The notes: generated by a model from the letters alone, not told the origin. A stretch of 64,000 nucleotides of DNA from Reyranella massiliensis 521 (GCA_945860205.1 CAMARK010000002.1:19496-83495); one strand, 5' to 3'. Positions 1 to 64,000 are shown, counted from the stretch's first letter. A program made the numbers and translations.

Positions 1-311
<311 letters not shown>

Positions 312-397
312 TTAAGGATGCCAACATGGCCCCCATTAGTGTGTGAAGACTGGCATGCGGAATTCCGTTTGAAAAGCGTCACTCCGCCTGAACAAAG

Positions 398-422
398 AAA
401 ACCCCGCCGAAACGGGGTTTTC
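398..422 (-). terminator. Rho-independent terminator downstream of takP paralog 2
   Basis: aaaaccccg-ccgaaa-cggggtttt inverted repeat with T-tracts on both sides, ~24 nt after the stop at 446. Confidence 0.8.
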
Positions 423-445
423 ACGTCTACACTTGCGGTTAATAC

Positions 446-1540
446 CTAGACCTTACCGGCACCATACATCCGGGCCATGAAGCCGTCGAAACCACCTTCC
501 GCAATGCGGGACCACAGAACCTGTTCGGACCGGTAGGGCTTCCAGCTTTCCCAGACTTTCTTGAACTTCGGATTCTTGGCCACGATCTCGTTGCAGAGTT
601 CGTTGGTCGCATTGAAGCAGGCTTCGAGCACCGCCGTCGGAAATGGCAGGAGCTTGACGCCACTGGCGACGAGCCGCCGTAGCGCCGCTGGGTTGCCATT
701 GTCGTACTTGGCCAACATCCAGAGCGTCACTTCGTTGGCCGCCACCTCGATCGCCTTCTGGTAGGCCGGCGGCAGCGAGTCCCATGACTTCTGGTTGATA
801 TAGGCCGTGCCCATGCCGGTACCTTCCCACCAGCCGGGGTAGTAGTAGAAAGGCGCGACCTTGTTGAAGCCGAGCTTCTCGTCGTCATAGGGCCCGACCC
901 ATTCGGCGGCGTCGATCGTGCCCTTTTCCAGGGCAGGATAGATATCGCCGCCCGGGATCTGCTGCGCGACCACGCCGAGCTTGCCCAGGATCTGGCCGGC
1001 GAAGCCGCCGACACGGAACTTGAGGCCCTTGAGGTCGTCGACCGTCTTGATCTCCTTGCGGTACCAGCCGCCCATTTGCGCGCCGGTGCCGCCCATCATG
1101 TGACCGACGACGCCATAGTCCTTGTAGAACTCATCCATCGCCTGACGGCCGCCGCCGTGCATCCACCACGCGACGTGCTGGCGGCTGTTCAGCCCGAACG
1201 GCACGGCGGTGTCGAAGGTGAAGGTGATGTCCTTGCCGATGTAGTAGTACGCGGCGGTCTGTCCGATCTCGACCGTGCCGTTCTGGCAAGCATCGAGGAC
1301 CTGGAAGCCCGGGACGATTTCACCCGACGCGAAGGGCGTGATCTTGAACTTGCCGTCGGTGATCTCGCTCACGCGCCGGCAGAAATGCTCGGCGCCGCCG
1401 AAGAGCGTGTCGAGCGACTTGGGGAAACTCGACGTCAGACGCCACTTCAGTTCCGGCAGGCCCTGCGCGAGAGCCGGCGCCGCCACTGTCGTGGCAGCAG
1501 CGCCCACACCGGCAGTCTTCAGGAAGTTACGACGTTGCAT
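446..1540 (-). CDS. TRAP transporter substrate-binding protein (TakP/DctP family), paralog 2
   Basis: MQRRNFLK Tat signal; SFPKSLD, GEIVP, GWYRKEI, KFRVGG (conserved carboxylate-binding Arg), IYPALEKGTIDAAEWVGPYDD, YYYPGWWEG motifs. Confidence 0.93.
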   Translation of the reverse strand: MQRRNFLKTAGVGAAATTVAAPALAQGLPELKWRLTSSFPKSLDTLFGGAEHFCRRVSEITDGKFKITPFASGEIVPGFQVLDACQNGTVEIGQTAAYYYIGKDITFTFDTAVPFGLNSRQHVAWWMHGGGRQAMDEFYKDYGVVGHMMGGTGAQMGGWYRKEIKTVDDLKGLKFRVGGFAGQILGKLGVVAQQIPGGDIYPALEKGTIDAAEWVGPYDDEKLGFNKVAPFYYYPGWWEGTGMGTAYINQKSWDSLPPAYQKAIEVAANEVTLWMLAKYDNGNPAALRRLVASGVKLLPFPTAVLEACFNATNELCNEIVAKNPKFKKVWESWKPYRSEQVLWSRIAEGGFDGFMARMYGAGKV

Positions 1541-1599
1541 GTTTGATCCTCCCAGATCATTTTGCTTGTCGGCTTTTGATTCCGATCAGCAGAATCAGC
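1541..1599 (-). repeat. Copy A of a ~60-nt direct repeat forming the 5' leader/RBS of takP paralog 2
   Basis: Matches 2798-2857 except for about 1 indel and 2 substitutions. Confidence 0.9.
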
Positions 1600-1640
1600 C
1601 TGACACGGGAAGCCCTCGATTGAAAAGACCGGGACAAAGA

Positions 1641-1666
1641 AAAAGCCCTGCCGAAGCAGGGCTTTT
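1641..1666 (-). terminator. Rho-independent terminator downstream of takP paralog 3
   Basis: aaaagccctgc-cgaa-gcagggctttt; on the minus strand an 11-bp stem with a UUCG loop followed by UUUUUCUUU. Confidence 0.85.
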
Positions 1667-1690
1667 CCACTCAGTATGCCGGATAAGGGG

Positions 1691-2797
1691 TTAGAGCTTG
1701 TTGGCTGCCGACATGCGGGCCATGAAGGTGTCGAATGAACCCTCGGCCACGCGGAACCAAAGGACCTCCTCGTTCCGGAACGGCCGCCAATTGTCATAGA
1801 CCTTCTTGAATTTCGGGCTCTTCGTCGACAGCTCGGCATAGAGCTCGGTCGAGGCGTTGAACGCGGCCTCCATGAGCGGCGTCGGCCATTGCACCAGCTT
1901 GGTGCCGCCCGCCACCAGTTCGCGCAACGCCTTGGGATTTTCGGCGTCGTACTTGGACACCATCCAGGTCTGGGCGTAGGCCGAGGCCGCCTCGACGATG
2001 CGCTTGTAGTTCGCTGGCAGCTCGTTCCACTTGTTGAGACCGATCAGCGCCGTGGTCTGCGGCCCGCCTTCCCACCAGCCGGGATACATGTAGTACGGCG
2101 CGATCTTGTTGAAGCCGAGCTTTTGGTCGTCATAGGGACCGACCCATTCGGCGGCGTCGATCGTGCCCTTCTCGAGCGCCGGATAGATGTCGCCACCGGC
2201 GATCTGCTGGGGAACGCAACCAAGCTTGGCGGCGACTAGGCCGGCGATGCCGGCGATGCGGAACTTGAGCCCCTTCAGGTCGTCCATCGTCTTGATTTCC
2301 TTGCGGAACCAGCCGCCCATCTGGGCGCCGGTGTTGCCGCACGGCAGGTTGTAGCAGTTGTACTCCTTGTAGAGATCGTTCAGCAGCTCCTTGCCGCCGC
2401 CCCAGCGGATCCACGCTTCCTGCTGGCGCGCGTTGGTGCCGAACGGCAGCGCCGTGTCGATGGCGAGCGCCGGCTCCTTGCCGAAATAGTAGGTGCCGGC
2501 CGTGTGCCCCATCTCGACGGTGCCGTTCTGCACGGCGTCGAGCACCTGCAGGCCCGGCACGATCTCGCCGGAGGCGAAGACACGAATCTGGAACCTGTTG
2601 TCCGTCATCTCTTGGATGTATTTGGCAAAGATCTCGCCCGCGCCATAGAGCGTGTCGAGAGACTTGGGAAAGCTCGATGCCAGGCGCCACTTGAGTTCAG
2701 GCATCGATTGCGCGATCGCCGGAGCGGCGAGCGTACTGGCGGCGACGACCGCGCCGCCACCGATACCGGCTGTGCGCAGGAATTTACGACGTTGCAT
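1691..2797 (-). CDS. TRAP transporter substrate-binding protein (TakP/DctP family), paralog 3
   Basis: Start moved from 2872 to ATG 2797 (MQRRKFLR, RBS GGGAGG); same TakP motifs (KFRIAG, EWVGPYDD, YPGWWEG). Confidence 0.93.
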   Translation of the reverse strand: MQRRKFLRTAGIGGGAVVAASTLAAPAIAQSMPELKWRLASSFPKSLDTLYGAGEIFAKYIQEMTDNRFQIRVFASGEIVPGLQVLDAVQNGTVEMGHTAGTYYFGKEPALAIDTALPFGTNARQQEAWIRWGGGKELLNDLYKEYNCYNLPCGNTGAQMGGWFRKEIKTMDDLKGLKFRIAGIAGLVAAKLGCVPQQIAGGDIYPALEKGTIDAAEWVGPYDDQKLGFNKIAPYYMYPGWWEGGPQTTALIGLNKWNELPANYKRIVEAASAYAQTWMVSKYDAENPKALRELVAGGTKLVQWPTPLMEAAFNASTELYAELSTKSPKFKKVYDNWRPFRNEEVLWFRVAEGSFDTFMARMSAANKL

Positions 2798-2857
2798 GTT
2801 TGATCCTCCCAGATCATTTTTGTCTGTCGGCTTTTGATTCCGATCAGCAGAATCAGC
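2798..2857 (-). repeat. Copy B of the ~60-nt leader repeat, upstream of takP paralog 3
   Basis: Near-identical to 1541-1599. Confidence 0.9.
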
Positions 2858-2898
2858 GTGCCACTCCAGCACGGGTTTGCAAAGGGTCCGGCCAAAGA

Positions 2899-2924
2899 AA
2901 AAGCCCCGCCGAAGCGGGGCTTTT
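2899..2924 (-). terminator. Rho-independent terminator downstream of takP paralog 4
   Basis: aaaagccccgc-cgaa-gcggggctttt; UUCG loop and U-tract on the minus strand. Confidence 0.85.
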
Positions 2925-2950
2925 CCATCGAATGCACTGGGTATGAGGCC

Positions 2951-4057
2951 CTAAAGCTTGTTGCCCGCCGACTGGCGCGCCATGAAATTGTCGAACGTGT
3001 TCTCGGCAACACGGAACCACAGGACCTCTTCCGCGCGAAACTGCTTCCACTGGTCGAAGATCTTCTTGAACTTGGGGTTCTTGGCCGAGGTCTCGGCATA
3101 GAGGGTGTTGGCCGACGCGAGGGAGGCCTCCATGACCGCCTGCGGGAAAGGCATCAGCTTGGTGCCTGCCGCAATCAGTTCGCGCAATGCCTTGGGATTC
3201 TGCGCATCGTACTTGGCGATCATCTGGGTGTGCGCCTTGGCAGACGCCGCCTCGATCACGGCCTGGTAGGCCTTCGGCAGTTCGTTCCACTTCGCGAGAT
3301 TGATGAAGTTGGAGAGCTGAGGGCCGCCTTCCCACCAGCCCGGGTAGTAGTAGAACTGCGCCACCTTGTTGAAGCCGAGTTTCTGGTCGTCGTACGGACC
3401 GACCCATTCCGCCGCGTCGATCGTGCCCTTCTCCAGCGCCGGATAGATTTCTCCGCCGGCGATCTGCTGCGACACGAGGCCGAGCGGGGCGAGCACCTGG
3501 CCGGCGAAACCGCCGATGCGCATCTTGAGCCCCTTAAGATCATCGACCGTCTTGATCTCCTTGCGGAACCAACCGCCCATCTGGCAGCCGGTGTTGCCGC
3601 AGGGCACGCTGTAGATGTTGTAGTCCTTGTAGAACTCATTGACCAAGTCGCGCCCGCCGCCCCAATTCATCCAGGCGTCCTGCTGGCGGGCGTTGAGACC
3701 GAACGGAATCGCCGTGTCGAACGCGAAGGTCGGATCCTTACCGATGTAATAGTAAGAAGCGGTGTGCCCCATCTCGACAGTGCCGTTTTGCACGGCGTCG
3801 GCCACCTGCAGACCCGGAACGATCTCGCCGCTGGCGAAGACGCGGATCTGGAACTTGTTGTCCGTCATGTCGGCGCAGTACTTCGAGAAAGTTTCGGCGG
3901 CGCCGAACAGCGTGTCGAGCGACTTCGGAAAACTCGACGCGAGGCGCCACTTGATCTCCGGCATCGACTGGGCGATGGCCGGCGCGGCAAGCGTGCCGGC
4001 GGTGACGACAGCAGCACTACCGACACCGGCGGTGCGCAGGAATTTGCGACGTTGCAT
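2951..4057 (-). CDS. TRAP transporter substrate-binding protein (TakP/DctP family), paralog 4
   Basis: MQRRKFLR Tat signal; KMRIGG, EWVGPYDD and YYYPGWWEGG motifs. Confidence 0.93.
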   Translation of the reverse strand: MQRRKFLRTAGVGSAAVVTAGTLAAPAIAQSMPEIKWRLASSFPKSLDTLFGAAETFSKYCADMTDNKFQIRVFASGEIVPGLQVADAVQNGTVEMGHTASYYYIGKDPTFAFDTAIPFGLNARQQDAWMNWGGGRDLVNEFYKDYNIYSVPCGNTGCQMGGWFRKEIKTVDDLKGLKMRIGGFAGQVLAPLGLVSQQIAGGEIYPALEKGTIDAAEWVGPYDDQKLGFNKVAQFYYYPGWWEGGPQLSNFINLAKWNELPKAYQAVIEAASAKAHTQMIAKYDAQNPKALRELIAAGTKLMPFPQAVMEASLASANTLYAETSAKNPKFKKIFDQWKQFRAEEVLWFRVAENTFDNFMARQSAGNKL

Positions 4058-4169
4058 TGGAGTTTCTCCCTATAGACCTTGATTGTGAGGCACGTTCCGC
4101 CACGCGAACGAGTGAGGATGACGGGTTTATCGCATGCTCTACTGAGGATGGAAAGCGCGTCCCAAAGCC

Positions 4170-4976
4170 TCAGCGCAGCAGCAAAAATGCCAGCGCGAGC
4201 CCGCCCACGACGATGCGGTACCAGGCGAAAATCGCGAAGCCGTGACGGCTGATGAAGCGCACAAAAGCCCCGACCACGACGGCGGCAGTAATGAACGCTG
4301 CTACGAACCCCAGGGCGATCACCGCGCCATGGTCCCAGCTCAGAACCGACCAGTTCTTGTAGAGATCGTAGACGCTTGCACCGATCATCGTCGGAATGGC
4401 GAGAAAGAACGAGAACTCGGCCGCGGCCGCCCGGTCGACGCGAAAGACGCGCGCGCCCATGATCGTCGCGCCAGCACGCGACACGCCCGGCACCATGGCG
4501 AGGCACTGGCAGAGGCCGATCAGGAAGGCCGTCTTGAGATCGACCTCGTCGACCGTCTTCATGCGCGGTCTCTGCGCGAAGCGTTCGATCACCAGAATGG
4601 CGATCCCTCCCACGATCAGTGCGACCGCAACGACCCATGGATTGAACAGGACCGTCTTGATGTACTTGTGGGCCGCCACGCCGACGATGGCTGCCGGCAG
4701 GAAAGCCACGATGATCGTCGCCGCAAATCGCAGCGCGGGCTTTTCACGTCGCACGACGCCGGCTGCCGTGGTCCAGAGCTTCTGGCGGTAGAGAAAACAC
4801 ACAGCGAGAATGGCGCCGAGCTGGATCACGATCTCGAAGACTTTGCCGGGCGGCCCCTGGAACTGCAGCAGCTCTTCCGCAAGGATGATGTGTCCGGTCG
4901 AGGACACCGGCAGGAATTCGGTGAGGCCCTCGACGACGCCGATCAGCACCGTTTTCCAGATCAGCGTCAGGTCCAT
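4170..4976 (-). CDS. uppP: Undecaprenyl-diphosphate phosphatase (BacA/UppP)
   Basis: VEGLTEFLPVSSTGH and PGVSRAGATI motifs; hydrophobic; ATG at 4976 preferred over 4985. Confidence 0.95.
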   Translation of the reverse strand: MDLTLIWKTVLIGVVEGLTEFLPVSSTGHIILAEELLQFQGPPGKVFEIVIQLGAILAVCFLYRQKLWTTAAGVVRREKPALRFAATIIVAFLPAAIVGVAAHKYIKTVLFNPWVVAVALIVGGIAILVIERFAQRPRMKTVDEVDLKTAFLIGLCQCLAMVPGVSRAGATIMGARVFRVDRAAAAEFSFFLAIPTMIGASVYDLYKNWSVLSWDHGAVIALGFVAAFITAAVVVGAFVRFISRHGFAIFAWYRIVVGGLALAFLLLR

Positions 4977-4981
4977 GCCCG

Positions 4982-7222
4982 TCAATCCTTGAATCGTTTG
5001 GCGCGCGGCCAGCCCTTTTCCGGCAAACGGCCGGCCTGCGCACGTTCGCCACGCCAGAATTTCAGCTCGCCCGCCGGAATCAGGCGGTTGCCCCAGGGCA
5101 GACCGTCACCCAGCTTGAAGGCCTGCGCATCGGAAAGCCGGTCGGCCTTCGACTTCTGCAGCAGGACGCCGCGGCCGCGGCCCATCTCCGGCACCTGGTC
5201 CAATGGGAAGATCAGGAGCTTCCGACCCTCGCTCAGGACGGCAACCGCGTCGGCGCTCTCGGGCAGGATCGAAAACGCCACTGCCTTCTCCTTGTCGGAG
5301 AGATTGAGCGCCTGCTTGCCGTTCTTGGTCTGCGCGACGACGTCGTCCTCCGGCACCACGAAGCCGCGACCGGCATCCGAGGCAATCAGGAACTTGCGCC
5401 CGCCCTTGAACACTTCGAGCTGCACGATGTCGTGCTCGTTGCCGAGTTCGACCATCAACCGGATCGGCTCGCCGTGGCCGCGCGCACTCGGGAGCTTGTC
5501 GCAGGGCAACGTGTAGAACCGGCCATTGGTACCGAACACCAGCACCTTGTCGGTCGATTGGGCGTGGACTGCGAAGCGCGGACCATCACCCTCCTTGAAC
5601 TTGAGATCGGCCGCCTGCTTGTCGTCGAGATGTCCCTTGGCGGCGCGAATCCAGCCCTTGTCCGAACAGACGACCGTGATCGGCTCGCGCTCAACGAAGT
5701 CTTCCACGGCATGCTCGAGCTCGGCCGGCGCGTCGGCGAGCTCGGTGCGGCGCTTGCCGAGCTTGGTCTTGCCGCCGAACTTGCGCTTGGTCTCCTGGAC
5801 CTCGGTGGCGATCGCCTGCCACTGCAGATCCTCGCTCTTGAGCAGCGCCTTCAACTCCTTGCGCTCGGCGGAGAGCTTCTTGTGCTCGCCCTTGATCTCG
5901 AATTCCTCGAGCCGGCGCAGCGCCCGCAGGCGCATGTTGAGGATCGCCTCGGCCTGGGTGTCGGCGAGCCCGAAGGCCTTGATCATCTTGGGCTTGGGTT
6001 CGTCCTCCTCGCGGATGATCTTGATCAGCCTGTCGAGGTTGAGATAGGCGATCAGGTAACCTTCGAGAATCTCCAACCGTCGCTCGATCGCGTCGAGCCG
6101 GAAGGTCGAACGCCGTATCAGCACTTCGCGACGGTGATCGAGGAAGGCCTGCAGGGCCTCGCGCAGGTCCATGACCCGCGGTGTGTTGTCCTTGTCGAGG
6201 ACGTTGAGGTTCAGCGGGAAACGGATTTCCAGGTCGGTGAGCCTGAAGAGCTGCTCCATCAGGAGCTCGGCCGGCACGTTGCCGGTCCGCGGCTCGAGCA
6301 CGATCCGCACGTCGTCGGCCGATTCGTCGCGCACGTCGTCGAGGATCGGCAGCTTCTTGGCGTTGATGATCTCGGCGATGCGCTCGATCAGCCGGCCCTT
6401 CTGGACCTGGTAGGGAATCTCGGTGACGATGATCCGGTACTGGCCGCGCGGCAGCTGCTCGGCCGTCCAGCGCGCGCGCAGGCGAAAGGCGCCGCGGCCG
6501 GTCTTGTAGGACTCGACGATCGATTCACGCGGCTCGACCAGCACGCCGCCGGTCGGGAAGTCCGGTCCCTTCACCAGGTCGACCAGCGTGTCGATGCGGG
6601 CATTCGGCGTCTTGATGAGATGCAACAGAGCGTCGCAAAGCTCGCCGGCATTGTGCGGCGGAATCGAGCAGGCCATGCCGACGGCGATGCCGGCCGCTCC
6701 ATTGGCCAGCAGGTTGGGGAAGCCGCCCGGCAACACCGCCGGCTCCTCGGTGGAACCATCGTAGTTGGGGCGGAAATCGACCGCGTTCTCATCGATACCG
6801 GAAAGGAGCGCCTCGGCCACTTCCGTGAGGCGCGCCTCGGTATAGCGCATCGCGGCCGGGTTATCGCCGTCGATATTGCCGAAGTTGCCCTGGCCCTCGA
6901 TCAGCGGATAGCGGGCGGCGAAGTCCTGGGCCAGGCGCACGAGCGCGTCATAGATCGACTGGTCACCGTGCGGGTGATACTGGCCGATCACGTCGCCGAC
7001 GACGCGGGCGCTCTTCTTGAAGGCGCTGTTGGGGTCGAGCCTGAGTTGCCGCATGGCGTACATCAGGCGGCGATGCACCGGCTTCAGGCCGTCGCGCACG
7101 TCGGGCAGCGAGCGCGCCATGATGGTCGACAGCGCATAGGACAGGTAGCGCTCCTGGAGCGCCTGTCCGAATTGCACCGGCTTGACCGCGGCGAGTGGGA
7201 CGACGTTGCTGCGTTTTGCCAT
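4982..7222 (-). CDS. parC: DNA topoisomerase IV subunit A
   Basis: [52 protein letters not shown] (catalytic Tyr); 746 aa with a ParC-length C-terminal domain. Confidence 0.95.
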
Positions 7223-7275
7223 CGACGGGACTTGAGAGGGGACCGACCGCGATTCGAGCCGCGGCCATTGTTATT

Positions 7276-7992
7276 CTAGCGCTGGAGCGTTTCCATAAAT
7301 CTCGCCCGCGCGGGAGGCAAGGGCTTGTTGTGTGGCCAGAAAACGTGCCTTTCGAGGAAATAGCCCGTCAAATCGAGGCCCAGACGCAATTGCTCGTCAT
7401 CGGACGGTAATCCGCCGGTGGACAAAAACCCCGGCAGCACCAGCAGCTTTTCCTTGTAGGGACCCGCCGCCGCCCGCGACACCGCCCGGCCGGTTTTGGG
7501 AGAGACATAAGCCAGATCCGCCGTGGTTCCCGTCGCGGCGCATTTCTCGAGATCGAGCCCGAACCCCAGTTCCTGCAGCAGGCCCAGTTCCAGCCTTACA
7601 TAGATCGCGGGCCAGCCGGGATGACCGAGCGCGCCCAGAAAGGCACGGAAACCGTCGAACATCGCCGGATGCGGCTCGCGCTCGGGCAGTGCCGAATCCG
7701 CCACCGCGCAGGCCGCAGAAAGGCCGGCCAACTCTGCCGCATCGTCGAGGGCGCGGGCAGCATGCGGCTCGCGCAACTCGCCGGTGTAGTTGCCGAGTTG
7801 ATCCGATAGACGGGCGCGCCAGCCGATTTCGACGACATTGCCTGATTGCCAGACCGGACTCGCGCGTCGCGAACCGCCGCCCGGCACGAAGCCCGCATGG
7901 CGGCCATGCTCCCGGGTCAGGAGCGACACGATGAGACCGCTTTCACCATGGGGCCGTGCCGACAGCACGATGCCTTCATCGCTCCAGTCCAT
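7276..7992 (-). CDS. recO: DNA repair protein RecO
   Basis: MDWSDEGIVLSARPHGE N-terminus, GFGLDLEKCAATG, YVSPKTGRAVS; follows era. Confidence 0.95.
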   Translation of the reverse strand: MDWSDEGIVLSARPHGESGLIVSLLTREHGRHAGFVPGGGSRRASPVWQSGNVVEIGWRARLSDQLGNYTGELREPHAARALDDAAELAGLSAACAVADSALPEREPHPAMFDGFRAFLGALGHPGWPAIYVRLELGLLQELGFGLDLEKCAATGTTADLAYVSPKTGRAVSRAAAGPYKEKLLVLPGFLSTGGLPSDDEQLRLGLDLTGYFLERHVFWPHNKPLPPARARFMETLQR

Positions 7993-8010
7993 GTCTCGGG
8001 TATGCCCGCG

Positions 8011-8934
8011 CTAGGGCTCGTAGTCGAGCCCGATGGTTCGGTAATGGGACGGATCGTCGGCCCAGCGCTCGCTCACCTTGACGTGCAGGAACAGGTGCAC
8101 CGGCCGCTCCAGCATCTCGGCGAGTTCGCGCCGGGCGCGGGCGCCGATCTGCTTGATGCGCGCACCGCCCTTGCCGAGGAAGATCGCGCGCTGGCCGTCG
8201 CGCTGCACATGGATCGTCTGCTCGATGCGGACGCTGCCGTCGGGACGATCCTCCCACTTCTCCGTCTCGACCGCCGCCTCATAGGGCAGTTCCTGATGAA
8301 GCTGCAGGAAGACCTGCTCGCGCGTGACCTCGGCCGCCAGCAGCCGCAGCGGCAGGTCGGCGGCCTGGTCCTCGGGGTAGAGAAACGGCCCTGCCGGCAG
8401 CAGCGCTGCCAGGGTCTTCAGGACGTCGTCCACGCCGTCGTTCTTGAGGGCGCTCACCATGAAGGTCCGCTCGAACGGCAACAGGGCGTTCAACTCGGAC
8501 GTCAGGGCCAGCAGGTTCTCGCGCGGCACGACATCGATCTTGTTGAGGATCACGAAGCGCGGCGCTCGTGATTCTTTCAGCCGTTCGATGATGGCGCGCG
8601 TCTCCTGGCCGATGCCGCGCTCGGCATCGACAACCAGCGCCACCAAGTCGGCGTCCTCGGCGCCGCGCCAGGCGGCGGCCACCATGGCCCGTTCCAGCCG
8701 GCGCTTGGCGACGCGGAAGATGCCGGGCGTATCGACCAGAATGGCTTGCGCACGGCCGCCGTCAGCGAGGTCCACCATGGCGATGCCGATCACGCGCATG
8801 CGCGTGGTCTGCACCTTGGGCGACACGATGCTCACCTTCGATCCGACCATGGCGTTGACGAGGGTCGACTTGCCGGCGTTGGGAGCGCCGACGATGGCGA
8901 CGAATCCTGCCCGGGTGTTCGGTGTCGTCATCAC
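8011..8934 (-). CDS. era: GTPase Era
   Basis: GAPNAGKST, DTPG, NKID and C-terminal KH domain (VTREQVFLQLHQELPY). Confidence 0.96.
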   Translation of the reverse strand: MMTTPNTRAGFVAIVGAPNAGKSTLVNAMVGSKVSIVSPKVQTTRMRVIGIAMVDLADGGRAQAILVDTPGIFRVAKRRLERAMVAAAWRGAEDADLVALVVDAERGIGQETRAIIERLKESRAPRFVILNKIDVVPRENLLALTSELNALLPFERTFMVSALKNDGVDDVLKTLAALLPAGPFLYPEDQAADLPLRLLAAEVTREQVFLQLHQELPYEAAVETEKWEDRPDGSVRIEQTIHVQRDGQRAIFLGKGGARIKQIGARARRELAEMLERPVHLFLHVKVSERWADDPSHYRTIGLDYEP

Positions 8935-9635
8935 TGGTTCAACCGTTCGAGAAGAGTGATCGCGGCCAGACGCTCAGCCTCGCGCTTGCTGCCGCCACGC
9001 GCCTGCGCGGGCTCATGCCCCTTGATCGCGACATCGACGACGAACAACGGCTCATGCGGCGGACCCTCGCGGCCGACTTCGCGATAGGCTGGCAGCGGCA
9101 GGCGCCGGGCCTGCGCCCATTCCTGCAGCGCCGTCTTGGGGTCACGCGGCGCCGCGGCCTGGCTGGTGAGCCGATCGCCCCACAGCCGCTCCACGCAGGC
9201 GGCCGATACGGCAAATCCGGCATCGAGAAAGACGGCACCGAGCAGGGCCTCCAGCGCATCGGCGAGAATGGTGGGCCGCACAACACCGCCCTGCCCGCGC
9301 TCCGATTCACCCAGCCGGATATCGGCCCCGAGTCCTATTGTCGTCGCGATTTCCACCAGCGTCTCGGCCCGCACGAGCGCTGCGTGCCGACGCGCCAGCT
9401 CGCCCTCGTGTTCCTGCGGGAAACGACGCAGCAGCAGATCGGCGACGGCAAGCGACAGCACGCGGTCGCCGAGGAACTCCAGCCGTTCGTTGCCATGGGG
9501 AAAGGCCGCCTTCAGATCGGACCGGCGATCGAGCGCACCGCGATGGGTGAGCGCCTCGGCCGCGAGCTCGGCGCGCCCGAAAGTGTGGCCGATCTTGCCG
9601 GCCAGGGCTGCTAGATCGACGTCGGTCGCGTTCAG
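8931..9635 (-). CDS. rnc: Ribonuclease III (start uncertain: CTG 9635, or ATG 9680 overlapping lepB)
   Basis: NERLEFLGDRVL signature, LADALEALLGAVFLD, and dsRBD (DPKTALQEWAQ...GPPHEP). Confidence 0.93.
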   Translation of the reverse strand: MNATDVDLAALAGKIGHTFGRAELAAEALTHRGALDRRSDLKAAFPHGNERLEFLGDRVLSLAVADLLLRRFPQEHEGELARRHAALVRAETLVEIATTIGLGADIRLGESERGQGGVVRPTILADALEALLGAVFLDAGFAVSAACVERLWGDRLTSQAAAPRDPKTALQEWAQARRLPLPAYREVGREGPPHEPLFVVDVAIKGHEPAQARGGSKREAERLAAITLLERLNQ

Positions 9636-10456
9636 TGGATCGCCATGAAGAAGCGATTGAAGCGGATGGCCTCCGGCCATTTCCACGGCTCCAACCAACC
9701 GGCGACACTCGGATCGTGCGAAAAGAAGATGAACTCGGCGCGTCCGACGAGATTTTCGGAGGGGACGTACCAGCCCAACTGGTCGCGATCGCGGGTCGAG
9801 CCGGCGAAATCGCGCAGCATCAGCCGCGTGCGACTGTCGAGCGAATCGTCACGATTGTCGCCCATGACGAAATAGCTGCCGGCGGGCACGAGGAACTCCG
9901 GCGTGTTGTCGGCCGGGCCATTGTCGTTGTACTCGAGCACCGTGTAGCGGCGGCCGTTCGGCAGCTGCTCGCTGTAGAGTGTGCCCTTCTGGTAGTGACC
10001 GTTGGTGCCTCTCACATAGTCGCCGATTCGCAGGCGCGGCACCGCCGTGCCGTTGATGTGGAGCACACCGGACACCATCTGGATACGGTCGCCCGGCATG
10101 CCGACGATACGCTTGATGTAGTCGGTGCGGTTCACGCCCTGACCCTGGTCGCCGGGATACTTGAACACGGCGACGTCGCCACGCTCGGGCGGGCTGCCGA
10201 AGACGCGGCCCGGAAACAGGCCCGCCGAGAACGGGAAGGAGTGCTTGCTGTAGCCGTAGGAATATTTCGAGACGAACAGATAGTCGCCAACCAACAGGGT
10301 CGGGATCATCGACCCGCTCGGAATGTTGAACGGCTCGATGGCGAAGGTGCGCACAACCAGCGCGATCAAGACGGCATAGACCACCGTGCGGATGGTTTCA
10401 CCCCAGCCGCCCGCCTTGTCCTGCCCGCGCTTCCGCCGCTCAGCCACGTCCGTCAT
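9632..10456 (-). CDS. lepB: Signal peptidase I
   Basis: IPSGSMIPTL (catalytic Ser), DYIKRIVG (catalytic Lys), FVMGDNRDDSLDSR. Confidence 0.96.
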   Translation of the reverse strand: MTDVAERRKRGQDKAGGWGETIRTVVYAVLIALVVRTFAIEPFNIPSGSMIPTLLVGDYLFVSKYSYGYSKHSFPFSAGLFPGRVFGSPPERGDVAVFKYPGDQGQGVNRTDYIKRIVGMPGDRIQMVSGVLHINGTAVPRLRIGDYVRGTNGHYQKGTLYSEQLPNGRRYTVLEYNDNGPADNTPEFLVPAGSYFVMGDNRDDSLDSRTRLMLRDFAGSTRDRDQLGWYVPSENLVGRAEFIFFSHDPSVAGWLEPWKWPEAIRFNRFFMAIH

Positions 10457-10564
10457 CGCCGTTCCAGTTCAAACGAGCCGGGCCTATAGCAGGGCCCGGA
10501 GCGCATGTCTCCCGCCTCGGCCGCGACATGGGAGCGTTGCAGTTTGACGAGCCTGAAAGCCATT

Positions 10565-10966
10565 TCATGGCTTGGGCACTGCAGAAATGATCACGAACGC
10601 CTGTGCCAGGGGATACTCGTCAGTCAAGGTGAGGTCGATCTGCGGCGACATGCCGGCCGGCGTGATCTCCTGCAGCCGCGCCAACGCCCCACCCGTCAGC
10701 GCCATCGTAGGCTTGCCACCGCGCTGATTTATGACACCCATGTCGCGCCAGAACACGCCGCGACGTAGTCCCGTGCCCAGGGCCTTGGAACAGGCCTCCT
10801 TGGCCGCGAACCGCTTGGCGTAGCTCGCCGCCCGCGTGGCACGTCCCTCGGAGCGCGATTGTTCAACAGGAGTGAAAATCCGCTGCACAAAGCGGTCGCC
10901 GAAGCGCGCGAGCGATTTCTCGATACGCTTGATGTCGCAAAGGTCGTTGCCGATGCCCAGGATCAC
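10565..10966 (-). CDS. acpS: Holo-[acyl-carrier-protein] synthase
   Basis: Start moved to GTG 10966 ([15 protein letters not shown]), overlapping the pdxJ stop; [10 protein letters not shown] and DLTLTDE motifs. Confidence 0.95.
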
Positions 10967-11715
10967 GCGGTCGCCCCCGGCGCCCGAGCCGCATCCATGA
11001 TGCGCCGCATCTCGCGGATCGCAGGCTCGAGCCCGATGAAAATCGCCTCGCCGACCAGGAAATGCCCGATGTTGAGTTCGCGCACTTCGGGGATCGCCGC
11101 AATCGGCCCGACATCGCCGTAGCTCAACCCATGGCCGGCGTGGCATTCCAATCCGAGCCGCGCGCAGAGAGCCGCACCTTTCTGTAGCCGGACCAGTTCA
11201 GCCCGCTGGGCCTCGCCTTCCAGCTCGCAGTAGCGGCCGGTATGCAGCTCGACGACCGGCGCGCCCAGCGCCACCGCCGCCTCAAGCTGGCGCGGATCGG
11301 CCTCGATGAACAACGACACGCGGATGCCGGCGTCGCTCAGCCTGGCAACCATCGGCTTCAGGTGGTTGTGCTGGCCGGCCGCGTCGAGGCCGCCCTCGGT
11401 TGTCCGCTCCTCGCGCTTCTCGGGCACGATGCAGGCGGCGTGCGGGCGATGGCGCAAGGCGATGTCGACCATCTCCTGCGTCGCCGCCATCTCGAAATTG
11501 AGCGGCACCTTTAGTTCGCGCATCAGGCCCTCGATGTCGCCATCGACGATGTGCCGGCGGTCTTCGCGCAGATGCGCGGTGATGCCGTCGGCGCCGGCGA
11601 CCTCGGCGAGACGCGCCGCCCGCAGCGGATCAGGCAAATGACCGCCGCGTGCATTGCGCACGGTCGCCACGTGATCGATGTTCACTCCAAGGCGCAACCG
11701 GGACGGCGTGGACAT
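10963..11715 (-). CDS. pdxJ: Pyridoxine 5'-phosphate synthase
   Basis: [37 protein letters not shown]. Confidence 0.96.
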
Positions 11716-11750
11716 TCGCTACTTTCGCAAGATGTTGGCAGGAGAATACG

Positions 11751-13940
11751 TCAATTGCGCGCGCGCTCGACGGCATTGATGGCCGGCGTCGCGCGAAGCG
11801 CTGCGGTGATGTCGGCGAGATGCTTCACGTCGGCGACCTCGACATCGATCACCATGTCGAAGAAATCCATCGAGCGGTTGACGATGCGCAGGTTCGAAAT
11901 GTTGCCTTCGTGGCGGGCGATCACCGTCGACAGGCTGGACAGGCTGCCCGGCTGGTTGGCGACCGTGATCTTGAGGCGGCCGGTATAGACGCTGGCAGCG
12001 CCTTCGCCGACCGAATCCCAGCCGACGTCGATCCAGCGCTCCGGCGCCTCGGAGAAGCTTTCTAGCGTGGCGCAGTCGATCGTATGGATCGTGACGCCCT
12101 TGCCGGTCGTGATGATGCCGACGATGCGGTCTCCCGGCAACGGATGGCAGCAGCGGGCGAAATGCACGGCCATGCCGGGGATCAGGCCGCGGATCGCGAT
12201 CTGGCCGGCCTCCTTGTTACCCCGCCCGCCCTCGCCCGCCTTCGCGGACTTGTTGCGCGCGCGCGAGATCGGCACGACGTCGGCGCCGCCCCCTCTCGAG
12301 CCCGGCCGCTGCTGCTTGAGGCCGGGATAAACCGCGGTCAGCACCTCGCGTGCACCGACCAGGCCCGCGCCGACGGCGGCGACCAGATCGTCGGTCGTCG
12401 CCTGCTTGAAATTGGCGCGCACGCCGTCGAGGCCCTTTTCCGTGGCCTCGTAGCCTTCCTCGTGGAATGTCTTGTCGAGCAGCGACTTGCCGAGCTGGAT
12501 GTATTGCTCGCGCTGGCGCGTGCGGATGAAGCGCCGGATGGCGGCCTTGGCCTTGCCGGTGACCACGAAGCGTTCCCACGTCGGCGACGGCGTCTGCGCC
12601 TTCGAGGTGACGATGTCGACCTGGTCGCCGTTGGAGAGCTGAGTCCTGAGCGGCAGCATGCGGCCGTTGATCTTGGCGCCGACGCAGGTGTCACCCACCT
12701 GGCTGTGCACGGCATAGGCGAAGTCGATCGGCGTCGCGCCGCGCGGCAGGGCGATCAGCTTGCCCTTGGGCGTGAAGCAGAACACCTGATCCTGGAACAT
12801 CTCGAGCTTGGTGTGCTCAAGGAATTCCTCGGCGTTGGGCGCCTTGTCGAGGATGTCGATCAGGCTGCGCAGCCAGGCGTATTGCGGCGCATCGGTCGAC
12901 GGCCCGCCCTGCTTGTAGATCCAGTGGGCGGCGACGCCGCGCTCAGCCTGGTCCTGCATCTCGGCCGTGCGGATCTGGATCTCGATGCGCTGCCCGAGCG
13001 GCCCGATGACGCCGGTGTGCACCGAGCGATAGCCGTTGGGCTTGGGAACCGAGATGTAATCCTTGAAGCGCTGCGGCAGGACCTGGTAGCGCCCGTGCAA
13101 AAGGCCGAGCGCCTGATAGCACTGCGCGATGTCGTCGACGATGATGCGGAACGCCATGATGTCGGCGAGCTGCTCGAACGACACGTTCTTGGTCTGCATC
13201 TTGCGCCAGATCGAATAGGGCGTCTTCTCGCGGCCCTGTATCTGCGCGACGAGCCCGCCGTCCTTCAGGGTCTTGACCAGTTCGGCCTCGATCTGGGGCA
13301 CCAGCCGCTCGCCGCGTTCGCGCAGGTATCCGAGCCGCGCCTCGACCGAGCCCCGACCATCGGGATTGAGTTCGGCGAACGCCAGCTCCTCGAGCTCGCG
13401 CTTCACCTTCTCCATGCCGATGCGCGAGGCGAGCGGCGCATAGAGCTCCATGGTCTCGCGCGCGATGCGCTTGCGCCGCGCCGGCTCCTTGATGTGACGG
13501 AGCGTCCGCATGTTGTGCAGGCGGTCGGCAAGCTTCACCAGCAGGACGCGAATGTCCGACGACATCGCCAGCACCAGCTTGCGCAGGTTCTCGGCTTCCT
13601 TGGTGCTCTCGGACTGAATCTCGAGCCGCGACAGCTTGGTCACGCCGTCGACCAGGCGGGCGATGTTTTCGCCGAACAGGCCCGCGATCTCGTCGCGCGT
13701 CGCGTCGGTGTCCTCGAGCGTGTCGTGCAGCAGGCCGGTCACGATCGAGGCGGTGTCGAGCCGCATCTCGGCCAGGATGCCGGCAACCTCGACGGGATGG
13801 GAGAAGTACGGGTCGCCCGAGGCACGCAGCTGGTTGCCGTGCCGCTTCAGCCCATAGACGTAGGCGCGATTCAGCACATCCTCGTCCGCTTCCGGATCGT
13901 AGGACTGCACGCGTTCAACGAGTTCAAACTGACGAATCAT
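11751..13940 (-). CDS. spoT: Bifunctional (p)ppGpp synthetase/hydrolase (Rel/SpoT)
   Basis: HD domain (GLLHDTLED, KLADRLHNMRT), synthetase domain (GREKTPYSIWRKM, YRSVHT, EIQIRT), TGS and ACT domains; downstream of rpoZ. Confidence 0.96.
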   Translation of the reverse strand: MIRQFELVERVQSYDPEADEDVLNRAYVYGLKRHGNQLRASGDPYFSHPVEVAGILAEMRLDTASIVTGLLHDTLEDTDATRDEIAGLFGENIARLVDGVTKLSRLEIQSESTKEAENLRKLVLAMSSDIRVLLVKLADRLHNMRTLRHIKEPARRKRIARETMELYAPLASRIGMEKVKRELEELAFAELNPDGRGSVEARLGYLRERGERLVPQIEAELVKTLKDGGLVAQIQGREKTPYSIWRKMQTKNVSFEQLADIMAFRIIVDDIAQCYQALGLLHGRYQVLPQRFKDYISVPKPNGYRSVHTGVIGPLGQRIEIQIRTAEMQDQAERGVAAHWIYKQGGPSTDAPQYAWLRSLIDILDKAPNAEEFLEHTKLEMFQDQVFCFTPKGKLIALPRGATPIDFAYAVHSQVGDTCVGAKINGRMLPLRTQLSNGDQVDIVTSKAQTPSPTWERFVVTGKAKAAIRRFIRTRQREQYIQLGKSLLDKTFHEEGYEATEKGLDGVRANFKQATTDDLVAAVGAGLVGAREVLTAVYPGLKQQRPGSRGGGADVVPISRARNKSAKAGEGGRGNKEAGQIAIRGLIPGMAVHFARCCHPLPGDRIVGIITTGKGVTIHTIDCATLESFSEAPERWIDVGWDSVGEGAASVYTGRLKITVANQPGSLSSLSTVIARHEGNISNLRIVNRSMDFFDMVIDVEVADVKHLADITAALRATPAINAVERARN

Positions 13941-14050
13941 CGCAATCACACACTATATGGTGTCGATTGCGTCTACTCCACGAAGATTGCGCGAATAGCA
14001 GGGCTGAGCCCTGTTAGGGCTCGGAGCCCTGCTAAGGCTCAAACGCCCTC

Positions 14051-14413
14051 TTATTCGGTGACGTCGTCTTCCTCGGCCATCGGCAGGGCCTTGGGCTGGG
14101 CGGCTTCCGCGCCGCCCTGGGCGAGGGCCGCCGCCAGCTCCTGCTCGAGCTCGGCCATCTCGTTGACCTCTTCGGGCTTGTCGATGTCGGCGTGCTTCTG
14201 CATGCCGGAGATCAGCGCGTCCTTGAGCACGGCCTGGTCGAGCTTGGTTTCGGCGATTTCACGGAGCGCCACGACCGGGTTCTTGTCGCGGTCGCGATCC
14301 AGCGTGATCTGGGCACCCGCCGAGATGTCGCGCGCCCGCTGGGCGGCGAACATGACGAGTTCGAAACGGTTGGGGACCTGCACGATGCAGTCTTCGACGG
14401 TAACGCGCGCCAT
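14051..14413 (-). CDS. rpoZ: RNA polymerase omega subunit
   Basis: MARVTVEDC...NRFELV...AQRARDI...DKNPVVALREIA; ATG at 14413. Confidence 0.96.
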   Translation of the reverse strand: MARVTVEDCIVQVPNRFELVMFAAQRARDISAGAQITLDRDRDKNPVVALREIAETKLDQAVLKDALISGMQKHADIDKPEEVNEMAELEQELAAALAQGGAEAAQPKALPMAEEDDVTE

Positions 14414-14444
14414 GGGCGACCTCTGATTTCCCGGGAGCGGCGGG

Positions 14445-14960
14445 TTATACGCGCCCCTCATCAAAAGGCAAGGCCGCCAGCAGGGCCTGGATCGGCTGGC
14501 CAGTCATCGGGTGGCGCCAGTCCGGGGCGAGATCGGCCAGGGGCCGGAGGACGAAGGCCCGGGCGGCCAACCTCGGGTGCGGCAGGGTCGCCCGCCCCGG
14601 GCTCTCAGGGGCAATTTCCCCCCGAAAATCGAGTAAATCCAGGTCGATCACGCGGGCGGCGTTTGCGATGGTCCGGACCCGTCCAAAGGCCTCCTCGACC
14701 TCGTGAAGGGCCGCCAGAAGTTCGTCGGGGCCAAGATCGGTCGCCACTTCGATGACGGCGTTCTGGTACCAGGGCTGGTCGGACGCCGGCACCGGCGCGG
14801 TGCAGTACCAGGGCGATACCCGCAAAACCTGCACGCCACATCGCTCAAGGTCCCGGAAGGCCGCCTTCAGGGTCTCGCGAGGAGAACCATATGTGGGGTG
14901 GGCCAGATTCGCACCGGCGCCTATGAAAATTGAGCTTCCCCGCGTGTTCTCCACCAGCAA
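14445..14960 (-). CDS. folK: 2-amino-4-hydroxy-6-hydroxymethyldihydropteridine pyrophosphokinase (start uncertain)
   Basis: IGAGANL, DQPWYQNAV, NAARVIDLDLL, LPHPRLAARAFVLRPL. Confidence 0.93.
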   Translation of the reverse strand: MLVENTRGSSIFIGAGANLAHPTYGSPRETLKAAFRDLERCGVQVLRVSPWYCTAPVPASDQPWYQNAVIEVATDLGPDELLAALHEVEEAFGRVRTIANAARVIDLDLLDFRGEIAPESPGRATLPHPRLAARAFVLRPLADLAPDWRHPMTGQPIQALLAALPFDEGRV

Positions 14961-15099
14961 TAACCTCCAACCCCTTGTGATCTATAAGATAATACCCTAG
15001 ACTTAACATGCGATTGGAGATGTGTGGGTTACGGTGCTCCCGCCGCTACATAAATTTTTCGCTCCCTCTGCGCATATTGTTCCAAAAAGGATAACCGCC

Positions 15100-15735
15100 A
15101 TGAAAGGCAATTTTTACGAAAACGAGCGCGTCGCTCTCTTCATCGACGGCGCCAACCTCTACTCCGCCGCCCGCGCCCTCGGTTTCGACATCGACTATCG
15201 CCGCCTGCTCAAGGTGTTCCGCGAAAAGGGCCGGCTGGTTCGCGCCTACTACTACACGGCGCTGGTCGAGGATCAGGAATATTCGCCGATCCGTCCGCTG
15301 ATCGATTGGCTGGACTACAACGGCTACACCATGGTCACCAAGCCGACCAAGGAATTCACCGATGCCATGGGCCGCCGCAAGATCAAGGGCAACATGGACA
15401 TCGAGCTCGCCATCGACGTGCTCGAGATGGCCGAGCATCTGGACCATGTGATCCTGTTCTCCGGCGACGGCGACTTCCGCCGCCTGGTCGAAGCCGTGCA
15501 GCGCCGTGGGCTCCGCGTTTCCGTGGTCAGCACCATCAAGTCCGCGCCGCCGATGGTGGCCGACGAGCTGCGCCGCCAGGCCGACGATTTCGTCGAGCTC
15601 GCCGAGCTGGCGCCGTTGATCGCCCGCAGCCCTTCCGAGCGTACCGCACGCCCCGCCGTCGCCGCGCCGCTCAACGGCCGCGAGGGCGACGATCTCGACG
15701 ACGCCCCGTCCGAAGCGCTGATGCGGTCGGCCTAG
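15100..15735 (+). CDS. NYN domain (LabA/DUF88) protein
   Basis: LFIDGANL, KGNMDIELAID, LFSGDGDF motifs; ATG 15100 with AAGGA RBS; typical position divergent from folK/rpoZ. Confidence 0.92.
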   Translation: MKGNFYENERVALFIDGANLYSAARALGFDIDYRRLLKVFREKGRLVRAYYYTALVEDQEYSPIRPLIDWLDYNGYTMVTKPTKEFTDAMGRRKIKGNMDIELAIDVLEMAEHLDHVILFSGDGDFRRLVEAVQRRGLRVSVVSTIKSAPPMVADELRRQADDFVELAELAPLIARSPSERTARPAVAAPLNGREGDDLDDAPSEALMRSA

Positions 15736-15748
15736 GCCTCGCGGTCCG

Positions 15749-16402
15749 GTGGCTCTGCCAGGCTTCGAGGAGCCGCCGCTCGACTGTCCACGCTGCCCGA
15801 GGCTCGTCGCCTTCCTGGACGGGCTTCGCAGCGCTCATCCCGACTGGAAGAACGCGCCCGTCCGCTCGTTCGGCGACCTTGAGGCGCGGCTGCTGATCGT
15901 GGGCCTGGCGCCCGGCATGCGCGGCGCCAACCGCACCGGCCGGCCCTTCACCGGCGACTATGCCGGCGACCTCCTCTACTCGACCCTGCTGAAGTTCGGC
16001 TTCGCCACGGGAACCTACGGCGCCGATCCCGCCGACGGGCTGCGCCTGGCCGACTGCCGCATCGCCAACGCCGTGCGCTGCCTGCCGCCGGAGAACAAGC
16101 CGCTGCCGATCGAATTCACCGCCTGCCGGCCCTTCCTGCAATCGGAGATCGCCGCCATGCCGCGCGCACGCGTGATCCTGGCACTGGGCAAGGGCGCGCA
16201 CGACCAGGCCCTGCGCGCGCTCGCCGTGCGCCCAGCGTCGGCTTACCCCTTCATCCACGGACGGCTGCACACGCTGCCGAACGGGCTGCTTCTCGCCGAC
16301 AGCTATCATTGCTCGCGCTACAACACGAACACCGGGCGCCTGACGACCGCGATGTTCCACGACGTCTTCACCGGCGTTCGTCAGGTCCTGCCGCCGACCT
16401 AG
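15749..16402 (+). CDS. Uracil-DNA glycosylase (family 4/5, UdgB-like)
   Basis: CPRC Fe-S ligands, GLAPGMRGANRTGRPFTGD, NAVRCLPPENKP, SYHCSRYNTNTGRLT. Confidence 0.92.
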   Translation: MALPGFEEPPLDCPRCPRLVAFLDGLRSAHPDWKNAPVRSFGDLEARLLIVGLAPGMRGANRTGRPFTGDYAGDLLYSTLLKFGFATGTYGADPADGLRLADCRIANAVRCLPPENKPLPIEFTACRPFLQSEIAAMPRARVILALGKGAHDQALRALAVRPASAYPFIHGRLHTLPNGLLLADSYHCSRYNTNTGRLTTAMFHDVFTGVRQVLPPT

Positions 16403-16773
16403 ACGCTCTCCGCCGCTGGCTCAACTTTTCAAATTTGGCCCAAACTCGCCGACAAATATTTGGCTTTCCAACCGCCGGAAAGCCAACAAATCCGGGATTT
16501 TGCCCGGCTCAACGGGCCCACCTGAAACGTGCGCGTGTTGGGCCCGAAAGTGTGCCGGATCTGTGCCCGGCCGTGCGCACGATTAGCTGTCCACGATTCG
16601 AGGCGTAGCTCTTTCCCTGTTGATGCCAGCACTGCCAGCACAAAGCCCTTTGGGCGTAGATGGATTGCTCTCATCCCTGGGTCAGGACCCAGGGCGGCTG
16701 CACCAAGCGCTATGCGCGAGCCCGTGGCCCCTCTTGCGGATTCCAGAGGGCACGGACAGGTCTTGCCGGAATG

Positions 16774-16812
16774 AAAAAGGCCGGCGCCCAAACTCAGAGG
16801 AAGCGCCAGCCT
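16774..16812 (-). ncRNA. Candidate ~39-nt single-hairpin small RNA with anti-SD (UUCCUC) loop and intrinsic terminator
   Basis: AGGCUGGCGC-UUCCUCUGAGUUUGG-GCGCCGGCCU-UUUU (10-bp stem, one G-U) starts 7 nt after a consensus -10 element. Confidence 0.55.
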
Positions 16813-16819
16813 GACAGAG

Positions 16820-16848
16820 ATATAGCCCAAAACCTGCTGAAATGTCAA
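16820..16848 (-). promoter_or_regulatory. Sigma70-type promoter TTGACA-N17-CTATAT
   Basis: -35 TTGACA (16843-16848), exact 17-nt spacer, -10 CTATAT (16820-16825); matches the alphaproteobacterial housekeeping consensus. Confidence 0.75.
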
Positions 16849-16857
16849 CTTTTCCTG

Positions 16858-17334
16858 CTAGCGCAGCGCCGCCTCGACCGCCTCTGTGATCTCGCTGGAT
16901 CGGGGACGCACGCGGCTCGGCCAGGCGCCGAGCAGGCCGCCGTCCTTGCCGATCAGGTATTTGTGGAAGTTCCACTTGGGCGCCGCGCCCTCACCCGCCT
17001 GCGCCGCGATCCATCGATAGAACGCATGGGCGTCAGGCCCGATTGCCTTCTGCTTCGACGTGAGCGGAAAGGTGACCTCGTACATCGACTCGCAGAACTT
17101 GGCGATCTCGGGCTCCGTCCGCGGCTCCTGCGCGCCAAAATCGTTGCACGGCACGCCCAGCACCACGAGCCCCTTGGGGCCGTAGGTTTCGTGCAGCTCC
17201 TGGAGGTCGGTGTATTGCGGCGTGAACCCGCAATAAGACGCCACGTTCACGACCAGCACGGCCTTGCCGGCAAGGTCCTTCAGGTCCAGTGGCTTTCCGT
17301 CGATCGTCGTGAAGGAATAGTCATGGGCCGACAT
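16858..17334 (-). CDS. Glutathione peroxidase (Cys type)
   Basis: VLVVNVASYCGFTPQY, LGVPCNDFGAQEP, PKWNFHKYLIG; ATG at 17334. Confidence 0.94.
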   Translation of the reverse strand: MSAHDYSFTTIDGKPLDLKDLAGKAVLVVNVASYCGFTPQYTDLQELHETYGPKGLVVLGVPCNDFGAQEPRTEPEIAKFCESMYEVTFPLTSKQKAIGPDAHAFYRWIAAQAGEGAAPKWNFHKYLIGKDGGLLGAWPSRVRPRSSEITEAVEAALR

Positions 17335-17335
17335 G

Positions 17336-18016
17336 TCAGATCTCCTCGTCATACCGCTGTTCCAGCCACGGGTCGCCGTAGTTGTGATAGCCGCGCACTT
17401 CCCAGAAGCCGGGCTTGTCCATTTCCGAGAATTCGACGCGCTTGATCCACTTCGCGCTCTTCCAGAAATAGAGCTTCGGGATCACCACCCTGAGCGGCCC
17501 GCCATGCTCGCGGCTGATCGGCTCGCCGTTCCAGCTCCACGCCAGCAGCACGTCGTCGGCCGCGAAATCCTCGAGCGGCACGTTGGTCGTGTAGGTGTCG
17601 TAGGAATGGAAGATGACGTGCTTGGCTTCCGCCTTGGGCTTCACCTGGGCCAGCAGGTCGCGGGCGCTGACGCCTTCCCACTTGTTGTCGTAGCGCGACC
17701 ATGCGGTCACGCAGTGGATGTCGCTGGTCAGCCGGGTCTTGGGAAGGTCGGTGAACTCGCCCCACTTCCAGGTCACGGGCGTCTCGACCGCGCCGTCGAC
17801 GAACAGGCGCCAGGCGTGGGTCGGAATCTCCGGCTGGACGCCGAGATCCAGCACCGGCCAGGTCTCGACCTGCCGCTGCCCCGGCGGCAGACGCACGGAA
17901 TGCGCCGCCGTCTTGCCGGTCAGCAGCCGGCCCTCGCCGGCCCATTTCTGCTTGCTGTCGATCAGCTTGCTTTTCAGCTTGCCGAACAGAGTGACGTCGT
18001 CGTCGGCCACACGCAT
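17336..18016 (-). CDS. Sulfite-oxidase-like molybdopterin oxidoreductase (MsrP/YuiH-like, no export signal)
   Basis: LPPGQ, WPVLDLG, DIHCVTAWS (Mo-ligand Cys), HGGPLRVVIPKLYFWKSAKW, GFWEVRGYH; start moved to ATG 18016. Confidence 0.88.
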   Translation of the reverse strand: MRVADDDVTLFGKLKSKLIDSKQKWAGEGRLLTGKTAAHSVRLPPGQRQVETWPVLDLGVQPEIPTHAWRLFVDGAVETPVTWKWGEFTDLPKTRLTSDIHCVTAWSRYDNKWEGVSARDLLAQVKPKAEAKHVIFHSYDTYTTNVPLEDFAADDVLLAWSWNGEPISREHGGPLRVVIPKLYFWKSAKWIKRVEFSEMDKPGFWEVRGYHNYGDPWLEQRYDEEI

Positions 18017-18034
18017 TCCCTCAATTCTGGATTC

Positions 18035-18067
18035 TCCTCCCCTGCGCGGACTCCGCGCAGGGGAGGA
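18035..18067. repeat. Perfect 16-bp inverted repeat (REP-like palindrome)
   Basis: tcctcccctgcgcgga-c-tccgcgcaggggagga in the short intergenic gap. Confidence 0.85.
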
Positions 18068-18074
18068 AATGACT

Positions 18075-19610
18075 CTAGATCGTTCTTCCAGCCTTTTCCC
18101 AATAGGGGGCCCGGAGCTTGCGTTTGAAGATTTTACCCGAATCTTCGCGCGGAAGGGCGGCGCTGAATTCCACGATCCTTGGAACCTTGTAGCGCGCCAA
18201 ATGTCCTGCCAGCCAGGCCTGCACCTGGCCGGCATCGAGCGCGGTCGCGGCCATGGGCTCGACATAGGCACAGATCTGCTCGCCGAACTCCTCGTCGGGG
18301 ACGCCGAACACTGCGCAGTCGCGCACGCCTGGCATCTGGATCAGCGCCGATTCGATCTCGGCCGGGTAGATGTTGACGCCACCCGAAATAATCATGTCGC
18401 GCTTGCGGTCGCACAAGAAGACGAAGCCGTCGGCATCGAGGTATCCGATGTCGCCCACGGTCACGAGATCGCCCAGCGCCACCTCGCGACGCTTGGCATC
18501 GTCGTTGTTGTAGGTGAAGTCCGAGAGGTTCGGCCCGCGCAGGTAGATCTCACCGACCTCGCCCTGCGCCACGTCGCGTCCCTGGTCGTCGACGATCCGA
18601 ATGATGGCGCCGGTCACCGGGCGGCCGACCGTGCCCGGTTTGCGCAGCGCTTCCTCGGAGCCATGCCAGACCACGACGCCGGTCTCGGTTGCGCCGTAAT
18701 ACTCGTAGATCACTGGCCCCCACCATTCGATCATCCGCCGCTTCACTGCCGGGGCACAGGGCGCCGCCCCATGGCTGACGAAGCGCAGCGACGAGACGTC
18801 GTAGCGCTCGCGCACCGCATCGGGCAGACGCAGCAGGCGCACGAACATGGTGGGCACGATGTGCATGTGGCTGACGCCATGCCGCTCGATCAGGCGCAGC
18901 ATGTCCTCGGCCTCGAAACGCGGCTGCAGGACCACGTTGAGGCCGAGCCGGGCGCTGGCCATCCCATAAGCAGCCGGCGCGGAATGGTACATCGGGCCGT
19001 TCATCAGCACGACGATCGCGGGATCCTGCTTCAGTCCCCAGAAAATCGCCGCCTCCTGCGCCCCCGCTGCCTGCTGCTCCGGCGTGCTCGGCCTGCGGCG
19101 CACGCCCTTCGGCCGTCCGGTGGTGCCCGAGGTGTAGATCATGCTGCCGCGCGCCAGCTTGGGTGGAGCCTTCCGGGGCGCGGACGCTGCCACGAAATCC
19201 TGCCAGAGCCCGACACCCGCCCGTGCCACGCGGTGTTCGGCGGGCACGTTGTAGGCCGCCGCGATCTCCTCCGGCGTCGGGACCGTCATCACCTTCACGC
19301 CGGCGGGAATGCCCGATGCGATCTGCGCCAGGAGATCGGTGTGCGCCACCAGGACCTTGGCGCCGCTGTCGCGCAGGATGTAGCCGGCTTCCTCCGGCGT
19401 GAAATGCCAATTGATCGGCACTGCATAGGCACCCAACTGGCTCACCGCCATGTTGACCTCGAAAGTCGCGAAGTCGTTGCGCACCATCAAGGCGACGCTG
19501 TCGTCTTCGCCCACTCCGAGCGCTTCCAGGCCGCCGGCACCGTGCGCCGCATTGGCCTGGATGTCGGCCCAGCTTCGGAAGCGTTCGCCCGCTGTGACGC
19601 CCGGCGTCAT
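18075..19610 (-). CDS. Acyl-CoA synthetase / long-chain fatty acid-CoA ligase
   Basis: Start moved to ATG 19610, overlapping the TetR stop; AMP-binding motif MIYTSGTTGRPKG, EYYGATE, TVGDIG, DRKRDMIISGGVNIYP, PREDSGKIFKR. Confidence 0.92.
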   Translation of the reverse strand: MTPGVTAGERFRSWADIQANAAHGAGGLEALGVGEDDSVALMVRNDFATFEVNMAVSQLGAYAVPINWHFTPEEAGYILRDSGAKVLVAHTDLLAQIASGIPAGVKVMTVPTPEEIAAAYNVPAEHRVARAGVGLWQDFVAASAPRKAPPKLARGSMIYTSGTTGRPKGVRRRPSTPEQQAAGAQEAAIFWGLKQDPAIVVLMNGPMYHSAPAAYGMASARLGLNVVLQPRFEAEDMLRLIERHGVSHMHIVPTMFVRLLRLPDAVRERYDVSSLRFVSHGAAPCAPAVKRRMIEWWGPVIYEYYGATETGVVVWHGSEEALRKPGTVGRPVTGAIIRIVDDQGRDVAQGEVGEIYLRGPNLSDFTYNNDDAKRREVALGDLVTVGDIGYLDADGFVFLCDRKRDMIISGGVNIYPAEIESALIQMPGVRDCAVFGVPDEEFGEQICAYVEPMAATALDAGQVQAWLAGHLARYKVPRIVEFSAALPREDSGKIFKRKLRAPYWEKAGRTI

Positions 19611-20245
19611 TTCTTCTTCCTCGCCTTGGGGGCTAATGTCTTCGAAGACGGCGCCGCCGCCCCCTTGAGCATCAAGGCACCGTGGAAATAGTTCAAGGTC
19701 GCGAGGTCCGGCCCTCCCTGCATCATGCCGGCCTGATGCAGCATCACCAGCCCGTGGATGGTCGCCCACATCGACCAGCCGAACATCGCCGGGTCGGCCT
19801 CGATCACGCCCACTTCTTTCATCTGCTCGGCCTGGCGCGTGATGTACTGGCGGGCGCGCTTGGCCTCGCGCGCCAGCTCCGCATGGCTCTCGTCGATCGG
19901 CTGGTCGAGCTCGAACATGATGCGATAGGCATGAGGATTGCCGAGGGCGAAGCCGATGTAGGCATCGCCGACGCGCATCCCGCCCTCGGCCGGATCCTTC
20001 GCCGAGGCGGCAGCCTTCTCCAATGCATCCGCGAATTTGGCGAAGGCTTGTGCCCGCACCGTCGCGAGAATGTCGGCCTTGTCCTTGAAGTATCGGTAGG
20101 GAGTCTTGGGGCTGCAGCCCAGCGCCTCGGCGAGCTGGCGCATGGTGACGCCCTCGTAGCCGAAACGGGCGAACCGTTCGGTGGCGACCCGGCACAGCTC
20201 GGCCCGGAAGTCGGCGATGTCCTGATCGGTCAGATAGCGCGGCAT
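19607..20245 (-). CDS. TetR/AcrR-family transcriptional regulator
   Basis: N-terminal HTH (FARFGYEGVTMRQLAEALGCSPKTPYRYFKDK); ATG at 20245. Confidence 0.92.
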   Translation of the reverse strand: MPRYLTDQDIADFRAELCRVATERFARFGYEGVTMRQLAEALGCSPKTPYRYFKDKADILATVRAQAFAKFADALEKAAASAKDPAEGGMRVGDAYIGFALGNPHAYRIMFELDQPIDESHAELAREAKRARQYITRQAEQMKEVGVIEADPAMFGWSMWATIHGLVMLHQAGMMQGGPDLATLNYFHGALMLKGAAAPSSKTLAPKARKKK

Positions 20246-20258
20246 GTCTGTCTTTCCA

Positions 20259-20294
20259 TACACACCGTGTACGAAAAGCCGGCCGCCCGGTCAA
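20259..20294 (-). promoter_or_regulatory. Promoter TTGACC-N17-TACACG with overlapping TACAC-N3-GTGTA palindrome (putative TetR operator)
   Basis: -35 at 20289-20294, 17-nt spacer, -10 at 20266-20271; inverted repeat at 20259-20271 covers the -10 element and start site. Confidence 0.55.
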
Positions 20295-20304
20295 TGCCTC
20301 AGTG

Positions 20305-21477
20305 TCAGGCCGACTCCGCGAACAGTTCGCGGCCGATCAGCATGCGGCGGATCTCGCTGGTGCCGGCGCCGATCTCGTAGAGCTTGGCATCGCGCAGCAG
20401 GCGGCCCGTCGGATAGTCATTGATGTAGCCGTTGCCGCCCAGGAGCTGGATGGCATCGAGCGCCACCATGGTGGCCTTCTCCGCCGCATAGAGGATGGCG
20501 CCGGCCGAATCCTTGCGCGTCGTCTGACCGCGATCGCAGGCTTTGGCGACGGCATAGACGTACGACTTGCAGGCATTCATCGTCGTATACATGTCGGCGA
20601 GCTTGCCCTGGACGAGCTGGAAGGTGCCGATCGGCTGGCCGAACTGCTGGCGCTCGTGGACGTAGGGCACGACGATATCCATGGCCGACTGCATGATGCC
20701 CAGCGGTCCCGCCGCCAGCACGGCGCGCTCGTAGTCGAGGCCGCTCATCAGGACATTCACGCCTTTGCCTACCGGGCCCAGCACGTTCTCCTCGGGAATC
20801 TCGCAATCCTCGAACACCAGCTCGCCGGTCGACGAGCCGCGCATGCCCATTTTGTCGAGCTTCTGCGCCACCTTGAAACCCTTGCGGTCGGTCTCGACGA
20901 TGAAGGTGGTGATGCCGCGCGAGCCCGCCGCCGGATCGGTCTTGGCATAGACCACGACCACCTGCGCATCGGGACTGTTGGTGATCCACATCTTGGTGCC
21001 GTTCAGCACGTAGCGGTCGCCTTTCTTGTCCGCGCGCAGCTTCATGGAGACGACGTCGGAGCCCGCGCTCGCCTCGCTCATCGCCAGGCTGCCGACATGT
21101 TCGCCGGAAATCAGCTTCGGCAGGAAGCGGCGCTTCTGCTCGTCGTTGCCGTTGCGACTGATCTGGTTGACGCAGAGATTGGAGTGCGCACCGTAGCTGA
21201 GGCCGACCGCGGCCGACGCGCGGCTCAGTTCCTCAACCGCCACGACATGCTCGAGGTAACCCAGGCCCGAGCCGCCATATTCCTCCGCGACCGTGATGCC
21301 GTGCAGGCCGAGAGCGCCCATCTTGGGCCACAGCTCGCGCGGAAAGCGGTCGGTCTTGTCGAGCTCGGCGGCAATCGGCGCCACTTCGATCGAGGCAAAG
21401 CGCTGAACCTGGTCGCGCAGAGCGTCGGCGGTCTCGCCCAGACCGAAGTCGAAGGCCGGCATGGCATTGGGGATCAT
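20305..21477 (-). CDS. ivd: Isovaleryl-CoA dehydrogenase
   Basis: [64 protein letters not shown]. Confidence 0.93.
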
Positions 21478-21503
21478 GATTTACCTGTTGCGGTTCGGGC
21501 CAT

Positions 21504-21947
21504 TCAGGGCGCGCGGGTCGTCTTGACGTTGATGCGGATCAACTTCCATTCGGCGTCCGACGGAATGAAGTCCAGTTCAAAAACCACGCGCGCCGGCTCG
21601 GTCGGGAAGAATCCCTTCACGAGCAGCTTGCCTTGCTCGTCGATCGACGGTGCCGGATCGTAGGTCGGCTTCATTGCCGCGATGATGTCGATATCGATGT
21701 CTTTTTCAGCGAACTCCCTGAAGGTCTCCTTGAGTTTTTCCGGCGAGAATTGCTGACGAAACGGCTTGGAGAGCTTGGCGTGGAAGACCGTGTAGTTGCC
21801 CGTCACATTGGCATCATTGAACGACAACAGAGACGACTTCACCAAGACCTCGAGGCCGCGTTCCGTCGGCAGCTTGTTCTGCGCCTGTGCCGCCGGCGCA
21901 GCCAACGACAGGACGACCATCGCGACAAGGCGGGCGATCACTTGCAT
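21504..21947 (-). CDS. Hypothetical exported protein
   Basis: Signal peptide (MQVIARLVAMVVLSLAAPAAQA), GGAGG RBS, high-GC codon usage; no recognised family. Confidence 0.75.
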   Translation of the reverse strand: MQVIARLVAMVVLSLAAPAAQAQNKLPTERGLEVLVKSSLLSFNDANVTGNYTVFHAKLSKPFRQQFSPEKLKETFREFAEKDIDIDIIAAMKPTYDPAPSIDEQGKLLVKGFFPTEPARVVFELDFIPSDAEWKLIRINVKTTRAP

Positions 21948-22014
21948 GGAACCTCCTCCGACGGTCACGATACAGCGCCGGACCGCCGATGCGAAGCCGT
22001 CTCGACCGGGCCCG

Positions 22015-23372
22015 CTAAAGCAGGAACAGAGTCGCCAGTCCGAGAAAGGTGAGGAAGCCGATCACGTCGGTCACCATGGTCAGGAACACCGTGGAGGAAA
22101 CGGCGGGATCGATGCCGAACTTCTGGAGCCCGAGCGGAATGAGCGATCCGGCAAGGGCCGCCGCCATCAGGTTGCAGACCATGGCCGCCGCAATGACGCC
22201 GCCCAGGCGCCAGTCGCCGAACAACACGATGACACCGGCGGCCAGAAGAGTGGCGAACATCAGGCCGTTGAGGCTTCCGACGATGGCTTCCTTGGCGATG
22301 AAACGGAACGCGTTTGCCGCCGTCAGATCGCCCATGGCCAGCGCGCGCACGGTGACGGTCACGGTCTGGATGCCGGCATTGCCGCCCATCGAGGCGACGA
22401 TGGGCATCAGCACCGCCAAAATCACGATCTTCTCGATCGTGACCTCGAACTGGCTGATCACGAACGAGGCCACCAGCGCCGTCGCGACGTTGACCAGGAG
22501 CCATGGCGCCCGCAGCCGCATGGTGCGCACCGGTGGCGCATACAGATCGTCCATGCCGACGCCGCCCATCTTCAGCATGTCTTCTTCAGCTTCCTCGTCG
22601 ATCACGTCGACGACGTCGTCGACCATGATCACGCCAAGGAGCCGGTTTTCGCCATCGACGACGGGGCAGGAAACGAGGTTCTGGTCGCGGAAGAGATGCG
22701 CCACTTCGGCCTGATCGGCGGTCACCGGAACCGAGTGGATATCGGGGTCGACGATGTCGACGATCGGCACCGGCCGCTTGGTGCGCAGCATGCGCCCGAG
22801 CGGGACCGAGCCGCGCAGTTTCCCCGCCTCATCAACCACGAAGATGTCGTAAAGATCGTCCGGCAAGTCTGTTGCTTCGCGGCAGTGGTCGATCACCTGG
22901 CCCACGGTCCAGCTATCGGCGACCTTGACCAGCGAGCCCTGCATCATGCGCCCGGCGGTATCCTCCGGATACGCAAGCGCGCGCTCGATCTCGGCCCGCT
23001 CCTCGGCGGGAAGCTCGGCAAGGACGTCCTGGCGGTCCTGCTCGGGCAGGTCTTCCAGGAGGGTGGCGGCATCGTCGGTCTCGAGCTCGCGCGCCGCGGC
23101 GGCGATCTCTTTGCTGTCGAGCTGGTCGAGAACGTCCTCGAGGACCTCCTCGTCGAGTTCGGTCAGCGCTTCAGGATCGAGGTCGCGCTTGAGGATGCCG
23201 ACGAGTTTGTCGCGCTCGGGCTCGGCCACCTGTTCGAAGACCGATGCCTGGCCAGCGGGGCTGAGGTCGGCCAGGAGCGAGCGGACGTCGTCAGCCCGAT
23301 CCTCGGCGAGCGCTGCCTCGACCCGCCGGACCAGCTCCGGCGGCACTTCATCGAGGACGTCGCCCTCGCTGC

Positions 23373-23376
<4 letters not shown>
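22015..23376 (-). CDS. mgtE: Magnesium transporter MgtE
   Basis: YPEDTAGRMM CBS pair; LMPIVASMGGNAGIQT and DPAVSSTVFLTMVTDVIG in the TM region. Confidence 0.94.
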
Positions 23377-25658
<2,282 letters not shown>

Positions 25659-25676
25659 GCTCGTCTCCCGCCTACT

Positions 25677-25701
25677 AAAAAAGGGGCCGCCCGAAGGCGG
25701 C
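25677..25701 (-). terminator. Rho-independent terminator of tRNA-Leu
   Basis: Minus strand GCCGCC-UUCG-GGCGGC, then CCC and a U6 tract. Confidence 0.75.
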
Positions 25702-25737
25702 GACTCTGTTTCTACCCTTTCAATCGATCCGGCGAGT

Positions 25738-25822
25738 TGGTGCGGCCAAGAAGACTCGAACTTCCACGCCTCGCGGCACTAGCACCTCAAGCTAGCGCGT
25801 CTACCAATTCCGCCATGGCCGC
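25738..25822 (-). tRNA. tRNA-Leu (anticodon GAG)
   Basis: GCGGCCA acceptor, GGCGGAATTGGTAGAC D-arm, CTAGC-TTGAGGT-GCTAG anticodon arm, long variable arm, GTTCGAGTC T-loop, encoded CCA; upstream TTGCCA-N17-TATCCC. Confidence 0.97.
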
Positions 25823-25922
25823 GCCGGTTCGATGGCGCGGGGGATACCAAATCGCCCCCCCAGTGGCAAGGCGCGCGGCACTTCCCATTGCAATGAAGGC
25901 CCTGAGGCCCGATTTTGTCACC

Positions 25923-26615
25923 ATGAGCAAGCCGGATTGGCTGATTTCCGACCGCACGGTGCCCTATGAGGAAGCGCTGGCCACCATGGAGGCGCGCGTC
26001 GCCGACATTCGCGCCGGCCGCGCGCCCGAGCTGGTGTGGCTGCTGGAGCACCCGCCGCTCTACACCGCAGGCACCAGTTCCCGCGACATCGACCTTTTGG
26101 AGCCGGCGCGCTTTCCCGTGCATGTCGCGGGACGCGGCGGGCAATACACCTATCATGGCCCAGGCCAGCGCGTGGCCTATGTGATGCTCGACCTGCGCCG
26201 ACGCCGCCAGGACGTCCGCCGTTTCGTTTCGGACCTCGAGGAATGGACCATCCGCACGCTCGCCCGCTTCAACGTCGCGGCCGAACGCCGCGCCGGCCGG
26301 GTCGGCGTCTGGGTCGGGCGTCCCGACAAACCCGCCCTCCCCGATGGCAGCCCGCGCGAGGACAAGATCGCAGCAATTGGTGTCCGAATCCGGCACTGGG
26401 TGTCGTTCCACGGCATCTCGATCAACGTCGAGCCCGAGCTCTCGCACTACGCCGGCATCGTGCCCTGCGGCATCGCCGGCCACGGCGTGACTTCGCTGGT
26501 CGATCTTGGCCTGCCGATGACCCTGGCCGATCTCGACGTGGCGCTGGCCGAAACCTTTATGGAAGTGTTCGGCGTCCTGCCCGACAAAGAAGCTAGGCCG
26601 TCGGCAGCTGCGTAA
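25923..26615 (+). CDS. lipB: Lipoyl(octanoyl) transferase LipB
   Basis: [49 protein letters not shown]; ATG at 25923. Confidence 0.95.
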
Positions 26616-26871
26616 AGCCCTCGGGCAGGATATCGAGATCGACCGGCTCGACATCGACGGCATCGACACGTGCCAAGGGCGGGCCGCGCCAGCAGGCGGC
26701 GATCATTTCGCCGACGGCCTGCTCCTCACCCACGATCAGGGCTTCGACCGAGCCGTCGCCGCGATTGCGGACCCAGCCGGCGAGGCCGAGCCGGCGGCCT
26801 GCGGCGATCGCCCAGTCGCGATAGCCGACGCCCTGCACCCGACCCGTGACGATGAGGCGGGCCTGCAGCAC
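26593..26871 (-). CDS. acyP: Acylphosphatase
   Basis: [31 protein letters not shown]; GTG at 26871; 3' end overlaps lipB by 23 bp. Confidence 0.92.
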
Positions 26872-26878
26872 TATCGGC

Positions 26879-28927
26879 TCAGGCGAACTCGATGATCTTC
26901 TGGTCGACGCGCAGGCTGTCGCCTGCCTTGGCATGAAGCGTCTTGACCGTGCCGTCGCGCGTGGCGCGCAGCACGTTCTCCATCTTCATCGCCTCGACGA
27001 CGGCCAGCGCCTCGCCTGCCTTGATCTCCTGCCCTTCCGCCACAGCGACGGAGGCCAACAGGCCCGGCATCGGCGACAGCAGGAACTTCGAGGTATCGGG
27101 CGCGGCCTTGACCGGCATCAGCGCATAGAGCTCGGCCTGGCGCGGCGTCAGCACCAGCACGTCGGCCTGGCCGCCTTCCAGGATGAGCCGCCAGCCCGGC
27201 CCGACCGCATCGACCTGAACGACCACCGCCAGCCCATCGACCTTGGCATGGAACAAGGGCTCGCCCGGCGCCCAGCCGGTCTCGATCTCGATACGGCGGC
27301 CGGCGGCCTCGACCACGAAGTCCGAGCCGGCGCCGCTCAGCGTCAGCGCCATCGGCGCGCGGTTCAGCATGACGACGCAGCCATCCTGCACCAGTGCGAC
27401 ATGGCCGGGCATCTTGCCCGCCGCCGCGGCGGCACGCTGCGCCTGGATGCGGTCGACCACGGCCGCGACGCCCGCCAGTACCGCGGGATCGCGCGGCGGC
27501 AGGTGCGCCGCCGTGAAGCCGCCCTTGAATTCCTCGGCGATGAAGTTGGTCGTGAGGTTGCCGGCGACGAAGCGCGGATGCGCCATTAGGGCGGCCAGAA
27601 ACGGCACGTTGTGCGAGACGCCGCGGACGTAGAATTCATCGAGCGCACGGCGCATGCGATCGATGGCGGCGGTGCGCGTCTTGCCGTAGCTGCAGAGCTT
27701 GGCGATCATCGGATCGTAGAACATCGAGATCTCGCCGCCCTCGTAGACGCCGGTGTCGACGCGCACGTCGGGGCCGGGCGCGGGCTCGCGGTACTTCACC
27801 AGCCGCCCGGTCGAGGGCAGGAAGTTGCGGAAAGGATCCTCGGCGTAGAGACGCGCCTCGACCGCCCAGCCTTCCAGCTTCACGTCCTTTTGCGCAAGCG
27901 GCAGTTTCTCGCCCGCCGCCACCCTGATCATCAGCTCGACGAGGTCGAGGCCGGTGATCAGCTCGGTCACCGGATGCTCGACCTGCAGGCGGGTATTCAT
28001 TTCGAGGAAGTAGAACTTGCGGTTCTTGTCGACGATGAACTCGACCGTGCCGGCGCTCTTGTATTTGACCGCCTTCGCCAGGGCCACGGCCTGCTCGCCC
28101 ATCGCCTTGCGGGTCTTGGCATCGAGGAACGGGCTCGGCGCCTCCTCGATCACCTTCTGATGACGGCGCTGGATCGAGCACTCGCGCTCCCACAGGTAGA
28201 GGCAGTTGCCATGACCGTCGGCGATGAGCTGGATCTCGATGTGGCGCGGCTCCTCGATGTATTTCTCGATGAACACGCGGTCGTCGGCGAACGATGCTTT
28301 GGCCTCGTTGGTGGCCGACCCGAATCCCTCATGGGCCTCGGCGTCGTTGAAGGCGATGCGCATGCCCTTGCCGCCGCCGCCAGCCGATGCCTTGATCATC
28401 ACCGGATAGCCGACCTTGCGCGCGATCTTGACCGCCTCGTCGGCATTGGGGATGGCGGCGAGATAGCCCGGCACGGTGCTGACGCCGGCCTTTTGCGCCA
28501 GCTTCTTGGACTCGATCTTGTCGCCCATGGCGTGGATGGCGAAGGCATCGGGGCCGATGAAGGCGATGCCGGCCTTGGCCAGCGCCTTCTGGAATTCCTG
28601 CTTCTCCGAGAGAAATCCGTAACCGGGATGGACGGCCTGCGCGCCGGTCTTTTTGCAGGCTGCCACGATACTGTCGATCTGCAGGTAGGACTGCGCCGAG
28701 GGCGCCGGCCCGATCAGCACAGCCTCGTCGGCCTCGCGCACATGCAGCGCATCGGCGTCGGCATCGGAATAGACCGCGACCGTCTTGATGCCGAGCTTCT
28801 TGCAACTCCGGATGACCCGACAGGCGATCTCGCCACGATTGGCGATCAGGATCTTGTCGAACAGGGGCTTGGCGAGCTGGGGCTTGGCGGCAGCCTTCTT
28901 CGGTGCGGCCTTCTTCTTGGCGGCCAT
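26879..28927 (-). CDS. pccA: Propionyl-CoA carboxylase alpha subunit (biotin carboxylase + biotin carrier)
   Basis: KILIANRGEIACR, HPGYGFLSE, MIKASAGGGGKGMR, ERECSIQRRHQK, C-terminal EAMKM biotinylation motif. Confidence 0.93.
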   Translation of the reverse strand: MAAKKKAAPKKAAAKPQLAKPLFDKILIANRGEIACRVIRSCKKLGIKTVAVYSDADADALHVREADEAVLIGPAPSAQSYLQIDSIVAACKKTGAQAVHPGYGFLSEKQEFQKALAKAGIAFIGPDAFAIHAMGDKIESKKLAQKAGVSTVPGYLAAIPNADEAVKIARKVGYPVMIKASAGGGGKGMRIAFNDAEAHEGFGSATNEAKASFADDRVFIEKYIEEPRHIEIQLIADGHGNCLYLWERECSIQRRHQKVIEEAPSPFLDAKTRKAMGEQAVALAKAVKYKSAGTVEFIVDKNRKFYFLEMNTRLQVEHPVTELITGLDLVELMIRVAAGEKLPLAQKDVKLEGWAVEARLYAEDPFRNFLPSTGRLVKYREPAPGPDVRVDTGVYEGGEISMFYDPMIAKLCSYGKTRTAAIDRMRRALDEFYVRGVSHNVPFLAALMAHPRFVAGNLTTNFIAEEFKGGFTAAHLPPRDPAVLAGVAAVVDRIQAQRAAAAAGKMPGHVALVQDGCVVMLNRAPMALTLSGAGSDFVVEAAGRRIEIETGWAPGEPLFHAKVDGLAVVVQVDAVGPGWRLILEGGQADVLVLTPRQAELYALMPVKAAPDTSKFLLSPMPGLLASVAVAEGQEIKAGEALAVVEAMKMENVLRATRDGTVKTLHAKAGDSLRVDQKIIEFA

Positions 28928-28929
28928 GC

Positions 28930-29148
28930 TCAGGATCCTTCTTTACTGCGTTCGAACAGGCCCTTGGCCCAGGCCGTATGCGCGGCGATCAGCGGCACCC
29001 AGGCGATGAGCACCCACAGCCACCAGGGATAGCGGCTGCTGAAGACCGCATTGACGGCGATGAGCACCAGCAGCGCGAACAGCGCCACGATCACGTGCAA
29101 ACGCACGCTACGGCTCCGCCTCAGGCGCTCCTCGGGCGACAGAGTCAC
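28930..29148 (-). CDS. Small two-transmembrane (2TM-like) protein
   Basis: 72 aa; LHVIVALFALLVLIAVN and YPWWLWVLIAW hydrophobic helices; fills the gap between pccB and pccA. Confidence 0.7.
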   Translation of the reverse strand: MTLSPEERLRRSRSVRLHVIVALFALLVLIAVNAVFSSRYPWWLWVLIAWVPLIAAHTAWAKGLFERSKEGS

Positions 29149-29158
29149 AGCAGCCCCG

Positions 29159-30691
<1,533 letters not shown>

Positions 30692-30741
30692 CTATGTCTC
30701 CGGCCTTCCGTGACAGTTTTCAGCCATTAGCACGACTGCGT

Positions 30742-31614
30742 CTAGCGCAGGAATCGCTTCTCGTTGTCCTTGACCGCGCCCATGCCCTGCAGGTCGAACA
30801 CGTCCTCGACCGTCGCGATGCTCGCTTCGACGCCATGGATGCCCCGATCCTTGCGGATCTGCGCAAAGGTCGCGCGCATTGCGCCCACGGAGGCACGAAT
30901 GGCGTGGTTGCCCCAGATCAGCACGCCGATCTTCTTGAGTTCCTTCACCCGCGCCACCGTCATCTGCGGATAGGCGGTCGGCACCAAGGCGATCGGCGCC
31001 TTGCCATCCCAGGCACGCACGAAGGCCTCTATCTCGTCCGGCGTCTTCTGTTTGGAATGGACCAGGATCATGTCGGCGCCGGCCGCCTCGTAGGCGTGCG
31101 CCCGCTTCAGCGCCTCGTCCTGGCCGAGGCCTGCGATCAGCGCCTCGGTGCGCGCCACGATCACGAAATCAGGATCGCGCCGCGCCGCACGGGCCGCTTC
31201 GATCTTGCCCTGGAATTCCTCGATGCGAACCATGTCCTGGCGGCCGCCGGCGATCAGGCTGGTGACCTTGGGGAAGCTCTTGTCCTCCATCACGATCGCC
31301 GCCGCGCCCGCCCGCTCGTACTGCTCGATGGCATAGAGCACGTTGATGGCATTGCCGAAGCCGGTGTCGATATCGGCCACCACCGGCAACCCCGATCGAT
31401 CGACGATCGCCCGCGTCATGTCGAGATGCTGGGTCATCGAGACCATGCTGACATCGGGCACGCCATACATGGCCGAGAGTTCGAACCCGCTCGCCCAGAT
31501 CGCGTCGAAGCCCGCTTCGGCCGCCAGCATCGCCGACAGCGGACTATGCGCCGCCATCGCCTCGACGAGACCGTTCTTCGCCAGAACCTGACGAAGTCTG
31601 CTGCCTGCCCCCAT
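30742..31614 (-). CDS. Phosphonopyruvate hydrolase-like protein (isocitrate lyase/PEP mutase superfamily)
   Basis: Start moved to ATG 31614 (290 aa); AMAAHSPL, IWASGFELSA, ADIDTGFGNA, MEDKSFPKVTSL, QDMVRIEEFQGKI, HSKQKTPDEI, LVPTAYPQ, GNHAIRA resemble Variovorax PalA as I recall it. Confidence 0.8.
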   Translation of the reverse strand: MGAGSRLRQVLAKNGLVEAMAAHSPLSAMLAAEAGFDAIWASGFELSAMYGVPDVSMVSMTQHLDMTRAIVDRSGLPVVADIDTGFGNAINVLYAIEQYERAGAAAIVMEDKSFPKVTSLIAGGRQDMVRIEEFQGKIEAARAARRDPDFVIVARTEALIAGLGQDEALKRAHAYEAAGADMILVHSKQKTPDEIEAFVRAWDGKAPIALVPTAYPQMTVARVKELKKIGVLIWGNHAIRASVGAMRATFAQIRKDRGIHGVEASIATVEDVFDLQGMGAVKDNEKRFLR

Positions 31615-31625
31615 GTCTTTCCCCT

Positions 31626-32342
31626 TCAACCGCGCAGCCGCGCCCGCTCCAGCAATGCCAGAAACCGCGTACCGGCGTCGATGTCCTTGGCGACCCCGTC
31701 GCGATGCTTCACCGCCAACGGATCGTCGCCCCAGCGCTCGACCTGATAGAGTTCGTCGACCTGTGCGGCCGCAAAGGCACCCTCGGAGGTCAGCCGTCCC
31801 TCCGCCACGGCAAGCGCGATCACCAGCGAGCCCGACGTGTGGGTGAGATTGTACAGCGCCGACAGAGCAAGATCGGCATGCGCGGCGACGGCGTCGCGCA
31901 GGCGCCCCATGGCGGCCTCGGGCTGATCGACGAAAGTGATCCCGCTCGCGACGAGCAACTGCGCGCCATATCTCTCCTCTGCCCAATCGAGCAGCGGCTG
32001 CCAGGCGTCGTGCTGCAACGTCACCAAACTCTCGGGCGTGATGGCGCGATAGCACAGCAGATCGGACCCCGCGTATTTCGCGGTATCGGCGATGATCTCT
32101 TCGCGCCGCGGAGCCACGCGATCGAGGCCGGTGGCCGCCAGCCGCGTCAACGGCAGGTGGGCCGCATTGATCTCCGCCTTGTCAGGCACCCCGTGCCATT
32201 CGGCGGCAATGGCCTCTGCCAACGGCTTTGTCGGCACGACCAGGATTGCCTTGGCGGGCGTGCGCATGGGCTTGCCGTCGAGCAGCACACGGAACCCGTT
32301 CTCGGCCGGTTCGACCGCGGTCTCCTTGTAAAAGCGCTTCAT
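31626..32342 (-). CDS. ATP12-family F1-ATPase assembly chaperone
   Basis: MKRFYK, LDGKPMRTPA, AIAAEW, DLLCYRA, QVDELYQVERWGDD. Confidence 0.93.
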   Translation of the reverse strand: MKRFYKETAVEPAENGFRVLLDGKPMRTPAKAILVVPTKPLAEAIAAEWHGVPDKAEINAAHLPLTRLAATGLDRVAPRREEIIADTAKYAGSDLLCYRAITPESLVTLQHDAWQPLLDWAEERYGAQLLVASGITFVDQPEAAMGRLRDAVAAHADLALSALYNLTHTSGSLVIALAVAEGRLTSEGAFAAAQVDELYQVERWGDDPLAVKHRDGVAKDIDAGTRFLALLERARLRG

Positions 32343-34366
32343 GGCGTACGCCGAGGCGGCTGCGGCTGCGGCTGGGTCGGCTGTGCCGGGCGGCCGGGTC
32401 GCTGGCGCAGGTCGGCCGACGGCACGGGCATCTGCGCCCGCAGGCCCGGCCTCAGGCCCTCAACGCGGGGCGCGACGGCGGCGCACGGATTGACGCCCGT
32501 CTGGCGCGCCGCCTGGTTGATCTGCGCCGCGAGGCTCGGGACGACCCCGGCGCCCACGAGCAGCTTAGCGAGATTGGGTTCCAGTGCGGCCGATGTCGGC
32601 CGGCCGCTGCCGCCCTTCAGGCGAAGCGGCGAGGCCAGGGCCGCGTTCTGGATATCGCGCGCCTCGGGCGCGAGAATGAATTCCCATCCTTCGGTGCGCA
32701 GATGCGCGTAGCCACCGCCCACCATGGTGGTGCGCGGCGTGTCGACGACCAGCCGGCGCAGGCTGGCGATGCCGCCGCTCACGTCGAAGCGGCCGGCGAT
32801 GCAATTGAACGGCACGCCGCCGTCGGTGCCGCCCAGCAGGCGCTGCGTTTCCGCCGGCCAGCTCGCGATCTGATCGCGCGGCCACATCCCTTTGGTGATG
32901 GCGATGTCGATCGAGCCACTGGCCGAATTCAATGCGTCGCGCGAGGTTCGTCCGCCGCCGCGCAGACGCAGGTCGATATCGCCAACCGCATCGCGCAAGC
33001 CGATATCGAAGCCAAGGATGCTCGCCAGTTCGCCGAGCGACACGCGGTTGGCCGAAGCGGTGAGCGTCGCCTGCCCGATCCTGCCGGTGGGATCGTAGAC
33101 CAGATCGAAGCCGGCGGAGCCGCCGCCGACGGTCGCAGCGGCGCGAAAGGCGAAACGCTGCTCATTTGAGGTCAGCGTGACGGAGCCGTTCTGCATCTTG
33201 GCTCCGAGGCCCACGACCTCGCCCAGTCGCACGTTCACGGAAACAGCCGAGCGACCAAGCCAGCTCGCCGAGAACGGCAAGATGGGCACGAGCCTCGGCT
33301 GCGCGGGCGACGGCGAGCCGCCGGCCGGCGCCGGCGCGGCGGGCGATCGCAACTCGCTGACGTCGAGCCGGTTGACGTCGGCATTGACCGCGACGGTGGG
33401 CACGCCCTTGCGGTCCGCGCGGAACAGCGCCTCGCCCACGAGTTCGCTCGTCCCCACCTTCAGCGTCGTCACCTCGACCTTGAACCCGTTGCGCTGGGTC
33501 GCCGCCTTGGCGCTCAAGGAGTACGGGCCGCCGTGCGGCACCGGCAGGCGGATGTAAGGTCCGAAGGCCGCCACGTCCGGACCTTCGGACGTGATCTGGA
33601 TGTTCGTGCCCTTGACCCCGACACCTCCCTTGATCGCGATCTTGCCGTCACCAAAACCGCCTTGCAGATCGATGTTGCCCGGCAAGCCCCTGATCCAGCC
33701 ATCGAACGTTCCGGCCGTGCCGGTGAGATTGAACTGACTGGCCTGGGGAGCTCCGAAACGTCCCTCGATCTGCAGCGGTTGGTTCGGCGCCGACGATCGC
33801 AGCGTGCCGTTCGCGATTTCCAGTACAACCGGCGGGCGGCCGGCCCCCTCGGCAATGGTCAGCACCGAGTCCTGCACCTCGATCACGCCGATCCACGGGA
33901 AGGCCGGCGTCGTGCGCAGGCGCAGGGAACGGCTTTCGGCCGGATGCGGCCCCGATCCGTCCGGAGGTGGCAGCATCTCGAGGTTGGCGTCGCCCACCTC
34001 GTTGCGTTCGACCAGGATGTCGGCGCCCTCGAGCAGGATTCGCCCGATCTTGATCTCGCCGAGGAGAAGCGCGATCGGATCGAGGAACAGCGTCAGCTTC
34101 CGCACCCGCGCGAGGTCGGGGCGCGAACCCCACGGGGCGTTGGACAAGGTCACGCCCTCGGCAACCATCGCCGGATACCTGCCGATCTTCACGGTCAGCG
34201 GCACCTTCGCCGCGAGTTCGCGGCCGGTCACCTTGCGGATCTGCTCGGTCAACCGGGCCTGATAGCGGGAAAGATCGCGGGTGGCGCCCCAGATGAGTCC
34301 GCCGATCACGGCCAACGGGATGGCCGCTACGAGAACCCAGGCCAGCCGCCTCCAGGGAATACGCAT
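32339..34366 (-). CDS. AsmA-family protein
   Basis: N-terminal membrane anchor, EQIRKVTGREL, LSNAPWGSRPDLA, C-terminal VPFNCIAGRF...LVVDT...FILAP. Confidence 0.85.
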   Translation of the reverse strand: MRIPWRRLAWVLVAAIPLAVIGGLIWGATRDLSRYQARLTEQIRKVTGRELAAKVPLTVKIGRYPAMVAEGVTLSNAPWGSRPDLARVRKLTLFLDPIALLLGEIKIGRILLEGADILVERNEVGDANLEMLPPPDGSGPHPAESRSLRLRTTPAFPWIGVIEVQDSVLTIAEGAGRPPVVLEIANGTLRSSAPNQPLQIEGRFGAPQASQFNLTGTAGTFDGWIRGLPGNIDLQGGFGDGKIAIKGGVGVKGTNIQITSEGPDVAAFGPYIRLPVPHGGPYSLSAKAATQRNGFKVEVTTLKVGTSELVGEALFRADRKGVPTVAVNADVNRLDVSELRSPAAPAPAGGSPSPAQPRLVPILPFSASWLGRSAVSVNVRLGEVVGLGAKMQNGSVTLTSNEQRFAFRAAATVGGGSAGFDLVYDPTGRIGQATLTASANRVSLGELASILGFDIGLRDAVGDIDLRLRGGGRTSRDALNSASGSIDIAITKGMWPRDQIASWPAETQRLLGGTDGGVPFNCIAGRFDVSGGIASLRRLVVDTPRTTMVGGGYAHLRTEGWEFILAPEARDIQNAALASPLRLKGGSGRPTSAALEPNLAKLLVGAGVVPSLAAQINQAARQTGVNPCAAVAPRVEGLRPGLRAQMPVPSADLRQRPGRPAQPTQPQPQPPRRTP

Positions 34367-34382
34367 GCCGCCCGATTCTCGC

Positions 34383-35390
34383 TCAATCGCCGTCCGTCGA
34401 AAAGCCGAATGCCTCGACGGTGCGACGGAAGTGGGGCGGCGGCTCGGCGGTGACCTTCAGCTCTCCCTTGCCCGAGGGGTGCGGCAGCAGCAGCCGGCGG
34501 GCATGAAGATGCAGACGCCGTGCGTCGGCGACGGCGGCAAGCAGGGCTTCCTCGCCGCCGTACTTGCCGTCACCGAGGATGGGACAGCCGATCGCCGCGC
34601 AGTGGACGCGCAACTGGTGCGTCCGCCCGGTGCGTGGCCACAACGCCAGCAGGGCCGCCCGCTTGGCCAGGCGATCGAGTTCGCGGAAGTGCGTCAGCGC
34701 CTTCTGACCCTCTTCCTTGTCGACCTGCATCATCTCCCGGTCGCGCGCGCCCGGCCGCTTGGCAAGCGGCAGGTCGATGGCGCCTTCGGGCTTGGGCGGC
34801 ACGCCGACCACGACCGCCCAGTACAGCTTTTCGGTCTCCCGGTCGCGAAACGACTCCGCCAGGTGCTTGGCCGCCTGCCCCGTGCGGGCAATCAGCAGGA
34901 GCCCGCTGGTATCCTTGTCGAGGCGATGGACCAGCCGCGGCCGGTCCTCGAAGCCGAAACGCAGCGCATCCAGCATCCCGTCAATGTGCCGCTCCGTGCC
35001 GGTGCCGCCCTGCACCGCCAGTCCCGGCGGCTTGTTGAGGACGATGACGTGATCGTCGCGATGGATCACCAGCGACTGCATCTCGGCGGCGTCCCGGTCG
35101 GAGACGGTCGGAATTTCACGTGGCTTGGGCGGTGGCGCCAAAGTGACGCCAGGCGGCAGGCGGACCAGCTGCCCCGGTTCGACCCTGTCGTTGCCCTCCG
35201 CCCGCTTGCCGTCGACACGGACCTGCCCGGTCCGCAGCAGCTTCTGCAGCGCGCCGTGACTCAAACCCGGGAAATGACGCTGGAACCAGCGGTCCAGCCG
35301 CAGGCCGGCCTCGTCGTCGGATATGGCGCGCGTCTGGACCTGGCCGCGCGGGCCGCCCGGGGACGCCTTGGGGGCGGGGCTGTCACTCAT
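34383..35390 (-). CDS. RluA/RluC-family 23S rRNA pseudouridine synthase
   Basis: S4 domain (RLDRWFQRHF...LRTGQVRVDG), NKPPGLAVQGG, VHRLDKDTSG (catalytic Asp), TGRTHQLRVH; ATG at 35390. Confidence 0.94.
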   Translation of the reverse strand: MSDSPAPKASPGGPRGQVQTRAISDDEAGLRLDRWFQRHFPGLSHGALQKLLRTGQVRVDGKRAEGNDRVEPGQLVRLPPGVTLAPPPKPREIPTVSDRDAAEMQSLVIHRDDHVIVLNKPPGLAVQGGTGTERHIDGMLDALRFGFEDRPRLVHRLDKDTSGLLLIARTGQAAKHLAESFRDRETEKLYWAVVVGVPPKPEGAIDLPLAKRPGARDREMMQVDKEEGQKALTHFRELDRLAKRAALLALWPRTGRTHQLRVHCAAIGCPILGDGKYGGEEALLAAVADARRLHLHARRLLLPHPSGKGELKVTAEPPPHFRRTVEAFGFSTDGD

Positions 35391-35425
35391 GGCGCGCAAC
35401 CTAAGGGACAAGCTAAACAGGGTCC

Positions 35426-36355
35426 ATGGAATCGGTGTCATTCGATACACTGACGTTCGATCACCCGGCGGCCTGCCGGCCGGCGCGGCTGACTGCCAGC
35501 CTGCATCTGCCGATCTCAGCGGAACGACCCTCGCCCTGCATGGTGATCCTGACCAGCAGCGCCGGCGTGCAACGCCACCGCGAGCACTATTATGCCCAGG
35601 TCCTCAATGAGGCCGGCGTGGCGGCGCTGATCGTCGACAGCTTCTCGGGGCGCGGCGTGCGCCGCACGGTGGCCGACCAGACCCTGGTCTCCGGCGCCCA
35701 GATGGAGGGCGATGCCTTCGCAGCCTTGGCCCTGCTGCGCCGCGACTCCCGCATCGACCCGCACCGGATCGGCATCATGGGCGTTTCCAAGGGCGGCGTG
35801 GCGACCCTCAACGCCGCCATCGCCGTCCGCCAGCGCTGGCGCGGCGGCTTTCCCCACTTGTTCGACCTGCATGTGGCGATCTGTCCCGGGGCCACGGCCC
35901 AGCACCGCGATCCGACGACGCACGGCCGGCCGATGTTCTTCATGCTGGCGGCCCGCGACGACTACACCCCGGCCCCGCTCGCCGTCGAATATGCCGAGCG
36001 CATGCGGGCCATGGGCAACGACCGTATCAGAGTGAAGGTTTACGGCAGCGCCCACCACGGCTGGGAATCGATCGGGCCTGTCTTCGATATCAAGGACGCC
36101 GAGAATTGGTCGTGCTGCCGAAACTACATCGAGGACGACGGCACGCACTTCATCCCGGCGGCGGGGCGGGCGATGAGCGAACCCGAGTACCAGGCCTGGG
36201 CGCGGCAGCACTGCGTTACCCGAGGCGCCCGGGCGGGCGGCGGAACGCCGGAGCTGAAGCAGCGGGCAACGGCGGACCTGTTGGGCTTCCTCGCGGCTCA
36301 TGATTTCGCCGCTCCGTGGACGAATCGGAAGTTTCCGGCTATAGAGCGATCGTGA
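35426..36355 (+). CDS. Dienelactone hydrolase-family alpha/beta hydrolase
   Basis: IGIMGVSKGG nucleophile elbow, RDDY Asp, AHHGW His. Confidence 0.85.
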   Translation: MESVSFDTLTFDHPAACRPARLTASLHLPISAERPSPCMVILTSSAGVQRHREHYYAQVLNEAGVAALIVDSFSGRGVRRTVADQTLVSGAQMEGDAFAALALLRRDSRIDPHRIGIMGVSKGGVATLNAAIAVRQRWRGGFPHLFDLHVAICPGATAQHRDPTTHGRPMFFMLAARDDYTPAPLAVEYAERMRAMGNDRIRVKVYGSAHHGWESIGPVFDIKDAENWSCCRNYIEDDGTHFIPAAGRAMSEPEYQAWARQHCVTRGARAGGGTPELKQRATADLLGFLAAHDFAAPWTNRKFPAIERS

Positions 36356-37839
36356 TTCGTCGCCCTTTTCTTGCTGGTTTCCTCGCGTTCGCAGCGTCCG
36401 CTTTCGGCGCCCTTCCCTCCCATGCCAGCGACTCGCTGTGGGTTGGATCACGGGCGGCGAGTGCCCGTACGGCAGCGCTCGTCAGCGCAATCCGCGCCTC
36501 TTCCGACCATGGCCTCGACCCTGCCTGGTACAGCATTGCCGAGATCGAGAAGGCCATGGCGCCAGGCGCCGATCCTGTCGCCGCCGAAGCATCGCTGAGC
36601 GCCGCCTTCGTCGCTTATGCCAGCGACGTCTCGACCGGCAGGGTGCGGGCGAACCGCGTCGACAAGGACATCGATATCCAGCAACGGAAGGTCGACAAGG
36701 CCGACCTCTTGAAAGCCGCCGCCGACGCTTCGGATTTTGCAGCCTGGCTTGCAGCCTTGCCGCCGAAGGGCGACTACCCTGACCTCCAGAAGGCATTGGC
36801 GAAATGGCGCGAGAAGCGCGCCACCGCGGTCTACACGCCGATGGCCGATGGCACGGCGCTGAAGCCGGGCATGATCGACGTCCGCGTACCGATCCTGCGC
36901 AAGCGCCTCGCCGAACTCGACTTCACCGTTCCGCCGGCTGGCACCGTCGCCGACCTGTACGACGAACCTTTGGTCGTGGTGGTCAAGGCGTACCAGGAGA
37001 TGAAGGGGCTCACCGTCGATGGCGTCATCGGCGCGAAGACCGTCCGTTCACTCAACACCACGATCGACGAGCGCATCGAGCAGATCGTCGCCAACCTCGA
37101 GCGTCGCCGCTGGCTGCCGGAAGATCTGGGCGCCCGATACGTCTACGTTAACACCGGCGACTACTCGATGATCTTCGTCAATGAAGGCAAGCTCGCCTTC
37201 CGCAGCCAGGTGATCGTCGGCACGCCCAAGGATCCCACACCGGAGATCCAGTCGGTGATGCGCGGCTTCCAGACCAATCCGTACTGGACCGTGCCGCAAT
37301 CGATTGCCGGCGAGGAGTACCTGCCGATCCTGCGCCGTGACCCCAATGCGCTGGCCGGCAGCGGCTTCAAGATCTTCGCGAGCTGGAGCAACGACGACGA
37401 ACTCGATCCCAACACGGTCGACTGGAGTTCGATCCACCCCAAGGCGTTCCCTTACCGCATCCGGCAGGATTCGGGGGCGTCCAACGCGCTGGGCTACATC
37501 TTCTTCCCATTCGTGAACAAGTACGGAATCTACATGCACGATACGGCGAGCCGCTGGCTGTTCACCGAAGGCAGTCGCAATTTCAGCCACGGTTGCATCC
37601 GCCTGCAGAACCCGCTGGATTTCGTCGAAAAGGTCTTCAACGGCAAGAACGGCTTCAGCAAGGAACGCGTGCAGCAGGTCATCGCCACCGGCCAGCAGGC
37701 CCACTACACTTTCCCCGAATCGATCACCCTCTACGTGACGTATCGGACAGTGACAGCCAGCGCCGAAGGCATGCCGACCTTCCGTGACGACGTGTATGGC
37801 CGCGACCATCGCGTCGTGAAGGCGATGGCGAAGCCCTGA
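36352..37839 (+). CDS. L,D-transpeptidase (YcbB/YkuD family) with peptidoglycan-binding domain
   Basis: GTG 36352 overlapping the upstream stop; twin-Arg-like signal; PG-binding GLTVDGVIGAKT; IYMHDT...RNFSHGCIRL catalytic motif. Confidence 0.92.
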   Translation: MIRRPFLAGFLAFAASAFGALPSHASDSLWVGSRAASARTAALVSAIRASSDHGLDPAWYSIAEIEKAMAPGADPVAAEASLSAAFVAYASDVSTGRVRANRVDKDIDIQQRKVDKADLLKAAADASDFAAWLAALPPKGDYPDLQKALAKWREKRATAVYTPMADGTALKPGMIDVRVPILRKRLAELDFTVPPAGTVADLYDEPLVVVVKAYQEMKGLTVDGVIGAKTVRSLNTTIDERIEQIVANLERRRWLPEDLGARYVYVNTGDYSMIFVNEGKLAFRSQVIVGTPKDPTPEIQSVMRGFQTNPYWTVPQSIAGEEYLPILRRDPNALAGSGFKIFASWSNDDELDPNTVDWSSIHPKAFPYRIRQDSGASNALGYIFFPFVNKYGIYMHDTASRWLFTEGSRNFSHGCIRLQNPLDFVEKVFNGKNGFSKERVQQVIATGQQAHYTFPESITLYVTYRTVTASAEGMPTFRDDVYGRDHRVVKAMAKP

Positions 37840-37842
37840 GGC

Positions 37843-39132
37843 TCAGCGCTTCTTTTCCCTGAGCTTCTTCCAGTATTCCAGGCGCTTCACGATCTCGCGC
37901 TCGAAGCCGCGCTCGACCGGCTGGTAGAACTCCTCGCGCGCCATGCCGTCGGGGAAGTAGTTCTGCCCCGAGAAGCCGTCGGTGGCATTGTGGTCGTACT
38001 CGTAGCCCTTGCCGTAGCCGATTTCCTTCATGAGCTTGGTCGGCGCATTCAGGATGTGCATCGGCGGCGTCAGCGAGCCATGGGTCTTGGCGGCCCGCTT
38101 GGCGGCGCCGAACGCGACATAGGCGGCGTTCGACTTCGGCGCCGTGCCGAGATAGATCACGGCCTGGGCGATGGCGAGTTCGCCCTCGGGGGAGCCCAGG
38201 CGATCGTAGGTGTCCCACGCCGCCAGCGTCTGGGTAAGCGCCTGCGGATCGGCGATGCCGATATCCTCGACGGCAAAGCGGACCAGACGGCGCGCGATAT
38301 ACTTGGGATCCTCGCCGCCATCGAGCATGCGGGCGAACCAGTAGAGCGCGGCGTCGACGTCGGAACCGCGCAGCGACTTGTGCAGCGCGCTGATCAGATT
38401 GTAGTGCGCTTCCTGCGCCTTGTCGTAGAGCGGCGCCCGCTTCTGCAGCAGCGTCGCCAGCCTGGCCGGTGCCAGCGGTCCTTTTTCCTTGAGCTGGGCA
38501 AGCTGCTCGGCGAGGCCAATCAGGTAGCGGCCGTCGCCATCGGCCATGGCGAACAGTGCCTGCCGACCGGTCTCGTCGATCGGGAGCTGGCGGCCGAGCG
38601 CTACTTCGACGCGCGCCAACAGGGTCTCGAGCGCCGCCTCGTCGAGCCGGCGCAGGACCAGCACCTGACAGCGCGACAGGAGCGCGGCATTCAGCTCGAA
38701 GGACGGGTTCTCGGTGGTCGCGCCGATCAGCGTGACCGTGCCGTCCTCGACATAGGGCAGAAAGCCGTCCTGCTGCGCGCGGTTGAAACGGTGGATCTCA
38801 TCGACGAACAGCAGCGTGCCCTTGCCGTCCTTGCGGCGCTGGCGCGCCGCCTCGAAGATCTTGCGCAGATCGGCAACACCGGAGAACACCGCCGACAACG
38901 GCTCGAAATGCAGGTCGGTCGCCTCTGCGAGCAGCCGCGCGATCGTCGTCTTGCCGCAGCCCGGCGGCCCCCACAGGATCAGCGAGCTGAGCTTGCGCGC
39001 CGCCAGCATGCGGCCGAGCGGGCCGTCCGGTCCGAGCAGATGGTCCTGGCCGAGGATCTCGGCAAGCGCGCGCGGCCGCAGGCGTTCAGCGAGCGGCGTC
39101 GGGGCGAGCGAGGCGAAGAGTTCTGCCGGCAC
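37843..39132 (-). CDS. rarA: Replication-associated recombination protein A (RarA/MgsA)
   Basis: PLAERLRP, LWGPPGCGKTT, LFVDEIHRFNRAQQD, IGATTENPSF, ISALHKSLRGSD. Confidence 0.95.
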   Translation of the reverse strand: MPAELFASLAPTPLAERLRPRALAEILGQDHLLGPDGPLGRMLAARKLSSLILWGPPGCGKTTIARLLAEATDLHFEPLSAVFSGVADLRKIFEAARQRRKDGKGTLLFVDEIHRFNRAQQDGFLPYVEDGTVTLIGATTENPSFELNAALLSRCQVLVLRRLDEAALETLLARVEVALGRQLPIDETGRQALFAMADGDGRYLIGLAEQLAQLKEKGPLAPARLATLLQKRAPLYDKAQEAHYNLISALHKSLRGSDVDAALYWFARMLDGGEDPKYIARRLVRFAVEDIGIADPQALTQTLAAWDTYDRLGSPEGELAIAQAVIYLGTAPKSNAAYVAFGAAKRAAKTHGSLTPPMHILNAPTKLMKEIGYGKGYEYDHNATDGFSGQNYFPDGMAREEFYQPVERGFEREIVKRLEYWKKLREKKR

Positions 39133-39166
39133 GATCGAACGCTAGCATGGCCGCCGCGACCACGCC

Positions 39167-40546
39167 TCAGCGGAACTGAACGGTGGATACCATGCCTTCG
39201 CGGCCGATCGAGACACTCGAGATCCCGGCGGCAATACGCTTCTTGAGCTCCTCGACACTCTTCACGTCCTGGCCGTTGGTCGCCAGGATCATGTCGCCCG
39301 GCCGGACGAAGCGGCCGGCATAGGCGCCGGGCTTCACCTCGACGACGGCGACGCCCGGCCGCCATTCGGCGAGGCCCATCTCCTCGGCGACGGCGGGCGA
39401 CATGTTGACCACGGTGGCGCCGGAGAGCGGCTGGCGGCCATCGAGCGCCGAGCGTTCGCGCGCCGGGATCTCAGGCGGAGCCGCCAGCTTCAGATGGATG
39501 GTCACCTCCTTGCCGGCACGGACGACGCGCACCGGCACCGTTTCATCAACCTGGAGCGTGGAAAGCCGGAACCTGAGGCTCGCCTCGTCGTCGATCAGCT
39601 GGTCACGCAACGCCACGATCACATCGTTGCGTTTCAACCCGGCAGCGGCGCCGGGCCCGTCGGCGAAGACCTCCTTGACCACCAGCCCGGCCGGCCGCGC
39701 CAGGCCGAAGCCGGCGGCGAGATCGGGCGTCACGCGCTGCATGCTGGCGCCCAGCCACGGCCGCACGATGCGCCCGCCCTGTTCGCCGAGCGTGACCATG
39801 CGCGCCACGATGTTGGACGGCGTGGCAAAGCCGATGCCGACCGATCCACCGGTCTGCGAATAGATGGCCGTGTTGATGCCGATCAGCCGCCCGTCCAGGC
39901 TCACCAGGGCGCCGCCGGAATTGCCGGGATTGATGGCGGCGTCGGTCTGCAGGAAGAAGTTCGAATCGTTGATGCCGCCGGCGCTGCGCGCGACCGCGGA
40001 GACGATGCCGCTGGTCACGGTCTGGTTCAGCCCGAACGGATTGCCGATCGCCAGCACGACGTCGCCGACCTCAATCGAGTCCGAATCGCGCATCTCGAGA
40101 AAGGGGAACTTCTCGCCGGCCACGTCGATCCGCAGCAGCGCCAGGTCGTAGCGCTCGTCCTGGGTCAGGATCTTGGCCTCGAACTCGCGACGGTCTGCCA
40201 GCACGACCCGGACTTCCTCGGCGCCCTTGACCACGTGGGCGTTGGTGACGATCAGGCCATCCGACTTCACCAGCACGCCCGAACCCAGAGAGTTCTGGAC
40301 GCGTTCGCCCGCCTGCGGCGGCACTGGCATGCCCGGGAAGGGAAATGGCAGCCGGCGGGGCGCACGCGCCGTCGTGGTCGTGTAGATATTTACGACTGCC
40401 GGCGACACCTTCTTGACCAGAGGCGCATAGGAGTAGGCAAGCTCGGTCCGGGAGGTCGGCAGCCCTTGCGCGAGTGCCGCTGGCACCCCGGCCAGCGCCG
40501 CACCACAAGCCACAAGAGCCGCCACCAGAATCGCCCGCTGCATCAT
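39167..40546 (-). CDS. DegP/DegQ (HtrA) periplasmic serine endoprotease
   Basis: GSGV...TNAHV (His), DLALL (Asp), QTDAAINPGNSGG (Ser); two PDZ domains. Confidence 0.94.
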   Translation of the reverse strand: MMQRAILVAALVACGAALAGVPAALAQGLPTSRTELAYSYAPLVKKVSPAVVNIYTTTTARAPRRLPFPFPGMPVPPQAGERVQNSLGSGVLVKSDGLIVTNAHVVKGAEEVRVVLADRREFEAKILTQDERYDLALLRIDVAGEKFPFLEMRDSDSIEVGDVVLAIGNPFGLNQTVTSGIVSAVARSAGGINDSNFFLQTDAAINPGNSGGALVSLDGRLIGINTAIYSQTGGSVGIGFATPSNIVARMVTLGEQGGRIVRPWLGASMQRVTPDLAAGFGLARPAGLVVKEVFADGPGAAAGLKRNDVIVALRDQLIDDEASLRFRLSTLQVDETVPVRVVRAGKEVTIHLKLAAPPEIPARERSALDGRQPLSGATVVNMSPAVAEEMGLAEWRPGVAVVEVKPGAYAGRFVRPGDMILATNGQDVKSVEELKKRIAAGISSVSIGREGMVSTVQFR

Positions 40547-40686
40547 TCACCCGTCTCCGTGTCCGGCCGAGGATTTGCGGTCACTCATATGGCAAATCAA
40601 GGGCCGAATCACCCGGCTGGCACAACCATTGCAGCAGTGGAGGACGTAACGCGCCCAAAACGTGCGCATCTGACTGGGAGTCCTTC

Positions 40687-41688
40687 ATGAAATTGACCCG
40701 CCGCACCGTCCTTGCCGCCTCCGCCGCCACGCTCGGCTCCTCGCTGGCCGCTCCGACGGTCAAGGCAAGCCCGGGCTGGCCGACAAAGGCGCCGATCAAG
40801 CTGATCGCCACCTTCCCGCCGGGCGGCACGGCCGACACGATTTCCCGCATCCTGGCCCCCAAGCTCTCGATCGCGCTTGGCACCCAGGTCATGGTCGAGA
40901 ACCGGCCCGGCGCCGGCGGCACGATCGGCTCGGACCTCGCCGCCAAGGCGGTCCCCGACGGCTACACGCTGGTCATCTCGCATGCCTCGCCCCTGGGCAT
41001 CGCGCCCGGAATCTATCCAAAACTGCCCTACAACGTGGTCACCGACTTCACCCACGTCACCTTGATCGGCCATACGCCCAACGTCCTGATCGTGCCGGGC
41101 GATTCGCCCTACAAGACGCTGGCCGACTACATCGCCGACGCCAAGGCCAAGCCCGACCAGATCGCCTTCGGCAGCTCCGGCATCGGCTCCAACACTCATC
41201 TGATGGGTGAACTGCTGTCCAGCGAGGCCGGTATCAAGTTGAAGCACGTCCCCTACCGCGGCTCGGCGCCGTCGCTGCAGGACATGCTGGCCGGCACCAT
41301 TCCGTCGATGTTCGATCCGATCACCACCAACGTGCCGCACATCAACGCCGGCAAGGTCCGCTTGCTGGCGGTGAGTTCAGCCAAGCGCATCGACATGTAT
41401 CCCAACGCGCCGACCTTCGCCGAGCAGGGCTGCCCCAAGCTCACGACCTCGACCTGGGTCGGCATCTCCGGCCCCAAGGGCATGTCGCCGGACGTCGTGG
41501 CGCGCCTCTATGACGAACTGCAGAAGGCTTACAAGGCGCCGGAGGTCGTGGAGCGCTTCAAGGAAGTGGTGCTGTTGCCCGGCGACAAGCCGATGACGCC
41601 GGCCGAATACACCGCCTTCGTCGGTGACTTCGCCACGCTGTGGGCCGGGGTCAGCAAGAGCGCCGGAATCTCGCTCGAACTGGGCTGA
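40687..41688 (+). CDS. Tripartite tricarboxylate transporter substrate-binding protein (Bug/TctC)
   Basis: ATG 40687, MKLTRRTVL Tat-like signal; FPPGGTAD, VENRPGAGGTIG, FGSSGIGS, HVPYRGSAP. Confidence 0.92.
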   Translation: MKLTRRTVLAASAATLGSSLAAPTVKASPGWPTKAPIKLIATFPPGGTADTISRILAPKLSIALGTQVMVENRPGAGGTIGSDLAAKAVPDGYTLVISHASPLGIAPGIYPKLPYNVVTDFTHVTLIGHTPNVLIVPGDSPYKTLADYIADAKAKPDQIAFGSSGIGSNTHLMGELLSSEAGIKLKHVPYRGSAPSLQDMLAGTIPSMFDPITTNVPHINAGKVRLLAVSSAKRIDMYPNAPTFAEQGCPKLTTSTWVGISGPKGMSPDVVARLYDELQKAYKAPEVVERFKEVVLLPGDKPMTPAEYTAFVGDFATLWAGVSKSAGISLELG

Positions 41689-44001
41689 TTACCCGCAGCG
41701 TGAGTAGCCGCAATTGAGACAGACGTCGCAGCCTTCCTGGTGCGTGAGGGAGGCTGCGCCGCAGTTCGGGCACTGTCCCATTGTCGTGGCAGTGCCGCCT
41801 GATGGTTCGCGCGCGCCGGCCGCCAGCCGGACCCGCTGGTCGGCGGCTTCAGTCAGCAGTGGCGCATCGGCCGACGAGAGGAAGCCGATCTCGATCAGGT
41901 GGCGCTCGATCACGCCACCGATCGCTGCCAGCAGTGACGGCACGTAACGGCCCTCCATCCACTGGCCGCCGCGCGGATCGAACACGGCCTTCAGCTCCTC
42001 GACCACAAACGACACGTCGCCGCCGCGGCGGAACACCGCCGAGATCATGCGCGTCAGCGCCACGGTCCAGGCGTAGTGCTCCATATTCTTGGAGTTGATG
42101 AAGATCTCGAACGGCCGGCGGCGGCCGTCCTGCATTACGTCGTTGATGGTGATGTAGATCGCGTGGTCGCTGCCCGGCCATTTGATCTTGTAGGTGCGGC
42201 CCGGCAGATCTTCCGGCCGGTCGAGCGGCTGGGCGATATAGACCACGCCCTCCTCGCGGGCGACCGGCACCAGCGCCGGCACCGCCGAAGACGCGGGCCG
42301 CGGTACTTCGGTTGGCCTCACTTCCAGCACGGCACCGGTCACGTCGTTCGGCCTGTAAGTCGTGCAGCCCTTGCAGCCCTGCGCGTAGGCCTCCTCGTAG
42401 ATACCTTTGAAGGCCTCGAACGAGATGTCGCGCGGCAGGTTGATGGTCTTGGAGATCGAGCTGTCGACGAAATCCTGAGCGGCGGCCTGCATGGCGAGAT
42501 GATCGGCGGGCGTGAGCGTCTGGGCATCGACGAACACGTCCGACGGCGGCGCCTCGTTGCCCTTCAGCTCGCGCCAAGCCCGGAACGCATAATCTTCCAC
42601 GCTTTCCTCGCGCTTGGTTCCGTCCGGTTGCAGCACGTGGCGCACATAGCCGAAGGCGAAGACCGGCTCGATGCCCGAGGAGACATTGTCGGCCAGCAGC
42701 GAGATCGTGCCGGTGGGGGCGATCGAGTTCAGCAGCGCATTGCGGATGCCGTAGCGGCCGATGGCGGTGCGCACGTCCTCGGGCAGGCCGCGGATCGTCT
42801 CGCCGGCCAGGTACTTGGTGCGGTCGTAGAGTTCGAAGCTGCCCTTCTCGGCGGCGATATCGGCCGAGGCGAGATAGGAGAAGCGCTGGACCGCGCCCAA
42901 CCAGTCGCGCGTCAGCCGCACCGCCTCGGGCGAGCCATAGCGCACGCCACAGAAGATCAGCGCGTCGGCCAGGCCCGTGACGCCGAGCCCGATGCGGCGC
43001 TTGGCCTTGGCCTCATTCTCTTGGCTCGCGAGGGGAAAGCGCGACACGTCGACCACGTTGTCGAGCATGCGCACAGCAACCGGCACCAGACGCTCCAGTG
43101 CCTCGAGATCGAGCCGCGCTTCTGGAGTGAAAGGGTTCTTCACCAGCGCCGCAAAATTGATCGAGCCCAGCAGGCAGGCGCCATAAGGCGGCAACGGCTG
43201 CTCACCACAGGGATTGGTCGCCTGGATGGTCTCGCAATAGTGCAGGTTGTTCCGCCGGTTGACGCGATCGATGAAGATCACGCCCGGCTCGGCGACGTCG
43301 TAGGTGGCGCGCATGATCCGTTCCCACAGCGCCTTCGCCTTCACCGTCCTGAAGACCTTGCCGCCGAACACGAGGTCCCAGTCGGCCTCGTCCTTCACCG
43401 CCTTCATGAAGGCATCGGTGACCAGCACCGAGACGTTGAACATGCGCAGGCGGGCGGGATCGCGCTTGGCGTCGACAAAGGCTTCGATGTCGGGATGGTC
43501 GCAGCGCAGCGTCGCCATCATCGCGCCGCGGCGCGAACCCGCGCTCATGATGGTGCGGCACATCGCATCCCACACATCCATGAACGACAGCGGCCCCGAG
43601 GCATCGGCGCCGACGCCTTTCACCGGTGCGCCCTCCGGACGCAGCGTCGAGAAATCGTGCCCGATACCGCCGCCCTGCTGCATGGTAAGTGCCGCTTCGC
43701 GCAGGTTCTCGAAGATCGACGACATGTCGTCGCCGATCGTTCCCATGACGAAGCAGTTGAAGAGCGTGACAGTACGGCCGGTGCCGGCGCCGGCAATCAC
43801 CCGACCCGCCGGCAGGAACTTGAAGCCTTGGAGCGCGTCGTGGAAGCGCCCGGCCCACAATCCAGGATCGCGCTCGGCCCCAGCGAGGGCACGCGCGACG
43901 CGCCACCATGTGGCGTCCAAGTCAGCGTCCGCCTGCCCTGAGGCGTCGCGAAAGCGGTATTTCATGTCCCAGATGCGCTGGGAGACCGGAGCCCATTCCA
44001 T
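41689..44001 (-). CDS. nrdJ: Adenosylcobalamin-dependent (class II) ribonucleotide reductase
   Basis: IWDMKYR, FLPAGR, TLFNCFV, QQGGGIGHDFSTLRP, TNPCGEQPL, RRIGLGVTG, SIAPTGTISL, DSSISKTIN; C-terminal Cys-rich tail (CPNC...EGCDVCLNCGYSRCG); no ATP cone. Confidence 0.93.
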   Translation of the reverse strand: MEWAPVSQRIWDMKYRFRDASGQADADLDATWWRVARALAGAERDPGLWAGRFHDALQGFKFLPAGRVIAGAGTGRTVTLFNCFVMGTIGDDMSSIFENLREAALTMQQGGGIGHDFSTLRPEGAPVKGVGADASGPLSFMDVWDAMCRTIMSAGSRRGAMMATLRCDHPDIEAFVDAKRDPARLRMFNVSVLVTDAFMKAVKDEADWDLVFGGKVFRTVKAKALWERIMRATYDVAEPGVIFIDRVNRRNNLHYCETIQATNPCGEQPLPPYGACLLGSINFAALVKNPFTPEARLDLEALERLVPVAVRMLDNVVDVSRFPLASQENEAKAKRRIGLGVTGLADALIFCGVRYGSPEAVRLTRDWLGAVQRFSYLASADIAAEKGSFELYDRTKYLAGETIRGLPEDVRTAIGRYGIRNALLNSIAPTGTISLLADNVSSGIEPVFAFGYVRHVLQPDGTKREESVEDYAFRAWRELKGNEAPPSDVFVDAQTLTPADHLAMQAAAQDFVDSSISKTINLPRDISFEAFKGIYEEAYAQGCKGCTTYRPNDVTGAVLEVRPTEVPRPASSAVPALVPVAREEGVVYIAQPLDRPEDLPGRTYKIKWPGSDHAIYITINDVMQDGRRRPFEIFINSKNMEHYAWTVALTRMISAVFRRGGDVSFVVEELKAVFDPRGGQWMEGRYVPSLLAAIGGVIERHLIEIGFLSSADAPLLTEAADQRVRLAAGAREPSGGTATTMGQCPNCGAASLTHQEGCDVCLNCGYSRCG

Positions 44002-44036
44002 CAGGTGAATTTAAGCGGAGGACCCGCAGATATCAA
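44002..44036 (-). promoter_or_regulatory. Probable leaderless sigma70 promoter of nrdJ: TTGATA-N17-TAAATT-N6-ATG
   Basis: -35 at 44031-44036, -10 at 44008-44013, ATG at 44001; no purine-rich SD before the ATG. Confidence 0.6.
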
Positions 44037-44042
44037 CAGGAT

Positions 44043-44057
44043 GTTCTTTATTTGTTC
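44043..44057. promoter_or_regulatory. Alphaproteobacterial LexA (SOS) box GTTC-N7-GTTC
   Basis: GTTC-TTTATTT-GTTC, an exact consensus with AT-rich spacer, 6 nt upstream of the nrdJ -35 element. Confidence 0.75.
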
Positions 44058-44789
44058 CTATCGCCGCGCCGTCTTCACAAGCCGGTCTGTCGCCCCCTCG
44101 ATGCTTTCGCGCAGAGTCGCCATGAAGGTTTTCCGGTCGAGCCCCGGCGGAATGGCCGGGAGCACCTCGACATCGATGACGCCCGGCCACTTGAAGAATT
44201 TTCGCCGCCCCCAGAACACCCCCGAATTGATTGCTACCGGCACGACCGGCACGCCGAGCTGCCGATAGAGTGCCGCGGTGCCAACCTGATAAGGCGGCTG
44301 CGCGCCGACCGGCGTCCGCGTGCCCTCCGGGTAGATGAGGAGGGAGCGGCCCTCGGCCAGCGCCGCCTTGGCCTGTCGAACCAGGCCGCGCAGCGCCTTG
44401 GCCCCGTCGCCGCGTTCGACGCCGATGTGGCCAGCCCGCGCCATCGCCCAGCCGACGACGGGAATGAAGAGCAGCTCGCGCTTCAGGATGATCGCGGCGT
44501 TGGGAAACAACAGGGCGAAGGCCAGCGTCTCCCACGTCGATTGATGCTTGCAGGCGATGATGACCGGGCCGGCAGGCATGTTGCCAAGACCACCCAGGCG
44601 ATGCGTGAGGCGGCAGGTCAGCCGCAGCCAGCCGAGGCAGAAGCGGATCCAGAAATGCGACCAGGCAACGACCCAACGCCGCGGCGCCAACAGGAGCGGC
44701 AAGCCCACGACGGCGATTGCGGCCGTGCCCACATACCAGCCGACATTGAAGAGCAGCGAGCGAAAGCTGAGGAAGCCAGAATGGGACAT
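44058..44789 (-). CDS. plsC: 1-acyl-sn-glycerol-3-phosphate acyltransferase
   Basis: CKHQSTWET (HX4D-like), ILKREL, IYPEGTR motifs. Confidence 0.9.
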   Translation of the reverse strand: MSHSGFLSFRSLLFNVGWYVGTAAIAVVGLPLLLAPRRWVVAWSHFWIRFCLGWLRLTCRLTHRLGGLGNMPAGPVIIACKHQSTWETLAFALLFPNAAIILKRELLFIPVVGWAMARAGHIGVERGDGAKALRGLVRQAKAALAEGRSLLIYPEGTRTPVGAQPPYQVGTAALYRQLGVPVVPVAINSGVFWGRRKFFKWPGVIDVEVLPAIPPGLDRKTFMATLRESIEGATDRLVKTARR

Positions 44790-44883
44790 GAAGGGCGGGG
44801 GCACGACCGTGTTGCTTGTAAGGCCAGTTTTAGTGGCCTAACGTCCGCCCGCAAGCACATCTAGGGGAACTTCCCCACTCATC

Positions 44884-45576
44884 ATGCACGTCACTTGTTC
44901 AAACTGCGGAGCCCGGTACGCCGTCGATCCGGCGGCGCTCGGTCAGGGCGGACGCACCGTCCAGTGCGCCCGATGCAGCCATCGCTGGTTCGCGAAGCCC
45001 GAGGCCGCGTCGGCGGCCCCCCCGGACTCCGCGCCGCGGGCGCAATCCGTGCCGGATTTCGTGATCCGGCCGCAGGCCCAGTGCGCAGGCCTGCCGGCGC
45101 TTACGCGACCACAGCCCAGGAGCCATGGCGGCCGGTGGCTGATGGGCGCTGCCATCGTGGTCGTCGTGCTCGGCGCCGCGGCCTTTGCCGGACGAGACAA
45201 GATCAGGGAACAGCTGTCGCCCCAATGGCAATCGATCCTCAGCCTCGACACGCTCCGCTCGCTGTTCGGGGCGCCAACGGCAACGAGCCGCCCTGCCCCG
45301 GCCAACCGGGCACGGCTCGAGATCGATCTCGATGCCACCAAGGTCGAGTTGGTCGACGGCCGCTATGTCGTGCAGGGCGACGTCGTCAACACCGGCCGTG
45401 CCCCGGGGTCGACCAGCCGGCTGAAACTGATCTTCCGGAAGGACAACGACGTGCTGGGCGAACGCGCCTACCCGTTGGTTCACGGCCCGATCGGGCCCGG
45501 CGCCCGGGCGAGCTTTCGCCAGACGCTCGACGAGCCGCCTTCCGGTACCACCGAGATCGTGCCCACTATCGAATAG
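44884..45576 (+). CDS. Zinc-ribbon (MJ0042-type finger) membrane protein
   Basis: CSNCGARY...GRTVQCARCSHRW zinc ribbon, one TM helix, periplasmic C-terminal domain. Confidence 0.82.
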   Translation: MHVTCSNCGARYAVDPAALGQGGRTVQCARCSHRWFAKPEAASAAPPDSAPRAQSVPDFVIRPQAQCAGLPALTRPQPRSHGGRWLMGAAIVVVVLGAAAFAGRDKIREQLSPQWQSILSLDTLRSLFGAPTATSRPAPANRARLEIDLDATKVELVDGRYVVQGDVVNTGRAPGSTSRLKLIFRKDNDVLGERAYPLVHGPIGPGARASFRQTLDEPPSGTTEIVPTIE

Positions 45577-45587
45577 CTGAGTCCGCC

Positions 45588-46127
45588 ATGCCCAACCGCC
45601 CATCCGTCTCTATCCGCTTTTCCGCCGCCGAGATCGCCGCCCGCGTCGATGTCATGGCGGGTGAACTCGCGGGCAAGCTCCCCGCCGACACGCTGGTCGT
45701 GTCGGTGCTGAAGGGCAGCTTCGTGTTCGCCGCCGACCTCATCCGCGCCCTCAGCCTGGCCGGCGCCGACTGGTCGATGGATTTCCTCACCCTCTCCAGC
45801 TACGGCAGCGGCACCGAAAGCAGCGGCAGCGTGCGGATCGTACGCGATATCGTCGACGACGTGCGCGGCCGCGACGTGCTGCTGGTCGACGATATTCTGG
45901 AATCGGGCCTCACCCTCAGCTTCGCCAAGAAGCTCATGCTCGAGCGCGGCGCGCGCCGCGTCTCGATCTGCACGCTCCTCGACAAGACGATGAAGCGGCG
46001 CACGGCGCTCGACGCCGATTTCGTGGGCTTCCAGGCCGGCGACGAGTTTCTCGTCGGCTACGGACTAGACTGGGCGCACCGCTTCCGCGGCCTGCCCTAT
46101 ATCGGAGTGGTGGAGAAGACGGTTTAG
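45588..46127 (+). CDS. hpt: Hypoxanthine phosphoribosyltransferase
   Basis: ATG 45588; VLKGSFVFAADL, LSSYG, VLLVDDILESGLTL (PRPP site), FLVGYGLD. Confidence 0.94.
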   Translation: MPNRPSVSIRFSAAEIAARVDVMAGELAGKLPADTLVVSVLKGSFVFAADLIRALSLAGADWSMDFLTLSSYGSGTESSGSVRIVRDIVDDVRGRDVLLVDDILESGLTLSFAKKLMLERGARRVSICTLLDKTMKRRTALDADFVGFQAGDEFLVGYGLDWAHRFRGLPYIGVVEKTV

Positions 46128-48721
46128 TACGTCTTCAGCAGGCGATCGATGTATTCGAGCTCTTCCTTCGGCCGCAGCTGGTCGCCGGCGCGACGGCGCA
46201 GCTCGTCGAGGATCTCGCGGCTGCGCTGACGTTCGAGCTCAAGCGGCACCTTGTCGGTGCCGGTGTCGACCGCATCGCCATAGTTGCCGTCGGAACGGCC
46301 GAGCGGATCGCGATCCTCGCTCTTGCGCTCGCGCTCCTCGATCTCGGCGAGATCCTGAGCGTTGCCCGGCCCGCGCTGGCGCATCTGGTCGGCCATGTCG
46401 CCCATGCCCTGCTGAAGATTGTCGAGGGCGCGCCGCTGCGAGCGCGACGCTTCGCGTGAATCACCTCGGCGCAGCGACTCCTCGGCCTCGCGCATGGAGC
46501 GTTCGGCACGGCCCAGCGCCTCGGGCATCGGCATACCGTTCTCGTCGAGGCGGCGCATGAGATCGCCGAGCTGGCGGCGCAGGCCTTCCTGCTGGCCGCG
46601 CTGCTGTTCGCCCCACTGGCCGTCGCCGGGCTGTCCCTGACCCTGACCAGGTTGTCCCTGCCCCGGCTGCTGGCCCTGACCCTGTTGGCCCTGCTGACCA
46701 CGCTGGCCCTGTTGGCCGCGCTGTCCTTGTTGACCCTGCTGGCCCTGCTGGCGGCCCTCACGCTCCGACTCGCCCAGAAGCTGGTTCTGGCGGCGCGACA
46801 GGCGGTCGAGCTGGTTCATCATCTCGCGGCCCTGCTGATTGCCCTGGCCCTGCTGGCCGCGCTGCTGGCCGGGTTGGCGCTGCTGGCCGGGCTGGGCCAT
46901 CATCGGCGTGGCGTTTTCCATCATCTTTCGCAGCTCTTCGAGCGCACGCTTGGCACCCTCGCGGTCGCCGTTCTTCGCCATCTCGCGAATCTTGTCGAGC
47001 ATCTTCTGCAGGTCGTCGCCGGTGATGGTGTTGTTGGGATCCATCTTCTCCGCCTGCTCCTGCATGCGGCGGCGTTCCTCGGGATCCTTCATCTTCTCGG
47101 CGAGTTCGCGCTGCCAGCGGGCCATCGCGTCGTAGAGCTGCTGAATGAGTTTCTCGATCTCCTCGTCGCCGGCCTGGCGCTGCATGGCGTCGCGCAGTTC
47201 CTGGCGCGCCTGCTCGAGTGCCTGCTCGGCTTCGGACGTGGCACCGCTCTCGAGGCGCATGGCGAGGTCCCAGAGGAGCTTCTGGGTCTCCGTGATATTC
47301 TCCTTGTCGCCGTTCTGTGCCAGCCGTGCCGCGCCGATGCGCAGGCCGAGCTGGACGACCGGATCCTCGCGATAGCTCTCCGGCTTGACCTGGATCATGC
47401 GCATGCCGTCGACGACATCGGTACGGTAGCCCTTGGGGTCCCGCGTCAGCGCCTTGCGCAGCACGATCAGCGCACGCGCCGTCGGATCGTTAAAAACCCG
47501 CTCGGGCAACAGGAAGGTCTCGACGGCGCTGCGGCCCTTCTGGTCGATGGCATCCGACGCGAACAGCATGACCGTGACCTTGAGGCCGGCCCACGGATGG
47601 GCGGTGAGGTCGCGCACAAAGGTATCCGCCACCTTCTTGGTGTTGCCGGCGACCGGCAGGTCGATACGCAGGACCTCGGGCTCCTCGTCGCTGCTGAGGG
47701 CATCGTCGCCGAGCGCGCTGCCGTGCAGCCGGATCTGGAGCTGAACGCCCTTGATGCCGAAATCGTCGCCGGCGATGTACTCGATCTTGGTCGACCACTT
47801 GTCGACAGCCATCGGGCGGGCGAACTCGATGGTCGGCGCCAGATCGGGAATGACGTGCAGCTTCCAGCGCGCCTGTTCGTCGCCGCGCGCCTGCAGCGCG
47901 ATCTGCTTGCCTTCGGTGATGACCTGCTCGACCTGGTACTTGCCCTTGCCGACGGTGGTGAATTCGGTCGTCTTGCCGTCGATCGCGAGCAGCGGCGGCT
48001 TGCGGCCGCGCACGTCATCGACAAAGCCCGCCAGCTTGCTGCCGACCGGCACGCGCAGGAGCTTGTCGCGATCGTTGACGTCGAGATAGATCGGCGGCTT
48101 GCCGGTATAGGCGGGTGGCGCGATCCACAGATTGGCGACCACCGGCGGCGGCGGCGGAAAGGCCGGCGTGAAGGCCGCCGTCATGCGGTCGGCGCGCCAG
48201 CCCCCGGCGCTCGCGACCGCCACGATCAGCAGCAGCACCGGCACGAGGCGGAGCGCCCAGGTGTCGAGCTTGGCAAGTCCGGGATGGGCCGGCTTGTTGC
48301 CGAGGCCCGCCAGGCGCTCGACCTCACGGCGACGATGGGCGTCCCAGAGGGCGACGGCCATCGGATCGCCCTCGCCGGCAGCGAGGCGATCCTGCACGGC
48401 CACCAGCGGCCGGTGCGGCACGCCGCTGTCACGCTCGAGCCGACGGATCGCATCTTCCCGCGCGGGCCAGGCAAAATTGCGGAGTTCCCACCAGGCGAGC
48501 CCGCCCAGGGCAAGCGCCAGCACGGCCAGCAAGCCGGTATGGGTCCAGGGTTCGAGGCCGGAGAAGAGATCGAGGTGGGCCGCCGCCACGAACAGGGCGG
48601 CATAGGCCAGGATCGGCACCAGGCGCGGCCACAGGCCTTCCCAGGCAAGCGCCGCCCACGCCACACCGATCTTGCGCCGGAGGCCGGGCGCTTCAATCGT
48701 TGAGGTCTGGCTGGCGTCCAT
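46124..48721 (-). CDS. TIGR02302 / DUF4175-family coiled-coil membrane protein
   Basis: WAALAWEGLWPRL N-terminus, LWIAPPAYTGKPP, DDFG, LTAHPWAG, GQ-rich linker, DPLGR...RSREILDELRRR...ELEYIDRLL C-terminus; typical position after lysA. Confidence 0.88.
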   Translation of the reverse strand: MDASQTSTIEAPGLRRKIGVAWAALAWEGLWPRLVPILAYAALFVAAAHLDLFSGLEPWTHTGLLAVLALALGGLAWWELRNFAWPAREDAIRRLERDSGVPHRPLVAVQDRLAAGEGDPMAVALWDAHRRREVERLAGLGNKPAHPGLAKLDTWALRLVPVLLLIVAVASAGGWRADRMTAAFTPAFPPPPPVVANLWIAPPAYTGKPPIYLDVNDRDKLLRVPVGSKLAGFVDDVRGRKPPLLAIDGKTTEFTTVGKGKYQVEQVITEGKQIALQARGDEQARWKLHVIPDLAPTIEFARPMAVDKWSTKIEYIAGDDFGIKGVQLQIRLHGSALGDDALSSDEEPEVLRIDLPVAGNTKKVADTFVRDLTAHPWAGLKVTVMLFASDAIDQKGRSAVETFLLPERVFNDPTARALIVLRKALTRDPKGYRTDVVDGMRMIQVKPESYREDPVVQLGLRIGAARLAQNGDKENITETQKLLWDLAMRLESGATSEAEQALEQARQELRDAMQRQAGDEEIEKLIQQLYDAMARWQRELAEKMKDPEERRRMQEQAEKMDPNNTITGDDLQKMLDKIREMAKNGDREGAKRALEELRKMMENATPMMAQPGQQRQPGQQRGQQGQGNQQGREMMNQLDRLSRRQNQLLGESEREGRQQGQQGQQGQRGQQGQRGQQGQQGQGQQPGQGQPGQGQGQPGDGQWGEQQRGQQEGLRRQLGDLMRRLDENGMPMPEALGRAERSMREAEESLRRGDSREASRSQRRALDNLQQGMGDMADQMRQRGPGNAQDLAEIEERERKSEDRDPLGRSDGNYGDAVDTGTDKVPLELERQRSREILDELRRRAGDQLRPKEELEYIDRLLKTY

Positions 48722-48734
48722 CGCCGTCCTTTCG

Positions 48735-50009
48735 TTACGCTTTTACCGGCTCCATCCAGGGCGGAAACCGCTCGGCCCGGAGCATCTCGTCGATCGTCGG
48801 TCTGGGTCTGATGACCGCAAATCGCGTGCCATCGACCATCACTTCCGGTGCCAGGGGGCGGCTGTTGTAGCTGGAAGCCATGACCGCCCCATAGGCACCG
48901 GCCGAGCGTATCATGACGAGGTCGCCGGCAGCCAGCGGGGGTAGATCACGGTTCTGTGCCAGAAAATCGCCCGATTCGCAGATCGGACCGACAATGTCGC
49001 AGCGGATCGTGGCGGTATCTTGGCGGGGTTGGCGCACCGACAGGATATCATGCCAGGCCTCATACAATGTCGGCCGGATGAGGTCGTTCATGGCGGCGTC
49101 GACAATGACGAAAGTCTTTGCCGCGCCGGGCTTCACGAGGATGACCTCGCTCACCAGGACGCCGGCCTCGCCGACCAGGCGCCGGCCCGGCTCGAAGGTG
49201 AGTTCGCAGTCGAGTCCCGCCGTCTCCCGGGCCACCACGGCCATGAATTCGGCGATCGAGGGTGGCTTTTCGTCGGCATAAACAATCCCCAGGCCGCCGC
49301 CGATGTCGAAGCGGTCGATGCGATGGCCGTCGGCGCGCAATTGCCCGACCAACTCGCGCACCCGCACGATGGCGGCGCGGTAAGGATCGAGCGACGTAAG
49401 CTGCGAGCCGATGTGCATTGCCACGCCGACCACGTTGAGATTGGGCAGCCGTCCGGCCAGCGCAAAGGCCTCGCGCGCGAGGTCGATGTCGATGCCGAAC
49501 TTGTTCTCCTTGCGCCCCGTCGTGATCTTGGCGTGCGTGCCGGCATCGACGTCGGGATTGACGCGTATGGTGATGTCGGCCCGGACGCCGAGCTGGCCCG
49601 CAACCGCGTTCAGCGTCTCGAGCTCGGCCGTGCTCTCGACATTGATCTGGCCGACCTTGGCCTGCAGGGCCTCCATGAGCTCCGAGGCCTTCTTGCCGAC
49701 GCCGGAATAGATGATGCGATCGGCCGGGATGCCGGCCGCGAGCGCGCGGCGCATCTCACCCACCGAGACGATGTCGGCGCCGGCGCCCATCTCGCCGAAC
49801 AGGCGGATGACCGCGAGGTTGCTGTTGGCCTTCATGGCGTAACAAACACTGGCCTTCATGCCCTTGATGCCGTCGGCGAATTCGCGCCATCCCGCACGCA
49901 GTGCCCCGGCGGAATAGCAATAGAAGGGCGTGCCAACCTGGGCCGCGATCGCGGCCAGCGTCACGCCTTCGGCGTGCATCTCGCCGTTGCGGTACTCGAA
50001 GAAGCTCAT
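48735..50009 (-). CDS. lysA: Diaminopimelate decarboxylase
   Basis: Start moved to ATG 50009; [16 protein letters not shown] (PLP Lys), HAKITTG...[39 protein letters not shown]. Confidence 0.96.
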
Positions 50010-51448
50010 CGCCGCGATCCCTTTGTGCGTCCCACGAAACGGCGCCGCGCTTCCTTGACCGCGCGCACCACATTGGCCGGCGCCGTGCCGCCCAGACTCT
50101 TGCGCGCCTTGACCGAGGCCTCGACCGTGAGCACGCGATAGACGCCGCGGTCGATCCGGGGCTCGACGGCCCGCATCTCCGCCAGCGACAGTTTGTCGAG
50201 GTCGACGCCCTTGTCGGAAGCGATGCCCACGAGCCGGCCGGTGACGTGGTGTGCCTGGCGGAACGGCAGGTTGATCTCGCGGACCAGCCAGTCGGCAAGA
50301 TCGGTCGCCACCGAATAGTCGGCCGACGCCACGGCGCGCATGCGGGCCGGGTTCGCCTTGAGGTCGCGCACCATGCCGGCCATCGCCGCCACGCCAAGCT
50401 CCAGCGAGTCGGCAGCGTCGAACAGCGGCTCCTTGTCCTCCTGCATGTCCTTGCCGTAGGTGAGCGGCAGGCCCTTCAGCATGGTGCAGAGCGCCACGAA
50501 GGCGCCGACGATGCGGCCGGTCTTGCCGCGTGTCAGCTCGGCGGCATCGGGATTGCGCTTCTGCGGCATGATCGAGCTGCCGGTGGTGAAGGCGTCCGAC
50601 AGCGCGATGAAGCGAAAGGGCGCGGAGCACCAGATCACGATCTCTTCCGACAGCCGCGACAGGTGCACGGCCGTGAGCGAGGCAGCGGCAATGAATTCGA
50701 CGACGTAGTCGCGGTCGGACACGGCGTCGAGCGAATTGGCCATCGGCCGGTCGAAGCCCAGCGCCTTGGCGGTATGCCGGGGATCGATCGGATGCGGCGA
50801 GCCGGCCAGGGCGGCGGCGCCGAGGGGCGACTCGTTCAAGCGCACGCGGCAATCGACGAACCGGCTGCGGTCGCGTCCGAACATCTCGACATAGGCCATG
50901 AGATGATGGCCGAAGGTGATCGGCTGCGCCGTCTGCAGGTGCGTAAAACCCGGCATGATGGTGGCGGCATATTCCTCGGCGCGGTCGATCAGGGCCGCCT
51001 GCAGGTCGGCCAGCATCGGCTCCAGGCGGTCGATCGTGTCGCGCACCCACAGCCGGACGTCGAGCGCCACCTGGTCGTTGCGCGAACGCGCCGTATGCAG
51101 CCGGCCGCCGGCCGGGCCGATCAGCTCGGTCAGCCGCGCCTCGACGTTGAAATGGATGTCCTCGAGCTTGGTCGAGAACTTGAAGCGGCCGCTCTCGATC
51201 TCCTCGCGCACCTTGAGCAGCCCGCGCTTGATGGCGCGGCCGTCCTTGGCCGTCAGGATGCCCTGGGCCACCAGCATGTCGCAGTGGGCCAGCGAGCCCG
51301 CGATGTCCTGCGCGTACAGCCGCCGGTCGAAATCGATGGAGGCGTTGATCCGCTCCATGATTTCCGCCGGGCCGAGCTTGTAGCGGCCGCCCCACATTGT
51401 ATTGGAGCGACTCTTCACCGCTCGCGCAGTCGTGTTCTTTCGTGCCAT
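50006..51448 (-). CDS. argH: Argininosuccinate lyase
   Basis: [51 protein letters not shown]. Confidence 0.96.
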
Positions 51449-51483
51449 GAATTCGAGCCATTGATCCTATAGGAACGCGGCTT

Positions 51484-52050
51484 ATGGCATATCCCGACCC
51501 CAATTTCCTCCCTGGCCGGAGGTACATTCTCTCCGGTGCCCTCTCCTGTACCGTGGCCGCGCTCGCGCTTCCCGCGCGGGCGGCGGGAGAAATGAGCAGG
51601 TTCGAGAAGGCAAAGACCCTTAAGCTCCTGCCCGATGCAGCGTTCCAGGACGCCAACGACAAGCCGCTGCGCTTCGCCGATTTCCACGGCCGGGCCCTGC
51701 TGATCAATTTCTGGGCGACCTGGTGCGTGCCCTGCGTCAAGGAGATGCCGAGCCTCGACCGGCTGCAGGCGATGTTCCCTCAGGACAAGTTCCTGGTCCT
51801 GCCGCTGTCGATCGACGGGCCGACCAAGCCCAAGGTCGCGCCGTTCTACAAGGACAAGAAGCTCACCAACCTCGGCATCTATTTCGACCCGGGCCGCAAG
51901 GCGATGCAGGGCCTTGGAGTGACCTTGCTGCCGACTTCGATCCTGGTCGATCCGCAAGGTAGGGAACTCGGTCGCCTGGAGGGTGATGCCGACTGGGATA
52001 TGCCAGAGGGCGTCGCCCTCATGAAGGCCGCCATCGCCAGCCAAAGCTAA
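51484..52050 (+). CDS. TlpA-family thiol:disulfide oxidoreductase
   Basis: LINFWATWCVPCVKEMPSL (CXXC), LPTSILVD; divergent from argH as is common in alphaproteobacteria. Confidence 0.92.
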   Translation: MAYPDPNFLPGRRYILSGALSCTVAALALPARAAGEMSRFEKAKTLKLLPDAAFQDANDKPLRFADFHGRALLINFWATWCVPCVKEMPSLDRLQAMFPQDKFLVLPLSIDGPTKPKVAPFYKDKKLTNLGIYFDPGRKAMQGLGVTLLPTSILVDPQGRELGRLEGDADWDMPEGVALMKAAIASQS

Positions 52051-52070
52051 CAAGGCTAACAGGACACGCC

Positions 52071-52784
52071 ATGACCGGACCGCTCGTCGTGATCACCGGC
52101 GCCAGTTCCGGCATTGGCCTCGCCATCGCCCGCGCCTTCGCCGCCGAAGGCCATGCGCTGCTGCTGATCGCCCGCCACATGAAGCCGGTCGATGGATTGC
52201 CCGAGGAGCGCACGGCCTATGCAGAGGCCGACGTCGCCGACTATGCCGCCATCGAACGCGCCATCCGCGACGCCGAAGCGCGCTTCGGCAAGACGGCCTG
52301 CCTGCTCAACAATGCGGGAATGGCCGATGCCCGCGGCTTCCACGACGTCGATCCGGAGAGTTACGCCCGCGAGATCGACGTCAACCTGAAGGGCGTCTTC
52401 AACTGCACCAAGGTGGTGATCGGCGACATGTCGGCGGCAAAGTCGGGCACCATCATCAACATCAGCTCGATCAGCGACCGCAAGACCTCGCCGGTGGCGC
52501 TGGGCTACACCGCCAGCAAGTATGGCGTACGCGCCTTCGGCGAATCATTGCGCGAGGCCGAGGGCATGAACGGGGTGCGCGTGGTCAACGTGGCGCCGGC
52601 CTATATCCGCACCAACATACATGCCGGCATGGGCATCAGTTTCAACAAGTATGAAGAAATCCTCGGCAATCCGGATTTCATGTCGGCCGAGGAACTGGCC
52701 GGGATCGTGCTTTACTGCTGGAAGCTGCCGCCCACGATCTGCATCAGGGACATCGTCGTGGCGCCGACGCGCTCGACGTTCTGA
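52071..52784 (+). CDS. Short-chain dehydrogenase/reductase
   Basis: TGASSGIG, NNAG, INISS, YTASK (YXXXK). Confidence 0.92.
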   Translation: MTGPLVVITGASSGIGLAIARAFAAEGHALLLIARHMKPVDGLPEERTAYAEADVADYAAIERAIRDAEARFGKTACLLNNAGMADARGFHDVDPESYAREIDVNLKGVFNCTKVVIGDMSAAKSGTIINISSISDRKTSPVALGYTASKYGVRAFGESLREAEGMNGVRVVNVAPAYIRTNIHAGMGISFNKYEEILGNPDFMSAEELAGIVLYCWKLPPTICIRDIVVAPTRSTF

Positions 52785-52788
52785 GGTC

Positions 52789-53253
52789 TTAGCTACCGAC
52801 TTCGCAGTGCTTGCCCATTTCCTTGCAGACGCGCAGCACGGCCTGCACGACCATCGACGACGTTGAACCTTCGCCGGGACCGGCGTGGCCGGCGATCATG
52901 AGTTGGGAGACGTCGTCGTTGAACGACACGACATTCAGGGTGGCGGTGCGGTCGCCCTCGGCGATCTGCAGGCGGCGCGTGCCCGAATCGTGCATCAGAA
53001 TGCGGACCGACGTGTTCTTGCGCGCCATCTCCAAGGCGGTCGCGAACACCTTGTCCGCCGGCGCATCGAGGATGACCGTGGCGAAGTCGTAGCCCGGGCG
53101 GCCGTTCTGCGGGCCTTCGGTCATCTGCTGGATCCGCCCCAGCGCCTTGCGGGCGACGAACACCCACTGCGCTTCGGCGGGGGTGAACGGAACGGCGGCG
53201 AGGACGGTGGCCAAGCCTACTGCGAGGACCACGAGAAACCGCGCCATGGCCAT
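52789..53253 (-). CDS. Hypothetical exported protein
   Basis: ATG 53253 with AGGTGAG RBS; signal peptide ending AEA-Q; no recognised family. Confidence 0.75.
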   Translation of the reverse strand: MAMARFLVVLAVGLATVLAAVPFTPAEAQWVFVARKALGRIQQMTEGPQNGRPGYDFATVILDAPADKVFATALEMARKNTSVRILMHDSGTRRLQIAEGDRTATLNVVSFNDDVSQLMIAGHAGPGEGSTSSMVVQAVLRVCKEMGKHCEVGS

Positions 53254-53258
53254 CTCAC

Positions 53259-54131
53259 CTATCGCGTCGGGACGGGACGCTCGCCGGAGTAATCGTAGAA
53301 GCCGCGCTTGACCTTGCGGCCGATCCAGCCGGCCTCGACATACTTCACCAGCAGCGGACACGGGCGGTACTTGGAGTCGGCCAGACCCTCGTGCAGGACC
53401 TGCATGACCGACAGGCAGGTATCGAGGCCGATGAAGTCGGCGAGTTCGAGCGGGCCCATCGGATGGTTGGCGCCGAGCTTCATGCCGGTGTCGATCGACT
53501 CGACGTTGCCGACACCCTCATAGAGGGCATAGACCGCCTCGTTGATCATCGGCAACAGGATGCGGTTCACGATGAAGGCCGGGAAATCCTCGGCGTTGAC
53601 CGGCTTCTTGTCGAGCTTGACCACGACCTCGCGCACCGTGCGGAAGGTCTCTTCCTCCGTCGCGATGCCACGGATGAGCTCGACCAGTCCCATCAGCGGA
53701 ACCGGGTTCATGAAATGCATGCCCATGAACTTGCCGGGCCGGTCGGTCACCGCCGCGAGGCGCGTCACCGAGATCGACGAGGTGTTGGTGGCGAGCAGGA
53801 CGTTGGCCGGCAGGTCGACGCAGACCTTCTTGAAGATCTCGCGCTTCACCGCCTCGTTCTCGGTCGCCGCCTCGACGATCAGGTCGCAATCGGCGAACGG
53901 CTTGTAGTCGAGCGCCGTGGTGATGCGCTTCAGCGCGGCGTCCTTGTCCTCGGGCCGGATCATGCCACGACCGATCTGCCGATCCATGTTCCGGCCGATG
54001 GCGTCGATGCCTTTGTCGAGATGCGCCTGGTCGACGTCCACGAGGCGAATGTCGAACCCCTTCAGTGCGCAGACATGGGCAATGCCGCCGCCCATCTGGC
54101 CGGCACCGATGACGCCGATGCGCTTGATCAT
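53259..54131 (-). CDS. hbd: 3-hydroxybutyryl-CoA dehydrogenase
   Basis: GVIGAGQMGGGIA, VEAATEN, ATNTSSISVT, GMHFMNPVP, NHPMGPLELADFIGLD. Confidence 0.94.
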   Translation of the reverse strand: MIKRIGVIGAGQMGGGIAHVCALKGFDIRLVDVDQAHLDKGIDAIGRNMDRQIGRGMIRPEDKDAALKRITTALDYKPFADCDLIVEAATENEAVKREIFKKVCVDLPANVLLATNTSSISVTRLAAVTDRPGKFMGMHFMNPVPLMGLVELIRGIATEEETFRTVREVVVKLDKKPVNAEDFPAFIVNRILLPMINEAVYALYEGVGNVESIDTGMKLGANHPMGPLELADFIGLDTCLSVMQVLHEGLADSKYRPCPLLVKYVEAGWIGRKVKRGFYDYSGERPVPTR

Positions 54132-54174
54132 GATGGGTACCCCTAACAATCCCGCAGGACGGGTTCCTAAAAAA

Positions 54175-55110
54175 CTATTTCTTCTCGACCGCCGCGGTCA
54201 GCTCCGGAACGATCTGGAACAGATCCCCGACGATGCCGTAGTCGGCTACCTGGAAGATCGGTGCCTCTTCGTCCTTGTTGATCGCAACGATGGTCTTGCT
54301 GTCCTTCATCCCGGCGAGATGCTGGATCGCGCCGGAGATGCCGATGGCAATGTAGAGATCGGGGGCGACCACCTTGCCGGTCTGACCGACCTGATAATCG
54401 TTCGGCACGTAGCCCGCGTCCACCGCCGCGCGGCTGGCGCCGAGGCCGGCGCCCAGCTTGTCGGCCAGGGCCTCGAGCATCTTGAAGTTCTCGCCACTTG
54501 CCAGGCCCCGTCCGCCCGAAACGACGATCTTGGCGCTGGTGAGTTCGGGCCGCTCGCTCTTGGAGAGCTCGGCGCCGACGAATGACGACAGGCCCGCCGC
54601 ACCCGCGCCGCCAATCTGCTCGACCGCGGCCGTGCCGCCGCCGGCACCGGCCGTGAAGTTGGTCGGGCGGATCGTCACGACCTTGATCTTGTCGCTCGAC
54701 TGCACGGTCGCCATGGCGTTGCCGGCATAGATCGGCCGCACGAAGGTATCGGGTGAGACGACCTGGATGGCCTCGGAGATCTGTGCCACGTCGAGGAGCG
54801 CCGCCACGCGCGGGGCGATGTTCTTGCCGACGGAATCGGCGGCCATCACGATGTGGCTGTAGTTCGGCGCCAGCTTGACCACCAGCGGCGCGATGTCCTC
54901 GGCCAGCCAGTTGGCGTAGGCCGCGTCCTCGGCCTGAAGCACCTTGGCCACGCCCGCAATGGCGCTCGCCGACTTGGCGGCTTCACCGGCATTGCTGCCG
55001 GCCACCAGCACATGCACGTCCGAACCCATCTGGGTCGCGGCGACAACGGCGTTGGAAACATTGGCGCGGACGGTCTTGCCGTCGTGCGCGGCGACAACGA
55101 GGATGGCCAT
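54175..55110 (-). CDS. etfA: Electron transfer flavoprotein alpha subunit
   Basis: ATG 55110; [51 protein letters not shown]. Confidence 0.96.
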
Positions 55111-55112
55111 GA

Positions 55113-55862
55113 TCAGATCACTCCCGCTTCGTTGCGCAGCTTGTCGACCAGTTCGGCGACCGTCTTCACCTTGATGCCGGCCTTGCGTTTGGGCGGCTCC
55201 TCGACCTTCAGCGTCTTGAGGCGCGGCGCCACGTCGACACCCAGCGCATCCGGCGCCAGAACCTCGATCGGCTTCTTCTTGGCCTTCATGATGTTCGGCA
55301 GCGAGGCGTAGCGCGGCTCGTTGAGGCGCAGGTCGGTGGTGATCACCGCCGGCAGTTTGATCTTGATGTTCTCGAGACCGCCGTCCACCTCGCGCTTCAC
55401 CTCGGCCGATCCGTCGGCGACGTGCAGCTTGTTGGCAAAGGTGCCTTGCGACCAGCCAAGCAACGCAGCCAGCATCTGGCCGGTCTGGTTGGAGTCGTCG
55501 TCGATCGCCTGCTTGCCGACGATCACCAGGCCCGGCTGTTCCTTGTCGACCACCGCCTTCAGCAGCTTGGCGACGGCCAGCGGCTGCAGTTCGGCGTCGG
55601 TCTGGACGAGGATGCCGCGGTCGGCGCCCATGGCGAGCGCGGTGCGGATCGTCTCCTGGCACTGCGCGGGACCTGCGGAAAACGCGATGACCTCGGTCGC
55701 GAGGCCCTTCTCCTTCATGCGGAGCGCCTCTTCCACGGCGATCTCGTCGAAGGGATTCATGGACATCTTGACGTTCGCCGTCTCGACACCCGTGTTGTCG
55801 GCCTTTACGCGGATCTTGACGTTGTAGTCGATGACCCGCTTGACCGCGACCAGCACTTTCAT
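55113..55862 (-). CDS. etfB: Electron transfer flavoprotein beta subunit
   Basis: [43 protein letters not shown]. Confidence 0.96.
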
Positions 55863-55918
55863 CGCGTTGCGCCTATTGGTGAGTTGCGGCCGGACCTCCC
55901 GCCCGGCGAAGGGGTTTT

Positions 55919-55948
55919 CGTGTACGAGGCGTCAGCCGATCATGTCAA
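55919..55948 (-). promoter_or_regulatory. Probable sigma70 promoter of etfBA: TTGACA-N18-TACACG
   Basis: -35 at 55943-55948, -10 at 55919-55924; same -10 hexamer as the TetR promoter. Confidence 0.45.
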
Positions 55949-56017
55949 GACTATGTCGCGCTGCACAAAATCGCAGGGTGGAAGCTTTTTCTTTGTTCTT
56001 TCAACAGCTTGGGCCAC

Positions 56018-56614
56018 CTAGCGGCCGCTCCCCGGTACCCACAACACATCCGTGGCGCCGTTGTCGTTGAGCCGCCGCGCGAGAACAAAGAGATGGTCGG
56101 AGAGGCGGTTGATGTACTTGATCGCCTCCGGATTGATCGCCTGCTCGGCCGCCAGCCGGGTCATGCAGCGCTCGGCGCGGCGCGAGACCGTGCGAGCCAA
56201 ATGCAGTCGCGCCGCGACCTCGCTGCCGCCGGGCAGGATAAAAGACGTGAGCGGCGAGAGATCGGCGTTCATTGCGTCGATCTCTTTTTCAAGGCGCTCG
56301 ACCTGGCTCGCCACGATGCGCAAGGCGCCCTCGCCGCGCTTGCTCTCGCCTTCGGGCGTGCAGAGGTCGGCGCCGAGATCGAACAGGTCGTTCTGGATGC
56401 GGCCCAGCATGGCGTCGGCTTCGGGGAGCCTGGGATCGCCGAGAATCGTGTGGGCGATCGTGCTGCGGACGAGGCCGACGATGGAGTTGGTCTCGTCGAC
56501 CGTTCCATAGGCTTCGACTCGGATGTCGTGCTTGTCGACGCGTGTGCCGCGGCCGAGCGAAGTCTTTCCGGCGTCGCCGCCGCGCGTGTAGATGCGATCG
56601 AGATTGACGGCCAT
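56018..56614 (-). CDS. PduO-type cob(I)alamin adenosyltransferase
   Basis: IYTRGGDAGKTSL, RVEAYGTVDETNS, IQNDLFDLGADL, FILPGG, RTVSRRAER, YINRLSDHLF. Confidence 0.94.
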   Translation of the reverse strand: MAVNLDRIYTRGGDAGKTSLGRGTRVDKHDIRVEAYGTVDETNSIVGLVRSTIAHTILGDPRLPEADAMLGRIQNDLFDLGADLCTPEGESKRGEGALRIVASQVERLEKEIDAMNADLSPLTSFILPGGSEVAARLHLARTVSRRAERCMTRLAAEQAINPEAIKYINRLSDHLFVLARRLNDNGATDVLWVPGSGR

Positions 56615-56618
56615 CGGA

Positions 56619-56831
56619 TCAGCTCCGGCTCGCGAGATACCACAAGAGAATGAGGATGATCGTCAGGAACTGGAGGCGCACGCGCCACCACATCAACCGG
56701 TTGCTGCGCCGACCGCCTTCGACCGTGCCCTCGACGTTACGGCTCATGCTGATGAGACCGGCGAACAGCATGCCGAGGGTAGCAAGGCCCGAGAGGATCA
56801 CCAGAACGAACAGGACTCCGGCGAGCGTCAT
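56619..56831 (-). CDS. Twin transmembrane helix small protein (HIG1-like)
   Basis: Two hydrophobic helices and RRSNRLMWWRVRLQ motif; usual position upstream of pduO-etfBA. Confidence 0.85.
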   Translation of the reverse strand: MTLAGVLFVLVILSGLATLGMLFAGLISMSRNVEGTVEGGRRSNRLMWWRVRLQFLTIILILLWYLASRS

Positions 56832-56852
56832 GCTTCACTCCTTAACATCAAT

Positions 56853-58271
56853 TTAGTCATTGTGCCGACCCGCGCCAGTGCGCGCACCGGCCCATGGTCT
56901 TGCGTCACGTGTTGGCCTGGTGCCGGCCGCGGCCCGGAAGATCGCCTCGGCCGCCTGCTCGCCCGACCATAGGGCCGCGTGCACCGTGCCGTATTCGACG
57001 GGCTCGGTCGCCTCGCCGGCAAAGAAGACCCGGCTGCCCAGCGGGCGGGCGTAGGCCCGGCCATCGTCGGGATCGCTGCCGACGCCGGGATAGGAGTAGC
57101 CGCCCCGCGACCACGGATCGCTCAGCCAGCGCGGATAGACCATCGCCTCCGGTTCGGGGATGTCGTTGCCGAACATGTCGCGCAGCGACGCCATCGCGAG
57201 CGCCGTCACCTCGTCGTCGCTCCCCTCCCGGTCGAGATGGATGGCGGTACGGCCGTTGCTGAAGCTCAGCAGGATGGGAAGGCCGGTCTCCTGCTCGTGG
57301 CTCACCCACGTATTGAAGGTGCCGCGCCGGTCCGGCGAGTCGGGAAGACGGCCGAACCATTTCGGCTGCTCCGGCCAGAAACGCCGGGGAAAGCGCAGGT
57401 AGATCTTGCCGAGGATGCCGGCACCATAGCCCACCCGGCTGAGCGCAAGACGCTGAGGCTCCGGCGGCAGCGGATCGAGCGCCGGCAAGCCGGCGCGCAA
57501 CAGGCCGATGGGCACCGTAATGATGCCGCGGTCTGCCTCGATCTGCTCACCACCTTGCAGGACCGCCGTGACGCCGCTTCCATTCCAGCCGATTCGTTTG
57601 ACCGCGGCGCCGTAGCGAATGTCGAGCCCCTGCGCCGCATCGCCCAGCAGCGGCCTAAAACCGCCTCTCGGCTGGGCGTTGCGGTCGAGCCCCTCGGTCG
57701 GAAACCACTCCTCTGCAGATACGGCATCCCACGGCGCGCTCTGCACGCCTTCGCTCATCTCGACGAAGGTCGCCACCACGAGCCTGTCGATCTCCGGCAG
57801 CCATCGCGCGTGCAGCAGCGGCTCGACCGCCTGCTTCACCGAGATCGAGCGTGGTCCCCAGCTCCGGGCCATCGCCTTGCTCTTCCAGCTTGCCCATTCG
57901 ATGGCGGTCTTGAAGGCGGCGCGTCCCAGGATGGCGCGGCGGCGCTGGCCCTCGCGCGTCGGCGCCGTCGCCCGCTTGTCGATCAGCAGGCGCTCGCCCT
58001 GCGATTCGACGAGGTCGATGCCGAGCTTCTCGCACCACAGCGTCAGCGGATTGCCTTCTACACCGTGGATCCACGAGCCACCGAGATCGACCGGCGCACC
58101 CAGACGATCGTCGGTCCAGACGCGGCCACCGGTGCGGGTCCGCGCCTCGAGGACGGTGACGACGAAGCCCGAATCCCGCAGCAGGCGCGCGGCGACCAGG
58201 CCAGCCATCCCCGCCCCGACCACGACAACGCGTTCGGCACGGCCTGCGCCCATCGACCACGAGCCGGTCAT
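56853..58271 (-). CDS. Flavin-containing amine oxidase (monoamine/polyamine oxidase family)
   Basis: VGAGMAGL, LEARTRTGGR, DLGGSWIHG, WLSDPWSRGGYSY, FFAGEAT, TVHAALWSG; ATG 58271 overlaps the HAD stop (alternative start 58253). Confidence 0.9.
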   Translation of the reverse strand: MTGSWSMGAGRAERVVVVGAGMAGLVAARLLRDSGFVVTVLEARTRTGGRVWTDDRLGAPVDLGGSWIHGVEGNPLTLWCEKLGIDLVESQGERLLIDKRATAPTREGQRRRAILGRAAFKTAIEWASWKSKAMARSWGPRSISVKQAVEPLLHARWLPEIDRLVVATFVEMSEGVQSAPWDAVSAEEWFPTEGLDRNAQPRGGFRPLLGDAAQGLDIRYGAAVKRIGWNGSGVTAVLQGGEQIEADRGIITVPIGLLRAGLPALDPLPPEPQRLALSRVGYGAGILGKIYLRFPRRFWPEQPKWFGRLPDSPDRRGTFNTWVSHEQETGLPILLSFSNGRTAIHLDREGSDDEVTALAMASLRDMFGNDIPEPEAMVYPRWLSDPWSRGGYSYPGVGSDPDDGRAYARPLGSRVFFAGEATEPVEYGTVHAALWSGEQAAEAIFRAAAGTRPTRDARPWAGARTGAGRHND

Positions 58272-58915
58272 CGCGTGACCAGCGCCGGCAGCTTCTTCAT
58301 GTCGTCGAACCATTCGCGACTGGCGCCGGCCAGGGCATCACGATCGGCATAGGGCGCCCCGATATAAGCGAGCGCCCGCATGCCGGCGGCGCGCGCGGCC
58401 TGAAGGCCGGGCAGCGAATCCTCGATCACCGTGCAGGCGAAAGGCTGCTCGTTCATGCAGAGCGCCGCGTGCAGGAAAAGATCGGGGAACGGCTTTCCCC
58501 GCGGCACTTCGGAGGCGCTGAAGATACGGCCCTCGAAGCGCGACCACAGTCCGGTGATGCCTAAGGTCACCCGCATCTTGTCGAGGCCGCCCGAGCTTGC
58601 GACGCAGGTCGCTGCCCCTGCCGCCTCGATGGCGTCGATCGCCGCGGCCACACCGGCCACCGGCTTCAAGGGCGCTTCGTGGAAGGATCGCATCGTGTCG
58701 GCCTGCAGACGCTCGACGAAATCGTCCGACAGCTTGCGGCCCAGAATGCCCTCGACGATCTCGACGCAGGATTTCATCGAGCGGCCCATCAGGCGGCGCA
58801 TCGTCTCCTCGACACTCCAGTCGAGCCCCTCGCGGGCCAACGCGCGGGCAAAGCAGGTATTGGCGAGCGGCTCGCTGTCGACCAGCACGCCGTCGCAATC
58901 GAAGATGACAAGCAC
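58268..58915 (-). CDS. HAD-superfamily hydrolase (subfamily IA)
   Basis: VIFDCDGVLVDSE, VASSG, GKPFPDLFL, VIEDS. Confidence 0.92.
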   Translation of the reverse strand: MLVIFDCDGVLVDSEPLANTCFARALAREGLDWSVEETMRRLMGRSMKSCVEIVEGILGRKLSDDFVERLQADTMRSFHEAPLKPVAGVAAAIDAIEAAGAATCVASSGGLDKMRVTLGITGLWSRFEGRIFSASEVPRGKPFPDLFLHAALCMNEQPFACTVIEDSLPGLQAARAAGMRALAYIGAPYADRDALAGASREWFDDMKKLPALVTR

Positions 58916-58927
58916 GCCGTGCTTGTA

Positions 58928-59812
58928 TCAGAACGGCTTGTCGCCCGCGACCGTGACCCGGTTGCCGCTGCGCGTATGCGGCCAGTAGTCCCACATGGCG
59001 CGATGCTGGGCGCAGCGGTTGTCCCAGAAGGCAATGGAGTTCTCACGCCAGCGGAAGCGGCACTGGAACAGCGGGTTCTCCATGTGCTCGTAGAGATAGC
59101 GCAGGACCGCATCGCTCTCGTCGCGCGGCACGCCGACCAGCGAGCGCGTGAAGCCGCGGTTGACGTAGAGACCCTTCTTGCCGGTCACCGGATGCGTGCG
59201 CACGACGGGATGAACCGCGCGCGGGTATTGCTCCCTCTCGGCGACGTTCGAGTTCTTGTAGAGGCCACGGTAGACCGACTCGCCGTCATGCACCGCGGTC
59301 AGGCCCTCGAGATATGTCTTCATGCGGTCCGACAAGGCCTCGTAGGCGGCGTACATGCTGGCGAACAGCGTGTCGCCGCCCTTGGGCGGGCACTTCTTGA
59401 TGTAGAGAATGCTGCCCATGGGCGGCTCGACGTCGCAACTCACGTCGGTGTGCCAGCCCTCTCCGTTGGCGCGCGGCGAGTCCTTGTCGGCGTGGATGAT
59501 CATCAGATCGGGCTTGCCCGGCTCGGTCGGCGCCGCCGGATGAATGTGGAGATCGCCGAACAGGCGGCCGAAGGCCAGATGCTGCTCCTGCGTGATGTGC
59601 TGGTCGCGGAAGAAGATGACGAGGTTCTCGGCCAGCGCGCGATGAATTTCGTCCTGCTGCCGGTTGGACAGCGGCTTGCTGAGATCGATGCCACCAACTT
59701 CCGCGCCGATGATCGGCGTCAGCTTGTCGATGGTGATGGTCTCGTAGGGCGCGCCCTCTTCGGCCGTGTGCCGGTAGCGGGGACCGGCGTTGCCGCTCAG
59801 CGATCCTTGCAT
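58928..59812 (-). CDS. TauD/TfdA-family alpha-ketoglutarate-dependent dioxygenase (taurine/alkylsulfate dioxygenase-like)
   Basis: ATG 59812; LTPIIGAEV, WHTDVS (HXD), GGDTLFASM, HPVVRTHP, WDNRCAQHRA, RSGNRVTV. Confidence 0.92.
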   Translation of the reverse strand: MQGSLSGNAGPRYRHTAEEGAPYETITIDKLTPIIGAEVGGIDLSKPLSNRQQDEIHRALAENLVIFFRDQHITQEQHLAFGRLFGDLHIHPAAPTEPGKPDLMIIHADKDSPRANGEGWHTDVSCDVEPPMGSILYIKKCPPKGGDTLFASMYAAYEALSDRMKTYLEGLTAVHDGESVYRGLYKNSNVAEREQYPRAVHPVVRTHPVTGKKGLYVNRGFTRSLVGVPRDESDAVLRYLYEHMENPLFQCRFRWRENSIAFWDNRCAQHRAMWDYWPHTRSGNRVTVAGDKPF

Positions 59813-59872
59813 GGCTCTCTTTCCTCCGAACTCCTCGCGGATTATAGCGTGGAACAAGCACCAGGGGGAAAC

Positions 59873-61402
59873 ATGCCGACATTCGATCCCATCGCCTCGC
59901 AGACCGTGCGCAAGGCCGACCATCTGGAACCGGCCTTCGTGCATCAGGCCGACATCGAGATCGCGGCGCGGAAGATGAAGGGGCGCAAGAAGCGGCCCAA
60001 CATCCTTATCTTTCTGATGGACGATGTCGGCTGGGGCGACTTCGGCTGCTACGGCGGCGGCGTCGCCGTAGGCGCCCCCACGCCCAACTTCGACAAGCTG
60101 GCCCGCCACGGCCTGCAGCTCACCTCCTGCTATTCCGAGCCCTCGTGCTCGCCGTCGCGCGCCACCATGGCGACCGGCCGGGTGCCCAACCGCCACGGCC
60201 TCCATCGTCCGCCGATGTACGGCGAGCCGGGCGGCCTGCAGGGCGAGATCACGCTCCCCATGCTGCTGGGCGACGCCGGCTACACCACCCAGGCGGTCGG
60301 CAAGTGGCATCTCGGCGAGAATGTCGAATCGCAGCCGCAGAATGTCGGCTTCGACGATTTCTACGGCTTCCTCTCGGTGTCGGACATGTACACCGAATGG
60401 CGCGACCCGCATTTCTTCCCCGAGATCGTCTATTCCGACGCCCGCACCGAGTGGGTGAAGAACATGCCGTTCAACCGCTGCTTCGTGCACGCCAAGAAAG
60501 GCCAGGAACTCACCAACGTCGAGGAGGTGACGATCCCCGTCCTCTCCGAGCTCGACGAGAAATGGTGCAACTACTCCTCGGAGTTCATCAGGAAGCAGGC
60601 CAAGAGCGACAGACCGTGGCTGCTCTACCACTGCACCAGGGGCGCGCATTTCGACAATTACCCGAACGAAAAGTTCCTCGGCAAGTCGCCGGCGAAGCAT
60701 CCGTACAAGGACACGCTGATCGAGCTCGACGACATCATGGGCCGGCTGGTCGAGACGCTGCGCGAGTCAGGCCAGCTCGAAGACACGCTGATCTTCGTCT
60801 CGTCCGACAACGGCCCGCACATGGAGACCTGGCCGGATGCCGCCTTCACGCCGTTCCGCTGCGCCAAGGGCTCGACCTGGGAAGGCGGCGTGCGCGTGCC
60901 CGGCCTGATGTTCTGGCCGGGCATGATCGACGCCGGCCGCGCGAGCGACGGGCTGTTCGACTTCAACGACGTGCTGCCGACCGCGCTCGGCCTCGCCGGC
61001 GCCTCGGAGCGCCTGCCGTCCGACCGCTACATCGACGGCGTCGACCAGAGCAGCTTCCTGCTGTCGCCCGACGGGCTCTCCAACCGCAAGTATCACTACT
61101 ACTGGCTGTCGCAGACCTTCTCGGGCATGCGCTGCGGCGAATACAAGATGATGCTGTCGGCCACCAGCGACAACGCCACCGACGCCTTCGGCACCGGCGG
61201 CTTCACCGGCGTGCTCGAACGCTTCGCCTATCCCAGGCTCTACAATCTCTATCTCGACCCCAAGGAGCAGCACAATTACCTGACGCGGAAGCTCGCCTAT
61301 ATCGAGGCCTTCCAGTTGGGCATGCGCAGCCACCTCGCCACCTTCAAGAAGTTCCCGGCCAAGAAAGTCATGGGCATCAAGGTGGCGGACAAGCGCGAAT
61401 AG
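59873..61402 (+). CDS. Arylsulfatase (Cys-type formylglycine sulfatase, AslA-like)
   Basis: ATG 59873 with GGGGGA RBS; RPNILIFLMDDVGWGD, SCSPSRA (CXPXR), GKWHLG, SDNGP, KGSTWEGGVRVP. Confidence 0.92.
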   Translation: MPTFDPIASQTVRKADHLEPAFVHQADIEIAARKMKGRKKRPNILIFLMDDVGWGDFGCYGGGVAVGAPTPNFDKLARHGLQLTSCYSEPSCSPSRATMATGRVPNRHGLHRPPMYGEPGGLQGEITLPMLLGDAGYTTQAVGKWHLGENVESQPQNVGFDDFYGFLSVSDMYTEWRDPHFFPEIVYSDARTEWVKNMPFNRCFVHAKKGQELTNVEEVTIPVLSELDEKWCNYSSEFIRKQAKSDRPWLLYHCTRGAHFDNYPNEKFLGKSPAKHPYKDTLIELDDIMGRLVETLRESGQLEDTLIFVSSDNGPHMETWPDAAFTPFRCAKGSTWEGGVRVPGLMFWPGMIDAGRASDGLFDFNDVLPTALGLAGASERLPSDRYIDGVDQSSFLLSPDGLSNRKYHYYWLSQTFSGMRCGEYKMMLSATSDNATDAFGTGGFTGVLERFAYPRLYNLYLDPKEQHNYLTRKLAYIEAFQLGMRSHLATFKKFPAKKVMGIKVADKRE

Positions 61403-61890
61403 CGCCGGGTGGCGGGGTCACGCGGGCAAACTCCCTGCCCGTGTCCTTGCCCAAGTCCCACATGCCTTTTCATGGCCCGAAGGGCCGTTGGATGCCGTGT
61501 TTTCACGGCCTTCTCGCATTATTTGAAGACGCCTGAATGTAACGCGTTCTGTCTGGAAACCTGTCCAGAGTCGCGTCGCAAACCGGTCGCCCGGGACCGA
61601 CGTTCGCCGTCGGCATTGTATGCTGTTTGGGTCTCGTTCTTCGTAGTCGGAAGCATGGTCAGGACCATGCCAGGCGCAGCGCTCTCTGAAGAGCTTTGGG
61701 GGCACGCCGGGGGAGTTCCGGTGGCACAGACGCCTTTCAAGATAGCGAAAGCCTAGGGCGAATCCGGCTGAACCTGTGAATCGCGTTTCGCAAATCAGCT
61801 TCGCGGAATTCACCGGGCTGCTGGCAATGCCAGCACGGAGACCGCTACTGCCGGTCCTTCTCGCTAGACAGCAAGCGACCTGAAGTTGCC

Positions 61891-62049
61891 TTAGTTCCTG
61901 ACGTCGAGCAGCCCACGACACACGACCTGCGCCTGGATCTCGGCGGCACCCTCGAAGATGTTGAGGATGCGGGCGTCGCACAGCACGCGGCTGATGGGAT
62001 ATTCCATCGCATAGCCGTTGCCGCCGTGGATTTGCAGCGCGTTGCCAGC
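61891..62049 (-). pseudogene. C-terminal remnant (~52 aa) of an acyl-CoA dehydrogenase
   Basis: Not in the ORF track. Reads AGNALQIHGGNGYAMEYPISRVLCDARILNIFEGAAEIQAQVVCRGLLDVRN*; upstream sequence belongs to the cyclase gene. Confidence 0.88.
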
Positions 62050-62075
62050 GCATGCGCCAGCGGCAGCAAGCCTGC

Positions 62076-63290
62076 TCAGCGCCGGCCAATCAGCAGGAAT
62101 GTTTCCATCGGGTCCTTGCCCTTGATCTCGACGACGCCGCGCGGTTCGAGACGAAAGTGCTCCTCGAGGTGACGGTGGGTGTCGGCAGAAACGTGAATTC
62201 GGCCCCGCATGCCATGCGATTCCATGCGGCTGGCAATGTTTACCGTATCGCCCCAGATGTCGTAGACGAATTTGTGGGTTCCGATGACGCCCGCCACGAC
62301 GTCGCCGGTATGGATGCCGATGCGCATCTGCAGGGGGACGGGCAGGTCGCGGTTGGAGCGTTCCACGGCAGCAAGCATCGCCAGCGCCATTTCGGCGACC
62401 GCGCGGGCGTGGTCGGGTCGCGGATCGGGCAGCCCTCCCGCCAGCATGTAGTTGTCGCCGACCGTCTTGATCTTCTCGACTCCATGCTCGATCGCCAGCC
62501 GGTCGAACTCGGAGAACAGCCCGTTCAGCATGCGCACGAGGTTGGCGGCCGTCATCTTCGACGCGATCTGCGTGAAGCCGACGATGTCGGCGAACAGGAT
62601 CGTGACGTCGCGCAGCTGGTCGGCGATCACCGCCTCGCCGCCATTGAGGCGCGTCACGATAGCCTGCGGCAGGATGTTGAGGAGGAGTTGCTCCGATCGT
62701 TCTTTCTCCATCCGCAAGGCCTCGACCATCTCGCGCTCGCGATCGCGCAGGTGCTTCTTGTCGAGTGACGAGCCGACGCGGGCACGAAGCAGCGTAGGGT
62801 CGAACGGTTTGGCGAGATAATCGTCGGCGCCCGCCTCGATGCAGCGCACGATCGAATCGAGCTCGCTCAGCGCCGAGATCATGATGACCGGGAGGTCGCG
62901 ATGGCGCGGATCGGCCTTGAGCCGCGTGAGGACTTCATAGCCACTGACTCCCGGCATCATGAGGTCGAGCAGCACGAGGTCGAGCGCTTCATCCTCGACC
63001 ATGGCAAGTGCCCGGGTGCCATCCTCGGCCTGCAGTACGGTATGTCCCTGGCGTTCCAGGCGGCGCGCGAGCAGATCCCGGTTCGAGGCGTTGTCGTCCA
63101 CCACCAGGATGCGGCTGGGAACTGCCGCCGCGAGGTCGGCTTCGTCCGATCTCACTGCGCGCACGGACTGGAGCAAGCTCTCGACCATGCCGGCCGGCGC
63201 GGCACTTTCGTTGCCGGACACGCCTTCCGACGGCAGCGATTGGCCGTCGGAGTAAGTTACCAGGCCGTCGATGCGGTCGAGCAGCAGGGT
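62076..63290 (-). CDS. Response-regulator (REC) + class III adenylate cyclase, probably 5'-truncated
   Basis: REC (ILVVDD, LVLLDLMMP, YLAKPF); cyclase (VTILFADIVGFT, EKIKTVGDNYM, YDIWGDTVNIASRMES). The frame stays protein-like upstream of GTG 63221 (TLLLDRIDGLVTYSDG) up to a junction near 63290. Confidence 0.85.
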   Translation of the reverse strand, partial: TLLLDRIDGLVTYSDGQSLPSEGVSGNESAAPAGMVESLLQSVRAVRSDEADLAAAVPSRILVVDDNASNRDLLARRLERQGHTVLQAEDGTRALAMVEDEALDLVLLDLMMPGVSGYEVLTRLKADPRHRDLPVIMISALSELDSIVRCIEAGADDYLAKPFDPTLLRARVGSSLDKKHLRDREREMVEALRMEKERSEQLLLNILPQAIVTRLNGGEAVIADQLRDVTILFADIVGFTQIASKMTAANLVRMLNGLFSEFDRLAIEHGVEKIKTVGDNYMLAGGLPDPRPDHARAVAEMALAMLAAVERSNRDLPVPLQMRIGIHTGDVVAGVIGTHKFVYDIWGDTVNIASRMESHGMRGRIHVSADTHRHLEEHFRLEPRGVVEIKGKDPMETFLLIGRR

Positions 63291-64000
63291 CGCCGATGGA
63301 CACCTGCTACGCCTACGGCCAGAACCCGAGCCTCCTGCGCGAGCGCTATCTCGAGGCGCATGATCTGGTGAAGAAGGCCTGGACCGAAAAGGAAACCTTC
63401 GCCTTCAACGGCCGCTTCAACCAGCAACGCTACGTCAACATCTGGCCGCGCCCGATCCAGGACGATCCGCACCCGCCGATCTGGATTCCCGGCGGCGGCT
63501 CGGTCGAGACGTGGCAGTGGTGCGCGGAGATGGACTACGTCTACTGCTACCTCTCGTACTACGGCTACAAGGCCGGCCTCGCCACGATGCAGGGCTTCTG
63601 GAACGAGATGGAGAAGCTCGGCAAGGACCGCAATCCTTACCGCGCCGGCTTCCTGCAGTTTGTGGGCGTCGCCGAGAGCCGCCAGCAGGCGCTCGACCTC
63701 TACACCGAGCCGGCCGAGTATTTTTATGGCCGCTGCCTGCACATCGATCCGCGCTTCGCGACGCCGCCGGGCTACGTGACGGAGGCGACGCAGCGCTCGG
63801 GCATCCAGGGCATGATGCAGAAGGCGGCCAACGTCGCCAATCCGGCGACCAAGGCGGCATTGAAGGCCACCAACATGAAGGACATCGTCGACGGCGGTTA
63901 CGTCCTCATCGGTTCTCCCGACGAGGTGGTGGAACAGATCCGCCATGTCGGCACGAGCCTGAACGTCGGCCATCTCATGCTGCTGCTGCAGTACGGCAAC
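63287..64000 (+). pseudogene. LLM-class (luciferase-like) flavin-dependent oxidoreductase, N-terminally truncated; runs off the window end
   Basis: Not in the ORF track. Reads GSPMDTCYAYGQNPSLLRERYLEAHDLVKKAW...YVNIWPRPIQDDPHPPIWIPGGGSVETW...GSPDEVVEQI; starts mid-domain with no RBS. Confidence 0.82.

Follow-up and report, generated by a model that had tools for sequence, protein, structure and literature searches.

The near-consensus promoter and hairpin that follow the stop codon of gpx, on the minus strand of the 64,000-nt stretch of Reyranella massiliensis DNA analysed here (the window), are on balance best read as the control head of a mobile, non-coding and modular 455-bp repeat, a head in which the promoter would be joined to a sigma-pause-like element and, soon after it, to an intrinsic terminator. 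That the unit belongs to a multi-copy element is virtually certain, and that this element is a mobile insertion is very probable. A sequence-only reading had presented the unit as self-contained and ~39 nt long. A promoter and terminator able to give a ~39-nt RNA are plausible, and stem, promoter and U-run are kept in about 60 distinct copies from several species, but the unit is the head of a 455-bp repeated insertion.

The gpx-udg junction

The gpx stop codon (TAG, 16860-16858, minus strand, by direct reading of the window) is followed on the same strand by the −35 hexamer TTGACA (16848-16843; TTGCAA in most family members), a 17-nt spacer read directly from the sequence (16842-16826) and the −10 hexamer CTATAT (16825-16820), identified by direct reading and family comparison. 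Hairpin H1, AGGCUGGCGC[UUCCUCUGAGUUUGG]GCGCCGGCCU, begins 7 nt past CTATAT and occupies 16812-16778 of the minus strand. Its arms (16812-16803 and 16787-16778) enclose a 15-nt loop that contains UUCCUC, and together with a U-run of 4–5 residues in this copy (UUUU at 16777-16774) it forms a structure resembling an intrinsic terminator (16774..16812, minus strand). The TTGACA-N17-CTATAT promoter, the 10-bp hairpin and the U-run just after the gpx stop all read as the sequence-only reading had described them. The flanking reading frames encode a glutathione peroxidase (gpx; PF00255, E 5e-36) and a family-4-type UDG (udg; PF03167, E 1e-25). The one ORF into which the unit could lead has a length of 139 aa and begins with the TTG of the −35 box. 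That the unit drives a protein gene was considered and rejected, the frames being spurious and the 139-aa frame unconserved as a frame among copies.

The alphaproteobacterial sigma-70 consensus, as known from S. meliloti promoters, is CTTGAC-N17-CTATAT, and gTTGACA-N17-CTATAT agrees with it in both hexamers and spacing. A scan for E. coli-type consensus promoters failed to pick up the site owing to the low score that CTATAT gets against TATAAT, and a terminator scan of the locus passed over H1 because its 15-nt loop exceeds the 3–8 nt loop limit of that scan. H1 has the GC-rich stem directly abutting a U-run that is typical of intrinsic terminators, and its 10-bp stem folds at −21.1 kcal/mol (z = −2.0). 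In the MFE fold two C's of the loop pair with two G's, which leaves UUCCUC partly sequestered. The promoter is probably active and H1 is likely to terminate transcription; a weak point of the latter is that the 15-nt loop of this copy is long for an efficient terminator. Covariance-model searches of Rfam returned, for 15800-17400 at E <= 10, only two chance matches elsewhere in the region and, for the whole window at gathering score, one tRNA and nothing else. The cuckoo and alpha-r sRNAs, to which the sequence-only reading had pointed for comparison, find no echo in the Rfam model search, where neither these nor any other Rfam model matched. The idea that the promoter drives a housekeeping RNA, such as a two-piece tmRNA, was likewise rejected, ARAGORN and Rfam both being negative.

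The nature of the insertion is apparent from a comparison of the gpx 3' regions of 30 genus genomes, in 24 of which udg follows gpx directly, without the element. In the closest relative (G084, locus L157, 91 % identity) and in G053 (L183), the convergent gpx and udg genes share a single CTAG palindrome that encodes both TAG stops, and this overlap is kept in modified form in most other Reyranella genomes. In the window, CTAG flanks 455 nt (16857-16403), with ...CGC TAG immediately before CAGGAAAAGTTGACA at one junction and GAGAGCGT immediately before CTAG GTCGG at the other. The left CTAG (16858..16861, minus strand, by direct reading), which corresponds to the single CTAG of the empty sites L157 and L183, holds the gpx stop, and the complement of the right one (16399..16402, minus strand, placed by comparison with the empty sites) holds the udg stop at 16400-16402 of the plus strand. 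Filled versus empty sites in 24 Reyranella genomes delimit the whole inserted non-coding element, designated type A, to 16403..16857 on the minus strand. The sister genomes G074 and G057 carry the same insertion, and a fourth species has a different element subtype in the gpx-udg site, again between two CTAGs. As regards the traits that define MITEs, the gpx-udg element has a possible target-site duplication and empty sites, and neither terminal inverted repeats nor a related autonomous element with a transposase were found for it. The earlier suggestion that the hairpin may serve as the gpx terminator is borne out in so far as H1 is the first terminator-like structure after gpx; in L157 and L183 the stops overlap without any intergenic terminator.

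In L163 (G096), the gpx-udg gap is occupied by a different, ~85-nt palindromic insert (..CCTCTCCCCCTAGCGGGGAGAGCAGG..), which may mark this place as a hot spot of small insertions. Synteny with G015 gave no empty site, the downstream region being non-syntenic.

Twelve further loci of the genome that carries the window (G000) were compared with G084, and ten were informative: five are empty in G084, one holds the promoter head only, two hold the same head with a different body, and at two the difference consists of ordinary genes. Almost every copy spans the whole interval between a pair of convergent genes, touching both stop codons. Of 54 copies, 16 have CTAG directly after the element, where its genome frequency would predict 3.5 %; since TAG makes up 33 % of stops here, this enrichment is modest and only suggestive of CTAG as a general target, and a possible CTAG target-site duplication is clear at the gpx-udg site only. 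No shared protein gene (transposase, RT or nuclease) was found within 2.5 kb of the copies, and a repeat search of 16390-16870 detected no terminal inverted repeats, only internal hairpins and direct repeats.

Architecture and conservation of the element

A search of the same assembly with 16400-16900 uncovered a modular family of elements of ~430-455 nt, with ~20 loci at 68-87 % identity and 20 exact matches to the core motif. The core pattern GGTGCAGCCGCC-N5-TCCTKRS matched ~50 loci in named Reyranella assemblies. Across the genus, the core motif is present in 16-20 of 114 genomes at 2-22 copies each (20 in G000, 2 in G084), so that both the distribution of the element and its copy number are uneven, the former patchy, the latter variable. 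Full elements with both end modules in other Reyranella assemblies (n = 42) have middles of 117-183 nt, and because none of them carries a gene-sized insert the element is regarded as non-coding.

All features of the type A element lie on the minus strand. Within the promoter, the spacer motif TTCAGCAGG (16833..16841) is the most conserved part of the promoter family by family comparison, and a −10-like NANNNT (CAGGCT, 16808..16813) overlaps both the predicted start site and the 5' arm of H1. Behind H1 comes a multi-branch domain (16695..16768; RNAalifold, alignment and MFE) in which H2 (CGGC..ACC paired with GGU..GCCG) encloses H3 (CCGUG..CACGG with an inserted CCCUCUGG..AGAGGG hairpin) and H4 (GCGC-AUA-GCGC), and which harbours a GGUGCAGCCGCC that is invariant in the alignment of copies. 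Hairpin H5, CCCUGGGU-CCUG-ACCCAGGG (16675..16694), is defined by covariation and has the loop CCUG closed by a U-A pair. A variable middle module (16563..16674), by alignment type 1 of at least three types, contains a tandem TGCCAGCAC repeat at 16624-16641. The conserved 3' module of the family holds three hairpins in the alignment of copies. Here lies the 3'-module hairpin GGGCCCA[ACACGCGCACGUUUCAGG]UGGGCCC (16514..16545), which has the conserved loop motifs CAACAC and UUCAGG and whose arms co-vary among copies (GGGCACA/UGUGCCC, UGGACA/UGUCCA). It is followed by the hairpin CCGGGC-AAAA-UCCCGG (16492..16507; scan and alignment) and by the terminal hairpin UUGGCUUUCC-GGCGGUU-GGAAAGCCAA with its tail AUAUUUGUCG (16450..16486; scan, alignment and fold), the likely 3' end of a long transcript. 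Short direct repeats, TTGGGCC ... GAAAAGTTGAGCC, occupy 16418..16443, with 1-3 copies of TTGGGCC per element, and the 10-nt GAAAAGTTGA occurs near both element ends, the exact repeat at the 5' end lying at 16854-16845.

Smaller repeats are found in and around the copies. A palindromic motif, GCACTGCTAGCAGTGC or its TGCCAGCA variants, lies just 5' of many promoter copies (L078, L038; G000 C6:~64385, C22:~13640, C86:~4480), and the tandem TGCCAGCAC of the middle module is the same motif inside the element. A 25-nt mini-hairpin, CCCUCUGGA(A/G)UCCGCAAGAGGG, is inserted in H3 in four copies (window 16728-16752, minus strand, and G000 C126, C86 and C103) and is also found once on its own (C6:11630-11664, 94 % identity); perhaps it is a minute mobile hairpin in its own right.

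Hairpins H1 and H5 are maintained in ways that bear on the molecule in which they act. In the family alignment, H1 is 93.9 % paired and mostly invariant, and its changes are chiefly C-to-U substitutions that keep G-U pairs on the sense strand. One pair shows a two-sided change (G-C to A-U in four sequences), and as 18 of 500 shuffles reach its covariation score, covariation in H1 is weak. H5 is 97.7 % paired with compensatory changes in five of its eight pairs, a score attained by none of 500 shuffles. The G-U pairs in both H1 and H5 point to folding of a sense-strand RNA rather than of DNA, and this direction agrees with the orientation of the promoter. The fold of the whole 363-nt RNA is unexceptional (z = −1.3). 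In alignment A1 the A2 of NANNNT is invariant and its T6 at least 90 % conserved; the overlap of NANNNT with the 5' arm of H1 accounts for the invariant A2 and for a U-G pair retained at T6 in H1.

A U-run of 4–5 follows H1 in 57 of 63 distinct sequences. The loop is a different matter: 49 of the 63 contain GGA, typically as UUGGACU or GGAUU, a motif that might lend itself to a CsrA-type interpretation, a minority is pyrimidine-rich (e.g., CUUCUUG, UUUCUCG), and CCUC occurs in just 2. The orthologous insertions in G074 and G057 have the loop GGGGAUU. Solo promoter-hairpin units without the rest of the element exist on contigs C171, C41, C57 and C29, the first with the same UUCCUCUGAGUUUGG loop. 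The sequence-only reading had made UUCCUC the seed of an anti-Shine-Dalgarno interaction and had looked to the conservation of promoter and loop, compared with that of the stem, to decide the matter. Stem and promoter are conserved, the loop is not, which makes for a mixed outcome. Two CCUC loops among 63, together with GGGGAUU in the orthologous insertions, leave no basis for such a seed, and from the alignment UUCCUC is to be seen as an accidental, lineage-specific loop variant.

The promoter family and the terminase cassettes

Recurrence of the promoter and hairpin in dozens of copies is a feature far beyond chance. A relaxed promoter pattern matched 76 sites in G000, 57 of which pass the −35/−10 filters, giving a family of ~57-70 sites. 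All 57 have TTG(A/C)(C/A)A, the spacer TTCAGCAGG(T/A)(T/A)T and a CTATAT-like −10, and 56 of them have NANNNT at one fixed register, 5-6 nt after the −10, whatever sequence comes next (background 8.7 %). Conservation of the promoter, with its spacer and NANNNT, far exceeds that of the bodies. These bodies comprise type A, three or more further short RNAs with hairpin terminators, another element type of ~360 nt and the leaders of protein genes; a terminator is present in all classes of promoter-led unit. Rfam searches of twenty other promoter-led loci of G000 were negative. With at most one mismatch, TTGCAAGTTCAGCAGG is found 4-52 times in ~20 of 114 genus genomes and essentially never in the remainder; the promoter head is restricted to one Reyranella sub-clade.

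The window contains one more non-coding element with such a promoter. It belongs to a different type, lies at 61420-61781 (minus strand) and has the promoter variant GATTCACAGGTTCAGCCGG..CCCTAGGCT. Its ~360-nt body has a GGUCCUGACC hairpin and a ACGCGUUACAUUCAGGCGUC hairpin in common with type A, and the same body is found after terL in contig C6. Short promoter-led terminated RNAs followed by TGAATTTTC(A/C)GACAGG occur in G000 at C13:33978-34550, C9:28601, C12:64034, C22:30734, C45:17017, C24:6431, C34:39643 and C66:26693. On C13, an orfA of the IS3 family (HTH_Tnp_1) also follows a short promoter-led RNA, the IS either targeting cassettes or carrying one at its edge.

Several promoter copies precede, with a ~80-nt leader that includes a hairpin and terminator, genes for small HTH proteins that are terminase small subunits (terS; phrog_4044, E 9e-24), and in four places of G000 terS is followed by the gene for the large subunit (terL; phrog_2, E 2e-41). 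These terS-terL cassettes, C6:62206-64352(-), C47:32194-34373(-), C88:180-2272(+) and C41:23-619(-)/C40:5-1564(+), are flanked by housekeeping genes and not by prophage genes. The promoter-leader-terS-terL arrangement recurs in five other genomes. About a dozen solitary terS-like HTH genes also lie in small intergenic islands, several with the same promoter (G000 C13:22037-22516, C127, C113, C42:10027-10410, C20:10735-11082, C49:21257-21676, C8:34690-34806 and others).

The cassettes share with type A only the promoter head, plus the 3' module in one case; this module follows terL in one of the four cassettes and may be an independent insertion. Descent of type A from the cassettes by internal deletion was considered and is weakened, since generally only the promoter head is in common; where G084 has larger inserts at orthologous positions, these consist of ordinary genes. 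TerL homologues are found in 86 of 114 genomes and are not confined to promoter-bearing ones, so that co-occurrence of TerL with the promoter clade was dismissed as unspecific. In the promoter-less genome G015 (locus L192, G015:C1:1694000-1712000), the only TerL homologue belongs to a head-gene cluster of phage/GTA-like character, which comprises small ORFs besides a portal-like ORF of 557 aa and a capsid-like ORF of 339 aa; no terS-like gene was recognisable upstream of TerL in this cluster. The presence of TerL in 86 of 114 genomes, together with this head-gene cluster in a promoter-less genome, implies that the cassette family is older than the promoter.

Proposed mode of action, alternatives and known systems

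In the reading that we favour, the repeat would have entered the CTAG shared by the overlapping stop codons of gpx and udg. Its head comprises a near-consensus alphaproteobacterial sigma-70 promoter with the TTCAGCAGG spacer motif, NANNNT at the start site, and the GC-rich H1 with its U-run. The promoter is presumed to be constitutive, and RNA polymerase would pause at the −10-like element. Most transcripts would end at H1 and give rise to a ~39-nt by-product RNA comparable to the 6S RNA that lambda makes from PR'-tR', H1 doubling as a terminator for gpx read-through. A factor of the Q, BrrG or GafZ type, loaded at the promoter, could then allow read-through past H1 into the structured body of ~320 nt and as far as the terminal hairpin near 16455.

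The last of these steps, a regulated read-through of the Q type, is put forward tentatively. In lambda PR'-tR', a strong promoter is followed by NANNNT and an early terminator that gives 6S RNA, and the Q-binding element lies inside the promoter, where the Reyranella family has its conserved in-promoter motif. The Reyranella unit resembles Q-dependent units in general (lambda PR'-tR', phages 21 and 82, the Bartonella BaGTA P_bgtA-K with BrrG, the Caulobacter GTA with GafYZ) in having a strong sigma-70 promoter, NANNNT and an early terminator with a short default RNA, and some of its copies stand directly upstream of terminase genes. The GTA promoter P_bgtA-K of Bartonella consists of TTGACA-N17-TATCAT and a NANNNT located 5 bp further downstream, is followed by a leader terminator and is controlled by BrrG, which is Q21-like; it is constitutive, its NANNNT is essential, and antitermination has been proposed as a general control of alphaproteobacterial GTAs (bioRxiv 10.1101/2024.11.20.624540).

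There are also clear differences. Q-dependent units occur once per phage or GTA, whereas the Reyranella units, known here from sequence, number 40-70 per genome. Q-dependent units lead a late operon, whereas most of the Reyranella ones are followed by non-coding RNA or a convergent gene: packaging genes follow the promoter in the form of terminase in four cassettes and some solitary terS, and the gpx-udg copy leads into a non-coding RNA and a convergent gene. Unlike Q-dependent units, those of Reyranella ride on mobile, mosaic repeats, and a Pfam search found no Q-, BrrG- or GafZ-like gene. The Q families PF03589 and PF06530 are absent from the genome by this search, which structure-level homologues such as BrrG would escape. 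Against antitermination it must also be said that 40-50 Q-type units per genome would be without precedent and that, as most units face a convergent gene, read-through would give antisense RNA. A bolder extension appears improbable at present. It would see the 40-70 promoter/sigma-pause/terminator switches, dispersed by a mobile mosaic element, under the control of one hypothetical Q/BrrG-like antiterminator that co-induces the terS-terL cassettes and ~20 structured RNAs, with the tandem TTGGGCC 3' repeats as possible pac-like terminase sites; this would amount to a dispersed GTA-like or lateral-transduction-like packaging system with many chromosomal start points.

Alternatively, the copies could be ~20 paralogous sibling RNAs of ~360 nt, structured and trans-acting, in which H1 is a protective 5' hairpin, the motifs GGUGCAGCCGCC, CAACAC...UUCAGG and the UCCUGA loop bind a common protein or RNA partner, and the middle module confers specificity. 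The strong compensatory covariation in H5, the co-varying arms of the 3' hairpin, the restriction of G-U pairs to the sense strand and the conserved promoter would all be expected of such RNAs, as would three discrete middle-module types and the orthology of several copies across species at flank-like identity (C30/L058, C1/L025). We nevertheless hold this rather unlikely: the U4-5 run kept after H1 in 57 of 63 sequences is needed by a terminator and not by a 5' cap hairpin, the same head stands before unrelated bodies and protein genes, and genomes with 91-95 % flank identity differ by gain, loss and exchange of copies, which are absent from most of the genus.

These last properties could be accommodated by purely selfish interspersed DNA of the MITE, REP/BIME or RIME type, whose hairpins serve transposition or recombination at the DNA level and in which promoter and terminator are incidental cargo, at most insulating the neighbours. 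Such DNA is multi-copy, non-coding, modular or mosaic and patchily distributed, and the preference for gaps between convergent genes up to both stop codons, the empty sites with a possible 4-bp CTAG duplication and the exchange of modules between genomes speak in its favour. MITEs, REP/BIME, the Rhizobium RIME and the Neisseria Correia elements indeed resemble the Reyranella element in being non-coding, multi-copy, lineage-restricted and modular with hairpins, in their preference for gene ends and in having empty and filled sites; Correia elements can moreover carry promoters or terminators, as this one does. The Reyranella element differs from all of these, however, in its 455 nt with subterminal direct repeats (GAAAAGTTGA and TTGGGCC) instead of terminal inverted repeats, in the complete strong promoter at one end, in its extensive sense-strand RNA covariation and in that no partner transposase was found. 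A purely selfish nature is unlikely on these grounds, as neither terminal inverted repeats nor a transposase within 2.5 kb of any copy could be found, promoter, spacer and NANNNT are far better conserved than the bodies, and the wobble and compensatory changes fit folding of the sense-strand RNA and not of both DNA strands.

Finally, a stand-alone ~39-nt sRNA that shuts off the translation of target mRNAs in trans, through base pairing of its UUCCUC with Shine-Dalgarno sequences of the GAGGAA type, is very improbable: promoter, hairpin and U-run are real and conserved and solo promoter-hairpin units exist (in C171 with the same UUCCUCUGAGUUUGG loop), but CCUC is found in 2 of 63 distinct hairpins against 49 with a GGA-type loop, the orthologous insertions in G074 and G057 carry GGGGAUU, the MFE fold engages two C's of the loop in pairs, the unit continues into ~370 nt of conserved sequence of the element, and the Rfam cuckoo and alpha-r models are unmatched. 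The Reyranella element does share with cuckoo/CcsR, MmgR/alpha-r8 and alpha-r14/15/35 its own sigma-70/RpoH-like promoter, hairpins, a Rho-independent terminator, the existence of several paralogues in each genome and an intergenic location. It differs from them in that Rfam remained unmatched at E <= 10, a CCUC-type loop is seen in just 2 of 63 sequences, its length is ~10 times greater and its copies are insertion-polymorphic. The two or more hairpins with conserved CCUCCUCCC-type loops that characterise cuckoo/CcsR are not found at the gpx-udg unit, which has one hairpin with UUCCUC, nor is a DUF1127 neighbour, the adjacent genes being GSHPx and UDG.

The mobile repeat with its promoter, sigma-pause-like element and early terminator also invites comparison with putative mobile promoters, a term applied by Nijveen, Matus-Garcia and van Passel (2012, PMC3575422) to near-identical promoter regions upstream of non-homologous sequences within one genome. 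The unit that is reused in Reyranella differs in that it comprises a promoter, a pause-like element and a terminator, mostly heads non-coding RNAs and reaches a very high copy number (40-70).

The analysis corrects a mis-annotation: a lone consensus promoter, even when followed by a hairpin and terminator, may belong to the front of a repeat and not to an sRNA gene, which becomes visible only through multi-copy and cross-species comparison. The family itself is undescribed: unmatched in Rfam, promoter-bearing, structured and insertion-polymorphic, it sits at the overlapping stops of convergent genes and is able to supply a terminator as well as a strong promoter. Moreover, with a promoter family that has the full sequence anatomy of phage and GTA Q-type antitermination sites and heads orphan terminase cassettes, the dispersal of antitermination regulons by mobile DNA becomes testable.
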